Source: Clostridia bacterium (GTDB lineage: Bacteria; Bacillota; Clostridia; Oscillospirales; CAG-272). From it: DNA of 64,000 nt. Where the stretch lies: the NCBI GenBank assembly GCA_017631855.1, contig JAGBSP010000020.1, positions 7,754 to 71,753 on the forward strand. The letters run 5' to 3'. The position numbers were made by a program, and so were the translations under genes. Positions 1 to 64,000 of this stretch are shown one piece after another. The first letter of the stretch is position 1, and each line of letters begins with the position of its first letter. A model generated the notes under the pieces. The model saw only the letters and a program-made list of their open reading frames with translations. It searched no databases and had not been told where the DNA came from.

Positions 1-755
1 ATCGCGTCGCGGTATTCGGACAAGGAACGAATGATCGTGTCAAGTTCAAAAATCAAAGGCTCTTTGTTCTCTAAAAACAGCTCGCACCACATCTGCTCGT
101 TGAGCCAAGCCACACGGGTCATATCCTTGTAGCTGCCTGCCGAAAATCCCTTGTGCACCTTGGCAGAGGGACTTTTGACGTAGGCGTTGGACACCACGTG
201 CGCAAGCTGTGAGGTAAAGGCGATCACGCGATCGTGGCTCTCTGCGTCGGTTACCGAGAATTTTCGGAAGCCCGCAGGCGCAAGAAGCGCGCGGATCGAG
301 TCAAGAAAGGCAATGTCGTCGTAAATCGGCGGTACAAGCACCATCGGCGCGCCTTGAAACAGCGTCGCTTTTGCGTACTTGATGCCCGAATATTGCGTGC
401 CCGCCATCGGGTGACCGCCCACAAAGGTAAATCCGTACTCCTTTGCGAGCGCAAATCCGCACTCGCAGATCTGCTTTTTGGTGCCGCAAAGATCGATTAC
501 CACCGTTTTTGGGTCAATGATGGGCGCAATACGCTTGAGATAGTCGACCGCCGCCTGAGGATAGAGGGCAATCAGAATCAGATCGCAAGAGGGAATCGTA
601 CTTTCGTCGAGAATGCCGTCGCAAATCCCCGCAAGCGTGCAAAAACCAAGCGTCGGCTCGTGCGCGTCAGCACCGAGCACCGTATGTCCCGCCGCCTTGT
701 ACGCCTTCGCCATCGAACCGCCGATGAGTCCGAGACCGCAAATTCCAACCGTCAT
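1..755 (-). CDS. tyrA: Prephenate dehydrogenase (3' end outside window)
   Basis: Not in ORF track; manual translation from ATG at 755 gives MTVGICGLGLIGGSMAKA (Rossmann GxGxxG). ATGA overlap with the aroF stop. Confidence 0.88.
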   Translation of the reverse strand, partial: MTVGICGLGLIGGSMAKAYKAAGHTVLGADAHEPTLGFCTLAGICDGILDESTIPSCDLILIALYPQAAVDYLKRIAPIIDPKTVVIDLCGTKKQICECGFALAKEYGFTFVGGHPMAGTQYSGIKYAKATLFQGAPMVLVPPIYDDIAFLDSIRALLAPAGFRKFSVTDAESHDRVIAFTSQLAHVVSNAYVKSPSAKVHKGFSAGSYKDMTRVAWLNEQMWCELFLENKEPLIFELDTIIRSLSEYRDA

Positions 756-1765
756 TGCTTGATTCCCCCGAGTGCGGAGAGTACCTGACGAACCGCCGCC
801 GTTACGTCGGCAAAGGCGTCGGGCGTCAGCGATTGCGCACCGTCACACAGCGCGTGTGCGGGATCGTTGTGAACCTCGATCATCAGACCGTTCGCACCGC
901 ACGCCGCCGCGGCAAGCGCCATCGGCTTGACAAGGCGAGCAACGCCCGTCGCGTGTGAGGGGTCGACGATTACAGGAAGGTGAGACAGCTCGTGCAGAAG
1001 CGGTACTGCGGAAAGATCGAGCGTGTTTCTCGTGTAGGTCTCAAAGGTTCGGACACCGCGCTCGCAGAGAATCACGTTCTCGTTGCCGCCCGCCATAATG
1101 TACTCAGCCGACATCAGAAGCTCCTTTAAGGTGTTGGCAAGACCGCGCTTCAGAAGAATCGGCTTGTCGGTTCTTCCAAGCTCCTTCAAAAGCTCAAAAT
1201 TCTGCATATTGCGCGCGCCCACCTGAATCACGTCCACCTCTTCAAAGAGGGGAAGGTGGTTGGCGTTCATAATTTCGGTCACAATCGGAAGTCCCGTTTC
1301 CTTTTTTGCTTCGATCAGAAGCTCAATGCCGTCGGCCTTGAGTCCCTGAAAATCGTAGGGCGATGTGCGCGGCTTGAACGCGCCGCCGCGAAGCATCGTC
1401 GCGCCTGCCGCTTTCACCGCGTGCGCGATCGACATTACCTGCTCCTCACTCTCCACCGAGCAAGGACCCGCCATCACGGCGAATATATTGCCGCCGACCG
1501 AGGTGTTACCCACCGAAATGATACTGTCATCGGGGTGAAATTTGCGGTTTGCACTCTTAAATGGCTCGCTGATGCGCTTGACCGATTCAACGATATCAAG
1601 GCTTTCCAAGAGCTCTGCATCGATTTTCGAGGTGTCTCCCACAAGACCGACAACGGTGTGCAGACTTCCGCGCGAGAGGTGAACCTCAAGTCCCTGAAGT
1701 CTGATCCAGGACGAAAGATTTTCAATTTGTGTTTCGGTAGTGCCCGATTTTAATACGGCGATCAT
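752..1765 (-). CDS. aroF: 3-deoxy-7-phosphoheptulonate (DAHP) synthase, class I-beta, with N-terminal regulatory domain
   Basis: Motifs AGPCSVES, GGAFKPRTSPY, QVGARNMQNF, DPSH; RBS AAGGAG upstream. Confidence 0.95.
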   Translation of the reverse strand: MIAVLKSGTTETQIENLSSWIRLQGLEVHLSRGSLHTVVGLVGDTSKIDAELLESLDIVESVKRISEPFKSANRKFHPDDSIISVGNTSVGGNIFAVMAGPCSVESEEQVMSIAHAVKAAGATMLRGGAFKPRTSPYDFQGLKADGIELLIEAKKETGLPIVTEIMNANHLPLFEEVDVIQVGARNMQNFELLKELGRTDKPILLKRGLANTLKELLMSAEYIMAGGNENVILCERGVRTFETYTRNTLDLSAVPLLHELSHLPVIVDPSHATGVARLVKPMALAAAACGANGLMIEVHNDPAHALCDGAQSLTPDAFADVTAAVRQVLSALGGIKQ

Positions 1766-1830
1766 AAAAATTCTCCTTTAAAATTATGAATTTTTCTGTG
1801 GCAGCAAAGTAGCAAAGGGAACATCCACAG

Positions 1831-1874
1831 AAAAAATGAAGCCTTTGCGGTGTTCTGCACCGGAAAGGCTTCAT
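1831..1874 (-). terminator. Attenuator-type intrinsic terminator in the aroF leader
   Basis: Stem ATGAAGCCTTT...AAAGGCTTCAT followed by a T-tract on the minus strand, between the leader peptide and aroF. Confidence 0.8.
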
Positions 1875-1945
1875 GAATTTTTATGAAATCGAAAATTCGA
1901 TTGGATAAAATCAACTGAAACGAAAATCCGCAACAAAAAGCACCT

Positions 1946-2014
1946 TTATTTTTTCGACTGCGTAAAGCAATAAAAATAAAGGTAATAAAATTTGTTAGCG
2001 AAAGAACGGTTCAT
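1946..2014 (-). CDS. Phe/Tyr-rich leader peptide MNRSFANKFYYLYFYCFTQSKK
   Basis: 22-codon ORF with RBS AAGGAG; 4 Phe and 4 Tyr; lies between the promoter and terminator upstream of aroF-tyrA. Confidence 0.8.
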   Translation of the reverse strand: MNRSFANKFYYLYFYCFTQSKK

Positions 2015-2044
2015 TGCCTTTTCTCCTTTGTTTTCGTTACACAC

Positions 2045-2073
2045 ATTTTAGCACGCTAAAACGCGTTTGTCAA
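2045..2073 (-). promoter_or_regulatory. Sigma-A promoter of the leader-aroF-tyrA operon
   Basis: TTGACA-17 bp-TAAAAT with extended TG on the minus strand. Confidence 0.75.
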
Positions 2074-2084
2074 GAGATTTCTCT

Positions 2085-2130
2085 AAAAAAATTACTCTCA
2101 CGGAAAAAATTTTTCCGTGAGAGTGAAAAA
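2085..2130 (-). terminator. Intrinsic terminator after the CofE-like gene
   Basis: Inverted repeat ACTCTCACGGAAAA/TTTTCCGTGAGAGT flanked by A-runs. Confidence 0.7.
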
Positions 2131-2135
2131 ATTGC

Positions 2136-3332
2136 TTATTCGGTGGTGTAGTTGTCGAAATAACCCTGAATAAATACGATGGGCGTACCCTTGTCGCCCG
2201 AACCCGAGGTCAGATCGCAAAGCGAACCGATCAGGTCGGTGAGCTGACGGGGCGTCGTACCCTCGGAAGCCATCTGACCGACGAGGTTGCCGTCCTTTTC
2301 CTGAATCTTTGCCTTGATGGCGGCTTTCAGCTCGTCACCCGAAAGATCGCCGAACTCGTTGTCGGCAAGATACTTCAGCTTCAGCTCGTTGGGCGTACCC
2401 TCAAGACCTGCGGTGTAAGCGGGCGCTACCACCGGGTCCGCAAGCTCCCAAATCTTTCCAATGGGATCCTTAAACGCGCCGTCACCGTAAACCATAACCT
2501 CAATGCGCTTGCCCGTTGCGTCAAACAGCTTTGCCTGAATGGCATCAACGACTACCTGACAGTCGCGGGGGAAGAGCTTGACTTGATCCTCGGTCGCCTT
2601 GTTCGAGCCAAGCAGACCGTAATTGGCGTTGAAGCCGCTGCCGTTGACGGGAGCATTCATAATTTCGTCAAGACCGAGCACGATCTCGGCGCCCGAAGCC
2701 TTGAGAATTCTCTTGGTGCGGATTCTCGAGTGAATATCACAGCAGAGCACGTTCTTCGTGTAGCCCAGAATTGCCTTCGGGTTGTTCGCGAAAACGATCT
2801 CAACGTCAGCGCCGCACTCACGGATCAGCGACTCGTAGTACTCTACGTAGTCCACACCCGTAAATCTGTGCTTCTCGTAGCCGAAGAGCTCACGGTATTT
2901 TTCCAGCGTCAGTACGTCGCAGTAGGGGTTGACACCCTTCTCGTCGACCGCGTCAAGACTGATGAGGTGGTTTCCAACCTCGTCCGAGGGATAGGAAAGC
3001 ATCAGAACGACCTTCTTAACACCCTTCGCAATACCGCGCAGACAGATTGCAAAGCGGTTGCGGCTCAGAATGGGGAAGATCACGCCGACCGTAGCGTCAG
3101 CGCCGAACTTTGCCTTGACGTCAGCGGCAATATCGTCCACCGATGCGTAGTTACCCTGCGCACGTGCGACGATCGCCTCGGTCATAGCAACAATATCTCT
3201 GTCGTGGAACTCAAACTTTGCATCCTTTGATGCTTCAAGAACACATTCGGTGACGATATCAACGATATTGTCGCCGCTCTTGATGATGGGCGCTCTTACG
3301 CCGCGCGATACGGTTCCAATCATACGACTCAT
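2136..3332 (-). CDS. Coenzyme F420-0:L-glutamate ligase (CofE)-like family protein
   Basis: RGVRAPIIKSGD N-terminus and DLTSGSGDKGTP C-terminal motif typical of clostridial CofE-like proteins; start chosen by RBS AAGGAG (3338 is an alternative). Confidence 0.75.
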   Translation of the reverse strand: MSRMIGTVSRGVRAPIIKSGDNIVDIVTECVLEASKDAKFEFHDRDIVAMTEAIVARAQGNYASVDDIAADVKAKFGADATVGVIFPILSRNRFAICLRGIAKGVKKVVLMLSYPSDEVGNHLISLDAVDEKGVNPYCDVLTLEKYRELFGYEKHRFTGVDYVEYYESLIRECGADVEIVFANNPKAILGYTKNVLCCDIHSRIRTKRILKASGAEIVLGLDEIMNAPVNGSGFNANYGLLGSNKATEDQVKLFPRDCQVVVDAIQAKLFDATGKRIEVMVYGDGAFKDPIGKIWELADPVVAPAYTAGLEGTPNELKLKYLADNEFGDLSGDELKAAIKAKIQEKDGNLVGQMASEGTTPRQLTDLIGSLCDLTSGSGDKGTPIVFIQGYFDNYTTE

Positions 3333-3453
3333 AATCATAAACTCCTTATAGTACGAATAGCATACGGCAAAAACGCCGTACGACATTATATTATATCATA
3401 GTGTCTGGAAAAATTCAAGATAATTTTTTAATTTTTTTCAAAAAATCGAAAAA

Positions 3454-4440
3454 TTAGAGTAGGGAAGCCACGAGCTCTTCATACGGCTTTGCCGAAAGAT
3501 ACGCGGGCGGTACGTCAAAGACGGTCTTGCAACCGACAGCACCCTCGCGAGCCATGCGAGCGAGCGCACGTGCATAGGCAACGATCACAGACGCGGTGAA
3601 TTCGGGGTTCGAGTCGAGCTTCAAGGAATACTCAATCACGTGCGAATGTTCAAGATTCTTGCCCGTCTTGCCCGTGCGAATGACAAATCCGCCGTGCGGA
3701 ATGCCCGAGTGATCGCGACGGAGCTCGTCAAGCGAAATGAAATGAACGACCGTGTCATAGTCGGCAAAATAGTTGGGCATCTCGCAGATCTCGCGCTCAA
3801 TGCGAGCAAGGTCAGCACCTTCCTCGGCAACCACAAAGCACTCGCGCAAATGTTTTTCGCGCGTCGAAAGCTCGGGGCACGAGCCGCTGCGAACAGCCGA
3901 GAGCGCTTCCTCTTTCGGAATGGTATATTGCTTTGCGTCAACAACGCCCGAAATGCGGCGAATGGCATCCGAGTGACCTTGGCTCACGCCCTTGCCCCAA
4001 AAAGTGTAGTCGCGACCGTCGGGCAGAATCGCACCCGCGAGAAGACGGTTCAGCGAGAACATTCCGGGGTCCCAACCAACCGAAATCATCGCGGCGTTGC
4101 CACCCTCACGAGCGGCGGCGTCGACCGAGGCAAAGTGCTCGGGAATCTTCGCGTGCGTGTCGAAGGAATCAATCACGCAGAAATGCTTGGCAAGAGCAGG
4201 GGTCTGTACGGGCAGATCTGTCGCAGAACCGCCGCAAAGGATCAGAACGTCGATTTTGCCAACGTAAGAGAGAATATCGTTTGCCGAAACAACGGGAACC
4301 CCCGCCGTACCGAGCGTCAGCGAAGAGGGATCACGTCGTGTGAAAACAGCGACGAGAGAGAGATCGGGATTTTGAGCGATCGCGCACTCAATGCCGCGAC
4401 CGAGATTTCCGTAACCGTAGATACCAATGCGAATAGCCAT
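3454..4440 (-). CDS. ddh: meso-diaminopimelate dehydrogenase
   Basis: IGIYGYGNLG, CGGSATD, DSFDTH, GWDPG, SQGHS, SNPEFT motifs. Confidence 0.95.
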   Translation of the reverse strand: MAIRIGIYGYGNLGRGIECAIAQNPDLSLVAVFTRRDPSSLTLGTAGVPVVSANDILSYVGKIDVLILCGGSATDLPVQTPALAKHFCVIDSFDTHAKIPEHFASVDAAAREGGNAAMISVGWDPGMFSLNRLLAGAILPDGRDYTFWGKGVSQGHSDAIRRISGVVDAKQYTIPKEEALSAVRSGSCPELSTREKHLRECFVVAEEGADLARIEREICEMPNYFADYDTVVHFISLDELRRDHSGIPHGGFVIRTGKTGKNLEHSHVIEYSLKLDSNPEFTASVIVAYARALARMAREGAVGCKTVFDVPPAYLSAKPYEELVASLL

Positions 4441-4649
4441 AAAAACCTGCCTTTCCAAAAGCAAAAATAACAACAATAGTATAGCATATCTCCCCCGCAT
4501 TTGCAAGATTTTTGAAAATATTTTTTGGTTTTTTAAAAATTCGTTCAAAATCCATCATTATTTATATATGATATGACAGGAAAGCATTTTGCGTACCCCC
4601 GCACGGACGATCGCATATCGCCAAGGATATCCTCCCCGTTGTCATTCTC

Positions 4650-4677
4650 GAGCGAAGCAAAGAATCTCGATGGAGAT
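4650..4677. repeat. Single degenerate copy of a TGTCATTC(T)GAGCGAAGC-type REP-like element
   Basis: TGTCATTCTCGAGCGAAGCAAAGAATCT resembles an intergenic repeat family recalled from other bacteria; only one copy in this window. Confidence 0.35.
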
Positions 4678-4776
4678 GCTCTCAAAGAAATGTGTAAGAG
4701 ATTCGATCAAAATCACCAACTTTTTCATTTGCTTTTGTGCAAAACATAAAAAATTTCCTTTGCGTTCATATTTTGC

Positions 4777-4805
4777 TTGACAATCTTGCTGAAGTGTGGT
4801 AATCT
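4777..4805 (+). promoter_or_regulatory. Sigma-A promoter of surface protein 1
   Basis: TTGACA-17 bp-TAATCT with extended TG. Confidence 0.6.
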
Positions 4806-4923
4806 TTATATTAGATATAGAATGTACTAATAGTACGTCCTATCGGAATTTCGTTGTTTGGGGACGAAATTTCATAAACAAATTTCAAAATTTTTAAAAA
4901 ATAATGAAAGGAATATAATCATT

Positions 4924-7900
4924 ATGAAAACAAGAACCCAAAAGCTAATTTCCCTTGTTTTGGTGCTGATGATGCTCGTCACGATGGTTCCCGCAGGAAT
5001 CTTCACGGCAAGCGCAGAAGACGACGCGATCGTGATCGAAACTCTTGATCAATGGAACGCGTATGCAGAAACAGGCACCGAAACTTTTGCAGGTAAGACT
5101 GTAAAACTTGGCGACAATATCACTGGTATCACCAAGCCCCTCGCGGCTAATTTTGCAGGTACCTTCGACGGTGATGGATACGCAATTTATGATGTGACCT
5201 TTGAGGGCGCAGGTGTAATTGCAGCCAAACTGTCCGGTTCTGCAATCGTTAAGAACGTTAAGTTCGAAAACGTTGACATCACGGGCACGGGCAACACCGG
5301 CTTGATTGCAGGAGCGGTAACTGTATCCGGCGAAAACAAGATTACGATTGAAAAAATCAACGTAGATGCTAATTCTTCCGTTAGCGGTGCGGCTGCTACG
5401 GGCGGTCTTATCGGTCATGCAACGTTGAGCAATTCTGCAACCCTTGCTTTTGATAGCATTGATGCGGCAGCTGCTGTTTCTGGTTCTGGTTTGGTAGGAA
5501 AGACCAACCAAAAAGAAGCGAAGTCAATTGGCGGTATCTTGGGTTACGGTTTGGTTTCTACCACAACTGCTGCAGGTGCTACGGCGCCCCTGTTCTCTGC
5601 GAACGCTTGTTTGGTAATGGGTACTGTCAGTGCAACTGGTACTCCTGATACCGCGAACAATATATATATGCCTCCGGTATCCGGTGTGTTTGGCATTTTG
5701 GAGGGTGGCGGTTACAATAGCCACAAGAGAATCTCGGTTACCAATTGTTTCATTGGTGCAAAAATGACGACCACTGGCCCGAATAAGAGTTGTCTGATAG
5801 CAGCATATGACGAAGGTGGTAATTTTACTTATTCCAATGTCAAAAGCATTACTGGCGCAACTTATAATCAGTACGGCGGTGGAAACAATGGTTCTACCGT
5901 AAATGGTGAAACTCCTCCGGCTACTTATTGGGGCGCTACTCACATGAAGGATATTGCTACCGTATCTCTCGAGGATGCTCAGGCATTCTTCACTAGAAAC
6001 GACAAAAACTTTATCTCGATAAAAACCATTGATAACTACGACACGATAGAAACTTTTGAGATTGACAGTGCTGCAAAGTGGAACGAGTTGGCAAGAAGTG
6101 TTCACAACTTTGAGGGCAAAAAGGTTGTTCTAACGAAGGATTTCGACGCAAACGACGAAGAGCTTACGACCTTTGCGAATGTTTTCAAGGGTACTTTTGA
6201 TGGCAACAACAAGACGATCTCTAATGCAATTGTTAACGGTAACGGCGTGATCGCAAACATCCTCGAAGGTGGTGCAACCGTTCAGAACGTAAAGTTCGTA
6301 AACGTTGATGTAACCGGCACGGGTGCCGTTGGTATGATCGCGGGAACGCTTGCTCCTGCAAATACTACCACGATTACCAAAATCAGCATTGATGATACTT
6401 CTTCGGTTACCGGTACAACTCAAACAGGCGGACTGATTGGTATTGTCAACACGGCAAACACCTATACGCTTGCTGTTAGCAATCTTTCGATGAAAGCTGA
6501 GGTCGCTGGCGGAACGACCGGCGGTGTAGTTGGTAAGGTAGGTAACAATACCAATGCGACCTCCCAAGCATACGTGAACATTAGCAACGCAATTATTTCT
6601 CCTGCTGCAAAGGTTCAGGGCGGTGCTGTTGGAGACTTTCTTGGTGCACGCCCTGCGGCAAATACTGCTTCTACAACGGCATCGAGATTGTCTTTGACCA
6701 ACGTTGCAATGCTTGGTTCTAATTATACTTATTTCATTTCCAATACTTCCAATAACGTTTCGAATGTTGCTTATACGAATATGTATGTAACATCCACAAG
6801 TATAGGATTCTTATACTCTGGTTCTTATGCCACTTACATCAATGGTATTCATTGTAAAGATGCTACTAGCGTTGATAGATACTCCCCCACAGTGGTTAAT
6901 ATTGTCGATAAGGGAACGATCGAGATTCCGTGGCTGATTGATGATTCTGATGTGAATACGTATTTCTCCGAGGACGAGAACGGATACGTTATTTATGGCT
7001 ATGATCCTTCTTTGATTCCTGATTATGCAACCACCAATACGTTTGAAATCGCTAATATTGACGATTGGAATGCGCTGGCAGGTAAGGATCATACTTTTGC
7101 AGGCAAAAAAATTGTACTGACTAAGGATATTGATGCAACTGGTGTTACGCTTTTGCCGCTTGCTACTTATTTTGCAGGTGATTTTGACGGTCAGGGGCAC
7201 ACTATTACCGGTGCAACCGTGAATGGTGCTGGTTTGATCGCCGATACTCTGTTGGGTGGAGGAGTTATTCAAAAGGTTTCTTTTGATGGTGTAACTGTCA
7301 ATAATCAATCCGGTAATGCAGGAATTCTTGCAGGATCCTTGATTGCTGATAGGGGAGCCAAGATTAATATTACTCAAATTAATGTTACTAACTCGTCCGT
7401 TACGGGTACTGGTTACGCTGGTGGTTTGATTGGTTCTATAAAGGTAACTGAATCGAAAACAAGTGGCGTGATTGATGTTTCGAAAATTTATTCTCAAGTT
7501 ACTGTTACATCGAGTGCTAACAATACTGCTGTAGGTGGTCTGATTGGCTATGCCGAGGTGAAAGGTACTTCGCGCGATGTGTCTGTGACTTTGAATCTTG
7601 AAGATGCGATTGTTGATTCTAAACTGTCCGGCGGTAACAAAAGAGCAGGTGTTGTAGGTTATTTCCTGGGCGATGCTGCTATTCCTGCTAATGGTGGATC
7701 TACAGACATAAACAATACCAAAAATAACATTACTACTTACTTTAACATGAAAGATCTTGTGGTGAAAACCCAAGGCTTCACTTATAGAGTTGCAGAAACA
7801 AAGTATGGAGCGTTTACGTGTGAAAATCTGTACCTTGTAGGAGCGAAAGATACTGATAATATATTCCGCCTTGAAGGTTATGCATCTTGGCTGAACCAGA

Positions 7901-8484
7901 TTCACCCTTCTCTGTTGGGTAAAGACGGTAATCGTGATTTTATTACCACGGCCTCGATTGCGGCAAGTGGAAAGATGGACGTCCCCTTTATTTTGAATAC
8001 CGTTGCAACTTCGGAAGATGTTGCGAAGATGGCAATGAATCTTTCTGATAAGGAAGGATTCTTGCGATTGGTTCCTCAGCAGTTCCAGGTAGTAGGTCTC
8101 CAGCAGAGTGCTTCGTTTACAACTGACTACGCACTTCGCTTCATCGCTCCGATGTATTTGGAGAACGCTTCGGATATCAAGATGACTGTCGTTGCTGCGT
8201 ATACGAATGCCGATGGTAAAGCAGTGACAAAGACCTTTGAGGCAGAAACCACCATGTATGATGGTCTGACTGCGTACGATGAGTACAAGATCACCGAAAA
8301 GGATCTCATTCGCGCTTCTGACTACGGCGCAAATAAGCTGGCAGGCTTTACGATCTACGGTATTCCTGTAGGCATGTACGATATTACCTTCGAGGCAACG
8401 GTAACCTATACGGTTGGCGAGACGACTGTAACGTCGGTTCCTGTTACCGTTATGTTTAACATTGATGGTGCTTTGGCAAAATAA
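4924..8484 (+). CDS. Large secreted surface protein 1: signal peptide, three GLUG/beta-helix-like modules, shared C-terminal domain
   Basis: MKTRTQKLISLVLVLMMLVTMVPAGIFTASA signal peptide; three copies of I.....WN..A...F.GK.V.L..D...F.G.FDG.G..I and GGLIG motifs; C-terminal QVVG.Q.S...YALRFIAP domain. Confidence 0.8.
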   Translation: MKTRTQKLISLVLVLMMLVTMVPAGIFTASAEDDAIVIETLDQWNAYAETGTETFAGKTVKLGDNITGITKPLAANFAGTFDGDGYAIYDVTFEGAGVIAAKLSGSAIVKNVKFENVDITGTGNTGLIAGAVTVSGENKITIEKINVDANSSVSGAAATGGLIGHATLSNSATLAFDSIDAAAAVSGSGLVGKTNQKEAKSIGGILGYGLVSTTTAAGATAPLFSANACLVMGTVSATGTPDTANNIYMPPVSGVFGILEGGGYNSHKRISVTNCFIGAKMTTTGPNKSCLIAAYDEGGNFTYSNVKSITGATYNQYGGGNNGSTVNGETPPATYWGATHMKDIATVSLEDAQAFFTRNDKNFISIKTIDNYDTIETFEIDSAAKWNELARSVHNFEGKKVVLTKDFDANDEELTTFANVFKGTFDGNNKTISNAIVNGNGVIANILEGGATVQNVKFVNVDVTGTGAVGMIAGTLAPANTTTITKISIDDTSSVTGTTQTGGLIGIVNTANTYTLAVSNLSMKAEVAGGTTGGVVGKVGNNTNATSQAYVNISNAIISPAAKVQGGAVGDFLGARPAANTASTTASRLSLTNVAMLGSNYTYFISNTSNNVSNVAYTNMYVTSTSIGFLYSGSYATYINGIHCKDATSVDRYSPTVVNIVDKGTIEIPWLIDDSDVNTYFSEDENGYVIYGYDPSLIPDYATTNTFEIANIDDWNALAGKDHTFAGKKIVLTKDIDATGVTLLPLATYFAGDFDGQGHTITGATVNGAGLIADTLLGGGVIQKVSFDGVTVNNQSGNAGILAGSLIADRGAKINITQINVTNSSVTGTGYAGGLIGSIKVTESKTSGVIDVSKIYSQVTVTSSANNTAVGGLIGYAEVKGTSRDVSVTLNLEDAIVDSKLSGGNKRAGVVGYFLGDAAIPANGGSTDINNTKNNITTYFNMKDLVVKTQGFTYRVAETKYGAFTCENLYLVGAKDTDNIFRLEGYASWLNQIHPSLLGKDGNRDFITTASIAASGKMDVPFILNTVATSEDVAKMAMNLSDKEGFLRLVPQQFQVVGLQQSASFTTDYALRFIAPMYLENASDIKMTVVAAYTNADGKAVTKTFEAETTMYDGLTAYDEYKITEKDLIRASDYGANKLAGFTIYGIPVGMYDITFEATVTYTVGETTVTSVPVTVMFNIDGALAK

Positions 8485-8502
8485 TCAAGGAGGTTACGAA
8501 CG

Positions 8503-8631
8503 ATGAAAAAGTACAATGAAGCAACAATTGAATTGATTTCTCTCTCCGTAGCCGATGTAATTACCGCTTCTGTTAACGATGTTGGTTCTCGTATGGGATG
8601 GTTCGATGCCAACGAAGAAGATGAGGAATAA
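8503..8631 (+). CDS. Unannotated 42-aa peptide MKKYNEATIELISLSVADVITASVNDVGSRMGWFDANEEDEE
   Basis: Strong RBS AAGGAGG 9 nt upstream; lies between surface protein 1 and its terminator, so probably co-transcribed; below the ORF-track cutoff. Confidence 0.85.
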   Translation: MKKYNEATIELISLSVADVITASVNDVGSRMGWFDANEEDEE

Positions 8632-8658
8632 TCTTCTTTGCGAAAACTGAAAAAAACT

Positions 8659-8686
8659 ACAGCGGTCTGCTTTGGCAGACCGCTGT
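8659..8686 (+). terminator. Intrinsic terminator
   Basis: ACAGCGGTCTGC-TTTG-GCAGACCGCTGT followed by a T-rich run. Confidence 0.8.
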
Positions 8687-8770
8687 TTGGTTTTGGTTTG
8701 GAATAATTACCAAAAAGAGCAGGGTGTTTTGATGAAAAATACCAAAAATGAAAATCTTATTTTCTTTTCC

Positions 8771-8799
8771 TTGACAAAAACGATAAAATTTGATATAAT
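8771..8799 (+). promoter_or_regulatory. Consensus sigma-A promoter of surface protein 2
   Basis: TTGACA-17 bp-TATAAT with extended TG. Confidence 0.85.
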
Positions 8800-8858
8800 G
8801 TATGATAACATAATATGTGTAATTATGCAATCATATCGCATATGAAAGGAAGAATCTT

Positions 8859-10403
8859 ATGAAAAAAAGATTTCAAAAGCTGACGTCTATGGCGTTGGTG
8901 CTGGTGATGCTTGTTACAATGATTCCTGCGGGAATCTTTACGGCGAATGCGGCAGAAGATGGTGATGTAGTGACAATTATGAGCAGAACCCAATGGGACG
9001 CTCTTGATAAGACCCAAACCTTTGAGGGCAAAACGGTAAAGCTGGGCGCACACATCAGCGGAATTACCACGCCGCTTGTTAACGACTTTAAAGGTACCTT
9101 CGACGGAGCTAACTACACGATTTCTGATTCGAACGTTGCGGGCGCAGGCGTGATCGCAGACACGATTAGCGGCGACGCAACCGTTCAGAACGTAAAGCTT
9201 TCGAACGTCAGTGTGGAAAATGCTAACGGTCATGCGGGACTTGTTGCAGGAACAGTATCTGCTACGGACGCTTGGTTGTATTTTTTTAGAATTAGTGCTA
9301 CCGGTTGTACGGTCACGGGAACGGGTCTCATCGGCGGTTTGTTTGGATATGTGAACGTAACGACATCAATGGGCGAAAGTACCATCGATATTTCCAATGT
9401 TTACATTCAGGCAACGGTCACGGCAACTGTTGAAAAAATGGCTGCCGGCGGTTTGATCGGAAGCGATGCTTCGCAAGGTATCAGTGCCACGAAGACGGTA
9501 ACGATGAATATTTCGGATACGGTCGTTTACGGTAACGTGACTTCCAAAAGTAACTCGTGTGGCTTGATCGGTGAGTATGCCGGTGGAAATATTGCTAATA
9601 ACAATGACAATGGCGAGTATGGAAAGGCAACTCATACTGCGTATTTAAACCTTACTAATGTTGGCGTGAGCGGCGGTTCACAATTCAAGGTGATGCACAT
9701 GGCAGGCGGTGCTGTGGCCATCTCGAATCTGTATCTGCTGGATACCAACGGAAATTTGTTTGGCGCGGCTAACTATCGTGCGTGGATTAATGAAGTGAAT
9801 ATGAATGCCATGGGTCGTAACTCCGTTACGGCGGACAAAATGGCGGCGGCCGGCGTCGAAACTCCCGTAAAGATCACGAACATTGAAAAACTTCCCGTGA
9901 TGGAGGGTGGTTTTGTCAAGTACGTTCCCGAGAAGATTCAGGTCGTAGGCGTTCAGCGCAGTGTCGCGGTTGATGACACCTACGCGCTCCGTTTCATCGC
10001 TCCGATTTATCTGACCGACGTTTACGATGTAGAAATGACGATTGAAGCGAAGTATGTGGTTGACGGAGTTGAGGAAACCCGTACCTTTACTTCGATTGCG
10101 GCAATGTACGATTCATTGACTGCCTATAGCAAGTACGATATCACCGATAAGAAGATTGTTTATGCTTCGGATTTCGGTGCTCACAAGCTGGCAGGATTTA
10201 CGATCTACAACATTCCCGTCGGTTTTGAGGTTACTTATATCGCAACGATGACGTATACCTTTAACGGTCAGCAAATCACGTCAAAATCTGCACCTATTAA
10301 GTTTACTGCAACAGGAGATCCTGTGGTTGATACGAAATTGCCGCCGCTTCCCACGGTCGGCTCTGTGATGGGTTGGAATGACGTGCCGGAAGTAAACGCG
10401 TAA
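8859..10403 (+). CDS. Secreted surface protein 2: signal peptide, one GLUG/beta-helix-like module, shared C-terminal domain, Pro-rich linker and VGSVMGWND tail
   Basis: Paralogous to 4924-8484 in signal peptide, module and C-terminal domain (YALRFIAP, KLAGFTIY.IPVG). Confidence 0.8.
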   Translation: MKKRFQKLTSMALVLVMLVTMIPAGIFTANAAEDGDVVTIMSRTQWDALDKTQTFEGKTVKLGAHISGITTPLVNDFKGTFDGANYTISDSNVAGAGVIADTISGDATVQNVKLSNVSVENANGHAGLVAGTVSATDAWLYFFRISATGCTVTGTGLIGGLFGYVNVTTSMGESTIDISNVYIQATVTATVEKMAAGGLIGSDASQGISATKTVTMNISDTVVYGNVTSKSNSCGLIGEYAGGNIANNNDNGEYGKATHTAYLNLTNVGVSGGSQFKVMHMAGGAVAISNLYLLDTNGNLFGAANYRAWINEVNMNAMGRNSVTADKMAAAGVETPVKITNIEKLPVMEGGFVKYVPEKIQVVGVQRSVAVDDTYALRFIAPIYLTDVYDVEMTIEAKYVVDGVEETRTFTSIAAMYDSLTAYSKYDITDKKIVYASDFGAHKLAGFTIYNIPVGFEVTYIATMTYTFNGQQITSKSAPIKFTATGDPVVDTKLPPLPTVGSVMGWNDVPEVNA

Positions 10404-10434
10404 TCTTCCGTACAACAATCTAAAAACAAAAAAT

Positions 10435-10470
10435 ACAGCGATCTGTTTCGGCAGATCGCTGTTCTTTTTT
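10435..10470 (+). terminator. Intrinsic terminator, paralogous to 8659-8686
   Basis: ACAGCGATCTGT-TTCG-GCAGATCGCTGT plus T-run; a compensatory base change relative to copy 1. Confidence 0.8.
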
Positions 10471-10547
10471 CGTTTTGGAATAATCACCAAAATAGGCAGG
10501 GCGTTTTGATGAAAAGCACCAAAAATGAAAATATTCCTCTCTTTTTA

Positions 10548-10576
10548 TTGACAAAAATGATGGAATTTGATATAAT
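10548..10576 (+). promoter_or_regulatory. Consensus sigma-A promoter of surface protein 3
   Basis: TTGACA-17 bp-TATAAT with extended TG. Confidence 0.85.
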
Positions 10577-10636
10577 TTATGATGATATAAAATGTGATTT
10601 TATACATTGTTGTAAAACAAGAAAGGAAGATTTTGT

Positions 10637-13360
10637 ATGAAGAAAAGATTTCAAAAACTGACTTCGTTTGCTCTTGTACTGGTGATGCTTGTGACGATGC
10701 TCCCGATGGGTGTTCTCACTGCAACGGCAGAGGGAGAGGTCAGTGCTGAACTTGCGGCAGGCTTGGCAGCAGGCTCCCAAAATCTTGTGATTAAGAGTGT
10801 GGCTGATTGGAAGGCAGTAAGTGCTGCAACGTCCACTTATACGAGCAAGAGCGGTGCAAGCTTTAGTGGAACCACCATTACTCTTGGTGCAGATATTGAT
10901 GCCAACGGTGAAGCCCTCCCTCCCTTGAGCACTGGTGCTTTCTACGGTGTTCTTGACGGTCAGGGATACACCGTGAAAAATGCAACCGTAACAGGTTCAG
11001 GCAATACCGGTCTTATCGCAGGCGCTCTCGGCGGCGGTAAGGTCACCAACGTCAACTTTGATAACATTACCCTTACTACCTCGGCAGGCCACCTTGGCTT
11101 GATTGCAGGTCACAACTCGATTTGGGCTGAAGTTGAGATTTCTAAGATCAATGCTACCAACATTACCGTGACCAACACGGGCACGGGCAATACGGGTGGT
11201 ATCATCGGTAACCACGCAAACAACGGTTATACGCAGGTTGTTACGCAGATCAACTTCCAGGGCACGGTTCGCGACGACAATACGGCTGCCGGATGTAACG
11301 TCGGTGGTATCGTCGGTGCGGCTTCGATCGGCGGTGTAACCAAGTGGTCGAAGATTAGTTTGGATGCAACCGTTGGAGCAGACCAAACCGGAACTACCGA
11401 CTGGGTCGGTGGCTTTGCAGGTCTCTACGGTATGAACGCAGGGAAACTTCTTGAGGTTTCCGACGTTTATCTCAGCGGTGCGATTGACGGTAACAGCGTA
11501 TCCACGCCTCAGAATGCCGGATTTATCGCAAAGGTAACCGGTCAGGCAGGCGCAAATATGTCGGTGATCGACGGTGTCCTGATCGATATGGACTTCTCGA
11601 AGGCGTTTGGTAACTCGATTATCTTTGCAGCTATCCAGAACGGTAACCTCGTTTATACGAATGCGTTTACCACGATGCAGTCCAATAACGGTACATGGTC
11701 GAGCTCGACGGTTCGTTGGACGAATATGTCCTACAACGGAAATTCGTTCTTCAACGGTGTCGCTAACCCTTGGGCAGGCGCAGACCCCACCCGTGACTCC
11801 TTGACGCGCGTTAACGCTACGGAGATTGATGATGTGGTTACAAGAGACAGCGACGGATTTATCGCGGACGTTGCCGCACCCGAAAACCTCGGAGATCCCA
11901 AGACGATTGTGATCAATTCGATCGAGGATTGGAAGACGGTTTCCGAGATGAACGATCTGTTTGAGGGAATGACCGTGAAGCTCGGCGCGGATATCGACGC
12001 CGCAGGCGCAACGCTTCCTCAGCTTTTCAAGGCGGGTAACGTTCGTTGCACGTTTGACGGTCAAGGTTATACGATCAAGAACGTCGGTACGGCAGCCGCT
12101 CCCAACACGGTAGCATTGCTTTCTTCGAAGTCGAATCTCAATATCCAGAACGTAACGGTGGAGAACTGTCACGTTTCGGGTTCGGGCGATAAGGCCGTTC
12201 TTGTGGATTGGCAGAACTGCTGGTCAAAATATACCTTTAAGAACATCAAGGTGTTTGACAGTACCGTTGTTTCGTCCGATAAGGCGGCAGGTATTATCAT
12301 CGGTCAGGTTTCGGGCAATGCAGGAAACTATGGCGTTGATTTTGAAAACATTTTGATCAGTGGTTGCTCGGCAACGGGTAAGTCCAACGGTGGTGGATGG
12401 TCTTCCACGGGTGTTGGCTCTCTCGCGGGTTACTGCGTATTCAATAGCGGCGACTATGGCGCATCGGCAAAGAACATCGAGGTTCTGAAAACAACGCTGA
12501 CCGATAACGCAGAGGCTTCTTGCGTAGGTGGTCTCTTCGGATATTTCAGACATCACGGAGGAACTAGCCTTACGATCGAGAACGTTTACGTCAACGCAAC
12601 GTTTAAGACTCCCAAGTCGTCGGGTTGGACGGGCGTTGCCGCAGGTTTGTTCCAGACGGCGAATTCCAATACCGGTAACGTCAATACGATCAAGAATTGT
12701 ATCACAAACAACCAGTATCCCGGAATCGTTCAGTTCCCCACGCTGTTCTACGCTCCTCAGGCGACCTTCGTTTGGGAAAATCTGTACTCGGTTCAGGCGC
12801 ACAATCCTCTCAAGGCGGGTTGGTTGATTAACGGCAATAACGTCGTAAACGGCGTGGAAGGCGTTGTTTCGAACTACAACGGTATTCCCGCAGAGCAGAT
12901 TTCGATTGCTTCCATTCGCAGTATGATTGTCCGTGACGAGGACGGATTTATCTCGAAGATCAAATCGGTCGTTGAGCCTTACGGTTACCATTGCAGCGAG
13001 GTGAAGGACGGAAAATTTGCTGTTCGATTCCTCGGAACCGCTTCGCTGATCGAAGAGCGCGTTGTTTACGTGAATGTCAAAGCGACGACCGAAAGCGGTG
13101 TGGTCAGAACCTTCCGCGTACAATCGCCTCTCTTTGAGCGCGTCACTCCCTTTGATAAGCACAGCATCGACGATGAGTTGATTGCAAAAACGATCGGTAC
13201 GGAAAAACTGATTTGCGTTACTGTATACGATATTCCCGTGGGTGAGGCAATCGAATTTGAAATTTGGATGTCGATGGAAGCCTCCGGAGGACTTGAAATC
13301 AATAGTACGGAAACGATGACGTTTCGGTTTGACGCCAACGGTGCTCCTATCGTAGAATAA
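10637..13360 (+). CDS. Secreted surface protein 3: signal peptide, two GLUG/beta-helix-like modules, diverged C-terminal domain
   Basis: MKKRFQKLTSFALVLVMLVTM signal peptide; two I.S..DWK.VS...LGADIDA...DGQGYT.KN modules; C-terminal FAVRFLG...TVYDIPVG. Confidence 0.8.
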   Translation: MKKRFQKLTSFALVLVMLVTMLPMGVLTATAEGEVSAELAAGLAAGSQNLVIKSVADWKAVSAATSTYTSKSGASFSGTTITLGADIDANGEALPPLSTGAFYGVLDGQGYTVKNATVTGSGNTGLIAGALGGGKVTNVNFDNITLTTSAGHLGLIAGHNSIWAEVEISKINATNITVTNTGTGNTGGIIGNHANNGYTQVVTQINFQGTVRDDNTAAGCNVGGIVGAASIGGVTKWSKISLDATVGADQTGTTDWVGGFAGLYGMNAGKLLEVSDVYLSGAIDGNSVSTPQNAGFIAKVTGQAGANMSVIDGVLIDMDFSKAFGNSIIFAAIQNGNLVYTNAFTTMQSNNGTWSSSTVRWTNMSYNGNSFFNGVANPWAGADPTRDSLTRVNATEIDDVVTRDSDGFIADVAAPENLGDPKTIVINSIEDWKTVSEMNDLFEGMTVKLGADIDAAGATLPQLFKAGNVRCTFDGQGYTIKNVGTAAAPNTVALLSSKSNLNIQNVTVENCHVSGSGDKAVLVDWQNCWSKYTFKNIKVFDSTVVSSDKAAGIIIGQVSGNAGNYGVDFENILISGCSATGKSNGGGWSSTGVGSLAGYCVFNSGDYGASAKNIEVLKTTLTDNAEASCVGGLFGYFRHHGGTSLTIENVYVNATFKTPKSSGWTGVAAGLFQTANSNTGNVNTIKNCITNNQYPGIVQFPTLFYAPQATFVWENLYSVQAHNPLKAGWLINGNNVVNGVEGVVSNYNGIPAEQISIASIRSMIVRDEDGFISKIKSVVEPYGYHCSEVKDGKFAVRFLGTASLIEERVVYVNVKATTESGVVRTFRVQSPLFERVTPFDKHSIDDELIAKTIGTEKLICVTVYDIPVGEAIEFEIWMSMEASGGLEINSTETMTFRFDANGAPIVE

Positions 13361-13371
13361 TCAATATTTAT

Positions 13372-13407
13372 CTCCCACGCAAGTGATTGCTTGCGTGGGA
13401 GCTTTTT
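13372..13407 (+). terminator. Intrinsic terminator
   Basis: CTCCCACGCAAG...CTTGCGTGGGAG followed by CTTTTT. Confidence 0.8.
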
Positions 13408-13520
13408 GATTTTCATGATTTTTTCAGCAAGAAAACACAAATCGATCGCAATTTTGTGTTAAAATAGACTCAAAAGAGCCTCGACAAGGGTCGATATAAA
13501 GCGATTTTTTGAATAATCTA

Positions 13521-13549
13521 TTGACAATATTGAAACAATGTGGTACAAT
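13521..13549 (+). promoter_or_regulatory. Sigma-A promoter of the rfbF operon
   Basis: TTGACA-17 bp-TACAAT with extended TG. Confidence 0.75.
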
Positions 13550-13638
13550 AATAACAACGAAATGAACGTCATTTTTGGATGGCGTGTGTTTCTGAACAGA
13601 CTGAAAGAAAAAAGGAAAAAAGAAAGGATATTTCAACG

Positions 13639-14427
13639 ATGAAGGCAGTCATTTTAGCAGGAGGCTTTGGAACAAGATTTTCCGAAGAGTCGCATCTGAA
13701 ACCGAAACCTATGATTGAAATTGGCGGTATGCCCATTCTTTGGCACATTATGAAGAACTATTCTGCTTACGGCATCAATGAGTTTATCATTTGTTGTGGC
13801 TACAAACAGCAGTATATCAAGGATTTCTTCAACAACTATTTTCTTCACGCCTCGGACGTAACTTTTGACTTTACCAATAACACTAACCGTATGAAGGTGC
13901 ATAAAACCTATACCGAGCAGTGGAAGATCACGGTCGCAGACACGGGTCTGAACACGATGACGGGCGGAAGACTTAAGAGAATCAGCAAGTATCTCGATCC
14001 CAACGAGCCTTTCCTGATGACCTACGGCGACGGTGTGTCGGACGTAGATATCGCGGCTCTGATCGATTTCCATAAGAGCCACGGCAAGCTGGCAACCCTG
14101 ACGGTTGTTAACGCAGGTCAGCGCTTTGGCGTGATTAAGATGAACAAGGACGACAAGCAGATCACCTCGTTCCGTGAGAAGAAGGATTCCGACGGAAATC
14201 CGATCAACGGCGGATTTATGGTTCTTGATCCCAAGGTCATTGACTATATTGAGGGTGATGAAACCGTCTTTGAGAAGAAGCCTCTGGAAAATCTGGCAAA
14301 GGATCAGCAGCTGATGGGCTTCCATCACGATGGATTCTGGCAGTGCATGGATGCCAAGAGAGACTGGGAGATCCTTGAGAAGCTTTGGAATACCGGCGAA
14401 GCTCCTTGGAAGAATTGGGAAGACTAA
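13639..14427 (+). CDS. rfbF: Glucose-1-phosphate cytidylyltransferase
   Basis: MKAVILAGGFGTR.SEE...KPKPMIEIGG, TMTGGRLKR, TYGDGV, GFWQCMD. Confidence 0.95.
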   Translation: MKAVILAGGFGTRFSEESHLKPKPMIEIGGMPILWHIMKNYSAYGINEFIICCGYKQQYIKDFFNNYFLHASDVTFDFTNNTNRMKVHKTYTEQWKITVADTGLNTMTGGRLKRISKYLDPNEPFLMTYGDGVSDVDIAALIDFHKSHGKLATLTVVNAGQRFGVIKMNKDDKQITSFREKKDSDGNPINGGFMVLDPKVIDYIEGDETVFEKKPLENLAKDQQLMGFHHDGFWQCMDAKRDWEILEKLWNTGEAPWKNWED

Positions 14428-15497
14428 TGCTGAATTTGGAATTTTATAAAGGAAAAAGAGTACTTGTCACGGGACATACGGGCTTTAAGGGCTCGTGGAT
14501 GTGTCAGGTACTGAAGAATGCGGGCGCTGTCGTTACGGGATATTCCCAGACGCCGCCCACCACACCCGCGCTCTTTGATCTGGCAGGTGTTGCTGACGGA
14601 ATGACCTCGGTCATCGGGGACATCCGCGACTTTGACGCGCTGAAGAAGTGCTTTGACGAGGCACAGCCCGAGATCGTTCTGCATCTTGCGGCACAGCCGA
14701 TCGTCCGCGATAGCTATAAGGATCCTCGCTATACTTATGAAACCAACGTGATGGGTACGGTGAATATCCTTGAGTGCGTTCGTCTGTCGAGCAGCGTACG
14801 TTCCTTCCTGAACGTCACGACCGACAAGGTGTATCGCAATAACGAATGGGAATGGGGTTACCGTGAAAACGAGCCGCTCGACGGCTTCGATCCTTATTCC
14901 AACAGTAAATCCTGCTCCGAGCTTGTTACGCACAGCTATAAGGATTCCTTCTTTGCCGACGGCAAGGTTGCAATTTCGACGGCACGTGCGGGTAACGTCA
15001 TCGGCGGCGGAGATTTTGCCAACGACCGTATCATTCCCGACTGTATCCGCGCCGCCTTTGACGGCAGAGACATCATCGTGCGCAACCCGCACTCCACGCG
15101 GCCTTATCAGCACGTGTTGGAACCCGTGATGGCATATCTGATGATCGCGCAAAAACAGTACGAGGATGGCGCATTCGCAGGCTACTACAACGTAGGTCCC
15201 GACGAGTGTGACTGCTTCCGTACGGGAGCGCTGGTCGATCTGTTCTGCCGCACTTGGGGCGACGGAATGAAGTGGATCAACCGCTATGACGGTGGTCCTC
15301 ACGAGGCAAACTTCCTCAAGCTCGATTGCTCGAAGCTCAAGACCGTGTTCGAGTGGAAGCCCGTATGGAATCTGGGCAGCGCCGTCGAGTGTACGGTAGA
15401 GTGGTCGAAGTGTATGCACGCAGGCGAGGACGTCGCCGCTTGTATGGATCGACAGATCGCACGCTTTGTTTCCGAGAGTGCTTGGATCGAACAATAA
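14427..15497 (+). CDS. rfbG: CDP-glucose 4,6-dehydratase
   Basis: VTGHTGFKGSW, HLAAQP, TTDKVY, YSNSK, RAGNVIGGGD; TAATG overlap with rfbF. Confidence 0.95.
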   Translation: MLNLEFYKGKRVLVTGHTGFKGSWMCQVLKNAGAVVTGYSQTPPTTPALFDLAGVADGMTSVIGDIRDFDALKKCFDEAQPEIVLHLAAQPIVRDSYKDPRYTYETNVMGTVNILECVRLSSSVRSFLNVTTDKVYRNNEWEWGYRENEPLDGFDPYSNSKSCSELVTHSYKDSFFADGKVAISTARAGNVIGGGDFANDRIIPDCIRAAFDGRDIIVRNPHSTRPYQHVLEPVMAYLMIAQKQYEDGAFAGYYNVGPDECDCFRTGALVDLFCRTWGDGMKWINRYDGGPHEANFLKLDCSKLKTVFEWKPVWNLGSAVECTVEWSKCMHAGEDVAACMDRQIARFVSESAWIEQ

Positions 15498-15574
15498 AAC
15501 ATCAAAATCAGCGCCGGGTGTCCTGTCGCTGATTTTGTCTGTCAGCATATTTTTGAAAGAAATAGGGGAAGCAG

Positions 15575-16510
15575 ATGGAATACAAAATTCAAAAAGCAGT
15601 CATTACAGGTGCAACGGGTGCCATCGGTATGGCGCTTGTCAACGAGATGATTTCCCGCGGCATCGAGGTAACGGTGTTCGTTCGCGGCGATTCTGCCAGA
15701 GGCGACCGCATTCCCACGTCTCCGCTGGTCAAGAGAGTCGAGTGCTCGCTCGATCAGATGGCGGACTTTGAAGCGCCGAAGGGAGAGAAATACGACGTCT
15801 TTTTCCACTTTGCGTGGGCGGGAACCACGGGCGACGCGCGCAACGATATGTTCCTGCAAAATAAAAACGTCAAATATACACTCGACGCGGTGGATCTTGC
15901 CGAGAGAATGGGATGCCATACCTTTATCGGTGCGGGATCGCAGGCAGAATACGGAAGAGTCGAGGGAAAGCTCTCGGCATCGACCCCCGCGTTTCCCGAA
16001 AACGGCTACGGAATGGCAAAGCTTTGCGCGGGTGAGATGAGCCGCGTGATGTGCGAAAAGAAGGGAATTCGCCATCTTTGGGCAAGAATTCTCAGCGTGT
16101 ACGGTCCATACGACGGTGCAAATTCGCTCGTGACGTCTACCATTCGCAAGCTCGTCGACGGTGAGAAACCTTCCTGCACGGCAGGCGAGCAGATCTGGGA
16201 CTATCTTTACAGCAAAGATGCCGCAAAGGCATTTGTTGCAATGGCGGAGCGCGGCGTCGACGGCAAGGTCTATTGCCTTGGCGGCGGTAAAACAAGAATG
16301 CTTCGTGAATATATTGAGGGAATTCGTGACGCGGTTGATCCTGACGCACCCTTGGGTCTGGGCGATCTTCCGTATCCCCCGAAGCAGGTCATGTACCTCT
16401 GCGCCGATATTTCCGAGCTTGTCGCAGATACGGGCTTTGAGCCGAAGACCGCCTTTGAGGACGGAATTCGAGAGACGGTTGCGTGGTATCGAAGCACCGT
16501 ATCAAAGTAA
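15575..16510 (+). CDS. NAD-dependent sugar epimerase/reductase (extended SDR)
   Basis: ITGATGAIG, GSQAEYG, YGMAK (YxxxK). Confidence 0.85.
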   Translation: MEYKIQKAVITGATGAIGMALVNEMISRGIEVTVFVRGDSARGDRIPTSPLVKRVECSLDQMADFEAPKGEKYDVFFHFAWAGTTGDARNDMFLQNKNVKYTLDAVDLAERMGCHTFIGAGSQAEYGRVEGKLSASTPAFPENGYGMAKLCAGEMSRVMCEKKGIRHLWARILSVYGPYDGANSLVTSTIRKLVDGEKPSCTAGEQIWDYLYSKDAAKAFVAMAERGVDGKVYCLGGGKTRMLREYIEGIRDAVDPDAPLGLGDLPYPPKQVMYLCADISELVADTGFEPKTAFEDGIRETVAWYRSTVSK

Positions 16511-16534
16511 GAAAGCAAATATAGGAGAAACGTT

Positions 16535-17461
16535 ATGAAAAAAGTCAGTATTATGGTTCCTTGTTATAACGAGGAAGAGAACGTTGTCCCGATGAGCGAA
16601 GCGCTCGTCGCGCAAATGGAACAGCTCCCGCAGTACGATTACGAGATCCTCTTCATCGACAACTGCTCGCAGGACAATACTCGCCCTCTGTTGCGTGAGA
16701 TTTGCGCAAAAAATCCCAAGATCAAGGCGATCTTCAACTCCAAGAATTTTGGACAGTTCAATTCGCCCTACCACGCAATTTGTCAGACGACGGGCGATTG
16801 CACCATCACGGTTTGCTGTGATTTCCAGGATCCCATTGATATGATCCCGAAATTCCTTGCCGAGTGGGAAAACGGACACAAGGTGGTTATCGGCATTAAG
16901 ACCTCGTCGAAGGAAAATAAGCTGATGTACTTCCTGCGCAGTATCTATTATAAGCTGATCCGCAAGCTCTCCCGTGTCGAGCAGATCGAGCATTTTACCG
17001 GCTTTGGTTTGTATGACAAGAGCTTTGTTGACGTAATGCGCAGTCTCGATGACTCTACCCCCTTCCTGCGCGGTATCGTTGCAGAGCTTGGACCGAATAT
17101 CAAGAAGATCGAATACGAGCAGGCACAGCGCAGAGCAGGAAAGACCAGCAATAATTTCTTTAGCCTTTACGATGCGGCAATGCTTTCGTTTACGTCCTAT
17201 ACTAAAATCGGCGCACGCCTTGCCGAGCTTCTCGGTGTCTTGATGTGTGTGGGAAGTGCCATCGCTGCAGTGGTTTGTCTGATTCTTCAGCTGACGATGC
17301 AGGTCTTTGAAACGGGTACACCCGCAATCCTTATGACGCTCGTATTTGTCGGCGGACTTCAACTCTTCTTTATCGGCTTTATTGGGGAATACGTGATGAC
17401 GATGAATACCCGCGCGATGAAGCGCCCCATCGTGGTTGAGGAAGAGCGCATCAATTTCTAA
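16535..17461 (+). CDS. GT2 polyprenyl-phosphate glycosyltransferase (GtrB/ArnC-like)
   Basis: VPCYNEEEN, IDNCSQD, NFGQ, DFQDP, two C-terminal TM helices, GFIGEY...KRP. Confidence 0.9.
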   Translation: MKKVSIMVPCYNEEENVVPMSEALVAQMEQLPQYDYEILFIDNCSQDNTRPLLREICAKNPKIKAIFNSKNFGQFNSPYHAICQTTGDCTITVCCDFQDPIDMIPKFLAEWENGHKVVIGIKTSSKENKLMYFLRSIYYKLIRKLSRVEQIEHFTGFGLYDKSFVDVMRSLDDSTPFLRGIVAELGPNIKKIEYEQAQRRAGKTSNNFFSLYDAAMLSFTSYTKIGARLAELLGVLMCVGSAIAAVVCLILQLTMQVFETGTPAILMTLVFVGGLQLFFIGFIGEYVMTMNTRAMKRPIVVEEERINF

Positions 17462-17464
17462 AAA

Positions 17465-17500
17465 AACACAAAAGGACTTCGAAGAAGTCCTTTTTGTTTT
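17465..17500 (+). terminator. Intrinsic terminator
   Basis: AAAAGGACTTC-GAA-GAAGTCCTTTT. Confidence 0.75.
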
Positions 17501-17509
17501 CGAAAAAAC

Positions 17510-17538
17510 TTGACTTTTTCATAAAGAAGATTTATAAT
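17510..17538 (+). promoter_or_regulatory. Sigma-A promoter of the nusB operon
   Basis: TTGACT-17 bp-TATAAT. Confidence 0.7.
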
Positions 17539-17610
17539 ATATATGATGGATGATTATACCCTGTATATTCTTCCCGGAAAAATGACGCGAAACGCATGAG
17601 AGGACGAACA

Positions 17611-18024
17611 ATGCTGAAAAGACGAGAAGCAAGAGAGATTTTGGTAGGACTTTTGTTTGAAAGTGAGTTCCGTACCGATGAAAACTATGTGGAAATTTAT
17701 GCAATTTCCGCGGAGGAGAGAATGATCCCCGAGGATGATTACGTCAAGAAGGCGTACTATGCGATCTTTGAACATAAGGACGAGATCGACGCTTGCATCG
17801 GAGAGCACGCGCACGGTTGGAAGACCAGCCGTATGACCAAGCTGTCGCGCTCGATTTTGCGTTTGGCAACCTATGAAATGCTCTTTGAGGAAGAAATTCC
17901 TTATAGCGTTTCGATCAACGAGGCGGTAGAGCTGACCAAAAAGTTTGACGACGAAAAGGCGCGCCCTTTCGTCAACGGAATTCTCAATTCGATTAAGACT
18001 AAGCTTGAGGCAGACGCACAATGA
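17611..18024 (+). CDS. nusB: Transcription antitermination factor NusB
   Basis: RREARE, ILRLATYE, INEAVEL.KKF, FVNGIL. Confidence 0.95.
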   Translation: MLKRREAREILVGLLFESEFRTDENYVEIYAISAEERMIPEDDYVKKAYYAIFEHKDEIDACIGEHAHGWKTSRMTKLSRSILRLATYEMLFEEEIPYSVSINEAVELTKKFDDEKARPFVNGILNSIKTKLEADAQ

Positions 18025-18971
18025 CTCCCTGCTACGTAGGCTTTGATACGAGCAACTATACGACCTCGGTCGCCGTTTGCACCGAAGAGGGAAAGATCGT
18101 TGCCAACCTCAAAACACCGCTCCCCGTCAAAGAGGGGCAGAGAGGACTTCGGCAATCGGATGCCGTGTTTGAGCACGTGCGCAATTTGCCTCTGCTGATG
18201 GCTCGGCTGGGGGAAGTGCTCTCCGAGGGAGACTATCAGCCCGTAGCGGTTGGTGTGTCGACCAAGCCGCGTGACGTAGAGGGCTCGTATATGCCGTGCT
18301 TTCTTTCGGGACGAGCGGCGGCAGGCGCATTTGCAGCGGCAGGCAACCTTCCGATCTATGAATTTTCGCACCAAAACGGACACCTGATGGCGGCGCTGTA
18401 TTCCTGCGGCAGAACCGATCTTCTTACGACCGAGCGCTTTTTCGCCTTCCACGTATCGGGCGGTACGACCGAAGCGCTTCTTGTGAAGCCGAACGGAACT
18501 GCCTTTGACGTTCAGCTCGTCGGAGAGACCGACGACATCAACGCAGGGCAGGCAATCGACCGCGTCGGTGTTGCAATGGGGATCGCATTCCCCGCAGGCA
18601 GGGAAATGGAAGCGCTGGCGGCAAGCTACAAGGGGAAGATTTATCGGCATCCCGTTTGCGTTCGCGAGGGAAAATGCAGTTTGTCGGGCGCAGAAAATAT
18701 TGCTCTGAGACTTTACCGCGAGACCGAAAACCCTGCGGCAGTCGCGGCATTTGTCTTTGATTTTATCGGAAAGACGCTCCTTGCAATGGGGGAGGCTATC
18801 GAGGAGACCTACGGAAAACTTCCCGTCGTCTTTGCAGGCGGCGTGATGTCCAACAAACTGATGCGTAAGCGCCTTTCGGAGCGCTTTGACGCATCCTTTG
18901 CCGAACCCGAGTTTTCGGCAGACAACGCGGCGGGCATTGCACTCCTTTGCCGCCGAAATCACCAAAACTAA
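18021..18971 (+). CDS. TsaD/Kae1-like (peptidase M22 family) protein
   Basis: GFDTSNYTTS, HQNGH, HVSGGTTE, GQAIDRVG, DNAAGIA. Confidence 0.8.
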   Translation: MTPCYVGFDTSNYTTSVAVCTEEGKIVANLKTPLPVKEGQRGLRQSDAVFEHVRNLPLLMARLGEVLSEGDYQPVAVGVSTKPRDVEGSYMPCFLSGRAAAGAFAAAGNLPIYEFSHQNGHLMAALYSCGRTDLLTTERFFAFHVSGGTTEALLVKPNGTAFDVQLVGETDDINAGQAIDRVGVAMGIAFPAGREMEALAASYKGKIYRHPVCVREGKCSLSGAENIALRLYRETENPAAVAAFVFDFIGKTLLAMGEAIEETYGKLPVVFAGGVMSNKLMRKRLSERFDASFAEPEFSADNAAGIALLCRRNHQN

Positions 18972-18997
18972 TCCAAAAATCCGTAAAGGAGAGAAGA

Positions 18998-20236
18998 ATG
19001 AATCAACAAAATATTCCCGCCTTTACGGTGACCGATCTCAATCGGTATATCAAATCGCTGATCACCGCAGACGAGGTGCTTTCCTCGGTTACCGTGCGCG
19101 GCGAGATTTCGAATTTTAAAGCACATACCAGCGGACATCTGTATTTTACCATCAAGGACGAGGGCGCAGAGCTCTCCGCCGTGATGTTCCGTGCCGATGC
19201 CGCAAGACTGCCGTTCCGTCCGACCAACGGAATGAACGTGCTGGTCTACGGCAACGTCGACGTCTATGAAAAGAGCGGACGCGTGCAGGTGTACGTGCGT
19301 ACTATGATGGCAGACGGCGTGGGCGCTTTGGCGCAGGCGTACGAGCGACTCAAAAAGAAGCTCGAAGCAGAGGGACTTTTTTCGGAGGAGCGAAAGAAGC
19401 CGCTCCCCGCATTTCCCGAACGCATCGGTGTAATCACAGCTCCCACGGGTGCGGCGATCCGTGATATTCTCAATATCACGGGACGCAGATATCCGCAGGC
19501 AAAGGTGATTCTTTACCCGTCTTTGGTGCAAGGCCCCGATGCGCCGCAGAGTCTGCTTGCGGGTGTGGAATATTTCAACGCGGCAGAGGCGTGCGACGTC
19601 ATCATTCTCGGCAGAGGCGGCGGCTCGATCGAAGACCTTTGGGCATTCAACGACGAATCCCTCGTCCGTGCCGTGGCGGCATCGAAGATTCCCGTGATTT
19701 CGGCAGTCGGACACGAAACCGACTTCACCCTCTGCGATTTTGCGGCAGACCGACGTGCACCAACCCCCTCGGCGGCGGCAGAGCTTGCCGTGCCCGACCG
19801 AGCGGTACTGCAAGGAAAAACGGCAGAGAGCTTTGCACAGCTTTCCCGCTTGATGGATAAAAAGATCCGTACGGCACAGTTTTTGCTGGATTCCCGTGCA
19901 AAGAGCCTCGCGCTTCTTTCTCCCGAAGGACGGCTTCAGCGCAACCGCAAGGAGCTTGGATATATGTCCGACGGAATGGAGCGGGCAATGGCAAAGATTC
20001 TTCAGCGAGATCAGGCGCGACTGAGAGCGTCGGTCGAACAGCTCGGAGCACTCAACCCCTTGGCGATTTTGCAGAGAGGATACAGCGCCGTGCGCGATGC
20101 GGACGGACACGTGCTCGCATCGGTGGAGCGCTTGGAAATCGGACAGAGTGTGGAGCTCTTGATGCGCGACGGTATGGCAAAGGCAGAAATTCGAGAAATT
20201 CTTAGGAAGGATGAGCACAGCGATGCAAGAAAATAA
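18998..20236 (+). CDS. xseA: Exodeoxyribonuclease VII large subunit
   Basis: GEISNF, SGHLYF, RGGGSIEDLWAFN, SAVGHETD, APTPS. Confidence 0.97.
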   Translation: MNQQNIPAFTVTDLNRYIKSLITADEVLSSVTVRGEISNFKAHTSGHLYFTIKDEGAELSAVMFRADAARLPFRPTNGMNVLVYGNVDVYEKSGRVQVYVRTMMADGVGALAQAYERLKKKLEAEGLFSEERKKPLPAFPERIGVITAPTGAAIRDILNITGRRYPQAKVILYPSLVQGPDAPQSLLAGVEYFNAAEACDVIILGRGGGSIEDLWAFNDESLVRAVAASKIPVISAVGHETDFTLCDFAADRRAPTPSAAAELAVPDRAVLQGKTAESFAQLSRLMDKKIRTAQFLLDSRAKSLALLSPEGRLQRNRKELGYMSDGMERAMAKILQRDQARLRASVEQLGALNPLAILQRGYSAVRDADGHVLASVERLEIGQSVELLMRDGMAKAEIREILRKDEHSDARK

Positions 20237-20468
20237 AGAAATGAAATTAGAAGAGGCGATGAAGCGTCTGGATGAGATCCTTTCGTCGCTCAACGAAGAA
20301 AATATTGACCTCGAAGCGGCAATGAAGCTTTACGAGGAAGGCGTGCGCACCGTGGCGTTTTGTCAGAAAAAGCTCGCCGAGGCAGAAAGAAAGATCAGCC
20401 TTTTGAAGATCACCGCGGACGGAGAGCTCGTCGAAGCACCGTTTGAGGTGGAACGCACCGAAGCCTGA
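20223..20468 (+). CDS. xseB: Exodeoxyribonuclease VII small subunit
   Basis: [11 protein letters not shown]...LE...LYEEG; directly after xseA. Confidence 0.93.
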
Positions 20469-20479
20469 GGAGAAACAAA

Positions 20480-21379
20480 ATGAAAGAAAGTATGACCCTT
20501 TTGAAGCAGACGATGACCCTTCACGCAGAGCGCGTGGAGAAGGCACTTGCTGCCTATACCCAAGCCCCCGACGAAGATTTGCAGATTCTGTTTGATGCCG
20601 AGGAATATTCCTTGCTTGCAGGCGGAAAGAGAATTCGCCCCTTCCTTGTCAACGAGGTCTGCCGTATGCTCGGCGGCAATGAGAGCGCATCGATGCCCTT
20701 TGCGTGCGCGCTCGAGATGATTCATACCTATTCGCTCATCCACGACGATCTTCCGTGTATGGACGACGACGATTTGCGCCGCGGAAAGCCGACGAATCAC
20801 AAAAAATTCGGATACGCGAACGCACTGTTAGCAGGCGACGCTCTGCTGACCAAGGCATTCTTCGTCGCATCCTCGAACCCGAACGTTGATCGCGCCACAG
20901 CGGCAGAAGCGGTTTTGCTTCTTTCCGAGGCGGCGGGCGAGATCGGAATGATCGGCGGACAGATTATGGATCTTGCGGGCGAGCACAAAAAACTCTCGCT
21001 CGAGCAGCTGCACCGACTTCATTCGATGAAAACAGGCGCGCTCATCCGCGTTGCGGTACAGCTTGGCGCACTTGCGGCAGGCTTTGACCGAGATAGCGAC
21101 GAAATGCGCTCAGCGGTCGCCTATGCCGAAAAGATCGGTCTTTGCTTCCAGGTCATCGACGATATTCTCGACGCAACGGGTAGCGAGGAAGAGCTTGGAA
21201 AGAGCGTCGGCGGTGATGCCGAGCACGAAAAGACGACCTTCCTGTCGTATTACAGCGTCGAAGGCGCCAAGGAATATGCCGCACTTCTTACGGCAGAAGC
21301 AATTTCGGCAATTTCTCCGATGAAGGACTCCGAGGTCCTGACCGACCTTGCCGTTTATTTGTTGGAGAGAACCTATTAA
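20480..21379 (+). CDS. ispA: Farnesyl/geranylgeranyl diphosphate synthase
   Basis: [36 protein letters not shown]. Confidence 0.95.
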
Positions 21380-21393
21380 ATTTTGGGAGTATT

Positions 21394-22176
21394 ATGAGAG
21401 TTGACGTGTATTTGGCGGCGGCAGGACATACTGCCAGCCGAAAAAAAGCGCAGGATCTGATCGATGCGGGCGCAGTAAAGATCGACGGAGAGATCGTCAA
21501 AAAGTCGTCTGCCGTCATCAACGAAGCTCTGCCGCACGAGGTCGTGATCGAGCAGGTGTTCAAGTACGTCAGCCGTGGCGGAATGAAGCTTGAAGCGGCG
21601 CTCGATGCCTTCCGCGTCAGCGTCAACCGAAAAAAAGCCGTCGACGTCGGCGCGTCCACAGGCGGATTTACCGATTGCCTCTTGCAACGGGGAGCAACGT
21701 GCGTTTATTCGATTGATGCGGGCATCGGTCAGCTGCACGAAACGCTTCGTGCCGATGCGAGAGTGCACTGTATCGAGCAGTTTAACGCGAGAAACCTGAC
21801 CGAAGAGGTCACCGAGGGGCTTTGCGACCTCGCAGTCACCGACGTTTCCTTTATTTCGCAAACCTATCTCATTCCGCAGATTGCTTCGGTGCTCAGGGCA
21901 AACGGAGAGTTTGTCAGCCTGATCAAGCCGCAGTTTGAGGCAGGGAAGAGTGCGCTTGGTAAAAACGGTGTCGTCCATAACGGCGCATACCGATTCCTTG
22001 CCGTCAAGCGTGTGCTCGAATGTGCGATGGCAAACGGGCTCGATTGTGTCGGAGTCATTCCTTCACCCATTGAGGGGGGCGACGGCAATAAAGAATATCT
22101 CGCGTATTTTATCAAACGAACGGTTCTTGTACCAAAGATCGACGACGCAACGCTTCGTCGGATCACGGCAAGATAA
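21394..22176 (+). CDS. tlyA: TlyA family rRNA 2'-O-methyltransferase
   Basis: S4 domain, YVSRGG.KL, DVGASTGGFTD, DVSFIS, LIKPQFE, GN.EY. Confidence 0.95.
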   Translation: MRVDVYLAAAGHTASRKKAQDLIDAGAVKIDGEIVKKSSAVINEALPHEVVIEQVFKYVSRGGMKLEAALDAFRVSVNRKKAVDVGASTGGFTDCLLQRGATCVYSIDAGIGQLHETLRADARVHCIEQFNARNLTEEVTEGLCDLAVTDVSFISQTYLIPQIASVLRANGEFVSLIKPQFEAGKSALGKNGVVHNGAYRFLAVKRVLECAMANGLDCVGVIPSPIEGGDGNKEYLAYFIKRTVLVPKIDDATLRRITAR

Positions 22177-22201
22177 CCGCTTCGGAAAGGTGGAACATAC
22201 A

Positions 22202-23071
22202 GTGAAAAAAGTAGCGCTGATTACGAATTTTAATATTTCCGAAAAGCTTTCGGCAGGAATGAAGGTGGCAGAGAGGCTCGTCGGACGGGTAGAGGAGATT
22301 ATGATTCCCGTCGCGTACAAAGAGCGAATTCTGCGCAATCAGAGCCATCGAAAGGAATTCGGATATTACACGCCCGAAGAGATTTATACAAGCGCAGAGC
22401 TCATTATCGCGCTCGGCGGCGACGGTGCAATGCTGGATGCTGCACGCAGAGCCGCCCCCGCGGGTATTCCGATTCTCGGAATCAATATGGGGCGCATCGG
22501 ATATATGACCGAAATGGAAATGGATGAGCTCGATCTTCTCGATCGCGTGTTTGACGGAAACTATCGCATAGATGAGCGCACGATGCTTCGTGCTGAGGTG
22601 CTTTCGACGAGTGGACAGTCCAAATTTTCGAGCTATGCGCTCAATGAAGCCACTATTACGGGCGGAGCGGCGGCACGCATTGTCGATCTCGAGCTTTCGG
22701 ACGGCGATGAGCTGATCTATACTTACCGTGCCGACGGAATTCTCGTGGCAACCCCCACGGGTTCTACGGCATATTCGCTGTCGGCAGGAGGACCAATCGT
22801 TGACCCCAAGCTCTCTTGCTTCTGCGTCACACCCATCTGTCCGCATTCTCTCTTGGCAAGACCGCTCGTATTTCCCGATACGGCAAAACTGAAGATCAAA
22901 AATATCTGCAACCGCGAAAAGGTATTGCACCTCACACTCGACGGCAGAGGAACCTTTGATCTCTATTACGGCGACGTCGTGCAGATCACACGTGCATCGA
23001 GAACGGTAAAACTCCTTCGGATGAAGGACGAAAGCTTTTACGCGAAAATTCGTATGAAAAAATTTTTGTAA
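22202..23071 (+). CDS. nadK: NAD(+) kinase
   Basis: LGGDG, GINMG.IG, ALNE, ATPTGSTAYSLSAGGP; GTG start inferred. Confidence 0.93.
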   Translation: MKKVALITNFNISEKLSAGMKVAERLVGRVEEIMIPVAYKERILRNQSHRKEFGYYTPEEIYTSAELIIALGGDGAMLDAARRAAPAGIPILGINMGRIGYMTEMEMDELDLLDRVFDGNYRIDERTMLRAEVLSTSGQSKFSSYALNEATITGGAAARIVDLELSDGDELIYTYRADGILVATPTGSTAYSLSAGGPIVDPKLSCFCVTPICPHSLLARPLVFPDTAKLKIKNICNREKVLHLTLDGRGTFDLYYGDVVQITRASRTVKLLRMKDESFYAKIRMKKFL

Positions 23072-23089
23072 GAAGAGTACGGAGAAACT

Positions 23090-23545
23090 ATGAAATCGGA
23101 AAGACAAAACAGAATTTTAGAGCTGGTTGCCAAATATGAAATCGAAACGCAGGAGGAGATGATCGAACGCCTGCGCAACGAGGGTTATCGCGTTACACAG
23201 GCAACTGTGTCCCGCGACCTCAAGGAATTAAAGCTTTCCAAGGCGCTCACGGCACGCGGAACCTATCGCTATTGCGTCAGCTCAAGTAGAAATCATACGG
23301 GCAATATGCGTCTGAATAACGCAATGGCAGATTCGATCGTCAGCGTCCAGTATTCGATGAACAACGTCGTCATCAAGACCTATCCGGGTCTTGCGCAAGC
23401 GGTAGCATCCTCGGTCGATTCCTTGAATATGCACAATATTCTCGGATCGGTGGCGGGCGACGATACCATCATTCTCGTCACGACCGACGAGGAAAGCTCG
23501 ATCGAGCTGAGCACGAAAATTCAGGAGCTGATGAAAACCTTCTGA
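23090..23545 (+). CDS. argR: Arginine repressor
   Basis: TQATVSRDLKEL, GSVAGDDTI. Confidence 0.96.
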   Translation: MKSERQNRILELVAKYEIETQEEMIERLRNEGYRVTQATVSRDLKELKLSKALTARGTYRYCVSSSRNHTGNMRLNNAMADSIVSVQYSMNNVVIKTYPGLAQAVASSVDSLNMHNILGSVAGDDTIILVTTDEESSIELSTKIQELMKTF

Positions 23546-23563
23546 CCTTCTTTGAGGTGAATT

Positions 23564-25237
23564 ATGATTGAATCTCTGCATATTGAAAATATTGCCGTCA
23601 TCAAATCGCTGGATCTCGATTTCGGAGAGGGAATGACTGTCCTTTCAGGCGAAACGGGCGCGGGAAAATCCATCATTATGGATAGCCTCGGACTTTTGCT
23701 CGGAGGCAGAGCCGAAAAGGAGCTGATCCGTACGGGAGAAGCGCGCGCCGAGGTTTCGGCGGTCTTTTCGCATCTCTCGGGGCAGACGGTAGAGCTTCTC
23801 ACAGAGCTTGGATTTTCAAGCGAGGACGAGTCGATGATGCTCTCACGAACGATCACGCAAAGCTCGTCGAGTGCGCGCCTCAACGGAAGAGCTATTCCGA
23901 TCTCGGTCCTGCGTGAGATTGCAGGAACGCTATTCAATATTCACGGACAAAACGATAACCAACAGCTTCTCGATCCCAAAAACCATATTTTCTTGATCGA
24001 TGCGTATGCCGACGTCATAGCAAAGCGCGAAGAGTATGCGACTGTCTATCGGGAGATTTTGCACAAGAGAGCCGAAATCGATAGCTTGCAGAGAGATGCC
24101 AAGGAGCAAAACCGACTCTCGGAAATTCTTCGCTATCAGATTGCCGACATCGATGCGGGAAAACTGAAAATCGGGGAGGAAGAAGCACTCACCGAGCTGA
24201 CGAAGAAGCTTCGGAGTGTCGAGCAGATTACGAAGTGCGTCACGCTCGTCGAAAAAGCCCTCAGAGGCGGCGAAAAGGGAAAGGGCGCTATCTACCTGAC
24301 CGACCGCTCTGCCGAGGCTCTCGGCACGATTTCAGACGCTCTGCCCGAAGCAGAACAGCTCGTCGAGCGACTGACCAATATTCGCTATGAGTTGGAGGAC
24401 ATCGCCGAGTGCGTGGCGGATCTCGATGAATTCGGTGGAGATGACGCACTCGAAAAGCTTGACCGCGCGGAGGGACGCCTGAGTACCATCGAAAAGCTCA
24501 AGCGGAAGTACGGAAGCACGGTGGAGGAAATTCTCGCTTTCCGTCGGGATGCGGCAGAAAAGCTAGACGCCATCGAGCACGCGGAGGACCGCATCATCGA
24601 GCTTCGAGAGGAGCTCCAAAGCATCGAAGCGCGGGCAAAGGAAATGGCAAAAGCGCTCAGCGAACAGCGAAAAACAGCGGCAAAGGGACTGACCGCAAAT
24701 ATCAAGGAAACGCTTGCTTTCCTCGATATGCCCAAGGTGCGCTTTGAGGTTGGAATGAAGCCCACGAAGGACTTTACAGCAAACGGATGCGACGAGGTAG
24801 AATTCCTGATCGCGACCAACGCGGGAGAACCGCTGATGCCGATGGCAAAGATCGCGTCGGGTGGAGAGCTTGCAAGAATTATGCTGTCGATCAAGAACGT
24901 GCTCAACGAGTGCGACGGAGTCAATACCGTGATCTTTGACGAGATTGATACGGGAATTTCGGGCAAGACCTCGCGCAAGGTAGGAATCAAGCTCAAGGAA
25001 ATCGGAAAGAGCGCGCAGGTTCTTTGCGTTACGCATTCGGCACAGATTGCGTCGCTCGCAACGCATCATCTGTATATTTCCAAAAAGGAGATCGACGGAC
25101 GGGTGCAGACCGAACTCAGAGAACTCGACGAAGAGGGAAGAGTGGCGGAGATCGCACGAATTCTCGGTGGAATCGAGGTCACCGAGGCGCAAAGAGAAGC
25201 CGCCCGTGAGATGATCGACGAGGGCAAAAATTATTAA
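23564..25237 (+). CDS. recN: DNA repair protein RecN
   Basis: GETGAGKS, IHGQ, ASGGELAR, FDEIDTGISG, CVTH. Confidence 0.97.
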   Translation: MIESLHIENIAVIKSLDLDFGEGMTVLSGETGAGKSIIMDSLGLLLGGRAEKELIRTGEARAEVSAVFSHLSGQTVELLTELGFSSEDESMMLSRTITQSSSSARLNGRAIPISVLREIAGTLFNIHGQNDNQQLLDPKNHIFLIDAYADVIAKREEYATVYREILHKRAEIDSLQRDAKEQNRLSEILRYQIADIDAGKLKIGEEEALTELTKKLRSVEQITKCVTLVEKALRGGEKGKGAIYLTDRSAEALGTISDALPEAEQLVERLTNIRYELEDIAECVADLDEFGGDDALEKLDRAEGRLSTIEKLKRKYGSTVEEILAFRRDAAEKLDAIEHAEDRIIELREELQSIEARAKEMAKALSEQRKTAAKGLTANIKETLAFLDMPKVRFEVGMKPTKDFTANGCDEVEFLIATNAGEPLMPMAKIASGGELARIMLSIKNVLNECDGVNTVIFDEIDTGISGKTSRKVGIKLKEIGKSAQVLCVTHSAQIASLATHHLYISKKEIDGRVQTELRELDEEGRVAEIARILGGIEVTEAQREAAREMIDEGKNY

Positions 25238-25257
25238 AAGAAAAATGTAAAATACTA

Positions 25258-25286
25258 TTGACAAAGAAAAGAATTTGTGATATAAT
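25258..25286 (+). promoter_or_regulatory. Consensus sigma-A promoter of tRNA-Leu
   Basis: TTGACA-17 bp-TATAAT with extended TG. Confidence 0.85.
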
Positions 25287-25321
25287 ATCATCTGTTCCGA
25301 GAAAATCGGAGCAGATCATAT

Positions 25322-25408
25322 GCGGGTATGGCGGAATTGGCAGACGCGCTAGATTCAGGTTCTAGTGGGGGCAACTTCGTGAAGGTTCAAGTCCTTTTAC
25401 CCGCACCA
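25322..25408 (+). tRNA. tRNA-Leu(CAG)
   Basis: GCGGGTA/TACCCGC acceptor stem, CTAGA-TTCAGGT-TCTAG anticodon arm, long variable arm, GGTTCAAGTCC T-arm, encoded CCA. Confidence 0.96.
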
Positions 25409-25623
25409 AACAAAAAAACGGTACGCAAAAGCGTGCCGTTTTTTTGTTTGGTGCGGACAAAGCTTCGCAGAAGCTTCCCGCCGCAAGCAAAGTTTTCAAA
25501 TTCAGAAAAACAATCAAGCGGCGGGCAACGTTTGCAAAGCAAACTTGCCGTCGAGCAAAGCGAGACATGGTTCACAGTCCTTTTACCCGCATCCAAAAAG
25601 ACCGTTTTCGAACGGTCTTTTTT
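25409..25623 (+). repeat. tRNA-tail element: hairpins ending in a degenerate direct copy of the tRNA-Leu 3' end (25569-25595) and a second terminator
   Basis: GGTTCACAGTCCTTTTACCCGCATCCA versus the tRNA's GGTTCAAGTCCTTTTACCCGCACCA. Confidence 0.75.
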
Positions 25624-25770
25624 CGTTTTAAATCAAAAGCAAGCGCTTCTTTTTCATAAAATGAAAATTCTACAAAATAAAACTATAAAAAGTTAAATGT
25701 TCACAAAAAGTTCATAAAGTTCTGCTATACTATATATTGGTAAAAATTGATTGAAAAGGAGTTACAACTT

Positions 25771-26922
25771 ATGGCATTGACATATATCATCAATGGCAAA
25801 ATCGTTCTTCCCGACGCGGTTGTTTGCGGCAAAGCGCTTGCATTTGACAGCGAAAGCGGAACCATTTTTGGCGTGGTGGACGAGCTCCCCGCAAACGCAG
25901 CAACCATTGACGCAGGCGGAAATTACGTTGCCCCCGGTCTTGTGGATATCCATATTCACGGATATCTCGGTGATGATACCTGTGACGCAAATCCCGAGGG
26001 AATCAGAAAGATGGCGTACGGCGTTGCGAAAAACGGAGTTACGGCATTCCTTCCCACTACGATGACGGTGGCAAAGGACGAGATTGTTGCCGCCCTTGAC
26101 AACGTACGTTCTCTCAAGGAAGAGAGCAAGACTTGGGACGGAGCAGAGATCCTCGGCATTCACGCAGAGGGACCGTTCATCAATCCCTCGAAGAAGGGAG
26201 CACAGGCAGAAGAGAATATTCTCGCGCCCGATGCGGACTTCATCATCGAGCATTCGGATATCATCAAGCTCGTCACGCTCGCACCCGAAATGGACAAGGA
26301 TCATAAGTGCATCAAGAAGCTTGCGGCAGAATCGGACGTGCTCGTTTCGATGGGACATACCGACGCAACCTTTGAGGAAGCAATGAGCGCGGCAAAGGAC
26401 GGAGTTAACCACGCAACCCACCTCTTCAATGCAATGTCGGCATTGGCACACAGAAATCCCGGCGTGGTCGGCGCGGCGCTCGCCTCCGAGAACGTCTCGG
26501 TCGAGGTCATTGCCGATACCTTCCACATCAACCCCGGTCTCTATTCGATTATCGCAAAGGTCAAGGGCGACAAGATGGTGCTGATCACCGACTGTACCCG
26601 TGCAGGCGGAATGGAAGACGGAGAATACGACCTTGGCGGACAGCCGATTTTCTTGAAGGGAATTGAGTGCCGTCTTGCCGACGGTACGATCGCGGGAAGC
26701 GTGCTGAAGCTCAATTCGGCAGTGAAAAACGTACTCGATTACACCGACCTTCCCGTACACGAGGTGTTCAATATGGCATCTCTCAACCCTGCCACCGCAA
26801 TTCATTGCGCGGATCGTCTTGGTTCGCTCGAGGCAGGTAAGGACGCGAACATCATTATTGCGGATGCAAATATCAATATCATAAGAACCATCAAGAAAGG
26901 ACAAACCATTTATGAAGCTTAA
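25771..26922 (+). CDS. nagA: N-acetylglucosamine-6-phosphate deacetylase
   Basis: PGLVDIHIHG, H.EGPF, TLAPE, GHT.A, THLFNAM, LITD, IAGS, SLNPA. Confidence 0.95.
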   Translation: MALTYIINGKIVLPDAVVCGKALAFDSESGTIFGVVDELPANAATIDAGGNYVAPGLVDIHIHGYLGDDTCDANPEGIRKMAYGVAKNGVTAFLPTTMTVAKDEIVAALDNVRSLKEESKTWDGAEILGIHAEGPFINPSKKGAQAEENILAPDADFIIEHSDIIKLVTLAPEMDKDHKCIKKLAAESDVLVSMGHTDATFEEAMSAAKDGVNHATHLFNAMSALAHRNPGVVGAALASENVSVEVIADTFHINPGLYSIIAKVKGDKMVLITDCTRAGGMEDGEYDLGGQPIFLKGIECRLADGTIAGSVLKLNSAVKNVLDYTDLPVHEVFNMASLNPATAIHCADRLGSLEAGKDANIIIADANINIIRTIKKGQTIYEA

Positions 26923-28297
26923 AGTAAATGCACCACTCGATCCCGGCTTTATGCCGATGGCGGTTGTATACCGCGATTTCGAAGCAGCAGTCAAGGCTGA
27001 GGGCGGAGAGAAGCTGACGATCGGACTGGAGAGAAACAACGGTCTTGTTTCCGTATTTACCGTTGAGGTATTTAAGGAAGGCACGGGCCACGACGCAGAG
27101 AACCACGACTTTGTTGAAAGAATCGTCAAGTCGCTTCTTTGGATGCGCGGCGGTTATAAGGTCATCATCGCAGGCTCGAAGCTGATCGCAGATCAGATCA
27201 AGGCAGACTATTCCGAGGGCGGAATCCGCGCGTTCGACAGCGAATTTATGTCGGGCGTATTCGAGGCTCCGTTTGAGGTCATCCACGTTCCTTTCGCAGA
27301 GGCTCCCGTAGCAAACGAAACGGCAGCTCCTGTCGGAAGACATCTCGACGGTTGCCGCATCGGCTTTGATGCAGGCGGAAGTGACCGTAAGGTCAGTGCT
27401 GTCGTTGAGGGCGAGGCTACATATTCTGAAGAAGTCGTTTGGTTCCCCAAACTCCAGAATGATCCCCAGTATCACTATGAGGGAATTATGGACGCAATGA
27501 AGACGGCGGCGTCCAAGATGCCCAGAGTAGATGCCATCGGTGTATCCACCGCAGGCGTTGTCATCGGAAACCGCATTATGACCTCTTCGCTCTTCCTGAA
27601 GGTAAAGAACGAGAATCCCGAAGCATTCGAGAAGGTCGTTAAGAATATTTACACCGATATCGCAAAAGAGCTTGGCGACGTTCCGATCGAGGTTGCAAAC
27701 GACGGTGACGTTACCGCACTCGCAGGCGCAATGGATCTTGGTGACACCAACGTTCTCGGTGTTGCAATGGGAACCAGTGAGGCAGGCGGATACGTTGACG
27801 GCAACGGCAACATCACGGGCTGGCTCAACGAGCTTGCGTTCGTACCCGCAGACTTCAATAAAGAGGCAATGCTTGACGAGTGGTCGGGCGACTATGGTTG
27901 CGGTGTCAAGTACTTCTCGCAGGACGCAGTTATCAAGCTTGCTCCCGCCGCAGGAATTGAGCTTGATGCAAACGCATCTCCCGCAGAGAAGCTGAAGGTC
28001 GTTCAGGGCCTGATGGCACAGGGCGACGAGCGCGCAGCAAAGATCTACGAAACCATCGGTGCATATTTCGGATATGCAGTTGCTTATTACGCAATTTTCT
28101 ACGATATCAAGCACGTTCTCCTGATGGGACGCGTATCCTCGGGTGAGGGCGGATGCATTCTTCACAGAAATGCACAGAAGGTTCTCGCAGAGGAATTCCC
28201 CGAGCTCGCAGAGAAGATCACCATTCATCTTCCCGACGAGAGCAGCCGCCGCGTCGGTCAGTCGATCGCAGCGGCAAGCCTTCCCAAGATCAATTAA
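26912..28297 (+). CDS. ROK-family sugar kinase-like protein with ~150-aa N-terminal extension
   Basis: IGFDAGGSDRK, VANDGDVTALA, GVAMGTSEAGG; overlaps the nagA stop. Confidence 0.75.
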   Translation: MKLKVNAPLDPGFMPMAVVYRDFEAAVKAEGGEKLTIGLERNNGLVSVFTVEVFKEGTGHDAENHDFVERIVKSLLWMRGGYKVIIAGSKLIADQIKADYSEGGIRAFDSEFMSGVFEAPFEVIHVPFAEAPVANETAAPVGRHLDGCRIGFDAGGSDRKVSAVVEGEATYSEEVVWFPKLQNDPQYHYEGIMDAMKTAASKMPRVDAIGVSTAGVVIGNRIMTSSLFLKVKNENPEAFEKVVKNIYTDIAKELGDVPIEVANDGDVTALAGAMDLGDTNVLGVAMGTSEAGGYVDGNGNITGWLNELAFVPADFNKEAMLDEWSGDYGCGVKYFSQDAVIKLAPAAGIELDANASPAEKLKVVQGLMAQGDERAAKIYETIGAYFGYAVAYYAIFYDIKHVLLMGRVSSGEGGCILHRNAQKVLAEEFPELAEKITIHLPDESSRRVGQSIAAASLPKIN

Positions 28298-28314
28298 TCA
28301 ATCGAACGATCATA

Positions 28315-28354
28315 AAAGAATCGACAAGCTCCTCTTGGGGCTTGTCGATTCTTT
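28315..28354 (+). terminator. Intrinsic terminator
   Basis: AAAGAATCGACAAGC...GCTTGTCGATTCTTT. Confidence 0.75.
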
Positions 28355-28478
28355 CATTTTAGGTTTTTTTCCCCACTTTGGGCAAAAAAATGCCCTTTTA
28401 AAAAAACTTTTCCCCACCGTATTGACATCGATTTTTCGGTGTGATATACTCAAATTGTAAAAACAAAAAAGGGGAAGT

Positions 28479-29948
28479 ATGATGAAAAAATTGATTGCTG
28501 TTTTCTTGTGTCTGATGACCGTATTTTCTTTGGTTGCTTGTAGTAACGAAGAGCATAGCTCCGAATGGGAAACCGACCCCGTGACCGAAGCAAGCAAACA
28601 AAACGAACCAAAGGAAGAGCAATCCTCATCTCCTAAGGTGTATTTCAAGCTCGAACTGAAGGATCTTGGCTTCTATTACGAGATCTACGACAAGCAGGGA
28701 AATGTCGTGCTTGCCAAGGAGACGATGCGCCCCACCGAAATTACGATGCTTGGCGAGTCGATCGTGGATATTGAGATCGCAATGGGAACGGGACTTGCGT
28801 TCCATACCTATTATGACGTCGAGGGAAACCGCTTCTCCGAGGAATACAGCTACGTGGTTGCGGCATCGGGCAACCTTGTGGCATACATCGATGCGCCGAT
28901 GAAGGATCCCCTACAGCACCGCAAGCTGGTGGTCAGAGATATCTTTGATAAAACCGTATTTTATAAGTCATTTTCCTTGGATTTCTCCGAAACAATACCC
29001 GATATGCCAATCGAATCGGCAAGCTTTACCGAGGGAGAAGCCGAGCTTGAGGTCGTGTATTGGAGCGAACGTCCCGCAACCACGCACTCAATCACGATTC
29101 CGATTCGTCGCAATGCGTCCGAAGGCGAAAAATTATCCGAAGAAGAGCGGGCAATGAAGGCGTACGAGGAAGCACTGAACGGCAAAATCAACCTGTATGA
29201 CCCCGTTGTTCAGGATTACAGCCTCTTGAAAGATTTCAAAACTCCCTACAATCAAATCCCACTTTGCGAAGCGGGAAGTCTGGGATACGCATACGTAGAT
29301 TTGGACGGAGATATGAGCAATGAGCTCGTTATCGATTGCGGGGATACCCTGATCCTGCGTTATTACGAGGGCAGTGTTTGCGTGTATTCGTTTACGTTCA
29401 GAAGCTTGTATGACTTACAAACCGATGGCTCGTATGCTTGGAATCACACAGGATCGAATTTTGAATACGGAGAAAGCCAAATTACGTTTGACGGCGAGGA
29501 ACTGAAAACAAAGGAGCTTTACCGTATCGTCAACGACGGAGAGCCGAACGCTGAATATTATATCGAAGGAAAGCAGGTAACCGAGGAAGAGTTATTAGAA
29601 TATATCGAAGCCCATCCCAAAACCAAGGTCAAATTTGCACCGCTGGAAGTATCGTGGCTGAATAAAATTTCACGCACCGAAGCCTTGCAGATTGCCGCCG
29701 ACTATTGGCAGATCGAAGATGGCGACGTAGATTATGCGGCAGGCAAAAAAAATGTTTGTCGGATTACTCTCATCGATACCACAAGCTATCATAAAAATGT
29801 TTATCATATTGCACATCAAGATGAAATCTATCGTAGAAATGAACTCGATCAGTATACGTTCTCATCGCTTGAAACCACAAGTCAAATCTATGTAGATGCG
29901 ACAACAGGCGAGTGCATTCCCTACGGGGAGCCCGACGGAAAAGGCTAA
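28479..29948 (+). CDS. Lipoprotein of unknown function
   Basis: Basic N-terminus, hydrophobic stretch, lipobox LVAC; DLDGD motif; C-terminal IYVDATTGE (PepSY-like); own TTGACA-17 bp-TATACT promoter. Confidence 0.7.
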   Translation: MMKKLIAVFLCLMTVFSLVACSNEEHSSEWETDPVTEASKQNEPKEEQSSSPKVYFKLELKDLGFYYEIYDKQGNVVLAKETMRPTEITMLGESIVDIEIAMGTGLAFHTYYDVEGNRFSEEYSYVVAASGNLVAYIDAPMKDPLQHRKLVVRDIFDKTVFYKSFSLDFSETIPDMPIESASFTEGEAELEVVYWSERPATTHSITIPIRRNASEGEKLSEEERAMKAYEEALNGKINLYDPVVQDYSLLKDFKTPYNQIPLCEAGSLGYAYVDLDGDMSNELVIDCGDTLILRYYEGSVCVYSFTFRSLYDLQTDGSYAWNHTGSNFEYGESQITFDGEELKTKELYRIVNDGEPNAEYYIEGKQVTEEELLEYIEAHPKTKVKFAPLEVSWLNKISRTEALQIAADYWQIEDGDVDYAAGKKNVCRITLIDTTSYHKNVYHIAHQDEIYRRNELDQYTFSSLETTSQIYVDATTGECIPYGEPDGKG

Positions 29949-29952
29949 AAAC

Positions 29953-29983
29953 ACAGCCGTGAAAGCATTGCTTTCACGGCTGT
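29953..29983. terminator. Hairpin between convergent genes
   Basis: ACAGCCGTGAAAGC-ATT-GCTTTCACGGCTGT. Confidence 0.7.
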
Positions 29984-29990
29984 ACTGTCT

Positions 29991-30986
29991 TTATAGAGAA
30001 ATCTCGTCAATCCTTCTCAGCTCCTCGTCGGAGAAGGGAGCGGAGTGAATCGCCTTGAGATTATCAAGGATCTGGGAAGGCTTGGAAGCACCGACAAGAA
30101 CGCTTGTGACGGCACTCTCACGCAGTACCCACGCAAGTGCCATCTGAGCCAGACTCTCGCCGCGCTCCTTGGCAATCTCATTGAGCGCGCGGATCTGTGC
30201 GAGTTTTTCCTCGGTGAGAATGTCCGCCTTGATCGAAACGCCGTTCACGGCAATGCGGCTGTCCTCGGGAATTCCGCCGAGGTAACGGTCGGTCAAAAGT
30301 CCTTGTGCTAAGGGCGAGAAGACGATCACGCCCTTTTTTTCTTGTTTTGCCGCCGTGAGAAGTCCGTTGTTCTCTACCGTGCGGTCGAAGATTGAGTAGC
30401 GGTTCTGATTGATCACAAAGGGGCACTTCAGCTCGCGCAAAATGGCAGACGCGCGCAAAAGCAGCTCGCCGTCGTAGTTGGAAAGTCCCGCATAGAGCGC
30501 TTTTCCGCTCTTGACCGCCTGATTGAGTGCCCCCATCGTTTCTTCCAGAGGCGTGTTCGGGTCGGGACGGTGGTGGTAGAAGATATCCACGTAGTCAAGC
30601 TCAAGATGTCTAAGGCTCAGATCAAGGCTTGAGAGCAGCGATTTGCGACTACCCCAGTTGCCGTACGGCCCTTCGCGCAAAAGATGTCCTGCTTTGGTGC
30701 TGATGATCATATCGTCGCGGTGCGCGCTCATTTCCTCGTGCAGAATTTTGCCGAAATTGACCTCGGCGCTGCCGGGAACGGGACGACCGTAGTTGTTGGC
30801 AAGGTCAAAATGCGTGATGCCGTGATCAAAAGCGGTAAAGCACATCTGTTTCATATTCTCAAAATCATTGACGACGCTGAAATTGTGCCAAAGTCCAAGA
30901 GATACGGCGGGGAGCATCAGACCGCTCTCGCCGCAAGGGTTGTATTTCATTTCGGAAAACCGTGTTTCAGAAGCAATATAAGCCAT
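29991..30986 (-). CDS. Aldo/keto reductase (YghZ/Gpr-like)
   Basis: SLGLWHNF, FDLANNYG, ISTKAG, VDIFYHHRPD, FSPLAQGLLT. Confidence 0.9.
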   Translation of the reverse strand: MAYIASETRFSEMKYNPCGESGLMLPAVSLGLWHNFSVVNDFENMKQMCFTAFDHGITHFDLANNYGRPVPGSAEVNFGKILHEEMSAHRDDMIISTKAGHLLREGPYGNWGSRKSLLSSLDLSLRHLELDYVDIFYHHRPDPNTPLEETMGALNQAVKSGKALYAGLSNYDGELLLRASAILRELKCPFVINQNRYSIFDRTVENNGLLTAAKQEKKGVIVFSPLAQGLLTDRYLGGIPEDSRIAVNGVSIKADILTEEKLAQIRALNEIAKERGESLAQMALAWVLRESAVTSVLVGASKPSQILDNLKAIHSAPFSDEELRRIDEISL

Positions 30987-31050
30987 AAAAACTCCTTTTT
31001 GTCAAGCTTTGATACTTCATTATACCACAAAAAATTTTTACCGTCAATAG

Positions 31051-31081
31051 AAAAAGCAGATCGGCATTGCCGATCTGCTTT
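31051..31081 (-). terminator. Terminator of the hdr-flx-fumarate reductase operon
   Basis: AAAGCAGATCGGC-ATT-GCCGATCTGCTTT with a T-run on the minus strand. Confidence 0.75.
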
Positions 31082-31095
31082 GTGGTTTATAAAGC

Positions 31096-32358
31096 TTAGA
31101 ACAAGATAATGAGGAACTGCGATACCAGCACCACCGCAATCAGTGCGATCGGGTAGGTTGCCGCGTAAGCCGCAGCGACGTCCTCGGTCTTGGAAACACC
31201 GATCAGCGTTCCAAGTGCGGGAGTCGAGGTCATACCGCCCGTGATCGAGCCGAGGTTGTTGAGAAGGCTCAGCTTGAGCACGTACTTCGCGAAGAGGAAT
31301 CCGATGATCATAGGAATGATCGTCATAATGATACCGTAGACAAAGTACATCGGGTCGAAGTTCTCAACGAACTCTGCGCCGCCGGGGATACCCGCGCCAA
31401 CGAGGAAGAGAACCAGACCAAGCTCGCGGAAGAGCTTGAGCGTGCCCTGCGTGGGCATCATATTGACTCTGCCGAAGCGGCCGAAATGACCGATGACCAA
31501 GCTGACCAGCAGACAACCGCCCGTGGTCGTCAGCGAGAAGCAAGTACCGTCAAGACCTGCGGAAGAGAGCGGAATCTTGACCTGACCGATCAGCGTGCCG
31601 AGAATTGCGGCAAGCGAGAAAGCGGCAATACCCATGTGGTCAATATCAAAGAGCTTCTTTGCAAAAGGCTTTTTTGCCTCTTCTTCCTTGATGACGAGCT
31701 TTGCGCGTTCTGCATCCATATCTGCCTTCGAGAGCTTCGGAACGAGCTGAACGAAGAGAACGACGCCGATTACGCCGAAGATATACGCAATGCCGTGTCC
31801 AACCGATACAAGACCCTGAAGCGAAGGATCTACCGTTGCCTTAGCAGCGGAGAACGCGGGGGTCGAGGTCAGAGAGCCCGAAAGCAGACCGACGATCATC
31901 GCAACGAAGCCGTCCTGCGTTTCGATCGTAGCGCCGTAGCCGAGTACCTCGCCAAGAGCGATACAACCCGCAGCGGCAAGACCGCCTGCGAGAATGATGA
32001 TAAGACCAAGAAGAACGTAGGATTTGAAGTTGCGCTTGAAGTTTCCGAAGAACTTCGGACCTGCAATAAAGCCGACCGAGGTAACGACAAGAACAAGTCC
32101 AAGGCTTTCAATGAGCGAAAGACCTGCATTGAAATCATAAGGCTTTGCCGAGAAATCAAAGGTCAGCATACCAAGCTCATTGACGTGGAAGAAGAGTGCA
32201 CCTGCGAGCAGTGCTATAATAAATACGCCTGCGTCGCCAAGGGAAACGCCTTTGACGGTGATTCTGCCGAGGGCATAGCCCAGCATCAGAACCGAGAAAA
32301 CGACGAACAGAAGCGTCGAAATGTTACTTACGGAAATGACTCCGCCAAAAAAACTCAT
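31096..32358 (-). CDS. AspT/YidE/YbjL family exchanger (candidate succinate exporter)
   Basis: Two hydrophobic halves with GSLTSTPA and GGMTSTPALG, YAATYP; short linker without TrkA-C domains. Confidence 0.85.
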   Translation of the reverse strand: MSFFGGVISVSNISTLLFVVFSVLMLGYALGRITVKGVSLGDAGVFIIALLAGALFFHVNELGMLTFDFSAKPYDFNAGLSLIESLGLVLVVTSVGFIAGPKFFGNFKRNFKSYVLLGLIIILAGGLAAAGCIALGEVLGYGATIETQDGFVAMIVGLLSGSLTSTPAFSAAKATVDPSLQGLVSVGHGIAYIFGVIGVVLFVQLVPKLSKADMDAERAKLVIKEEEAKKPFAKKLFDIDHMGIAAFSLAAILGTLIGQVKIPLSSAGLDGTCFSLTTTGGCLLVSLVIGHFGRFGRVNMMPTQGTLKLFRELGLVLFLVGAGIPGGAEFVENFDPMYFVYGIIMTIIPMIIGFLFAKYVLKLSLLNNLGSITGGMTSTPALGTLIGVSKTEDVAAAYAATYPIALIAVVLVSQFLIILF

Positions 32359-32379
32359 ACTGCGAACACTCCTTTTGAA

Positions 32380-34032
32380 TTATTTCATCAGCTTTGCATT
32401 CGGCTCGTCAAACATGGGATTGCCGTGCGTATAACGGGGAAGGAGCTTCGGCAAGACGGTATCGGTTACGATGCCTGCATCTGCCATTTCCTTCATAAAG
32501 TCCTCAACGTGAGAGAGGGAGAGCGTCTTGGGCGCATCGATCTTCTCGGCAGCCTCAGCCGCGTGAATACCTGCGTTACGACCGAATACGATGATGTCCA
32601 AGAGAGAGTTACCCATCAGTCTGTTCTCACCGTGGATACCGCCGACTGCCTCACCTGCGACGAAGAGGTTCTCAACGTCGGACATACCGTTGTCGGCAAT
32701 CTTGATACCGCCGTTCTGGTAGTGGAGCGTGGGGTAGATCAGAATGGGCTGCTTACGCATATCGATGCCGTACTTCAGATACATACGCATCATTGCGGGA
32801 ATTCTCTTTTCAATCGTGCCCTCACCGTGGATCTTTTCGATCATCGGAGAGTCAAGCCAGATACCCTTTCCACCGTTGAAGGTGTCAACACCCTTGCCGC
32901 GCTTGCACTCACGGATGACCGTGGAAGCACAAACGTCACGGGTTTCGAGAGGATACATAAACGCCTCACCGTCCGCATTGATCAGCTGAGCACCGATCGA
33001 ACGAACCTTCTCGGTAACGAGTGCACCGAAGATCTGAGAGGGGTATGCCGCACCCGTGGGGTGGTACTGAAGAGTATAAGCATAGAGCAGAGGCGCGCCT
33101 GCACGGTAAGCCATAACAAGTCCGTCTGCCGTTGCGCCGTAGTGGTTCGAGGTCGGGAAGCCCTGATAGTGCATACGACCTGCACCGCCCGTAGCGATAA
33201 CAACCGTCTTCGCGCGAGCAATGAGGATCTCCTGCGTTTCCATGTTCATCAGCACGGCACCGGCAGCCTTGCCGTTCTCGTCCTTGATGATTTCGATTGC
33301 CGAGGTGAAGTCAACCACGGGGATTGCACGGTTCTGTACCTCGTCACGAAGGACACGCATAATTTCCGCACCCGAGTAGTCCTTTGCGGCGTGCATACGC
33401 TTGCGCGAGGTTCCGCCACCGTGGGTGGTAACCATCGTGCCGTCTGCTTCCTTGTCGAACATAACGCCAAGGTCGTTGAGCCACTTGATACAAATGGGAG
33501 CGTCGTTAACGAGCTTGTAAACCAGCTCGGGAACGTTCTTGAAGTGACCGCCGCCCATAACGTCGAGATAGTGCTGTGCGGGGCTGTCGTTCGGCTTATC
33601 CGCTGCCTGAATACCGCCCTCTGCCATCATCGTGTTGGCATCGCCGTGGCGAAGCTTGGTCACGATCATAACGTTTGCACCCTTCTCGTGTGCCATAATT
33701 GCCGCAGCAGAGCCAGCTCCGCCACCGCCGATGATCAGAACGTCAACGTCGTAGTCAACCTTGGAAAGATCAATGTCAGCGGGGTTGACGCGGGGATTAG
33801 CCTGAAGAATTTCGGCAAGCTCGAGCGGAACCTTTTCACCCTTGTTCGGACCGATCGAAAGCTCGGCGAACTGGGATTTGATGTGGTCGGGGTGATTTTC
33901 GAGAAGAACCTGATCTTTTTCTTCTGCGGTCATACGGCGGGGATGATTTCCTGCCAAGACCTGTGCGAGGCGCGCCTCACGGGTTGCTTCCACCTTCTTG
34001 ATGGATTCTAACATTTCCTGTGTATAAGACAT
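32380..34032 (-). CDS. Soluble fumarate reductase flavoprotein (TfrA/FrdA-like)
   Basis: IIGGGGAG, MAEGG, QYHPT, TEKVR, TRD, HYQNGG, GENRLMGNSL. Confidence 0.85.
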   Translation of the reverse strand: MSYTQEMLESIKKVEATREARLAQVLAGNHPRRMTAEEKDQVLLENHPDHIKSQFAELSIGPNKGEKVPLELAEILQANPRVNPADIDLSKVDYDVDVLIIGGGGAGSAAAIMAHEKGANVMIVTKLRHGDANTMMAEGGIQAADKPNDSPAQHYLDVMGGGHFKNVPELVYKLVNDAPICIKWLNDLGVMFDKEADGTMVTTHGGGTSRKRMHAAKDYSGAEIMRVLRDEVQNRAIPVVDFTSAIEIIKDENGKAAGAVLMNMETQEILIARAKTVVIATGGAGRMHYQGFPTSNHYGATADGLVMAYRAGAPLLYAYTLQYHPTGAAYPSQIFGALVTEKVRSIGAQLINADGEAFMYPLETRDVCASTVIRECKRGKGVDTFNGGKGIWLDSPMIEKIHGEGTIEKRIPAMMRMYLKYGIDMRKQPILIYPTLHYQNGGIKIADNGMSDVENLFVAGEAVGGIHGENRLMGNSLLDIIVFGRNAGIHAAEAAEKIDAPKTLSLSHVEDFMKEMADAGIVTDTVLPKLLPRYTHGNPMFDEPNAKLMK

Positions 34033-34046
34033 TTCCTGGCCCCTCC

Positions 34047-34721
34047 TTATTTCTCGAAATCACGGTTGTTGTACATTTCCTTGAGCTCCTCGGCAGTCTT
34101 CTTCATAATATCCTGAAGAGCTGCTTCGCAGTCGCCGCCTTCGATCTCGGCAACGCGTGCCAGAAGATGCTCGGTTTCGGGAGCGAGATACTTACCCGTC
34201 AGACGGCGGGCAAGGAGTCCAACCTGAGGATGCGTAATGCCTGCGGGGCAACGCGACGAGCAAACGCCGCACATCACGCAGTCAAAGGATTCCTCAGCGC
34301 ACTTTTCGTACTCGCCTCTCTGAGCGTAAGCGATGTACTGCATAACGTTCAGATCCTGCGTGCACGCCTTGGTACAAGCGTTACAACCAACGCAAGCGTA
34401 GATCTCGGGGTAGAGCTGCATCATGATCTGCTCGGTGGGCTTGACCTTCTGAATGTCGTAGGGCTGCTTGACGAGCGGGAAGAAGGGCAGAGTAGCAATA
34501 TACATATTGTCCTCAACCTTCGTCTGGCAAGCAAGGCAGGTCTTGAGCTCGCGCTCACCCTTAATGCGGTAGATCGTTGCACAAGCGCCGCAGAAGCCGC
34601 AACGGCAACCGACACCGCGTACCAGCTGATAGCCTGCGTATTCCATTGCGTTCATAATTGTCAGGCTTGCGGGTACTTCATATTTTTTACCGTAAAGGTA
34701 AATATTTACCATCTTTTCCAT
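34047..34721 (-). CDS. Fumarate reductase Fe-S subunit ([2Fe-2S] plus 2x[4Fe-4S])
   Basis: CRCGFCGAC...LAC; CVGCNACTKAC; CVMCGVCSSRCP. Confidence 0.82.
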   Translation of the reverse strand: MEKMVNIYLYGKKYEVPASLTIMNAMEYAGYQLVRGVGCRCGFCGACATIYRIKGERELKTCLACQTKVEDNMYIATLPFFPLVKQPYDIQKVKPTEQIMMQLYPEIYACVGCNACTKACTQDLNVMQYIAYAQRGEYEKCAEESFDCVMCGVCSSRCPAGITHPQVGLLARRLTGKYLAPETEHLLARVAEIEGGDCEAALQDIMKKTAEELKEMYNNRDFEK

Positions 34722-34747
34722 ATCGTTATTATCCCTTCTTTACCTTC

Positions 34748-35581
34748 TTAATATTCGTCGGGGAGCTCATCGATCTGATCGCAACGGAAGACAGGGCCGT
34801 CCTTGCAGACGTACTTTGCGCCAACGTTGCATCTGCCGCATTTTCCAACGCCGCATTTCATGCGAAGCTCCAGAGTGGTGTAGACCTGCGTTTTGTCAAA
34901 GCCGATCTCCTGAAGACCTGCTAAGGTGAACTTGATCATAATGGGAGGACCGCAGAGAATTGCGATCTTGTCGGTCGAGAAGCCAAGCTCCTTGACGTAG
35001 TTGGGAACAAAGCCAACGTGACCGTCCCATTCAGGCTGCTCACGGTCGATCGTCAGATGGACCGAAACGCCTGCGTCCTTCGACCACTCCTCGATGATCT
35101 CACGGTAGTCTACGAGGTCCTGCATACTGCGAGAACCGTAAACGATATCGATCTTACCGTAGCGATCACGGTAGTGACGGCAGTAGTTGATGACCGAGCG
35201 CAAGGGAGCAAGACCGATACCGCCCGCGATAAAGAGCATATCGTGTCCCGCAAACGCCGTGTCAACAGGGAATGCGTTTCCGTACGGACCGCGAATGGTG
35301 ATCTGCTGACCAACCTCCATCGAGTGGAGCCATTCGGTCACACAACCGCACTTTTTAATGGAAAACTCCATATACTCGGTATTCGTGGGGGAAGAGGTGA
35401 TCGAGAACATTGCCTCACCCACACCGGGGATCGAAAGCATCGCGCACTGACCGGGCATATGGTCAAACGCCTTCTTACCGTCGGGAGTTACAACACGGAA
35501 GGTTTTTACGTCGGGGGTGTCGATACGGATATCGGTGACAACACCTACGACGGGAATGAGAGTTTCCTTCATATCAACCAT
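34748..35581 (-). CDS. flxA: FlxA-like FAD/NAD-binding subunit (AsrB/HydG family)
   Basis: PGQ, RGPYGN, AGGIGLAP, CGPPIM, MKCGVGKCGRC...VCKDGPVF. Confidence 0.8.
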   Translation of the reverse strand: MVDMKETLIPVVGVVTDIRIDTPDVKTFRVVTPDGKKAFDHMPGQCAMLSIPGVGEAMFSITSSPTNTEYMEFSIKKCGCVTEWLHSMEVGQQITIRGPYGNAFPVDTAFAGHDMLFIAGGIGLAPLRSVINYCRHYRDRYGKIDIVYGSRSMQDLVDYREIIEEWSKDAGVSVHLTIDREQPEWDGHVGFVPNYVKELGFSTDKIAILCGPPIMIKFTLAGLQEIGFDKTQVYTTLELRMKCGVGKCGRCNVGAKYVCKDGPVFRCDQIDELPDEY

Positions 35582-36599
35582 TGTCTTTTCCTCCTAACGT
35601 TTTCATTACTTTCACGATATTCATATTGATCGGGCACTTAGCAAGACATCTGCCGCAACCAACGCAGGAGAAGAGTCCGTCATTGTTGGTGGGGTAGTAG
35701 ACGAGCTTGTGCATAAAGCGCTGACGGAAGCGTTCCACCTGAGTCAGACGGTTATTTCCGTGCGCCATTCTGGTAAATTCGGAATACATGCAGGAATCCC
35801 AGCAACGGAAACGCTTGATACCGTGTCCCGTGTCGAAATCCTTAATGTCGTAGCACTGGCAAGTGGGGCAAACGAAGGTGCAGGTTCCGCAACCAAGACA
35901 GCTCTGCGAGAGCTCCTTCCACTCGGGACGGTTGAAGAATTCCATCGTCTTGTCGGCACCAAAGTCGGATGCCGAGAGGTTTGCCAAGGGAAGCTTTGCC
36001 ATTCTCTCGCGAATGAGAGCCTGCTGTGCTTCAACCGCAGAAGTATCGCACTCTTCGGTCAGAGCCGAAAGACGGGCCAGAAGAGTCTCACCCTTTTCGG
36101 TCTTCGCGTCAAGGTAGAGCGTATCCTCGGTCTTGTGGCAAACGATATCGCCTTCGGGAGCGGCAGCGTCAATGCCAAAGGTCTGACAGAAGCAGGTCTC
36201 GGCAGGACGGGTGCACGCCATCGAAATGATCACACCGTGATCGCGGCGGTTTTTGTAGTAGGTGTCTACTGGCTCGGAAAGGAAGACGCGGTCAAGAACC
36301 TCAAAGCTGCGAACGTCGCAAGCGCGAACGCCGAAGATCACGAAATCCTCGCACTCCTTTCGGGTGTCGATGATTTCGATGCTCTTGCCCTCAACCTTGA
36401 AATCCATCAGATTTTCGGTCTGGGGGAAGAAGAAATCCTTGGGGGAGCGTACCGTGTTGAGTGCGTTCGAAAGCGTCGCACCCTCACACCATTCGGCATA
36501 AACCGCACCCTTTTCGGTATCCTGAGGCAGGTAAAGCGTCTCTTCGGCAGCAATTGCCGCAAAGAGAGCGTCAAGATTAGCTAAAGAGATTTTACGCAT
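35574..36599 (-). CDS. flxB: FlxB-like 4Fe-4S protein (AsrA family)
   Basis: GVRACD, CLGCGTCTFVCPTCQC, WDSC, RFRQRFMHK, CVGCGRC...CP. Confidence 0.8.
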   Translation of the reverse strand: MRKISLANLDALFAAIAAEETLYLPQDTEKGAVYAEWCEGATLSNALNTVRSPKDFFFPQTENLMDFKVEGKSIEIIDTRKECEDFVIFGVRACDVRSFEVLDRVFLSEPVDTYYKNRRDHGVIISMACTRPAETCFCQTFGIDAAAPEGDIVCHKTEDTLYLDAKTEKGETLLARLSALTEECDTSAVEAQQALIRERMAKLPLANLSASDFGADKTMEFFNRPEWKELSQSCLGCGTCTFVCPTCQCYDIKDFDTGHGIKRFRCWDSCMYSEFTRMAHGNNRLTQVERFRQRFMHKLVYYPTNNDGLFSCVGCGRCLAKCPINMNIVKVMKTLGGKDNG

Positions 36600-37584
36600 T
36601 GTCGTCACCTCTTTCTACCGCCTCGTTCGGCTCGAGATCCTCGGTCGTGTAGTCAACGATCGGAGCGCGAGAACCGACCTCGGCACCTGCCTGATATTCG
36701 CCGTAGAAGTTGTCAATATCCTTGATGAACTTACGGTTGAGCAGGTGAAGCGGGATCTGCTGAGGACATACGCGCGAGCACTCGCCGCAGTCGGTGCAAC
36801 GACCAACCACGTGGAAGGCGCGGATGATGTGGAACATTTTTTCTTCAAAGGAATCGGATGCCGCCTTGTTTTCAAGACCCGATGCGGGGTTGTCAAACAC
36901 GCACTTCTCACAAGTGCAAGCGGGACATACGTTACGGCAAGCGTTGCAACGGATGCAGCGCGAGAGCTCATTCTGCCAGAAGGCAAAACGCTCGTCGGGC
37001 GTCATCGCCTCAATTGCCGCAACCTCGTCAAAGCGTGCGGAATCGAGAACCTCACCGTCCTCGCCGAGAAGCTCGTCGTAAGCCGTGTGCTTCTTCGACT
37101 TGCAGTTGATGCAGCGCTCTGCGAGAAGCGAAGCGCGGTCGAGCGTCAGCGCACCGTCAAAGAGAGTTTCAATCACGATCTTGTCGCTGTCCTCGGTGAT
37201 CGAGGCAATACCCTCAGCGCTTTTTTTGACCTTTTCTACGTCAAGCATTCCCGCGCAGGGAACACCGATCACATAAACCTTTTCGCGGTTGAAGCGATGC
37301 TCGGTCAGAAGCTGATTAAAGCTGTAAGTATCACAGGGCTTGAGGAAAACGAGAACCTTTTCGTCGGATTTCTCGGTTTCCTTAATGAGGTATTTCGAGA
37401 AGTTTGCGCCACAGAAATCGTTCCAGACGAGATCGCGCGCAAGCTCTTCTGCTGTCTGAAAGACAGCTGGGGTTACGTCGTAGTCAAATTCACCGCGCTT
37501 CCAAGCGAGAACGCGTCCTACCGTGCCGTCTGCGAGCAGAGCGGAGGCCTTTTCTACGAGTGCGTTACGAGTTATTTCTTGCAT
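36592..37584 (-). CDS. flxC: FlxC-like 4Fe-4S protein (FrhB/FdhB-related)
   Basis: KPCD, CIRCNACRNVCPACTC..C, RAFH..GRCTDCGECSRVCP. Confidence 0.78.
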   Translation of the reverse strand: MQEITRNALVEKASALLADGTVGRVLAWKRGEFDYDVTPAVFQTAEELARDLVWNDFCGANFSKYLIKETEKSDEKVLVFLKPCDTYSFNQLLTEHRFNREKVYVIGVPCAGMLDVEKVKKSAEGIASITEDSDKIVIETLFDGALTLDRASLLAERCINCKSKKHTAYDELLGEDGEVLDSARFDEVAAIEAMTPDERFAFWQNELSRCIRCNACRNVCPACTCEKCVFDNPASGLENKAASDSFEEKMFHIIRAFHVVGRCTDCGECSRVCPQQIPLHLLNRKFIKDIDNFYGEYQAGAEVGSRAPIVDYTTEDLEPNEAVERGDDNA

Positions 37585-38006
37585 CTCAGATCCTCCAATC
37601 TCTTATTTTCGCCAAGGGCGGCAACCGTCGAAACGAAATCGTTCATCGTAGCGGCAAACTTTGCACCTTCTGCCGCAGAAACCCATTCAACACGGGTTCT
37701 CTCACGCTCAATGCCGAGATAATCGAGCATCGAGAAGAGAAGAGCCATACGGCGACGGGTGTAATAGTTACCCGAAGTGTAGTGGCAGTCACCGGGGTGA
37801 CAGCCACAGATGATCACACCGTCCGCTCCGCGCTGGAAGGCACGGAGAATGAAGGTGGGATTGACACGGCAGGAGCAGGGAACGCGGATAATCTTTACGT
37901 CAGCGGGGTACGCCAGACGGTTATTTCCCGCAAGGTCAGCACCTGCGTAAGAACACCAGTTGCAGCAAAATGCAACGATCAGAGGCTTATATTCAGTTAC
38001 TTGCAT
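37572..38006 (-). CDS. flxD: FlxD/MvhD-like [2Fe-2S] subunit
   Basis: FCCNWCSYAGADLAG, RVPCS.RV, GCHPGDCHY, WVSAAEG. Confidence 0.88.
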   Translation of the reverse strand: MQVTEYKPLIVAFCCNWCSYAGADLAGNNRLAYPADVKIIRVPCSCRVNPTFILRAFQRGADGVIICGCHPGDCHYTSGNYYTRRRMALLFSMLDYLGIERERTRVEWVSAAEGAKFAATMNDFVSTVAALGENKRLEDLRCKK

Positions 38007-39991
38007 ATTGCATCTACCTCCGCCATAATTTGTTGATTGGTAAAGCCCTTGAGGTTCATCGCGCCCGACATACAAGCAACGGTACAAGCGCCACAACCCT
38101 GACATACCGCCTCGTTGACCGAAGCCACGCGGCGAACCTTCACGGTTCTGTCGGGCATTCTGAATTCCTTATCCTGGTACGTAATCGCACCGTAGGGGCA
38201 AACCTTTTCACAGGTCGAACAGCCGTTACACATCCACTCGTCGGAATGAGCCACGCAGGGGTTACCCGTCAGCTTATCCTTGCAGAGAAGACCGATGACC
38301 TTCGAAGCGGCAGCGCCTGCCTGAGAAACGGTTTCGGGAATATCCTTCGGACCTTGGCACGCACCCGAAAGGAAGACACCTGCCGTGGGGCTTTCCACGG
38401 GACGGAGCTTGGGGTGAGCCTCGGTGAAGAAATCGTTGGTATCCATACTTGCCGTCAGCATCGTTGCCAAGGGGCGAGCCGACTTGTCGGGCTCGATGGC
38501 AGCGGCAAGGACGACGAGGTCAGCGTCGATGTGAAGCTGCTTGCCGTCGATCAGGTCGGAAGCGCGCACCTTGAGCTTATTGCCCTCGGGCGAAACCTTT
38601 CCAACCATACCTTTAATATAATGTACGCCGTATTCCTCGACGGCGCGGCGGTAGAACTCGTCAAAGTTCTTACCGGGGGTACGAACGTCGATATAGAAGA
38701 CGTAAACGTCGGTGTCGGGATACTTGTCGCGGATCAGCATTGCGTGCTTTGCCGTGTACATACAGCAGATCTTCGAGCAGTATTCCTTGCCCTTCTCAGC
38801 GCAGGATGCGCAACGCGAGCCAACGCACTGTACGAAAACGATGGTGTGCGGATGCTCGCCGTCAGAGGGACGGAGGAGCGTGCCGCCCGTCGGTCCTGCA
38901 GCGTTCATCAGACGCTCGAGCTCGAGCGAGGTGATCACGTCCTTGGACTGCGAATATGCGAACTCATCGAATTTTTCCATCGAAATGGGGTTGAAGCCGG
39001 TCGCAACAACGATTGCACCGTACTTTTCGGTCAGATACTCGTCTTTTGCCTGATAATCGATTGCACCAACGGTACAAACCTTCGAGCAAACGCCGCACTT
39101 ACCGCTCTTGAGCATCGTGCAGTAGTCGGGGTCAATGGTCGCTACCTTCGGAACTGCCTGTGCGAAGGGAATGTAGATCGCGCGGCGGTTGTCCATACCG
39201 AGGTTGAACTCGTTGGGAACCTTCTTCTGAGGACACTTTTCGGTGCACAGACCGCAACCGGTACAAATGTCTTCCTTAACGTAACGCGCGCGGCGCTTGA
39301 TGGTAACCTCAAAGTTTCCTACGAAGCCGCTGACGTCGGTCACTTCACTGTACGAGAAGATACGAACCTTGTCGTTCTGAGCAACGTCTACCATCTTCGG
39401 CGTGAGGATACAAGCCGCACAGTCGAGCGTGGGGAAGGTCTTGTCGAGCTGAGCCATCTTACCGCCAATGGTCGGCTTGGTTTCTACGATATCAACAGGG
39501 AAGCCTGCGTCGGCAATGTCAAGCGCCGTCTGAATACCCGCAATACCGCCGCCGATAACGAGCGCACGCTTGGTCACGGGGCTCTCGCCGGGGGTCAGAG
39601 GCGCGTTGAGGTTGACCTTTGCAACGGCAGCCTTGCCGAGAATGATTGCCTTTTCGGTACCCGTGGGAATATCCTTATGTACCCAAGAGCACTGCTCACG
39701 GATATTTGCAATCTCTACCATGTAGGGGTTCAGACCTGCCGCAGCGGCAGTCTTGCGGAAGGTTGCCTCGTGCATACGGGGCGAGCAGGAGCAAACGACG
39801 ATACCCGTCAGATTGTTTTCCTTAATTGCTTCCTTAATTAAATCCTGACCTGCCTGAGAACACATATACTGGTATTCCTTGGAGATCACGACGCCGGGCT
39901 CATACTGCAGTGCCTCGGCAACTGCTTTGACGTCTACCGTACCGGCAATGTTCGTGCCGCAATGACAGACGAAAACACCAATTCTTTGCAT
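37997..39991 (-). CDS. hdrA: Heterodisulfide reductase subunit A
   Basis: IGVFVCHCG.NI, CSP..HE.TF, NIREQCSW, GGGIAG, LDKTFPTLDC, QCVGSR, CS.ICC, GPKDIP. Confidence 0.95.
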   Translation of the reverse strand: MQRIGVFVCHCGTNIAGTVDVKAVAEALQYEPGVVISKEYQYMCSQAGQDLIKEAIKENNLTGIVVCSCSPRMHEATFRKTAAAAGLNPYMVEIANIREQCSWVHKDIPTGTEKAIILGKAAVAKVNLNAPLTPGESPVTKRALVIGGGIAGIQTALDIADAGFPVDIVETKPTIGGKMAQLDKTFPTLDCAACILTPKMVDVAQNDKVRIFSYSEVTDVSGFVGNFEVTIKRRARYVKEDICTGCGLCTEKCPQKKVPNEFNLGMDNRRAIYIPFAQAVPKVATIDPDYCTMLKSGKCGVCSKVCTVGAIDYQAKDEYLTEKYGAIVVATGFNPISMEKFDEFAYSQSKDVITSLELERLMNAAGPTGGTLLRPSDGEHPHTIVFVQCVGSRCASCAEKGKEYCSKICCMYTAKHAMLIRDKYPDTDVYVFYIDVRTPGKNFDEFYRRAVEEYGVHYIKGMVGKVSPEGNKLKVRASDLIDGKQLHIDADLVVLAAAIEPDKSARPLATMLTASMDTNDFFTEAHPKLRPVESPTAGVFLSGACQGPKDIPETVSQAGAAASKVIGLLCKDKLTGNPCVAHSDEWMCNGCSTCEKVCPYGAITYQDKEFRMPDRTVKVRRVASVNEAVCQGCGACTVACMSGAMNLKGFTNQQIMAEVDAICK

Positions 39992-40006
39992 ATCCGATCT
40001 CCTTTC

Positions 40007-40399
40007 TTACTTGGAATACTTGCGCATCGCGCTGACGATTGCCTGCTGGGGCATCTCTTCATCGAGAAGCGCGGGGATTTGGTCAGCCAAGAGGTGGTTG
40101 GCACCCTTCTCACGGATCACCGTCAGACGGAGTGCTTCAATCAGCTTGGCAGGCTCTACGTTACGCGGACAACGGTCGACGCACGCAAAGCAGGAAAGAC
40201 ATTTGTAGATCGAGGGAGAGCTCATCAGGGGCTCAAGGTCGCCCGATTCTACCATCGAAACGAACTGATGGGGATGATACTCCATCTCGTCGTAAGAGGG
40301 GCAGGTGCCGGAGCACTTGCCGCAACGCATACATTTCTTGGGATTGACACCGCTCATGCGAAGGATCTGTTCCTTGCGGCGCTCATTCTTGTTTTCCAT
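40007..40399 (-). CDS. hdrC: Heterodisulfide reductase subunit C
   Basis: CMRCGKCSGTCP and CLSCFACVDRCP. Confidence 0.88.
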   Translation of the reverse strand: MENKNERRKEQILRMSGVNPKKCMRCGKCSGTCPSYDEMEYHPHQFVSMVESGDLEPLMSSPSIYKCLSCFACVDRCPRNVEPAKLIEALRLTVIREKGANHLLADQIPALLDEEMPQQAIVSAMRKYSK

Positions 40400-40400
40400 C

Positions 40401-41195
40401 TTAGACCTCCTTCACACCGAGGGCTTCGGCAAGAAGCTCTGTGAAATAAACGACGGGGAGAGAGCTTCCGTTCTTGACAAGATTGTACTTGCAAAGAGGA
40501 CATGCCGTAACGATCATTTCTGCACCGTGGTTCTTTGCGCTGTCCGAAACGGCATTGCTCTTTTTCTTTGCGGAAGCAGGATCTTCAAGCGCTACGTAAC
40601 CGCCGCAGCATTCGTTTCTTGCAGGGTAGATCACGGGCTCAGCACCCAACGCACGGATAAAATCTTCGATGATCGAGGGATTTTCCACGTCGTCAAATGC
40701 CATCACCTTACCGGGACGGAGCAAAAGACAACCGTAGTACGCCGCGATCTTCTTTCCCGTGAGGGGATTTTTTACAGCAGCCTTGAGGGTATCAAAGCCA
40801 ACCTTGTCGCGGATCAGCTCAAGGAAGTGAAGAACCTCAGCCTCGCCTGCGTAGGGCAGGGGGGGATTCTTTTCCTGTGCCATATAGGCGTTAACACGCG
40901 AAGCGAAGGTTTCGTCGTTCTGCATCGCGTAGTTGGTCTGCTTGATGACGTTGTGACACGCCGAGCAAACCGTAACGATCGGCTGTTCCTTCTCCTTTGC
41001 ATCGATCAGCGCACGGACCGAGGAAAGCTTAGTTGCAATCTCGTCAGACGCACTAACGAACACGCCGCCACAGCATTGCCAATCCTTCGGCTCGCAAAGC
41101 TCAATGCCGAGAGCCTCGGCAGAGCGGCGGGCGTAAAGATCAAGATCCTTTGCTTTTGTGCGGAGTGTACAGCCGGGAAAATAAGTAACTTTCAT
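40401..41195 (-). CDS. hdrB: Heterodisulfide reductase subunit B
   Basis: YFPGC, two CCGG motifs, YYGCLL.RP, ACPLC. Confidence 0.9.
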   Translation of the reverse strand: MKVTYFPGCTLRTKAKDLDLYARRSAEALGIELCEPKDWQCCGGVFVSASDEIATKLSSVRALIDAKEKEQPIVTVCSACHNVIKQTNYAMQNDETFASRVNAYMAQEKNPPLPYAGEAEVLHFLELIRDKVGFDTLKAAVKNPLTGKKIAAYYGCLLLRPGKVMAFDDVENPSIIEDFIRALGAEPVIYPARNECCGGYVALEDPASAKKKSNAVSDSAKNHGAEMIVTACPLCKYNLVKNGSSLPVVYFTELLAEALGVKEV

Positions 41196-41215
41196 TCTGG
41201 ACCTCCCAAATTCAT

Positions 41216-42592
41216 TCAGACCATCTGTTCGGGATGGAAAACCTCGTCAAAGCGCTCAGCCGTCAAAAATCCGAGGGCTACGCAAGCTTCCTTGAGGGAA
41301 ATGTTTTCTTTGTACGCCTTCTTTGCGGTCTTTGCAGCGTTCTCGTAACCGATGTAGGGATTGAGAGCCGTAACCAGCATCAGCGAGTTGTGGAGATTGT
41401 GGTGCATCTTTTCCTTGTCAGCCGTAATACCGACAGCGCAGTTGACGTTGAAGGAAACGATTGCTTCTGCCAAAAGACGGGCAGACTGCAGGAAGTTGTA
41501 AGCGGCAACCGGCATAAAGACGTTGAGCTCAAAGTTACCCTGCGAAGCAGCCATACCGACCGCTACGTCATTACCCATCACCTGAACGGCAACCATCGTG
41601 ACAGCCTCACACTGCGTGGGGTTGACCTTACCGGGCATGATCGACGAGCCGGGCTCGTTCTCGGGAATGCGGATCTCACCGAGACCGTCGCGGGGACCCG
41701 AAGCAAGCCAACGGATGTCGTTGGCGATCTTCATCATATCTGCTGCAGTTGCCTTGATCGCGCCGTGCGCAAAGACGAGCTCGTCCTTCGAGGTCAGTGC
41801 GTGGAACTTGTTCTCCGCAGTAATAAAGGGCTTACCGGTCAGCTCGGCAACCTTTGCGGCAACCAGCTCGGAGAATCCCTTGGGAGCATTCAGACCCGTA
41901 CCGACGGCAGTGCCGCCGAGTGCGAGCTCATACAGAGGTGCAAGCGAGAGCTTCAAAAGAGCGACGTCGCGCTCAAGGCTCGAGCGCCATCCGCTGATCT
42001 CCTGCGAGAACTTAATGGGCGTTGCATCCTGAAGGTGGGTACGTCCCGACTTTACGATGCCCTCGTTTTCTGCCTCCAGACGGCGGAAGGTTGCAATCAA
42101 CTCCTCCACTGCGGGAATCAGCTTATCTTCTACGGCAAGAACTGCCGAAATGTGCATTGCGGTAGGGAAGGTGTCGTTCGAGGACTGGCTCATATTGACG
42201 TCATCGTTGGGATGGCAGAGCTTTTCGTCAGCGAGCTGATTTGCACGGTTGGCAATGACCTCGTTGGCGTTCATGTTCGACTGCGTACCCGAACCCGTCT
42301 GCCATACGACAAGAGGGAAGTGATCGTTGAGCGAGCCGGAAATGACCTCGTCGCAAGCACGGGAGATGGCGTCTAGTTTCTTCTCGGTCATCTTTTCGGG
42401 CTTGAGCTCGGCATTTGCCATAGCGGCAGCCTTCTTCAAAATGCCAAACGCGTGGGTGATTTCGCGAGGCATCGTTTCGATGTCTACACCAATCTTAAAG
42501 TTTTCGTGACTTCTCTGGGTCTGTGCTGCCCACAAGCGGTCGGCGGGAACCTTGACCTCGCCCATCGAGTCGTGTTCAATACGGTAATCCAT
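41216..42592 (-). CDS. fumC: Class II fumarate hydratase
   Basis: WQTGSGTQSNMN, GRTHLQDA, GSSIMPGKVNPTQCE. Confidence 0.97.
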   Translation of the reverse strand: MDYRIEHDSMGEVKVPADRLWAAQTQRSHENFKIGVDIETMPREITHAFGILKKAAAMANAELKPEKMTEKKLDAISRACDEVISGSLNDHFPLVVWQTGSGTQSNMNANEVIANRANQLADEKLCHPNDDVNMSQSSNDTFPTAMHISAVLAVEDKLIPAVEELIATFRRLEAENEGIVKSGRTHLQDATPIKFSQEISGWRSSLERDVALLKLSLAPLYELALGGTAVGTGLNAPKGFSELVAAKVAELTGKPFITAENKFHALTSKDELVFAHGAIKATAADMMKIANDIRWLASGPRDGLGEIRIPENEPGSSIMPGKVNPTQCEAVTMVAVQVMGNDVAVGMAASQGNFELNVFMPVAAYNFLQSARLLAEAIVSFNVNCAVGITADKEKMHHNLHNSLMLVTALNPYIGYENAAKTAKKAYKENISLKEACVALGFLTAERFDEVFHPEQMV

Positions 42593-42621
42593 GATCTATT
42601 GTTCCTTTCCTTTTTGATTCG

Positions 42622-43563
42622 TTAAATATCCAGATTGCGAATAACGTCTTTGAGCGTATTTGCACTGTGCAGAAGCTTTGCTTCCTCTTCTTCGGTCAGG
42701 TTGACGTGAACCTTCGAGCGAACGCCCTCGCGACCGACGAGGTTGAGCGTACTCAGACAAACGTCCTTGATGCCGTACTCACCGTGCATCATCGTCGAAA
42801 CGGTCATCGTCGTATCCAGACCGCCAAGCAGACACTTGCAGATATGGCAAACCGATACCGATACGGCGTAGAAGGTTGCGCCCTTGCGCTCGATGACGCG
42901 GGCACCCGACTTCTTAACGTATTTTTCAATTTCTTCGTAATCAAAGCCCTTGGTAAAGCCGTGCGAAGCAAACGCAGACTGACATTCTTCGATCGGAACG
43001 TTCGAGATGTTTGCAATCGACCACGGAACGAAGGAAGAATCTCCGTGCTCACCGAATACGTATGCGTGAACGTTGGTTTGGTTGATATTGAAATATTCCG
43101 ACAGACGGGAACGAAGACGTGCGGTGTCGAGAATCGTACCCGAACCGATGATCTGCTTTTCGGGAAGTCCCGAACACTTCACAAAGGTGTAGGTCAGAAT
43201 GTCAACAGGATTGCTGACAATAATATAGGTTGCATTCGGTGCATGACGGGTGATCTCTGGGATGATCTTCTTGGTGATATTGACGTTGGTCTGCGCCAAT
43301 TCGAGACGGGTCTGTCCGGGCTTTCTTGCGATACCGCAAGCAAAAATGACGATGTCGGAGCCAACGGCATCCGAGTAGTCGCCTGCATAGACCGAGCAAG
43401 CACCGCAGAAGGGAGTACCCTGACGAATGTCGAGTGCTTCTCCTCTTGCTTTTTCATGGTTGATGTCGATCATAACGATCTGGGAGGCAATACCCATCAC
43501 AGTCAGGGTATAGGCAATGGTCGCGCCAACGCTTCCGGTTCCGATGATTGAAATTTTGCTCAT
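42622..43563 (-). CDS. LDH/MDH-family dehydrogenase, probably malate dehydrogenase
   Basis: GTGSVG, NPVD, LDTAR, GEHGDS; specificity loop ARKPGQTR has Arg (MDH-type); directly upstream of fumC. Confidence 0.8.
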   Translation of the reverse strand: MSKISIIGTGSVGATIAYTLTVMGIASQIVMIDINHEKARGEALDIRQGTPFCGACSVYAGDYSDAVGSDIVIFACGIARKPGQTRLELAQTNVNITKKIIPEITRHAPNATYIIVSNPVDILTYTFVKCSGLPEKQIIGSGTILDTARLRSRLSEYFNINQTNVHAYVFGEHGDSSFVPWSIANISNVPIEECQSAFASHGFTKGFDYEEIEKYVKKSGARVIERKGATFYAVSVSVCHICKCLLGGLDTTMTVSTMMHGEYGIKDVCLSTLNLVGREGVRSKVHVNLTEEEEAKLLHSANTLKDVIRNLDI

Positions 43564-43763
43564 AATGAATCTTCCTTTTTCTTTACTTTTTTGTGTCAAA
43601 GATCCCTTTGACGAAAAAATGCACAATACGAGTTTATTATAACATATGGAAGTAAAAAAGTCAATATATAAACTATGCAAAATTGATATTTTTTTAACAT
43701 TCTTCTTGGTGATTTTTGCAAAAAAAGGTGCCGCAGAAGCTGCGACACCTTTGTAATATGAAA

Positions 43764-45335
43764 TTATTCCTGAGGACCTGCCATAACAGAATCAAAGTCG
43801 TCTTGGATTTCCTGCGAGGGCGCGGGAGTCAAAAGCGAAACGATTACGATCACGATCGAGGAGATAATGAACGCGGGGAGAAGCTCGTAGATGGTGAAGA
43901 CGCCGCCGAGCTTCGAGATGAGAAGCTTCCATACGAAGACCATCACGCCGCCGCTGACCATACCTGCAATCGCGCCTGCACGGGTGGTACGCTTCCAGAA
44001 GAGCGAGAAGAGCATCAGCGGACCGAAGGTCGCGCCAAAGCCGGACCATGCGAAGGAAACGATGTTGAAGATGACGCTGTCTTCCTTCCAAGCAATGATG
44101 ATTGCCACGAGAGTGATGATCACCAACGTAATTCTGGTGAGCCACATTACCTGCTTGTCGGTTGCTTTCTTATGGACGACTCCTTGGAAGATGTTCTTGG
44201 AAACCGAAGAAGCGGCGATGAGAAGGTAAGAGTCAGACGAAGAGATGGTCGCTGCAAGAATACCTGCCATAACGAATCCTGCCAGAATTGCGGGCAGAGA
44301 ACTGGTTGAAAGGGTGATGAAAATATTTTCGGAAGCAGACTTCGTCAAATGCTCGGTGGGGAATACCTGACGGCCCATAATACCGATAAAGACGGCAACG
44401 CTGAGAGAGATAACGACCCAGACCATCGCGATACGACGCGACATTTTCAGCTCTTTTTCCTCACGGATTGCCATAAAGCGAAGGAGTACCTGAGGCATAC
44501 CGAAGTAGCCAAGACCCCAAGCCATACAAGAGCAGATCGAAAGAATGGTGTACTCTGCGGGCGCACCGAAGATGGGAGCTCCGGCAACGACAACCTGTTC
44601 GCCCGCCTCGTTCACTACGGGAGAAGCAAGGCCGAAGAAATCAAGAAAACCGGGGATCTTTTGCGAATTTTCAATGACAGTACCAAGACCGCCTGCCGAG
44701 ATCGTACCCACGATAACGATCACGACAAGAGCTACGATCATCACAATACTCTGCATAAAGTCCGAAGCACTCTCGGCAAGGAAACCGCCGAGAATTGTGT
44801 AGAGCAGAACGAAGAGCGCACCGATGATCAGCATCAGCTGGTAGTGATTACCACCAAAGAAGAGGGTGGAGAAAAGCTTACCACAGGTCACAAGACAGCT
44901 TGCCGCATAAACGGTAAAGAAGATCAAAATGAAGACGGCAGCAATGGTCAGAATTAACTTTTTCTTCTCACGGAAACGGTTGGAGAAGAAGTCGGGAAGA
45001 GTGATCGAGTTGTTGGCGCGAACGCTGTAACGGCGTAGACGCTTGGAAACGATCAGCCAGTTGACGTAAGTACCGATGGCAAGACCGATGGCAGTCCATG
45101 CCGCATCGGCAAGACCGCATCAGTAGGCAACACCGGGCAGTCCCATCAGAAGCCATCCGCTCATGTCGGATGCTTCGGCACTCATTGCCGTCACCCAGGG
45201 ACCGAGCGAGCGTCCACCAAGAAAGTAGTTGTCAGAGTTTTTGTTTGCGCGCTTGGCGAACCAAACACCGATACCGATAACGACCGCCATATAAATGACC
45301 ATCGAGATCAGAATCTGAATGGAATTACTATCCAT
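43764..45335 (-). pseudogene. putP: Sodium/proline symporter with one in-frame TGA (45120-45122)
   Basis: YFLGGRSLGPWV.AMSAEASDMSGWLLMGLPG, WGLGYFG.P...RFMA; the two ORF-track pieces are in the same frame, reading GVAY*CGLADAAWTAIGL. Confidence 0.82.
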
Positions 45336-45416
45336 AGGATTTGTCCTCCTATATAAAAATAAAATAATGAAAAAATTATACCACAATTTTCCACAAAAAG
45401 CAAGTTTTTTTGGAAG

Positions 45417-46724
45417 TTATTTTTCGATTTTTTGTTTTTTTCGTTCCGCTGTTCTTCTACGGGTTTCCGCTTCGTGCATCTGGAATATGATCTCGGTTGC
45501 GAATGCGAGCTTGGTCAGAACGTTTTCCTTGGTCGGATAACAGTAGAAGGAGTCGTCCTCGGTCGAAATATCAAAGCAGTCAAAGGGCTTGAGATGGCAG
45601 TAGTCATATTCTACGTGCAGGCTGTTGATCTGCATCGGAGTGCGCTGAATGCGGTAAGACTCGCCGCGGTATTCACCTTCCAAAACAAATCCCTCGTCGA
45701 AGCTATGGCGAATTTTTGCCATACCGAGCGGCTCAAATTTCCAACATCTCGGCAGAGAATAGACGTTCACGTCATCCTCAAAGGAATACTCGCCGCGCTC
45801 GATCTCGGCTCGAACCTGCTCCTTTTCCCAAAGGAACCAGTCGGGAATATGCGAAAATTCGGTTTCTCCCTCGTTTGCCGACAGCGTGCCGTCCTCATTC
45901 AAGGTCCAACGCTTTCCGCATTCGGTACAGAAAATCTCCACACCCTTCGAGGACATCGCCTCGGCATGGCAGTGCGGACATTGATAAAGAACCTTATGTA
46001 ACCCTTGCGCGCGATACGGCTCGGTAATAAGAATTCCGTTTTCCTTTTGGTAACGGTAATCGTCGTAAGTCAGCGCCTCGCGAACGATTGCGTTGATTTC
46101 GTCCACCGAAAGCGCCTCGATCTGCTCGACGGTCAGGATCTGCGTCGCCACCGTATGAAACGGAACCTTTCTCTTGTGGCGGAAATCCCAGAAGGGGGAG
46201 TTCAGATAGTTGCCGTGATGAAGAATGGCAACTACGGGAACCTTGTTTCGCTTGATCATCATACCCACAGCATCGGGAATGTAGGAATTGATGCCGCAAG
46301 GCGCGTAGCGGGCTTCGGGGTACATACAGAGAATATCTCCGCGTTGAAGCGTTTTCTTGATCGACTTGATCAGATGAAGGTCCATCGTGAACTTTCTCGT
46401 CGCGATACCGCCAATCAGCTCCATCAGCCAAGGACGGCGGTAATATCCGTCAATGCTGATGACGTTGTTGACACGGTGGGGAAAGGTCACCATCGCGCCA
46501 AGCTCAAAATCGATAAAATGCATATGGTTGGAAAGCACCATATAAGGCGGCTTGAGTCCTTCCATATTGATCTTTTCCACTTTGTATTTTTTTCCGATCA
46601 GCGCGATCTTGGAAAGAATCCAGATCAGCCAAACGAAAAAGATAGGCTGGCGAATGGGATATTTGGCGGTTTTGTACTTCTTTTTGTTTTTGTAATTGAC
46701 TTCCGTCGTTCGTTCGTTTGCCAC
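45417..46724 (-). CDS. PlsC-like acyltransferase with C-terminal zinc-ribbon extension
   Basis: SNHMHFID (NHxxxxD), YPEA, CPHC...CTEC. Confidence 0.8.
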   Translation of the reverse strand: MANERTTEVNYKNKKKYKTAKYPIRQPIFFVWLIWILSKIALIGKKYKVEKINMEGLKPPYMVLSNHMHFIDFELGAMVTFPHRVNNVISIDGYYRRPWLMELIGGIATRKFTMDLHLIKSIKKTLQRGDILCMYPEARYAPCGINSYIPDAVGMMIKRNKVPVVAILHHGNYLNSPFWDFRHKRKVPFHTVATQILTVEQIEALSVDEINAIVREALTYDDYRYQKENGILITEPYRAQGLHKVLYQCPHCHAEAMSSKGVEIFCTECGKRWTLNEDGTLSANEGETEFSHIPDWFLWEKEQVRAEIERGEYSFEDDVNVYSLPRCWKFEPLGMAKIRHSFDEGFVLEGEYRGESYRIQRTPMQINSLHVEYDYCHLKPFDCFDISTEDDSFYCYPTKENVLTKLAFATEIIFQMHEAETRRRTAERKKQKIEK

Positions 46725-46902
46725 TCGTCGTAATTCTCCTTAAGATACTATTTTTTGCATTATACTTTATTATACATTAATTGAATGAAAAAATCAATAG
46801 AAATGTGTTGTTTTTGTGAAAAAAAGTGAAAAAGTGCTGAAAAATGTTAAAAAATATGTTTTTTGTGATATAATAATATAAAATGTTGGAAATTATCCAA
46901 AG

Positions 46903-47850
46903 GTGGAAAACACAATGAACTTGTTTTGGTATTTATTTGCGGTAGCGCTTGACTTGCTGTTGATTACGTTGATTACCTCGTACGTATGCTTTCGACTTGT
47001 GTTCTATGCGAGAAAAAAGGAAATTAAAGAGGAATACCCAATTCCCGACGGCGAGATCTACGAGGAATATCGCGCGCAGATGACCGAATGGATCAAGGAG
47101 ATGCGGGCAAGGGAACACCGAGTGGTCGAAATTACGTCCTTTGACGGCTTGACACTTCGCGGCAAATATTTTGAATATGAAAAGGGAGCGCCCATTGAGC
47201 TTCTGCTGCACGGCTATCGAGGTTGGGCAGAGAGAGATCTTTGCGGTGGCATCGAGCGCTGTCGGATGCTCGGACATAACGTGCTCGTCGTCGACCACAG
47301 AGCCAGCGGAGAGAGCGACGGACACGTCATCACCTTCGGAATCAACGAAAGCCGCGACTGCGAGGCGTGGATCGACTTTATTCTTCGCGAGATTGACCCC
47401 GATGCCCAAATTTATCTCGGTGGAGTTTCGATGGGAGCGGCGACCGTGATGATCACGGTGGGCAGAAAACTGCCGAAGCAGGTCGTCGGAGCCGTTGCCG
47501 ATTGCGGATATACCTCGGCAAGAGAGATTATTCAAAAGGTCATTCGCGAAATGAAATTGCCGCCAAAGATCCTCTATCCCTTCGTGCGGCTGGGAGCAAG
47601 ACTGTTCGGTCACTTTGATCCCGACCAAACCTCTCCCATCGAAGCAATGAAAAACGCAACTGTCCCCGTACTCTTTTTTCACGGAGATACCGACGATTTT
47701 GTGCCGTTTGAAATGAGCAAGGAAAATTATGACGCTTGTGTGACAAAAAAACACCTCGTCACCGTCAAAGGCGCGGGTCACGGACTCGCCTACCCCAAAG
47801 ACCCCCACACCTACGTCCGCGAAATTAAAACCTTTTTTGGGAACGAATGA
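46903..47850 (+). CDS. Membrane-anchored alpha/beta hydrolase
   Basis: N-terminal TM helix, HGY, GVSMG nucleophile elbow, HGDTDDFVP, GAGH. Confidence 0.88.
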   Translation: MENTMNLFWYLFAVALDLLLITLITSYVCFRLVFYARKKEIKEEYPIPDGEIYEEYRAQMTEWIKEMRAREHRVVEITSFDGLTLRGKYFEYEKGAPIELLLHGYRGWAERDLCGGIERCRMLGHNVLVVDHRASGESDGHVITFGINESRDCEAWIDFILREIDPDAQIYLGGVSMGAATVMITVGRKLPKQVVGAVADCGYTSAREIIQKVIREMKLPPKILYPFVRLGARLFGHFDPDQTSPIEAMKNATVPVLFFHGDTDDFVPFEMSKENYDACVTKKHLVTVKGAGHGLAYPKDPHTYVREIKTFFGNE

Positions 47851-47858
47851 AACGAATG

Positions 47859-47890
47859 ACAAAAGGGATTGCCAAAGCAATCCCTTTTGT
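47859..47890 (+). terminator. Intrinsic terminator
   Basis: ACAAAAGGGATTGC-CAAA-GCAATCCCTTTTGT. Confidence 0.75.
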
Positions 47891-48047
47891 GTTTGCCGCG
47901 CAAACAAATGAAGAAATTTGACTCGGACACGTCAACGCTACTGCGGATATCACAGTAAGGTGCAGACCGGTGCGGCAATATACGATGCGCTGACGGACTA
48001 AAGGGGAATAGAAAAGGGCTACCGTGGGGTAGCCTTTGGAAAATTTT

Positions 48048-49427
48048 TTATTTAACATTTGAGAAAAAATCTGTTTCCTTGACGATTTGGATATTGCAAC
48101 CTTTTTCATTATACTCAATTGCTTTTTTTACTTTTGTGCCGTATGTTCCGTTAGAATACGCTTGACTTCCGCAACTTCCAATAATTAAGTAATCCGTTAT
48201 CTTTTTAACATTGGAATCAACAATTCCGCCCCGCGCGGCAATATATTTTTCTACAGCTGATTTTTGGCCTTTATAAGCAAAATCACCACTCAAACAAATA
48301 TGTTTTCCTTCGACAGTGTATATTTCCGCTTTCAGAGATTCAACAGGATGGAGCATATCTTCAATAACGGAAGTTAAATACTCAGCTTCTTCTTTGGTGA
48401 GAATAGCGTCTTCAAGTACTTTATCTACAGTTTCAATTGCTTTGTTAAACGGAAAATGGTCAGACAAGTAAATATTATCGTAGAGCCATTGGCGAAGATT
48501 TTTACATTCATCATCGGAGATTTCGCCATCAATGGTAATACCTTTTAAAATTCCGTCAAGGATTTGTGTCGCTAATGTAACAGGAGAAGTTGACATCGCA
48601 TCGAGGTATTCTTTCATACATCTTTGAAGCTGGGCAATTTCGTCCAAAGTGATAATATTATCATCTAAAATGGCGTTAATAACTTCGATGATATCAGCAA
48701 CTTCTTTATGATTAGAATACTGAATATTGCTATCTCTCCATGCGGAGATATAATCCATTTCATCTTGATTGATAACATTATCTATGGAAAAACCTCTAAC
48801 AACGCCGTAGAATTCGCTGATTGATTTTCTAAGTACAGCGGCATCTATGTAAGAGGTGTGAACGGATGTGTTGTTAGGATAATATTTTTTTACGCAGTTA
48901 TCGACGTCTATGTCATAAGTTTCCACAAGAGTATTGAATAGGTCGGAGCAGGCACACGCATCGTCAAAAGCATTATGTTCTGAATCAATATCAATTTCGA
49001 AATATTCGCAAAGAGCAGCTAAACTGTAATTGGAAATAGCGTATGAGGGGACAAATTTTTTCGCCAATTCATAAGTACAGATGTAGTAAAACTCAGGAAT
49101 ATCCAAATTGTATCTGCGTAAGTTCTTAACTACTGCATCTAAATCCGAAGAAGCAACATTGTGACCAATCACAACGGCATTAGTAAAATATTTTTCAATG
49201 TCTTTCCAAATCTTAGGAAACGAAGGCTCATTCGCAACCTGTGAAGCTGTAATACCATGCACACGCACACAGTTTGAATCAAAACCGTCTTCAGGATTAA
49301 CGTAAATATCTAATTCAGGATAATATGGTTCGTGATCATTATAGTTTTCACAAACAATACCCATCTGACATATTGCTTTGTTTTTTGAATTGGCGTATTC
49401 AACATCAAAATATGTTATTTTTTCCAT
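48048..49427 (-). CDS. DEDDh 3'-5' exonuclease, two helical (TerB-like) repeats and a BRCT domain in one protein
   Basis: FDVE, GHN...D, EHNAFDDA; repeats DNVINQDE...W and DGEISDDE...WL; ICLSG.F...GG......DYLIIG...YGTKVKKA; AT-rich. Confidence 0.78.
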   Translation of the reverse strand: MEKITYFDVEYANSKNKAICQMGIVCENYNDHEPYYPELDIYVNPEDGFDSNCVRVHGITASQVANEPSFPKIWKDIEKYFTNAVVIGHNVASSDLDAVVKNLRRYNLDIPEFYYICTYELAKKFVPSYAISNYSLAALCEYFEIDIDSEHNAFDDACACSDLFNTLVETYDIDVDNCVKKYYPNNTSVHTSYIDAAVLRKSISEFYGVVRGFSIDNVINQDEMDYISAWRDSNIQYSNHKEVADIIEVINAILDDNIITLDEIAQLQRCMKEYLDAMSTSPVTLATQILDGILKGITIDGEISDDECKNLRQWLYDNIYLSDHFPFNKAIETVDKVLEDAILTKEEAEYLTSVIEDMLHPVESLKAEIYTVEGKHICLSGDFAYKGQKSAVEKYIAARGGIVDSNVKKITDYLIIGSCGSQAYSNGTYGTKVKKAIEYNEKGCNIQIVKETDFFSNVK

Positions 49428-49499
49428 AACAAACTCCTATAAATGGATTGGTAATATTATTATAGCACAAAATAGTAAAAACTGCAATCCTTTTTTAGA

Positions 49500-49735
49500 A
49501 CAAGGTAGAGAGGGGTACTCGCCTACGCGAGAATTTTTCGCCGAGCCGCTTGACGAGAGAGGGATTCGTTCTTGATTTTTGCTCAACGTTTTGGATTTTG
49601 TCTTTTGTAACGTTTCGCAAAAATCTTCGGTCACCATTCGCAAAACAACTCACCGGGTTGTTTTGCTCATTGCGTTCGAATCCCCGTTTGGATTCTCCGC
49701 AAACAAAAATCCACCCGATTGGGTGGATTTTTGTT
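49500..49735 (-). repeat. tRNA-tail element: hairpin, inverted copy and degenerate direct copies of the tRNA-Ser 3' end
   Basis: Minus strand: AAACAAAAATCCACCC..GGGTGGATTTTTGTTT, then GCGGAGA...GGGGATTCGAAC (inverted), later CGAATCCCTCTCTC and CGAGTACCCCTCTCTACC (direct). Confidence 0.7.
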
Positions 49736-49791
49736 TGGCGGAGAGGGGGGGATTCGAACCCCCGTGCGCTTTCGCGCAAACTGATTTCGAG
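49736..49791 (-). mobile_element. att site: 3' half of tRNA-Ser(CGA)
   Basis: CTCGAAATCAG-long variable arm-GGGGGTTCGAATCCCCCCTCTCCGCCA; the 5' side forms no D-arm or proper anticodon stem. Confidence 0.8.
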
Positions 49792-49904
49792 CCATCGGGG
49801 ATGAATACCACCTCGTCCCTCTACGTACCTTCTTCTACCAAGATTTTGCCCAAATTCGCCCCATTTTCAAGATCTTCTATCAAAATCGCCGCAAAAATGA
49901 TAGA

Positions 49905-49940
49905 AAAGTGATAGAAAACGAGGTTTGGTCGTCACTGAAA
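49905..49940 (+). repeat. 36-bp direct repeat, copy 1 (copy 2 at 51673-51708)
   Basis: AAAGTGATAGAAAACGAGGTTTGGTCGTCACTGAAA versus AAAGTAATAGAAAACAAGGTTTTGTCGTCACTAAAA (4 mismatches). Confidence 0.85.
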
Positions 49941-50132
49941 TAGCCATTTTATTTATCAAATTTTGTACTTATACTTGCCTAAAAAGCAAAGATATGCTAT
50001 AATGTATGCGAAAAGCATACACAAAATGCACATCAAAACGATGTATGCTTTCTGTGTATGCAAATTGAAGACTATTATTAAATTTTGATTTGTGATATAA
50101 TAGCACCAACAAATAACGGAGGTTTTCAAAGT

Positions 50133-51386
50133 ATGTTTAAGCATGAAAATAATCAAAAAATAGGGGCATATCTTTCTGACCTAATTGAGAAAAAATATCC
50201 TTCAAAAAGGCAATTCTGCAAAGCGTATATTAACGCTGTTGGCGGGGATGTAAAAAACAATGATGAAATACGTAATATGGCAAATCGCATTTCACAAATC
50301 ACTAAGGGCGCAAAGGCAATACAAACCTATGATCTTCCAATATTTACAGATTTACTTGGCGTTTCGTGTGAGCAGATTTTGAGTGCTGGAGAATATAGTG
50401 TTCCACAAGCAAAGCGTGTAACGAATTACGCCATAGCCTTTTCCAAGGATCCTGCCGAGTGGGAAGCTTTTATCAATCGTGAGGATAAACTCATACTTAA
50501 CCAAGATGAGTATTGTAAAACAATCCTTGATTATGCTTTGGAATTTCGCAATTACGAGCTTTTAAAGTATTTAATGGATAAAGAATATATTTGGTTTGAT
50601 AGCAGAAAAGATAATGATTATGTTTGTAATTTCGGTGCGGGAACATCAATTCAGCGCAGAGATATTAGTTTCCAAGATTACGGACTTAAAGCAAAGTTAA
50701 ACGAAGAAGATAATTTACGCTTGGATTTGATTGCTCTTGCTGCAGATCATAACGACCTACAAATGATGGAAGCCTTAAGAGCACGTGAAACTACCGGTAT
50801 GTACTATTTCATTCATTATTTGGATTTCCACAGGACTGATTTTTATGAATCATATAACGAGAGAATGGTTCGTCATATTTCAAAGTCAAGTAATGAAGTA
50901 CTCGATTATTTTACCGATCAATTTGAAATTAGAGACAGAGTCAGATACAAAGACGGAAGAGACAGCAAACATACATTTGTGTATCCGTTTATTACAGAAT
51001 TGTTGGATTTTATTATAGATGAAAAGTCTCAATTTACAGAAACCGCTATTAAAAAGCTCATCAAACACAATAAGGCCACATACGACAAGCTCACTCTTTT
51101 AATCAAAAAATTAAAAGACGATGAATGGTATTCCGCGGAGCATATGAAAAAATATTGGTTGATTCATTGCAAAGAGGATTTGCGATTTTCTGAAGAGGAT
51201 AATATTGTTAGTTTTTGCGGTCATTATACATCTACTGAATTCAAGTCAGTTCCATACGGACTTATTACCAACATTGCCCACACCACAAAAACCTCAAAAG
51301 ATCCAATCATTAAACATTTGATTGAAGAATTAAATGAATCTTACGATAAAATCAAAAATTTGAAAGATCACTTGGAGGAACTTTAA
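50133..51386 (+). CDS. Hypothetical protein: N-terminal XRE-like HTH, ankyrin-like segment, unknown C-terminus
   Basis: RISQITKG...DLP...LLGVSCEQIL; DEYCKTILDYALEFRNYELLKYL; RBS GGAGG. Confidence 0.6.
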   Translation: MFKHENNQKIGAYLSDLIEKKYPSKRQFCKAYINAVGGDVKNNDEIRNMANRISQITKGAKAIQTYDLPIFTDLLGVSCEQILSAGEYSVPQAKRVTNYAIAFSKDPAEWEAFINREDKLILNQDEYCKTILDYALEFRNYELLKYLMDKEYIWFDSRKDNDYVCNFGAGTSIQRRDISFQDYGLKAKLNEEDNLRLDLIALAADHNDLQMMEALRARETTGMYYFIHYLDFHRTDFYESYNERMVRHISKSSNEVLDYFTDQFEIRDRVRYKDGRDSKHTFVYPFITELLDFIIDEKSQFTETAIKKLIKHNKATYDKLTLLIKKLKDDEWYSAEHMKKYWLIHCKEDLRFSEEDNIVSFCGHYTSTEFKSVPYGLITNIAHTTKTSKDPIIKHLIEELNESYDKIKNLKDHLEEL

Positions 51387-51388
51387 TT

Positions 51389-51568
51389 ATGGCTAAATGG
51401 TGCTACAATTACGATTCAGGTGAATACGAATACATAGAGAAAGATGGATTTAGTATTGATCGCGGCGAATATGTCTATAATTGGGATGATCGCGAATATC
51501 GTAGCGAGCGCGAAGAGGAAGAAGAGGAAGAAAGACGCCGTCGTGAAGGCGAAGAGGACGATTGGTAA
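51389..51568 (+). CDS. Unannotated 59-aa aromatic/acidic protein MAKWCYNYDSGEYEYIEKDG...EEEEEEERRRREGEEDDW
   Basis: RBS GGAGG inside the upstream gene's 3' end; ATG 2 nt after its stop; hairpin follows. Confidence 0.7.
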   Translation: MAKWCYNYDSGEYEYIEKDGFSIDRGEYVYNWDDREYRSEREEEEEEERRRREGEEDDW

Positions 51569-51672
51569 ATAACTTTGCCGACGAGGTATCGTGAGATTCC
51601 TCGTCGGCTATTCTTTTTCACAAAAAAGCTGGACTTTTCCGTCCTTCTGTGATGAGCTCTCATTTTTTCGGG

Positions 51673-51708
51673 AAAGTAATAGAAAACAAGGTTTTGTCGT
51701 CACTAAAA
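51673..51708 (+). repeat. 36-bp direct repeat, copy 2
   Basis: See 49905-49940. Confidence 0.85.
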
Positions 51709-51778
51709 CACATTGAATTTTTTGAATAAATATGATATAATATCCTTACATACTTTGACAACCGTGAGGGATTTAGCA

Positions 51779-52432
51779 ATGAACAATGTAACAATACGTT
51801 TAGAAACAGAAAAAGATTATAGAGCAGTTGAGGAGCTTACACGCGAGGCGTTTTGGAATGTTTACGTTCCCGGCGCGAGTGAGCATTATTACGTTCACAT
51901 GATGCGTAATCACCCCGACTTTATCCCCGAACTTGCATTCGTGCTTGAGCTTGACGGCAAGATTATCGGAAACATTATGTATACAAAGGCATGGCTTGAG
52001 GACGAGAACGGTGAGCGCAAGGAGATCCTTTCCTTCGGACCGCTTTGCGTCGCACCCGAATATCAGAGACAGCGACTCGGCAAGCTACTGATCGAACATT
52101 CCTTTGAAGTCGCACGAAAGATGGGATACGACGTAAACATCAATTTTGGTAACCCTGGAAACTACGTAAGCCGCGGATTTGTGAGCTGCAAGAAAAAGAA
52201 CGTAAGCTTTGTTGTGGACGGTAACTACCCAACGGCACTCCTCGTTTGCGAACTTGTGCCGAACGTACTTGACGGCAAAAAGTGGATGTACATCGCCTCC
52301 ACCGCCGCAGACTGCTGCGACGATGAAGCCGCAGTAGCTGCGTTTGATGCAACCTTTCCGCCAAAGGAAAAGAAATGGATGCCCAACCAAGAGGAGTTCT
52401 ATATTTACAGACATTCCTCGGTGGTAAGATAA
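51779..52432 (+). CDS. GNAT N-acetyltransferase (YhbS-like)
   Basis: LTREAFWN, EHY, GPLCVAPEYQRQRLGKLLI, G.P..Y...GF. Confidence 0.88.
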   Translation: MNNVTIRLETEKDYRAVEELTREAFWNVYVPGASEHYYVHMMRNHPDFIPELAFVLELDGKIIGNIMYTKAWLEDENGERKEILSFGPLCVAPEYQRQRLGKLLIEHSFEVARKMGYDVNINFGNPGNYVSRGFVSCKKKNVSFVVDGNYPTALLVCELVPNVLDGKKWMYIASTAADCCDDEAAVAAFDATFPPKEKKWMPNQEEFYIYRHSSVVR

Positions 52433-52565
52433 AAATAAAAGGCAAAATCATTCGATTTTGCCTTTTGTTTTTCAAAAAGCGCTGGACTTGTGCTGTGCTT
52501 TGTGGTATGTTGTACGTGATCCCGATACGTCCGTTGGCAAATAAACGTATCGAAAGGATCAGAAA

Positions 52566-52820
52566 ATGAATATCAACGAAAAGCGCAAAGCATTCGAAAA
52601 CCTCCTGTTTGGCGCACCCGAGGTTATGACTCCTATGCAGGTGGCAAAGTGGACTCCCTACGGCAGAAACACCGTCTACGCTATGCTGAAGTCAGGCGAG
52701 CTTCCGTCTATACAGTACCGAGGCTCGTACCTTATCAGCAAATCGGATTTGATCGACTATATGGTCGCGCACGCCGATGACACGCCCCGAAAACGATTTG
52801 CAATCAAGGGAGATAAGTGA
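52566..52820 (+). CDS. Excisionase-like HTH (MerR/HTH_17) protein
   Basis: PEVMT..QVA......RNTVY.MLKSGELP......YLISK.DL. Confidence 0.8.
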   Translation: MNINEKRKAFENLLFGAPEVMTPMQVAKWTPYGRNTVYAMLKSGELPSIQYRGSYLISKSDLIDYMVAHADDTPRKRFAIKGDK

Positions 52821-53347
52821 TGTCCACGAAATCTAAGACCGTCACCGCTGAGGAAGCAGCAAAGCTCTTACATATCAGCAAACGCAAATGTGCTTGGATG
52901 CTCCAGAACGGACTCATCCCATGCATCGACACCGGCAAGCAGACAAGACGGTACACCATACTCCGCAAGGACGTTCTCAGGTGCGCAAGAACCATCGATA
53001 GCATTGAGTTTCCGCAGATCTTCACATCGGTCAAAGAAAGCCGAAAAAAGCCCAATTTGAGCGTTGAACAATGCGAGGCATATACGTCCCACCTCCTCAC
53101 CAAATGGCGCACAAAGCCCAACGTGCTGACCGTACGCGCGGTTTCCGACCTCCTCGACTACCACCACGAAACAGTAGGCAGATGGATAGCTCAAGGCCAC
53201 CTCCGAGCCACCACCGCCCATAGCGAAACCGTCATCGCACAACCTTGGCTCGCCGACTTCTGCTGCCACTACGGTTATCGCATTGTAAAGAAAAGTGAGA
53301 AGCATAGAAAACTCGAAGAAAGCTTCTTCAAACCACCAAAAGAATAA
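52817..53347 (+). CDS. Tandem HTH_17 DNA-binding protein
   Basis: VTAEEAAKLLHIS...LQNGLIP and PNVLTV..VS.LL.Y...TV.RWI..G.L; GTGA overlap with the upstream gene. Confidence 0.7.
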   Translation: MMSTKSKTVTAEEAAKLLHISKRKCAWMLQNGLIPCIDTGKQTRRYTILRKDVLRCARTIDSIEFPQIFTSVKESRKKPNLSVEQCEAYTSHLLTKWRTKPNVLTVRAVSDLLDYHHETVGRWIAQGHLRATTAHSETVIAQPWLADFCCHYGYRIVKKSEKHRKLEESFFKPPKE

Positions 53348-53363
53348 CTCAAGCAATAACTCG

Positions 53364-53389
53364 AGCCCAGGCGAAAGTCTGGGCTTTTT
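53364..53389 (+). terminator. Intrinsic terminator
   Basis: AGCCCAGGC-GAAA-GTCTGGGCT followed by TTTT. Confidence 0.75.
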
Positions 53390-53392
53390 GTG

Positions 53393-53461
53393 TTTCCAAA
53401 AGAAATTTTACATTTCCAAAGGAAATATTTCCTTGTAATTTTTTCAAAGGTATGATATAAT
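53393..53461 (+). promoter_or_regulatory. Tandem operators TTTCCAAA(A/G)GAAA and sigma-A promoter
   Basis: Copies at 53393 and 53413; TTGTAA(53433)-17 bp-TATAAT(53456). Confidence 0.65.
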
Positions 53462-53493
53462 AAATTATCTAGATTGATTTTGGAAGGTGTATT

Positions 53494-53706
53494 ATGGCAG
53501 TAAGTTATAATAAGCTTTGGAAAAAGCTCATTGATTTGGAAATGAGCAAGACCGAATTACGCTTGAAAGCGGGATTCTCTACTAAGGCCCTCGCAAAGCT
53601 CGGTAAGAATGAGAACGTTAATACTGAGGTTCTTGCAAAGATTTGTAAAGCACTTGATTGCAATATAGAAGATATTATGGAAATGGTTCCAGACGAGGAG
53701 GCGTAA
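53494..53706 (+). CDS. Cro/C1-type (HTH_26) transcriptional regulator
   Basis: MAVSYNKLWKKLID..M.K..L......LAKLGKNE.V....L.KIC..LDC...DIME. Confidence 0.9.
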   Translation: MAVSYNKLWKKLIDLEMSKTELRLKAGFSTKALAKLGKNENVNTEVLAKICKALDCNIEDIMEMVPDEEA

Positions 53707-53708
53707 CG

Positions 53709-53918
53709 ATGAAGAGAATCAGTATTATTGCTCGTCAAAGAATTATAAATCCTCATACAATGAAAGTTCATAACGACAATGGATTGAAAGCCTTAAACGG
53801 ATATTTCGAAGATATCGTTGTTGTTGATGAACCCTTTAATGAAACCACTTTTATTTTGCAGTACGAAGAAAAGCACCAAGAATTAAAAGGTTGGGATTTT
53901 CAAATCAAAGAAATATAA
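53709..53918 (+). CDS. Hypothetical 69-aa protein
   Basis: RBS GAGGAGG; ATG 2 nt after the HTH gene's stop. Confidence 0.55.
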   Translation: MKRISIIARQRIINPHTMKVHNDNGLKALNGYFEDIVVVDEPFNETTFILQYEEKHQELKGWDFQIKEI

Positions 53919-54023
53919 GAGTAATCATAGATAGTCGAAAAACGAATATAAAATTTTATTCGTCAACTTCTGATAATAGAAAATTATCAGAATCAAATTT
54001 TGACCTCAAGGAGGTATATGAAC

Positions 54024-59795
<5,772 letters not shown>

Positions 59796-59803
<8 letters not shown>

Positions 59804-60395
59804 GGCTCTTTTCTATTGAAGCTATAGCAGCAAAAAGCTTTTCAACATAATTAGCTATTCTCACTTGCTCATCGTATGGCGGAACTGGGAAAAATACTGC
59901 TCTAACTGTATCTGATTTTAGATTCTTTACTGTTGATCCGGCGGCTACTTCGCTGAACGCTTTGTACATAAAGCCAGAGCTAAGTGCATAATAAAGATAA
60001 TCTTGATTAAATACATTTTCAATATCGCCAATTACAAGCCATCCATCGTGTATGCACCCATCGATTTTTAGGATGTATGGGCGACCAAAGCTCATTGAAT
60101 TGGTCAACAGAAAATCTCCGGATTTTACATAGCGTGTTTTAGAAAGTCCTGCAGGAACAATTCTTTCACGCGTTGAGGAAATGTATTTACCACCTTGTTC
60201 CGTATCTCCAATTTTTATCCAGTTGATGCCATCTTCGCTTTCCGTAAGATAGTCTTCTATTGGTCTTGGAGAGCCTCCTCTTGCTATTGTACTGATGTTC
60301 CCAAGCCGTTCCCAATGCCAGTTTTTAGGCAATGAAAAAGGTATCTTTTCATCGATACAAATGTCGATTCCGTCAATCTTCTCATAATAAGAGTT
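59796..60395 (-). other. hsdS: Silent single-TRD hsdS cassette
   Basis: NSYYEKI...PKNWHWERLG...VPPYDEQ...IEKSLS*; begins at the inner IR, with no convincing start codon or RBS. Confidence 0.88.
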
Positions 60396-60465
60396 CTTAA
60401 CACTTCTTTGGTATAATATTAGCACGGGAAACCGAATCTATTTTTTATACCAGGAGGTGTCTATT

Positions 60466-61275
60466 ATGAAGACGCAACAAACCTTTGAGGAGTACCTAAA
60501 GAAGAACAATCTTTCGGGTAACACCCTCGACGCTTATCTTTGGACGGTGGATTTCTACCATACCCATTATGATGGTGTGACCAAAGAAAACCTACTCGCC
60601 TATAAGGGCTATTTAATGGAATTCTTCAAGCCCAAAACGGTCAACCTGCGCATACAGGCAATGAACAAGTATCTAACGTATCTCGGTAAAGAGAAGCTTC
60701 ATTTGAAAGCGGTGAAGATCCAACAGAAAAACTTCCTTGAGAACGTAATCAGCAATGCCGATTATAACTTTCTCAAAAACCAGCTCAAAAAGGACGGAAA
60801 TATGGAATGGTATTTCGTCGTTTGGTATTTGGCTGCGACCGGAGCGCGTGTCAGCGAGCTCATTCAAATCAAAATAGAACATATCGAACTCGGGTAGTTC
60901 GACTTGTACACCAAAGGAGGCAAGCTGAGACGGTTATACATACCTAAAAAGTTGAGAACCGAAACACTTACATGGCTGGAGGAAACGAATCGTTCCTCCG
61001 GTTATTTGTTTTTGAATCGGTACGGGGATCGCATTACAACGAGAGGTATATCGCAACAGCTTAAGAATTATGCTGACAAGTATGGGATTGATAAAAAAGT
61101 GGTTTATCCACACTCATTCCGCCACCGTTATGCAAAGAATTTCCTTGAGAAATTCAATGATATAGCATTGCTCGCTGACCTTATGGGGCACGAAAGCATT
61201 GAGACCACACGTATCTATCTGCGCAGGACGGCAAGTGAGCAACAAGCAATTGTTGATAAAGTTGTAACATGGTAA
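60466..61275 (+). pseudogene. Tyrosine recombinase (hsdS invertase) with in-frame TAG at 60895-60897
   Basis: TGARVSE, KGGK, HSFRH, LMGH, TRIY; both ORF-track pieces share a frame, reading IELG*FDLYTKGG. Confidence 0.88.
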
Positions 61276-61282
61276 CAAAGAT

Positions 61283-61310
61283 AGCCGCCCTCATATGAAG
61301 GCGGCTGTTT
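61283..61310. terminator. Hairpin between the recombinase and the silent hsdS
   Basis: AGCCGCCCTCAT/ATGAAGGCGGCT followed by GTTTT. Confidence 0.6.
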
Positions 61311-62745
61311 TTAGTTTAGGGAGTTTGTAATTGCTTCTAATTGTGCAAAGGATGTTTCGATTGATTCTACAATACGGAATTGCTCTTTGAGTGGTGGAAT
61401 TGGTATGAGAAGTTCTTTACATTTGCTTAAGCTTGTTCTGCTCCTACCTATGCCATGAACAGAGTCTTGTATTTGTTCATTTACGACGGAGCTATTAATC
61501 GCAAACATAAGATACCTATTATAGATTTGCTTATGCACTCGCAATCTAACACAGTCAGAAGAAATAACATAGATTGATTCCACATGAGGAACTATGATAG
61601 CTCTACCTGCCGGCATCATCTTGGCAATAACAATATCTTCTGGATATGTTATACATCGATCCAAAGTTTCTGCGTGTTGGAAGGTTGTATACTTTACTCC
61701 GTTGTTTCTCCATATGAATTCACCTATATTGTTCAATTGAATAATGCGCACTTCTCGATTGTGGGTATAATGTTCAGTCTTTAAATTGCTACCAAATGGC
61801 CCATCAACAAATGAATTCGGAGAAGAATCAGATAACATATTAAGGCGACACCATACCCAGCCTTGTGGCAATTCGCAAGGTATCTCATCTTCGATGCATT
61901 TTACCGTTCCGTCATTGAACTTTTCGTAAATACGATAATAAGAGTTATCCTCACCTTTGAATATGATCGATTCCTTCTTATCGCGCTTAATTTTGCCATG
62001 TCGGATAAGTTCCTCTTTCTCCGCACGGATGCGATCAAGCAATACAGACGCAGGTTCGTCTTCAGGGTTCTGAGAAACGAGCTTGCCACGGATAGCAAGG
62101 TCGAGAATTTTTGCTTTCAAAACAGAAATAGCTGTTTCCAACTCTGTGTATGTATCTGCGATATGTTCCAATAACGGTGTTATTTCCACAACCTTGTCTG
62201 ATATAAGCTTTTGCTCGTTATACGGTGGAATTGGAATAAGAGTTCTTCGAATATGTTCAAGATGCAGATTCTGAACTCCAATGCCTTTTAGTGAGCCCCT
62301 AAATTCATTTTGCACTGTTGAACTTGCGATTGCATTTAGCAAATATTGAGGTAATATTGAAGTGTTGATCGTTCTGAGAACGGCCAGTGTAACATAAATA
62401 TCAAAATCACAATCTCTATCCACAATTGCCGCAACGCCTATAGTGCCGTTCTTTGCTAATAAAATATCGTTCTTTTTAGGAGATATACGGTTAGAAAGCT
62501 CATTATGCAACGATTCTGGAATGTGCATTACATTGTTCCAATCTATTTTCCACGAGGTCACATTTTTTGCAGATAAAAAGATAAAGCCCTCGTCTGTATA
62601 GGTGGGAGTCTGATGTGTTCCATCCGAAATAGGAAAGCAAAAGGATTGCAATCGTCCCCAAGTCCAACCGATAGGCAAGTCGAACGGTATCTCATCCTCG
62701 ATGCATTTTATCGTTCCGTCGGCGAACTTCTCATAATGTAAATTA
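61311..62745 (-). other. hsdS: Silent two-TRD hsdS cassette
   Basis: Starts at the outer IR (NLHYEKFADGTIKCIEDEIPFDLP), lacks the N-terminal conserved region, retains the central conserved region. Confidence 0.88.
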
Positions 62746-62854
62746 CAACAAACTAATCCTTTTCTACATATAGACTTTTTGCATTTATTGTGATATAATT
62801 TAAGAAGATAATATGTATCTTTATATAAAAATTAAGGAGGATAAAAATATTGTT

Positions 62855-63874
62855 ATGGTAGCACACTGGATTGTTTTTTCAATAATGATTCCTCTAATTC
62901 CGGTATCATTAACCTATGGCTTTTTAAAACTTGGAAATCTTAACTCTCTTCCGGAAGAAGAAAAGAAAAAAGCATATAAAACGATTGTTAAAACATCTTT
63001 GTTCTTTTGGTTACTTGACTTTTTCTACATGTCATGTTTTACAAATTGGATGGTAGGGAAATATATTTTTGGAATATTAGCTATTATTCTTATCTTTGTA
63101 AACCTCACGAATGCATTTTTGGCAAAAAGTAAAATAAGTAAATGGAACTTGTTATTGGATTTTTTGCTCGGAGTCGCTATAAGTATTTATCTCATTTACA
63201 TAATTCAAAATGAAACTTTACAAACAGTGGTTGTAGCGATAGTCTCCGCTACGTATGGCGGATTGCTGACTTTAGTAGGCGTTGCTTGGACAATAAATGA
63301 TTCCAATATTAAGCGTAGAGAAGATCTTGAACGTACCGAAAAAGACAGAAAGGAAGAAGAACGTAAAAAGAATATTCCATACGTTAGAATGGATTATAGC
63401 AGAGAACTTCCTCCATTGGTTGTAAACTCAAGAATAACAGAAGGATTAGATTTTGGAAATTCCGAAGATAGAGCAAAATTAAACGGAAAATCCTTTGTTC
63501 AGATAATGATAAAAGATTTTCAGATAAAGAATGTTTCAAACACAAACATTATAATGCATGGTGTTATTGCTTTCGAAAAGTATCATGAATTTACAGTAAA
63601 AGAGATAGTTGAGTCTGGGGCTCATTGTATGATAAAAACAACTAATAATTATATGATTTCAGCAGCACAGCCAGAGCAATCTATATTTCTTATTACAAGT
63701 GATTTGTTGGGAAACAAATATAAAACAGAGTGTCATTTGTCTTTGGATGTCGGTGTGGATTCATTTAGAATGGCTACAACGGTTGGAGATGAAGAATTGA
63801 TAGGATACGATTATAAGTGTCATGTATCTTCACTGGATTTGCCAATTTTAATTGAAAATGCAAAGATAGATTGA
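62855..63874 (+). CDS. Hypothetical membrane protein (several N-terminal TM helices, charged linker, soluble C-terminal domain)
   Basis: Hydrophobic segments ending GGLLTLVGVAWTI; very AT-rich; start uncertain (62813 is an alternative). Confidence 0.6.
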   Translation: MVAHWIVFSIMIPLIPVSLTYGFLKLGNLNSLPEEEKKKAYKTIVKTSLFFWLLDFFYMSCFTNWMVGKYIFGILAIILIFVNLTNAFLAKSKISKWNLLLDFLLGVAISIYLIYIIQNETLQTVVVAIVSATYGGLLTLVGVAWTINDSNIKRREDLERTEKDRKEEERKKNIPYVRMDYSRELPPLVVNSRITEGLDFGNSEDRAKLNGKSFVQIMIKDFQIKNVSNTNIIMHGVIAFEKYHEFTVKEIVESGAHCMIKTTNNYMISAAQPEQSIFLITSDLLGNKYKTECHLSLDVGVDSFRMATTVGDEELIGYDYKCHVSSLDLPILIENAKID

Positions 63875-63925
63875 ATTTTATATAAGCATTACCAAGGATG
63901 GACGTAATTTGAGGAGGTCTGGCAA

Positions 63926-64000
63926 GTGACAAAACAAGAATTCTTTAATATGTGTCTGGATTCGTACGCTACGCGGCCGGACTATCCGTTTGACGAGGAT
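63926..64000 (+). CDS. MmcQ/YjbR family protein (5' end only)
   Basis: RBS GAGGAGG, GTG start, MTKQEF...Y.T.PDYPFDED. Confidence 0.6.
   Translation, partial: MTKQEFFNMCLDSYATRPDYPFDED

What the first reader, a model, noticed from the sequence alone, without database searches (positions are those of the whole stretch)
8484..10410. Small peptide gene whose C-terminal motif is fused onto the neighbouring paralogous surface protein: candidate peptide-partner system
Seen: surface protein 1 is followed, before the terminator, by a 42-aa ORF with a strong RBS: MKKYNEATIELISLSVADVITAS-VNDVGSRMGWFDANEEDEE. Surface protein 2 has no such ORF. Instead, after the same C-terminal domain, it continues through a Pro-rich linker (DPVVDTKLPPLPT) into VGSVMGWNDVPEVNA. 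Both end at the same TAATCTTC plus terminator. The VGSxMGWxD residues are kept while several codons differ synonymously (gtt ggt/gtc ggc, gga/ggt, gat/gac), which points to protein-level selection. Known: the N-terminal half resembles RiPP-type leaders (Y..x.I/L...T-x-S), but no maturase is nearby. Inference: a Rosetta-stone fusion. The peptide core would act on or with the shared C-terminal domain, in trans for protein 1 and in cis for protein 2, for example as a complementing strand, anchoring tag or polymerisation signal. I know of no described system matching this.
Basis: partly seen in the sequence, partly recalled or inferred. Interest (0 to 1): 0.82.

Follow-up and report, generated by a model that had tools for sequence, protein, structure and literature searches.

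The report
Peptide precursor sharing surface-protein tag
The 42-codon gene is real and most likely encodes the precursor of a recently described kind of modified peptide, and its short end motif also sits on the ends of secreted surface proteins, which hints at what these peptides do.

Summary
A 42-aa ORF (8503-8631) with a strong RBS follows surface protein P1. Its motif VGSRMGWFD recurs as VGSVMGWND at the end of the paralog P2.

The peptide belongs to a very large family of small peptides: 3386 clusters, with leader Y-x-x-P/A...D-V-I-T-x-S and an acidic, Trp-rich tail. It is most likely the precursor of an LPP-like pathway (linear polyphosphorylated peptides; Popov et al. 2026, PMC13381572). 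An HprK-like kinase, a PqqD recognition protein and a signal-peptidase-like protease lie together on another contig of this genome. They co-occur with the peptide in 57 of 63 peptide-bearing genomes.

"No described system" is therefore wrong, and "no maturase nearby" is true only of the window.

Two points go beyond the paper. These peptide genes usually sit just behind genes for large secreted proteins (68 of 102). The core's end motif has been grafted onto secreted proteins at least three separate times. Here it is on P2 and on a third protein, and changes within the motif are almost all synonymous.

I found no support for binding to the shared C-terminal domain. Other agents of this scan noted the kinase/PqqD/peptidase trio and the peptide-beside-secreted-protein layout on other DNA. 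Function remains unknown.

The parts
4924..8484 (+). P1: 1186-aa secreted protein with a signal peptide, three repeats of an N-terminal module and a C-terminal beta-sandwich domain. It has no tag. It is co-transcribed with the peptide gene.
   Evidence: ORF and translation. No Pfam or NCBIfam family above cut-off. No terminator between P1 and the peptide.
8488..8494 (+). Ribosome-binding site AAGGAGG, 8 nt before the peptide's ATG.
   Evidence: Sequence.
8503..8565 (+). Leader of the precursor peptide, residues 1-21 (MKKYNEATIELISLSVADVIT). It carries the Y-x-x-A variant of the Y-x-x-P recognition motif. Thr21 is the inferred last leader residue.
   Evidence: Family alignment. In the best family members Y is present in 122 of 133, P in 91 of 133 or A in 20 of 133 three residues later, and T lies 17 residues after Y in 129 of 133. 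The cleavage site is inferred by analogy with LppA, which is cut after T-1 (PMC13381572, sections 7 and 11).
8566..8631 (+). Inferred core, residues 22-42 (ASVNDVGSRMGWFDANEEDEE), plus the stop codon. Ser23 (8569-8571) is the family's near-invariant Ser and the candidate phosphorylation site.
   Evidence: Ser at this position in 144 of 146 family members. Tails are net acidic in 144 of 146 and have an aromatic residue in the last six in 111 of 146. The assignment of the phosphosite is inference.
8581..8607 (+). Tag motif VGSRMGWFD inside the core.
   Evidence: Against the ortholog in L111 the motif shows 4 synonymous changes and 1 replacement, the latter at the variable position F/G. The flanks diverge.
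8659..8686 (+). Intrinsic terminator ending the P1-peptide transcript.
   Evidence: 12-bp stem with 8 GC pairs, then a T-rich run.
8771..8799 (+). Promoter of P2: TTGACA-17-TATAAT with an extended TG.
   Evidence: 12 of 12 consensus matches.
8859..10331 (+). P2 body: signal peptide, one N-terminal module and the shared beta-sandwich domain.
   Evidence: In the AlphaFold2 model of the last 175 residues the domain core has pLDDT 77-89. Foldseek gives only generic Ig/FN3-like matches, none at E <= 0.001.
10332..10403 (+). P2 tail TKLPPLPTVGSVMGWNDVPEVNA plus stop. It is a Pro-rich linker followed by the tag motif VGSVMGWND (10356-10382).
   Evidence: Kept in two orthologs that are 86% and 88% identical overall. 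Against L111 the 20 codons D-T-K...V-P show 3 synonymous and 0 replacement changes.
10435..10462 (+). Terminator after P2, a copy of the one after the peptide.
10637..13360 (+). P3: 907-aa paralog with the same C-terminal domain. It has no tag and no peptide gene behind it.

Best explanation
The 42-aa ORF encodes a ribosomal precursor peptide of an LPP-like pathway (linear polyphosphorylated peptide), in a branch found in Clostridia.

Steps inferred by analogy with the Paenibacillus lpp system and from this genome's gene content:
1. The leader (Y-N-E-A...D-V-I-T) is bound as a beta-strand by a small PqqD-type recognition protein.
2. An HprK-like P-loop kinase phosphorylates the near-invariant Ser two residues after the conserved Thr (Ser23).
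3. A soluble, SipW-like Ser/His/Asp signal-peptidase homolog cuts after Thr21.
4. This releases the acidic 21-residue core ASVNDVGSRMGWFDANEEDEE.

The three enzymes are encoded together on another contig (C6). An LppN-like nucleotidyltransferase is on contig C50.

Shown here: the gene set, the co-occurrence of peptide and enzymes, and the sequence conservation.

Also shown: the end of the core, G-S-x-M-G-W-x-D/E, is a selected, portable C-terminal tag. It sits behind a Pro-rich linker on two Sec-exported paralogs in this genome, P2 and a 949-aa protein on contig C39. The grafts leave out both the leader and the phospho-Ser.

My inference is that the tag does its work outside the cell. On this view the leader and Ser serve only to mature, handle or export the free copy.

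What the tag binds or signals is not known.
For: Family.
- A profile of 15 peptides finds 3386 clusters at E <= 0.001. Of the best 150, 147 are 32-64 aa.
- Leader features: Y in 122 of 133, P/A three residues later in 111 of 133, T in 126 of 146, S in 144 of 146. These parallel the published LppA motif YxxPxVLxHQxIxFETxxS, which is cut after T-1 and phosphorylated on the conserved Ser (PMC13381572, sections 6, 7 and 11).
- 2 of 30 members give weak, sub-threshold hits to the paeninodin lasso leader model NF033524.

Machinery in the own genome. On contig C6: 24748-25515 kinase-like, 24467-24727 PqqD, 23998-24471 peptidase.
- The PqqD protein matches PF05402 at E 2.3e-16, above cut-off. Its profile hits solved lasso B1 proteins, e.g. 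TbiB1 at E 3.1e-8.
- The kinase-like protein has an invariant GTGK(S/T)T P-loop. Its model (pLDDT 92.1) matches PEP carboxykinase and L. casei HprK/P, 1kkm_B at E 7.8e-6.
- The peptidase is closest to archaeal-type signal peptidase I, below cut-off, with invariant S33, H73 and D89.
- An NTP_transf_5 protein is on C50, E 6.4e-43.

Co-occurrence in 301 genomes of the order.
- Peptide found in 63 and kinase-like gene in 98.
- Both 57, peptide only 6, kinase only 41, neither 197. Related genomes are not independent.
- In 10 of the 57 genomes the two genes lie within about 2.5 kb of each other (coordinates; full clusters).
- The syntenic relative also has the trio, at 82-93% identity.

Predicted complex of the own PqqD protein with the peptide: weak support.
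- Score 0.43, best of 3 controls 0.01.
- The mark was reached by 58 of 80 solved complexes and 2 of 110 mismatched pairs. At 0.60 or under it was reached by only 7 of those 80 and by both mismatches.
- The runs agree in at least 84% of contacts. Partner pLDDT is at least 52.
- Like complexes are solved, so the pass may reflect likeness only.

Tag.
- There are three carriers in the own genome and the same three in the relative.
- Over the three 9-codon motifs between the two genomes there are 7 synonymous changes and 1 replacement, the latter at a variable position.
- Independent grafts occur in L088 (peptide ...DPAEGDNGTGWG, next secreted protein ...LPDEGDNGTGWG) and in L097/L091. Both rank first or near first against about 710 control C-termini.
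Against: - No chemistry was tested. Phosphorylation, the cleavage site and export are all inferred.
- The window's leader has A where the published RRE contact is P, and its Y-to-T spacing is 17 residues against 15 in LppA.
- The precursor is not next to the enzymes in this genome.
- 6 of 63 peptide-bearing genomes showed no kinase-like gene. Two of these are 75% and 85% complete.
- 41 genomes have the kinase-like gene without a detected peptide.
- In the paper's own dataset the SpI homologs from Clostridia fall in other network clusters. Their RREs are labelled 'others' and their precursors are 'ND' (supplement passages). Strict membership in the LPP clade is therefore not established.
- No dedicated MsbA-like exporter could be singled out here; many ABC genes match.
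- The kinase and peptidase hits to curated NCBIfam models are below cut-off.
- Clear tag grafts were seen for only 4 of 99 peptides tested, in 3 lineages. The graft is recurrent but uncommon.
Confidence: 0.75

Rival explanations
1. The core peptide binds the surface proteins themselves, acting as a complementing strand, anchoring tag or polymerisation signal. It would do so in trans for P1 and in cis for P2. In a widened form, the big tag-less protein encoded just upstream is the receptor for the tag.
For: - 68 of 102 peptide genes lie within 160 bp behind a same-strand gene of at least 250 aa. 47 of those have a signal-peptide-like start and 43 are at least 600 aa. Among other genes of the same loci the figures are 110 of 396 and 58 of 396.
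- P1 and the peptide share one transcript.
- In the window, L088 and L097 the order is the same: big tag-less protein, then peptide, then a smaller tag-bearing protein.
- Cores are hypervariable and duplicate together with their upstream genes.
Against: - The upstream proteins share no common domain: Big_2, transglutaminase-like, AXE1, an MFS transporter, or nothing known.
- In the C39 carrier the tag follows another region, not the shared domain.
- The P2 tail is modelled as disordered, with no docking in cis.
- The leader is fully accounted for by the RRE/peptidase pathway.
- No binding was tested.
Confidence: 0.12
2. P2's tail is a by-product of an in-frame deletion in a duplicated P1-peptide-terminator cassette. 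It has no function of its own.
For: - The tail, terminator and next promoter are one duplicated DNA cassette.
- P1 and the peptide ORF are in the same frame, so a deletion of a multiple of three would fuse them.
- The tail is predicted to be disordered.
Against: - The fusion predates the split from a relative whose P2 is 88% identical, and it has since changed almost only synonymously.
- A third, differently built carrier keeps the motif in both genomes.
- Similar grafts arose in two other lineages.
Confidence: 0.07
3. The peptide is a lasso-peptide precursor. Gly28 to Asp35 (GSRMGWFD) would form an 8-residue macrolactam ring.
For: - The leader resembles the lasso YxxP leader; 2 of 30 members hit NF033524 weakly.
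- The RRE is closest to lasso B1 proteins.
- G1...D8 spacing is present in both the peptide and the P2 tail (sequence).
Against: - No Transglut_core3 (B2) match, and only short PP-loop matches to Asn_synthase, in the own genome, which is 85.5% complete.
- The conserved T-x-S lies seven residues before that Gly.
- A ring cannot form on a tail fused to a protein.
- Acidic tails meet the spacing rule by chance.
Confidence: 0.03

Closest known systems
Linear polyphosphorylated peptides (LPP), lppA-K-B-S-D-N of Paenibacillus alginolyticus DSM5050 (Popov et al., Nat Commun 2026, PMC13381572; sections 6, 7, 11 and 12 and supplement passages read)
   Same: Short precursor with a conserved Y-x-x-P leader, a conserved T...S at the leader/core junction, and a hypervariable C-terminus. 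A discrete PqqD-type RRE, an HprK-like kinase, a SipW-like Ser/His/Asp leader peptidase and an NTP_transf_5 protein are present, with no cyclase. Polysaccharide genes lie nearby (window 13579-17461).
   Different: - Host lineage is Clostridia. The paper's main text does not mention Clostridia, and its dataset marks such SpI/RRE pairs as 'RRE others' with precursors 'ND'.
- The leader is two residues longer between Y and T, and the Ser is at +2, not +3.
- Cores are mostly 8-35 residues, acidic and Trp-rich, against 45 residues.
- The precursor genes are usually unlinked from the enzymes and sit behind genes for large secreted proteins.
- The core's end motif is also carried by secreted proteins.
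Phosphorylated and glycosylated lasso peptides of Bacillota: paeninodin (PadeK kinase) and pseudomycoidin (PsmN). Known to me from passages in PMC7533575 and PMC13381572.
   Same: W/YxxP leader bound by a discrete B1 RRE. An HprK-like kinase acts on a Ser of the precursor. A nucleotidyltransferase partner is present.
   Different: No macrolactam cyclase and no B2 cysteine protease were found. Leader removal is by a signal-peptidase-like enzyme, so the product is expected to be linear.
Modular C-terminal tags of secreted proteins, such as dockerins and C-terminal sorting signals. These are recalled, offered as an analogy for how the tag might work, and are not a membership claim.
   Same: A short module behind a Pro-rich linker at the very C-terminus of several otherwise different secreted proteins of one genome.
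   Different: The tag is only about 9-15 residues and is predicted to be disordered. It has no hydrophobic anchor or LPXTG-type signal. The same motif also exists as a free, enzyme-matured peptide. No receptor is known.

Membership tests
LPP-type RiPP system (PMC13381572) | Precursor with a conserved N-terminal leader bearing the [Y]xxP RRE-binding motif and a highly variable C-terminus | tested here: met
   The window's copy has the Y-x-x-A variant, shared by 20 of 133 members.
LPP-type RiPP system (PMC13381572) | Discrete RRE (LppB, PqqD fold) encoded in the genome | tested here: met
   PF05402 at E 2.3e-16, above cut-off. Hits to solved B1 RREs. Predicted complex with the peptide: weak support, 0.43 against best control 0.01.
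LPP-type RiPP system (PMC13381572) | Archaeal-type (SipW-like) signal peptidase I homolog as leader peptidase, with a Ser/His/Asp triad | tested here: met
   Best NCBIfam hit is TIGR02228, below cut-off. S33, H73 and D89 are invariant in 4 of 4 aligned homologs. The gene lies next to the RRE gene.
LPP-type RiPP system (PMC13381572) | HprK-like kinase (LppK) | tested here: met
   Invariant P-loop. The model (pLDDT 92.1) matches HprK/P and PEP carboxykinase folds. NCBIfam ScmC and HprK_rel hits are below cut-off.
LPP-type RiPP system (PMC13381572) | NTP transferase (LppN) and MsbA-like exporter (LppD) | tested here: inconclusive
   NTP_transf_5 is present on contig C50, unlinked. Many ABC genes match, and none lies beside the trio or the peptide in the own genome. 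Both genes are present in the full cluster of L102.
LPP-type RiPP system (PMC13381572) | Precursor gene inside the biosynthetic cluster | tested here: not met
   In the own genome the peptide is on contig C21 and the trio on C6. The two lie within about 2.5 kb in 10 of 57 genomes that have both.
LPP-type RiPP system (PMC13381572) | Polyphosphorylation of a core Ser and cleavage after T-1 | not testable with these tools
   Only the conserved T-x-S (126 and 144 of 146) can be shown.
LPP-type RiPP system (PMC13381572) | RRE and SpI fall in the paper's LPP clade (SSN cluster 1) | tested here: inconclusive
   No tree was built here. In the paper's supplement, SpI homologs from Clostridia are in clusters 4 and 9, with 'RRE others' and precursors 'ND'.
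Lasso peptides | Macrolactam cyclase (Asn-synthase-like C) and B2 transglutaminase-like protease | tested here: not met
   PF13471 gives 0 matches. PF00733 gives only three short partial matches, model positions 8-83. The genome is 85.5% complete.
Sortase-type or other membrane-anchored C-terminal sorting signals (tested for the tag) | Motif followed by a hydrophobic stretch and a basic tail | tested here: not met
   The tails end ...MGWNDVPEVNA and ...MGWGEGVPMG with no hydrophobic segment.

The most novel reading that the evidence does not exclude
The core's end motif is an extracellular docking or sorting tag, and the LPP-like pathway makes a free copy of it. Through its phospho-Ser, and the nucleotidyltransferase and sugar genes nearby, this copy could be fixed to a wall or capsule polymer. 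The large anchor-less surface proteins encoded just upstream, and the proteins that carry the tag themselves, would then be held or assembled on the cell surface through this tag. That would be a ribosomal-peptide-based, sortase-independent system of surface display, and it would give the LPP class its first function.
Probability: 0.12. Interest if true: 0.85.

Novelty: new variant of a known kind. Interest (0 to 1): 0.6.

Why it matters
The LPP class was described in 2026 from Bacilli. The authors state that its biological role is unknown (PMC13381572, section 12).

This window links a very large family of small peptides (3386 clusters) from uncultured Clostridia to that pathway. The paper had left the precursors of such systems undetermined.

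The window also gives two functional clues:
- The precursor genes travel with genes for large secreted proteins rather than with their enzymes.
- The end of the core is re-used, under purifying selection, as a C-terminal tag on secreted proteins.

Together these make a concrete hypothesis testable: the tag acts at the cell surface. They also supply defined reagents for the test: a 21-residue core, P2 with or without its tail, and P1.

Tried and rejected
- Pfam and NCBIfam on the peptide and on P1-P3: nothing above cut-off. 30 further family members: only 2 weak NF033524 hits.
- Own-genome scan with a peptide HMM: only the one copy.
- Word-index protein search with the peptide: only itself and one ortholog.
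I used the genome search instead.
- Full-text search for DVITTS, DVITAS, DIITTS and DVLTTS: 2 irrelevant papers. HPr, kinase, S24 and signal peptidase do not occur in the main texts of PMC12710340 or PMC7470986.
- Stop-codon read-through of P1 into the peptide. The two are in frame, but other loci are not consistently so (read by eye). Dropped.
- Lasso ring reading: rejected.
- Recurrent neighbour families other than the secreted proteins and the trio: only synteny among close relatives, AraC regulators and integrases.
- Foldseek of the P2 C-terminal model: only generic Ig/FN3-like matches, none at E <= 0.001.
- Search for further tag carriers in G406: only the peptide and the adjacent protein.
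- Likeness of the tag to the HPr Ser46 loop: the own HPr reads KSLLGV. Too faint to use.
- RNA evidence: no RNA holder was listed.
- A complex of the peptide with P1's C-terminal part was not run. The single job went to the PqqD-peptide pair.
- L144 ranked first in the tail test, but the match is not at the extreme C-terminus. I count it as chance.
- The signal-peptide calls are from a crude rule of my own, not a trained predictor.

Full report
**1. The observation**

- P1 is a 1186-aa secreted protein from the ATG at 4924. It stops at 8482-8484.
- An AAGGAGG follows at 8488-8494.
- A 42-codon ORF runs from 8503 to 8631.
- P2 (8859-10403) is a 514-aa paralog.

When the last domains of P1, P2 and P3 are aligned, P2 continues for 23 residues, TKLPPLPTVGSVMGWNDVPEVNA, beyond the point where the other two end.

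Both the peptide ORF and P2 stop at TAATCTTC. Each is followed by a strong hairpin terminator and then a perfect sigma-70-type promoter. The DNA from the motif onward is one duplicated cassette. So P1 and the peptide form one transcript, while P2 and P3 each have their own.

**2. The peptide is a member of a very large family**

A single-sequence search of 201 genomes of the same family gave weak hits to small ORFs with the same front half. A profile of 15 such peptides was scored against 1.84 billion representative proteins.
- It found 3386 clusters at E <= 0.001.
- 147 of the best 150 are 32-64 aa.

In the best members:
- The leader reads M-K-K-x-Y-E-x-P-x-I-E-I-I-x-L-x-x-x-D-V-I-T-x-S.
- Y is present in 122 of 133. 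P follows three residues later in 91 of 133, and A in 20 of 133, as in the window.
- T lies 17 residues after Y in 129 of 133.
- T is present in 126 of 146, and S two residues later in 144 of 146.
- What follows the leader is hypervariable, with a median of 18 residues.
- It is net acidic in 144 of 146 and has an aromatic residue in the last six in 111 of 146. It is rich in G, D, E, N and W, and Cys is rare (8 of 146).

No Pfam or NCBIfam model covers the family. 2 of 30 members touch the paeninodin lasso-leader model below threshold.

In a sample of 301 genomes of the order, the family is found in 63 genomes of 40 of the 153 genera, with 1-7 copies each. The own genome, 85.5% complete, has one copy.

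**3. The machinery**

In several loci the peptide gene lies next to a set of genes:
- an HprK-like P-loop protein of about 245 aa;
- a PqqD protein of about 87 aa;
- a soluble signal-peptidase-like protein of about 150 aa;
- in L102, also a 600-aa MsbA-type ABC exporter and an NTP_transf_5 protein.

The own genome carries the first three as a tight operon on contig C6, at 25515 to 23998 on the minus strand. It has an NTP_transf_5 gene on C50.

| Protein | Evidence |
|---|---|
| PqqD protein | Passes PF05402. Its profile finds solved lasso B1 recognition proteins. |
| Kinase-like protein | Invariant P-loop. Folds with pLDDT 92 into the PEP-carboxykinase/HprK fold. |
| Peptidase | Closest to archaeal-type signal peptidase I. 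Keeps Ser33, His73 and Asp89. |

Across the same 301 genomes:

| | Kinase-like gene found | Not found |
|---|---|---|
| Peptide found | 57 | 6 |
| Peptide not found | 41 | 197 |

If only full-length kinase hits are counted, 27 rather than 41 genomes have the kinase without a detected peptide. Relatedness inflates any test on these counts. Even so, the family-by-family tallies of the two searches run in parallel.

In 10 genomes the two genes are within about 2.5 kb. The syntenic relative, an uncultured Eubacteriales MAG (record JAZRLS010000032.1), has the trio too.

**4. What is known**

A full-text search led to Popov et al., Nat Commun 2026 (PMC13381572). I read sections 6, 7, 11 and 12 and passages of the supplement. 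The paper defines the LPP family as follows:
- genes LppS (SipW-like leader peptidase), LppB (discrete RRE), LppK (HprK-like kinase), LppN and LppD;
- precursors of 35-200 aa with the motif YxxPxVLxHQxIxFETxxS;
- cleavage after T-1;
- several phosphates on Ser3;
- no cyclase, so linear products;
- frequent placement in capsule loci;
- role unknown.

The window's peptide fits this logic with a variant leader. The Y-to-T spacing is 17 rather than 15, and the Ser is at +2 rather than +3. By analogy I place the cut after Thr21 and the phosphate on Ser23. That placement is inference.

The paper's main text does not mention Clostridia or surface proteins. In its dataset the few SpI homologs from Clostridia fall in other network clusters. 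Their RREs are labelled 'others' and their precursors 'ND'.

A lasso reading fails, because no B2 protease and no cyclase were found.

The predicted complex of the own PqqD protein with the peptide gave weak support:
- score 0.43, best of 3 controls 0.01;
- the mark was reached by 58 of 80 solved complexes and 2 of 110 mismatched pairs;
- at 0.60 or under it was reached by only 7 of those 80 and by both mismatches;
- the runs agree in at least 84% of contacts, and partner pLDDT is at least 52.

Similar complexes are solved, so this shows likeness at most.

**5. What goes beyond the paper**

*(a) Placement.* I examined 102 peptide genes in 96 loci.
- 68 lie within 160 bp behind a same-strand gene of at least 250 aa (median 812 aa).
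- Of those 68, 47 have a signal-peptide-like start by a crude rule, 12 are cut by a contig end, and 9 have none.
- Of the rest, 9 peptides abut a contig end and 25 have another arrangement.
- Among the other complete genes of the same loci, 110 of 396 have such a start. 58 of 396 are at least 600 aa, against 43 of 68 for the upstream genes.
- Loci from related genomes are not independent.

The upstream proteins are of unrelated kinds.

*(b) The tag.* In the own genome the motif G-S-x-M-G-W-x-D/E occurs at three C-termini:
- the peptide;
- P2;
- a 949-aa paralog on contig C39, ending ...YVPTPGSSMGWGEGVPMG.

In the C39 protein the tag follows an extra region of about 300 residues, not the shared domain. 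The relative has the same three carriers, and a reversed-pattern control gives none.

Between the two genomes the three 9-codon motifs show 7 synonymous changes and one replacement, the latter at a variable position. The flanks change freely. Two P2 orthologs that are 86% and 88% identical overall keep the 23-residue tail, with one substitution each.

Tail-to-neighbour matches that beat about 710 control C-termini were found for 4 of 99 peptides tested, in three lineages:
- the window;
- L088 (peptide ...DPAEGDNGTGWG against protein ...LPDEGDNGTGWG);
- L097 and its ortholog L091.

In each case the graft starts after the T-x-S junction and is joined by a Pro/Thr/Asp-rich linker. The carriers have signal peptides.

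I infer that the tag works outside the cell, and that the leader and Ser serve the free copy only.

**6.

Binding of the core to the shared C-terminal domain is not supported.
- The tag is modular with respect to the domain before it.
- It is modelled as disordered in P2.
- Partner proteins differ between genomes.

A wider version, in which the large upstream protein is the receptor, stays open and untested. A neutral-deletion origin for the tail is unlikely given the conservation and the recurrences.

**7. Earlier notes of this scan**

After forming this reading I looked up earlier findings. On other DNA, other agents described the same trio as an orphan or LPP-like module. They also noted small peptide genes sitting behind secreted-protein genes, and a Gly-Trp-ending tail that also occurs on lipoproteins. 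These are unchecked AI notes that agree with this report. They are not independent evidence.

**8. Verdict**

This is a real feature. The peptide is a new, Clostridial variant of a kind described in 2026. The link to surface proteins and the portable tag are the interesting parts. The function is unknown.

Noticed in passing
window 13579-17461: Directly after P3 lie genes for a sugar-nucleotide pathway and a glycosyltransferase: NTP_transferase, 4,6-dehydratase, epimerase and GT2. The LPP paper notes that its clusters often sit in capsule loci.
   Followed up: partly
window 8482-8505: P1 and the peptide ORF are in the same reading frame, separated by TAA and six codons. Read-through would fuse them. 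Other loci do not keep the frame, so I treat this as chance.
   Followed up: partly
L087 4655-5488, L108 6128-7018 (also L098): In one genus a tyrosine-recombinase gene (PF00589) lies about 60 bp beyond the peptide gene on the opposite strand. This could mean mobility or switching of the surface-protein-plus-peptide cassettes.
   Followed up: no
many loci, e.g. L071, L074, L076, L086, L096, L100: Peptide genes often lie within a few hundred bases of contig ends. This suggests that repeats or paralogous surface-protein genes break the assemblies there.
   Followed up: no
L088 1005-5544: The LPP-like genes of this locus are flanked by a B12-binding radical SAM gene (HpnJ-like, E 1e-115), a probable glycosyltransferase and a probable sugar transferase (for the radical SAM gene). 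These are possible further tailoring genes.
   Followed up: no
own genome contig C39 10814-13675 (-), = L116 1315-4161: A fourth paralog of P1-P3 has an extra C-terminal region of about 300 residues ending in an SDHYP-type motif. By eye it recalls endonuclease/exonuclease/phosphatase enzymes, but no Pfam family matched at E <= 0.001.
   Followed up: partly
window 8584-8598 and 10359-10373; own HPr genes on C36 and C25: The tag S-x-M-G-W faintly recalls the Ser46 loop of this genome's HPr (K-S-L-L-G-V), which is the substrate site of true HprK. It may be chance.
   Followed up: partly
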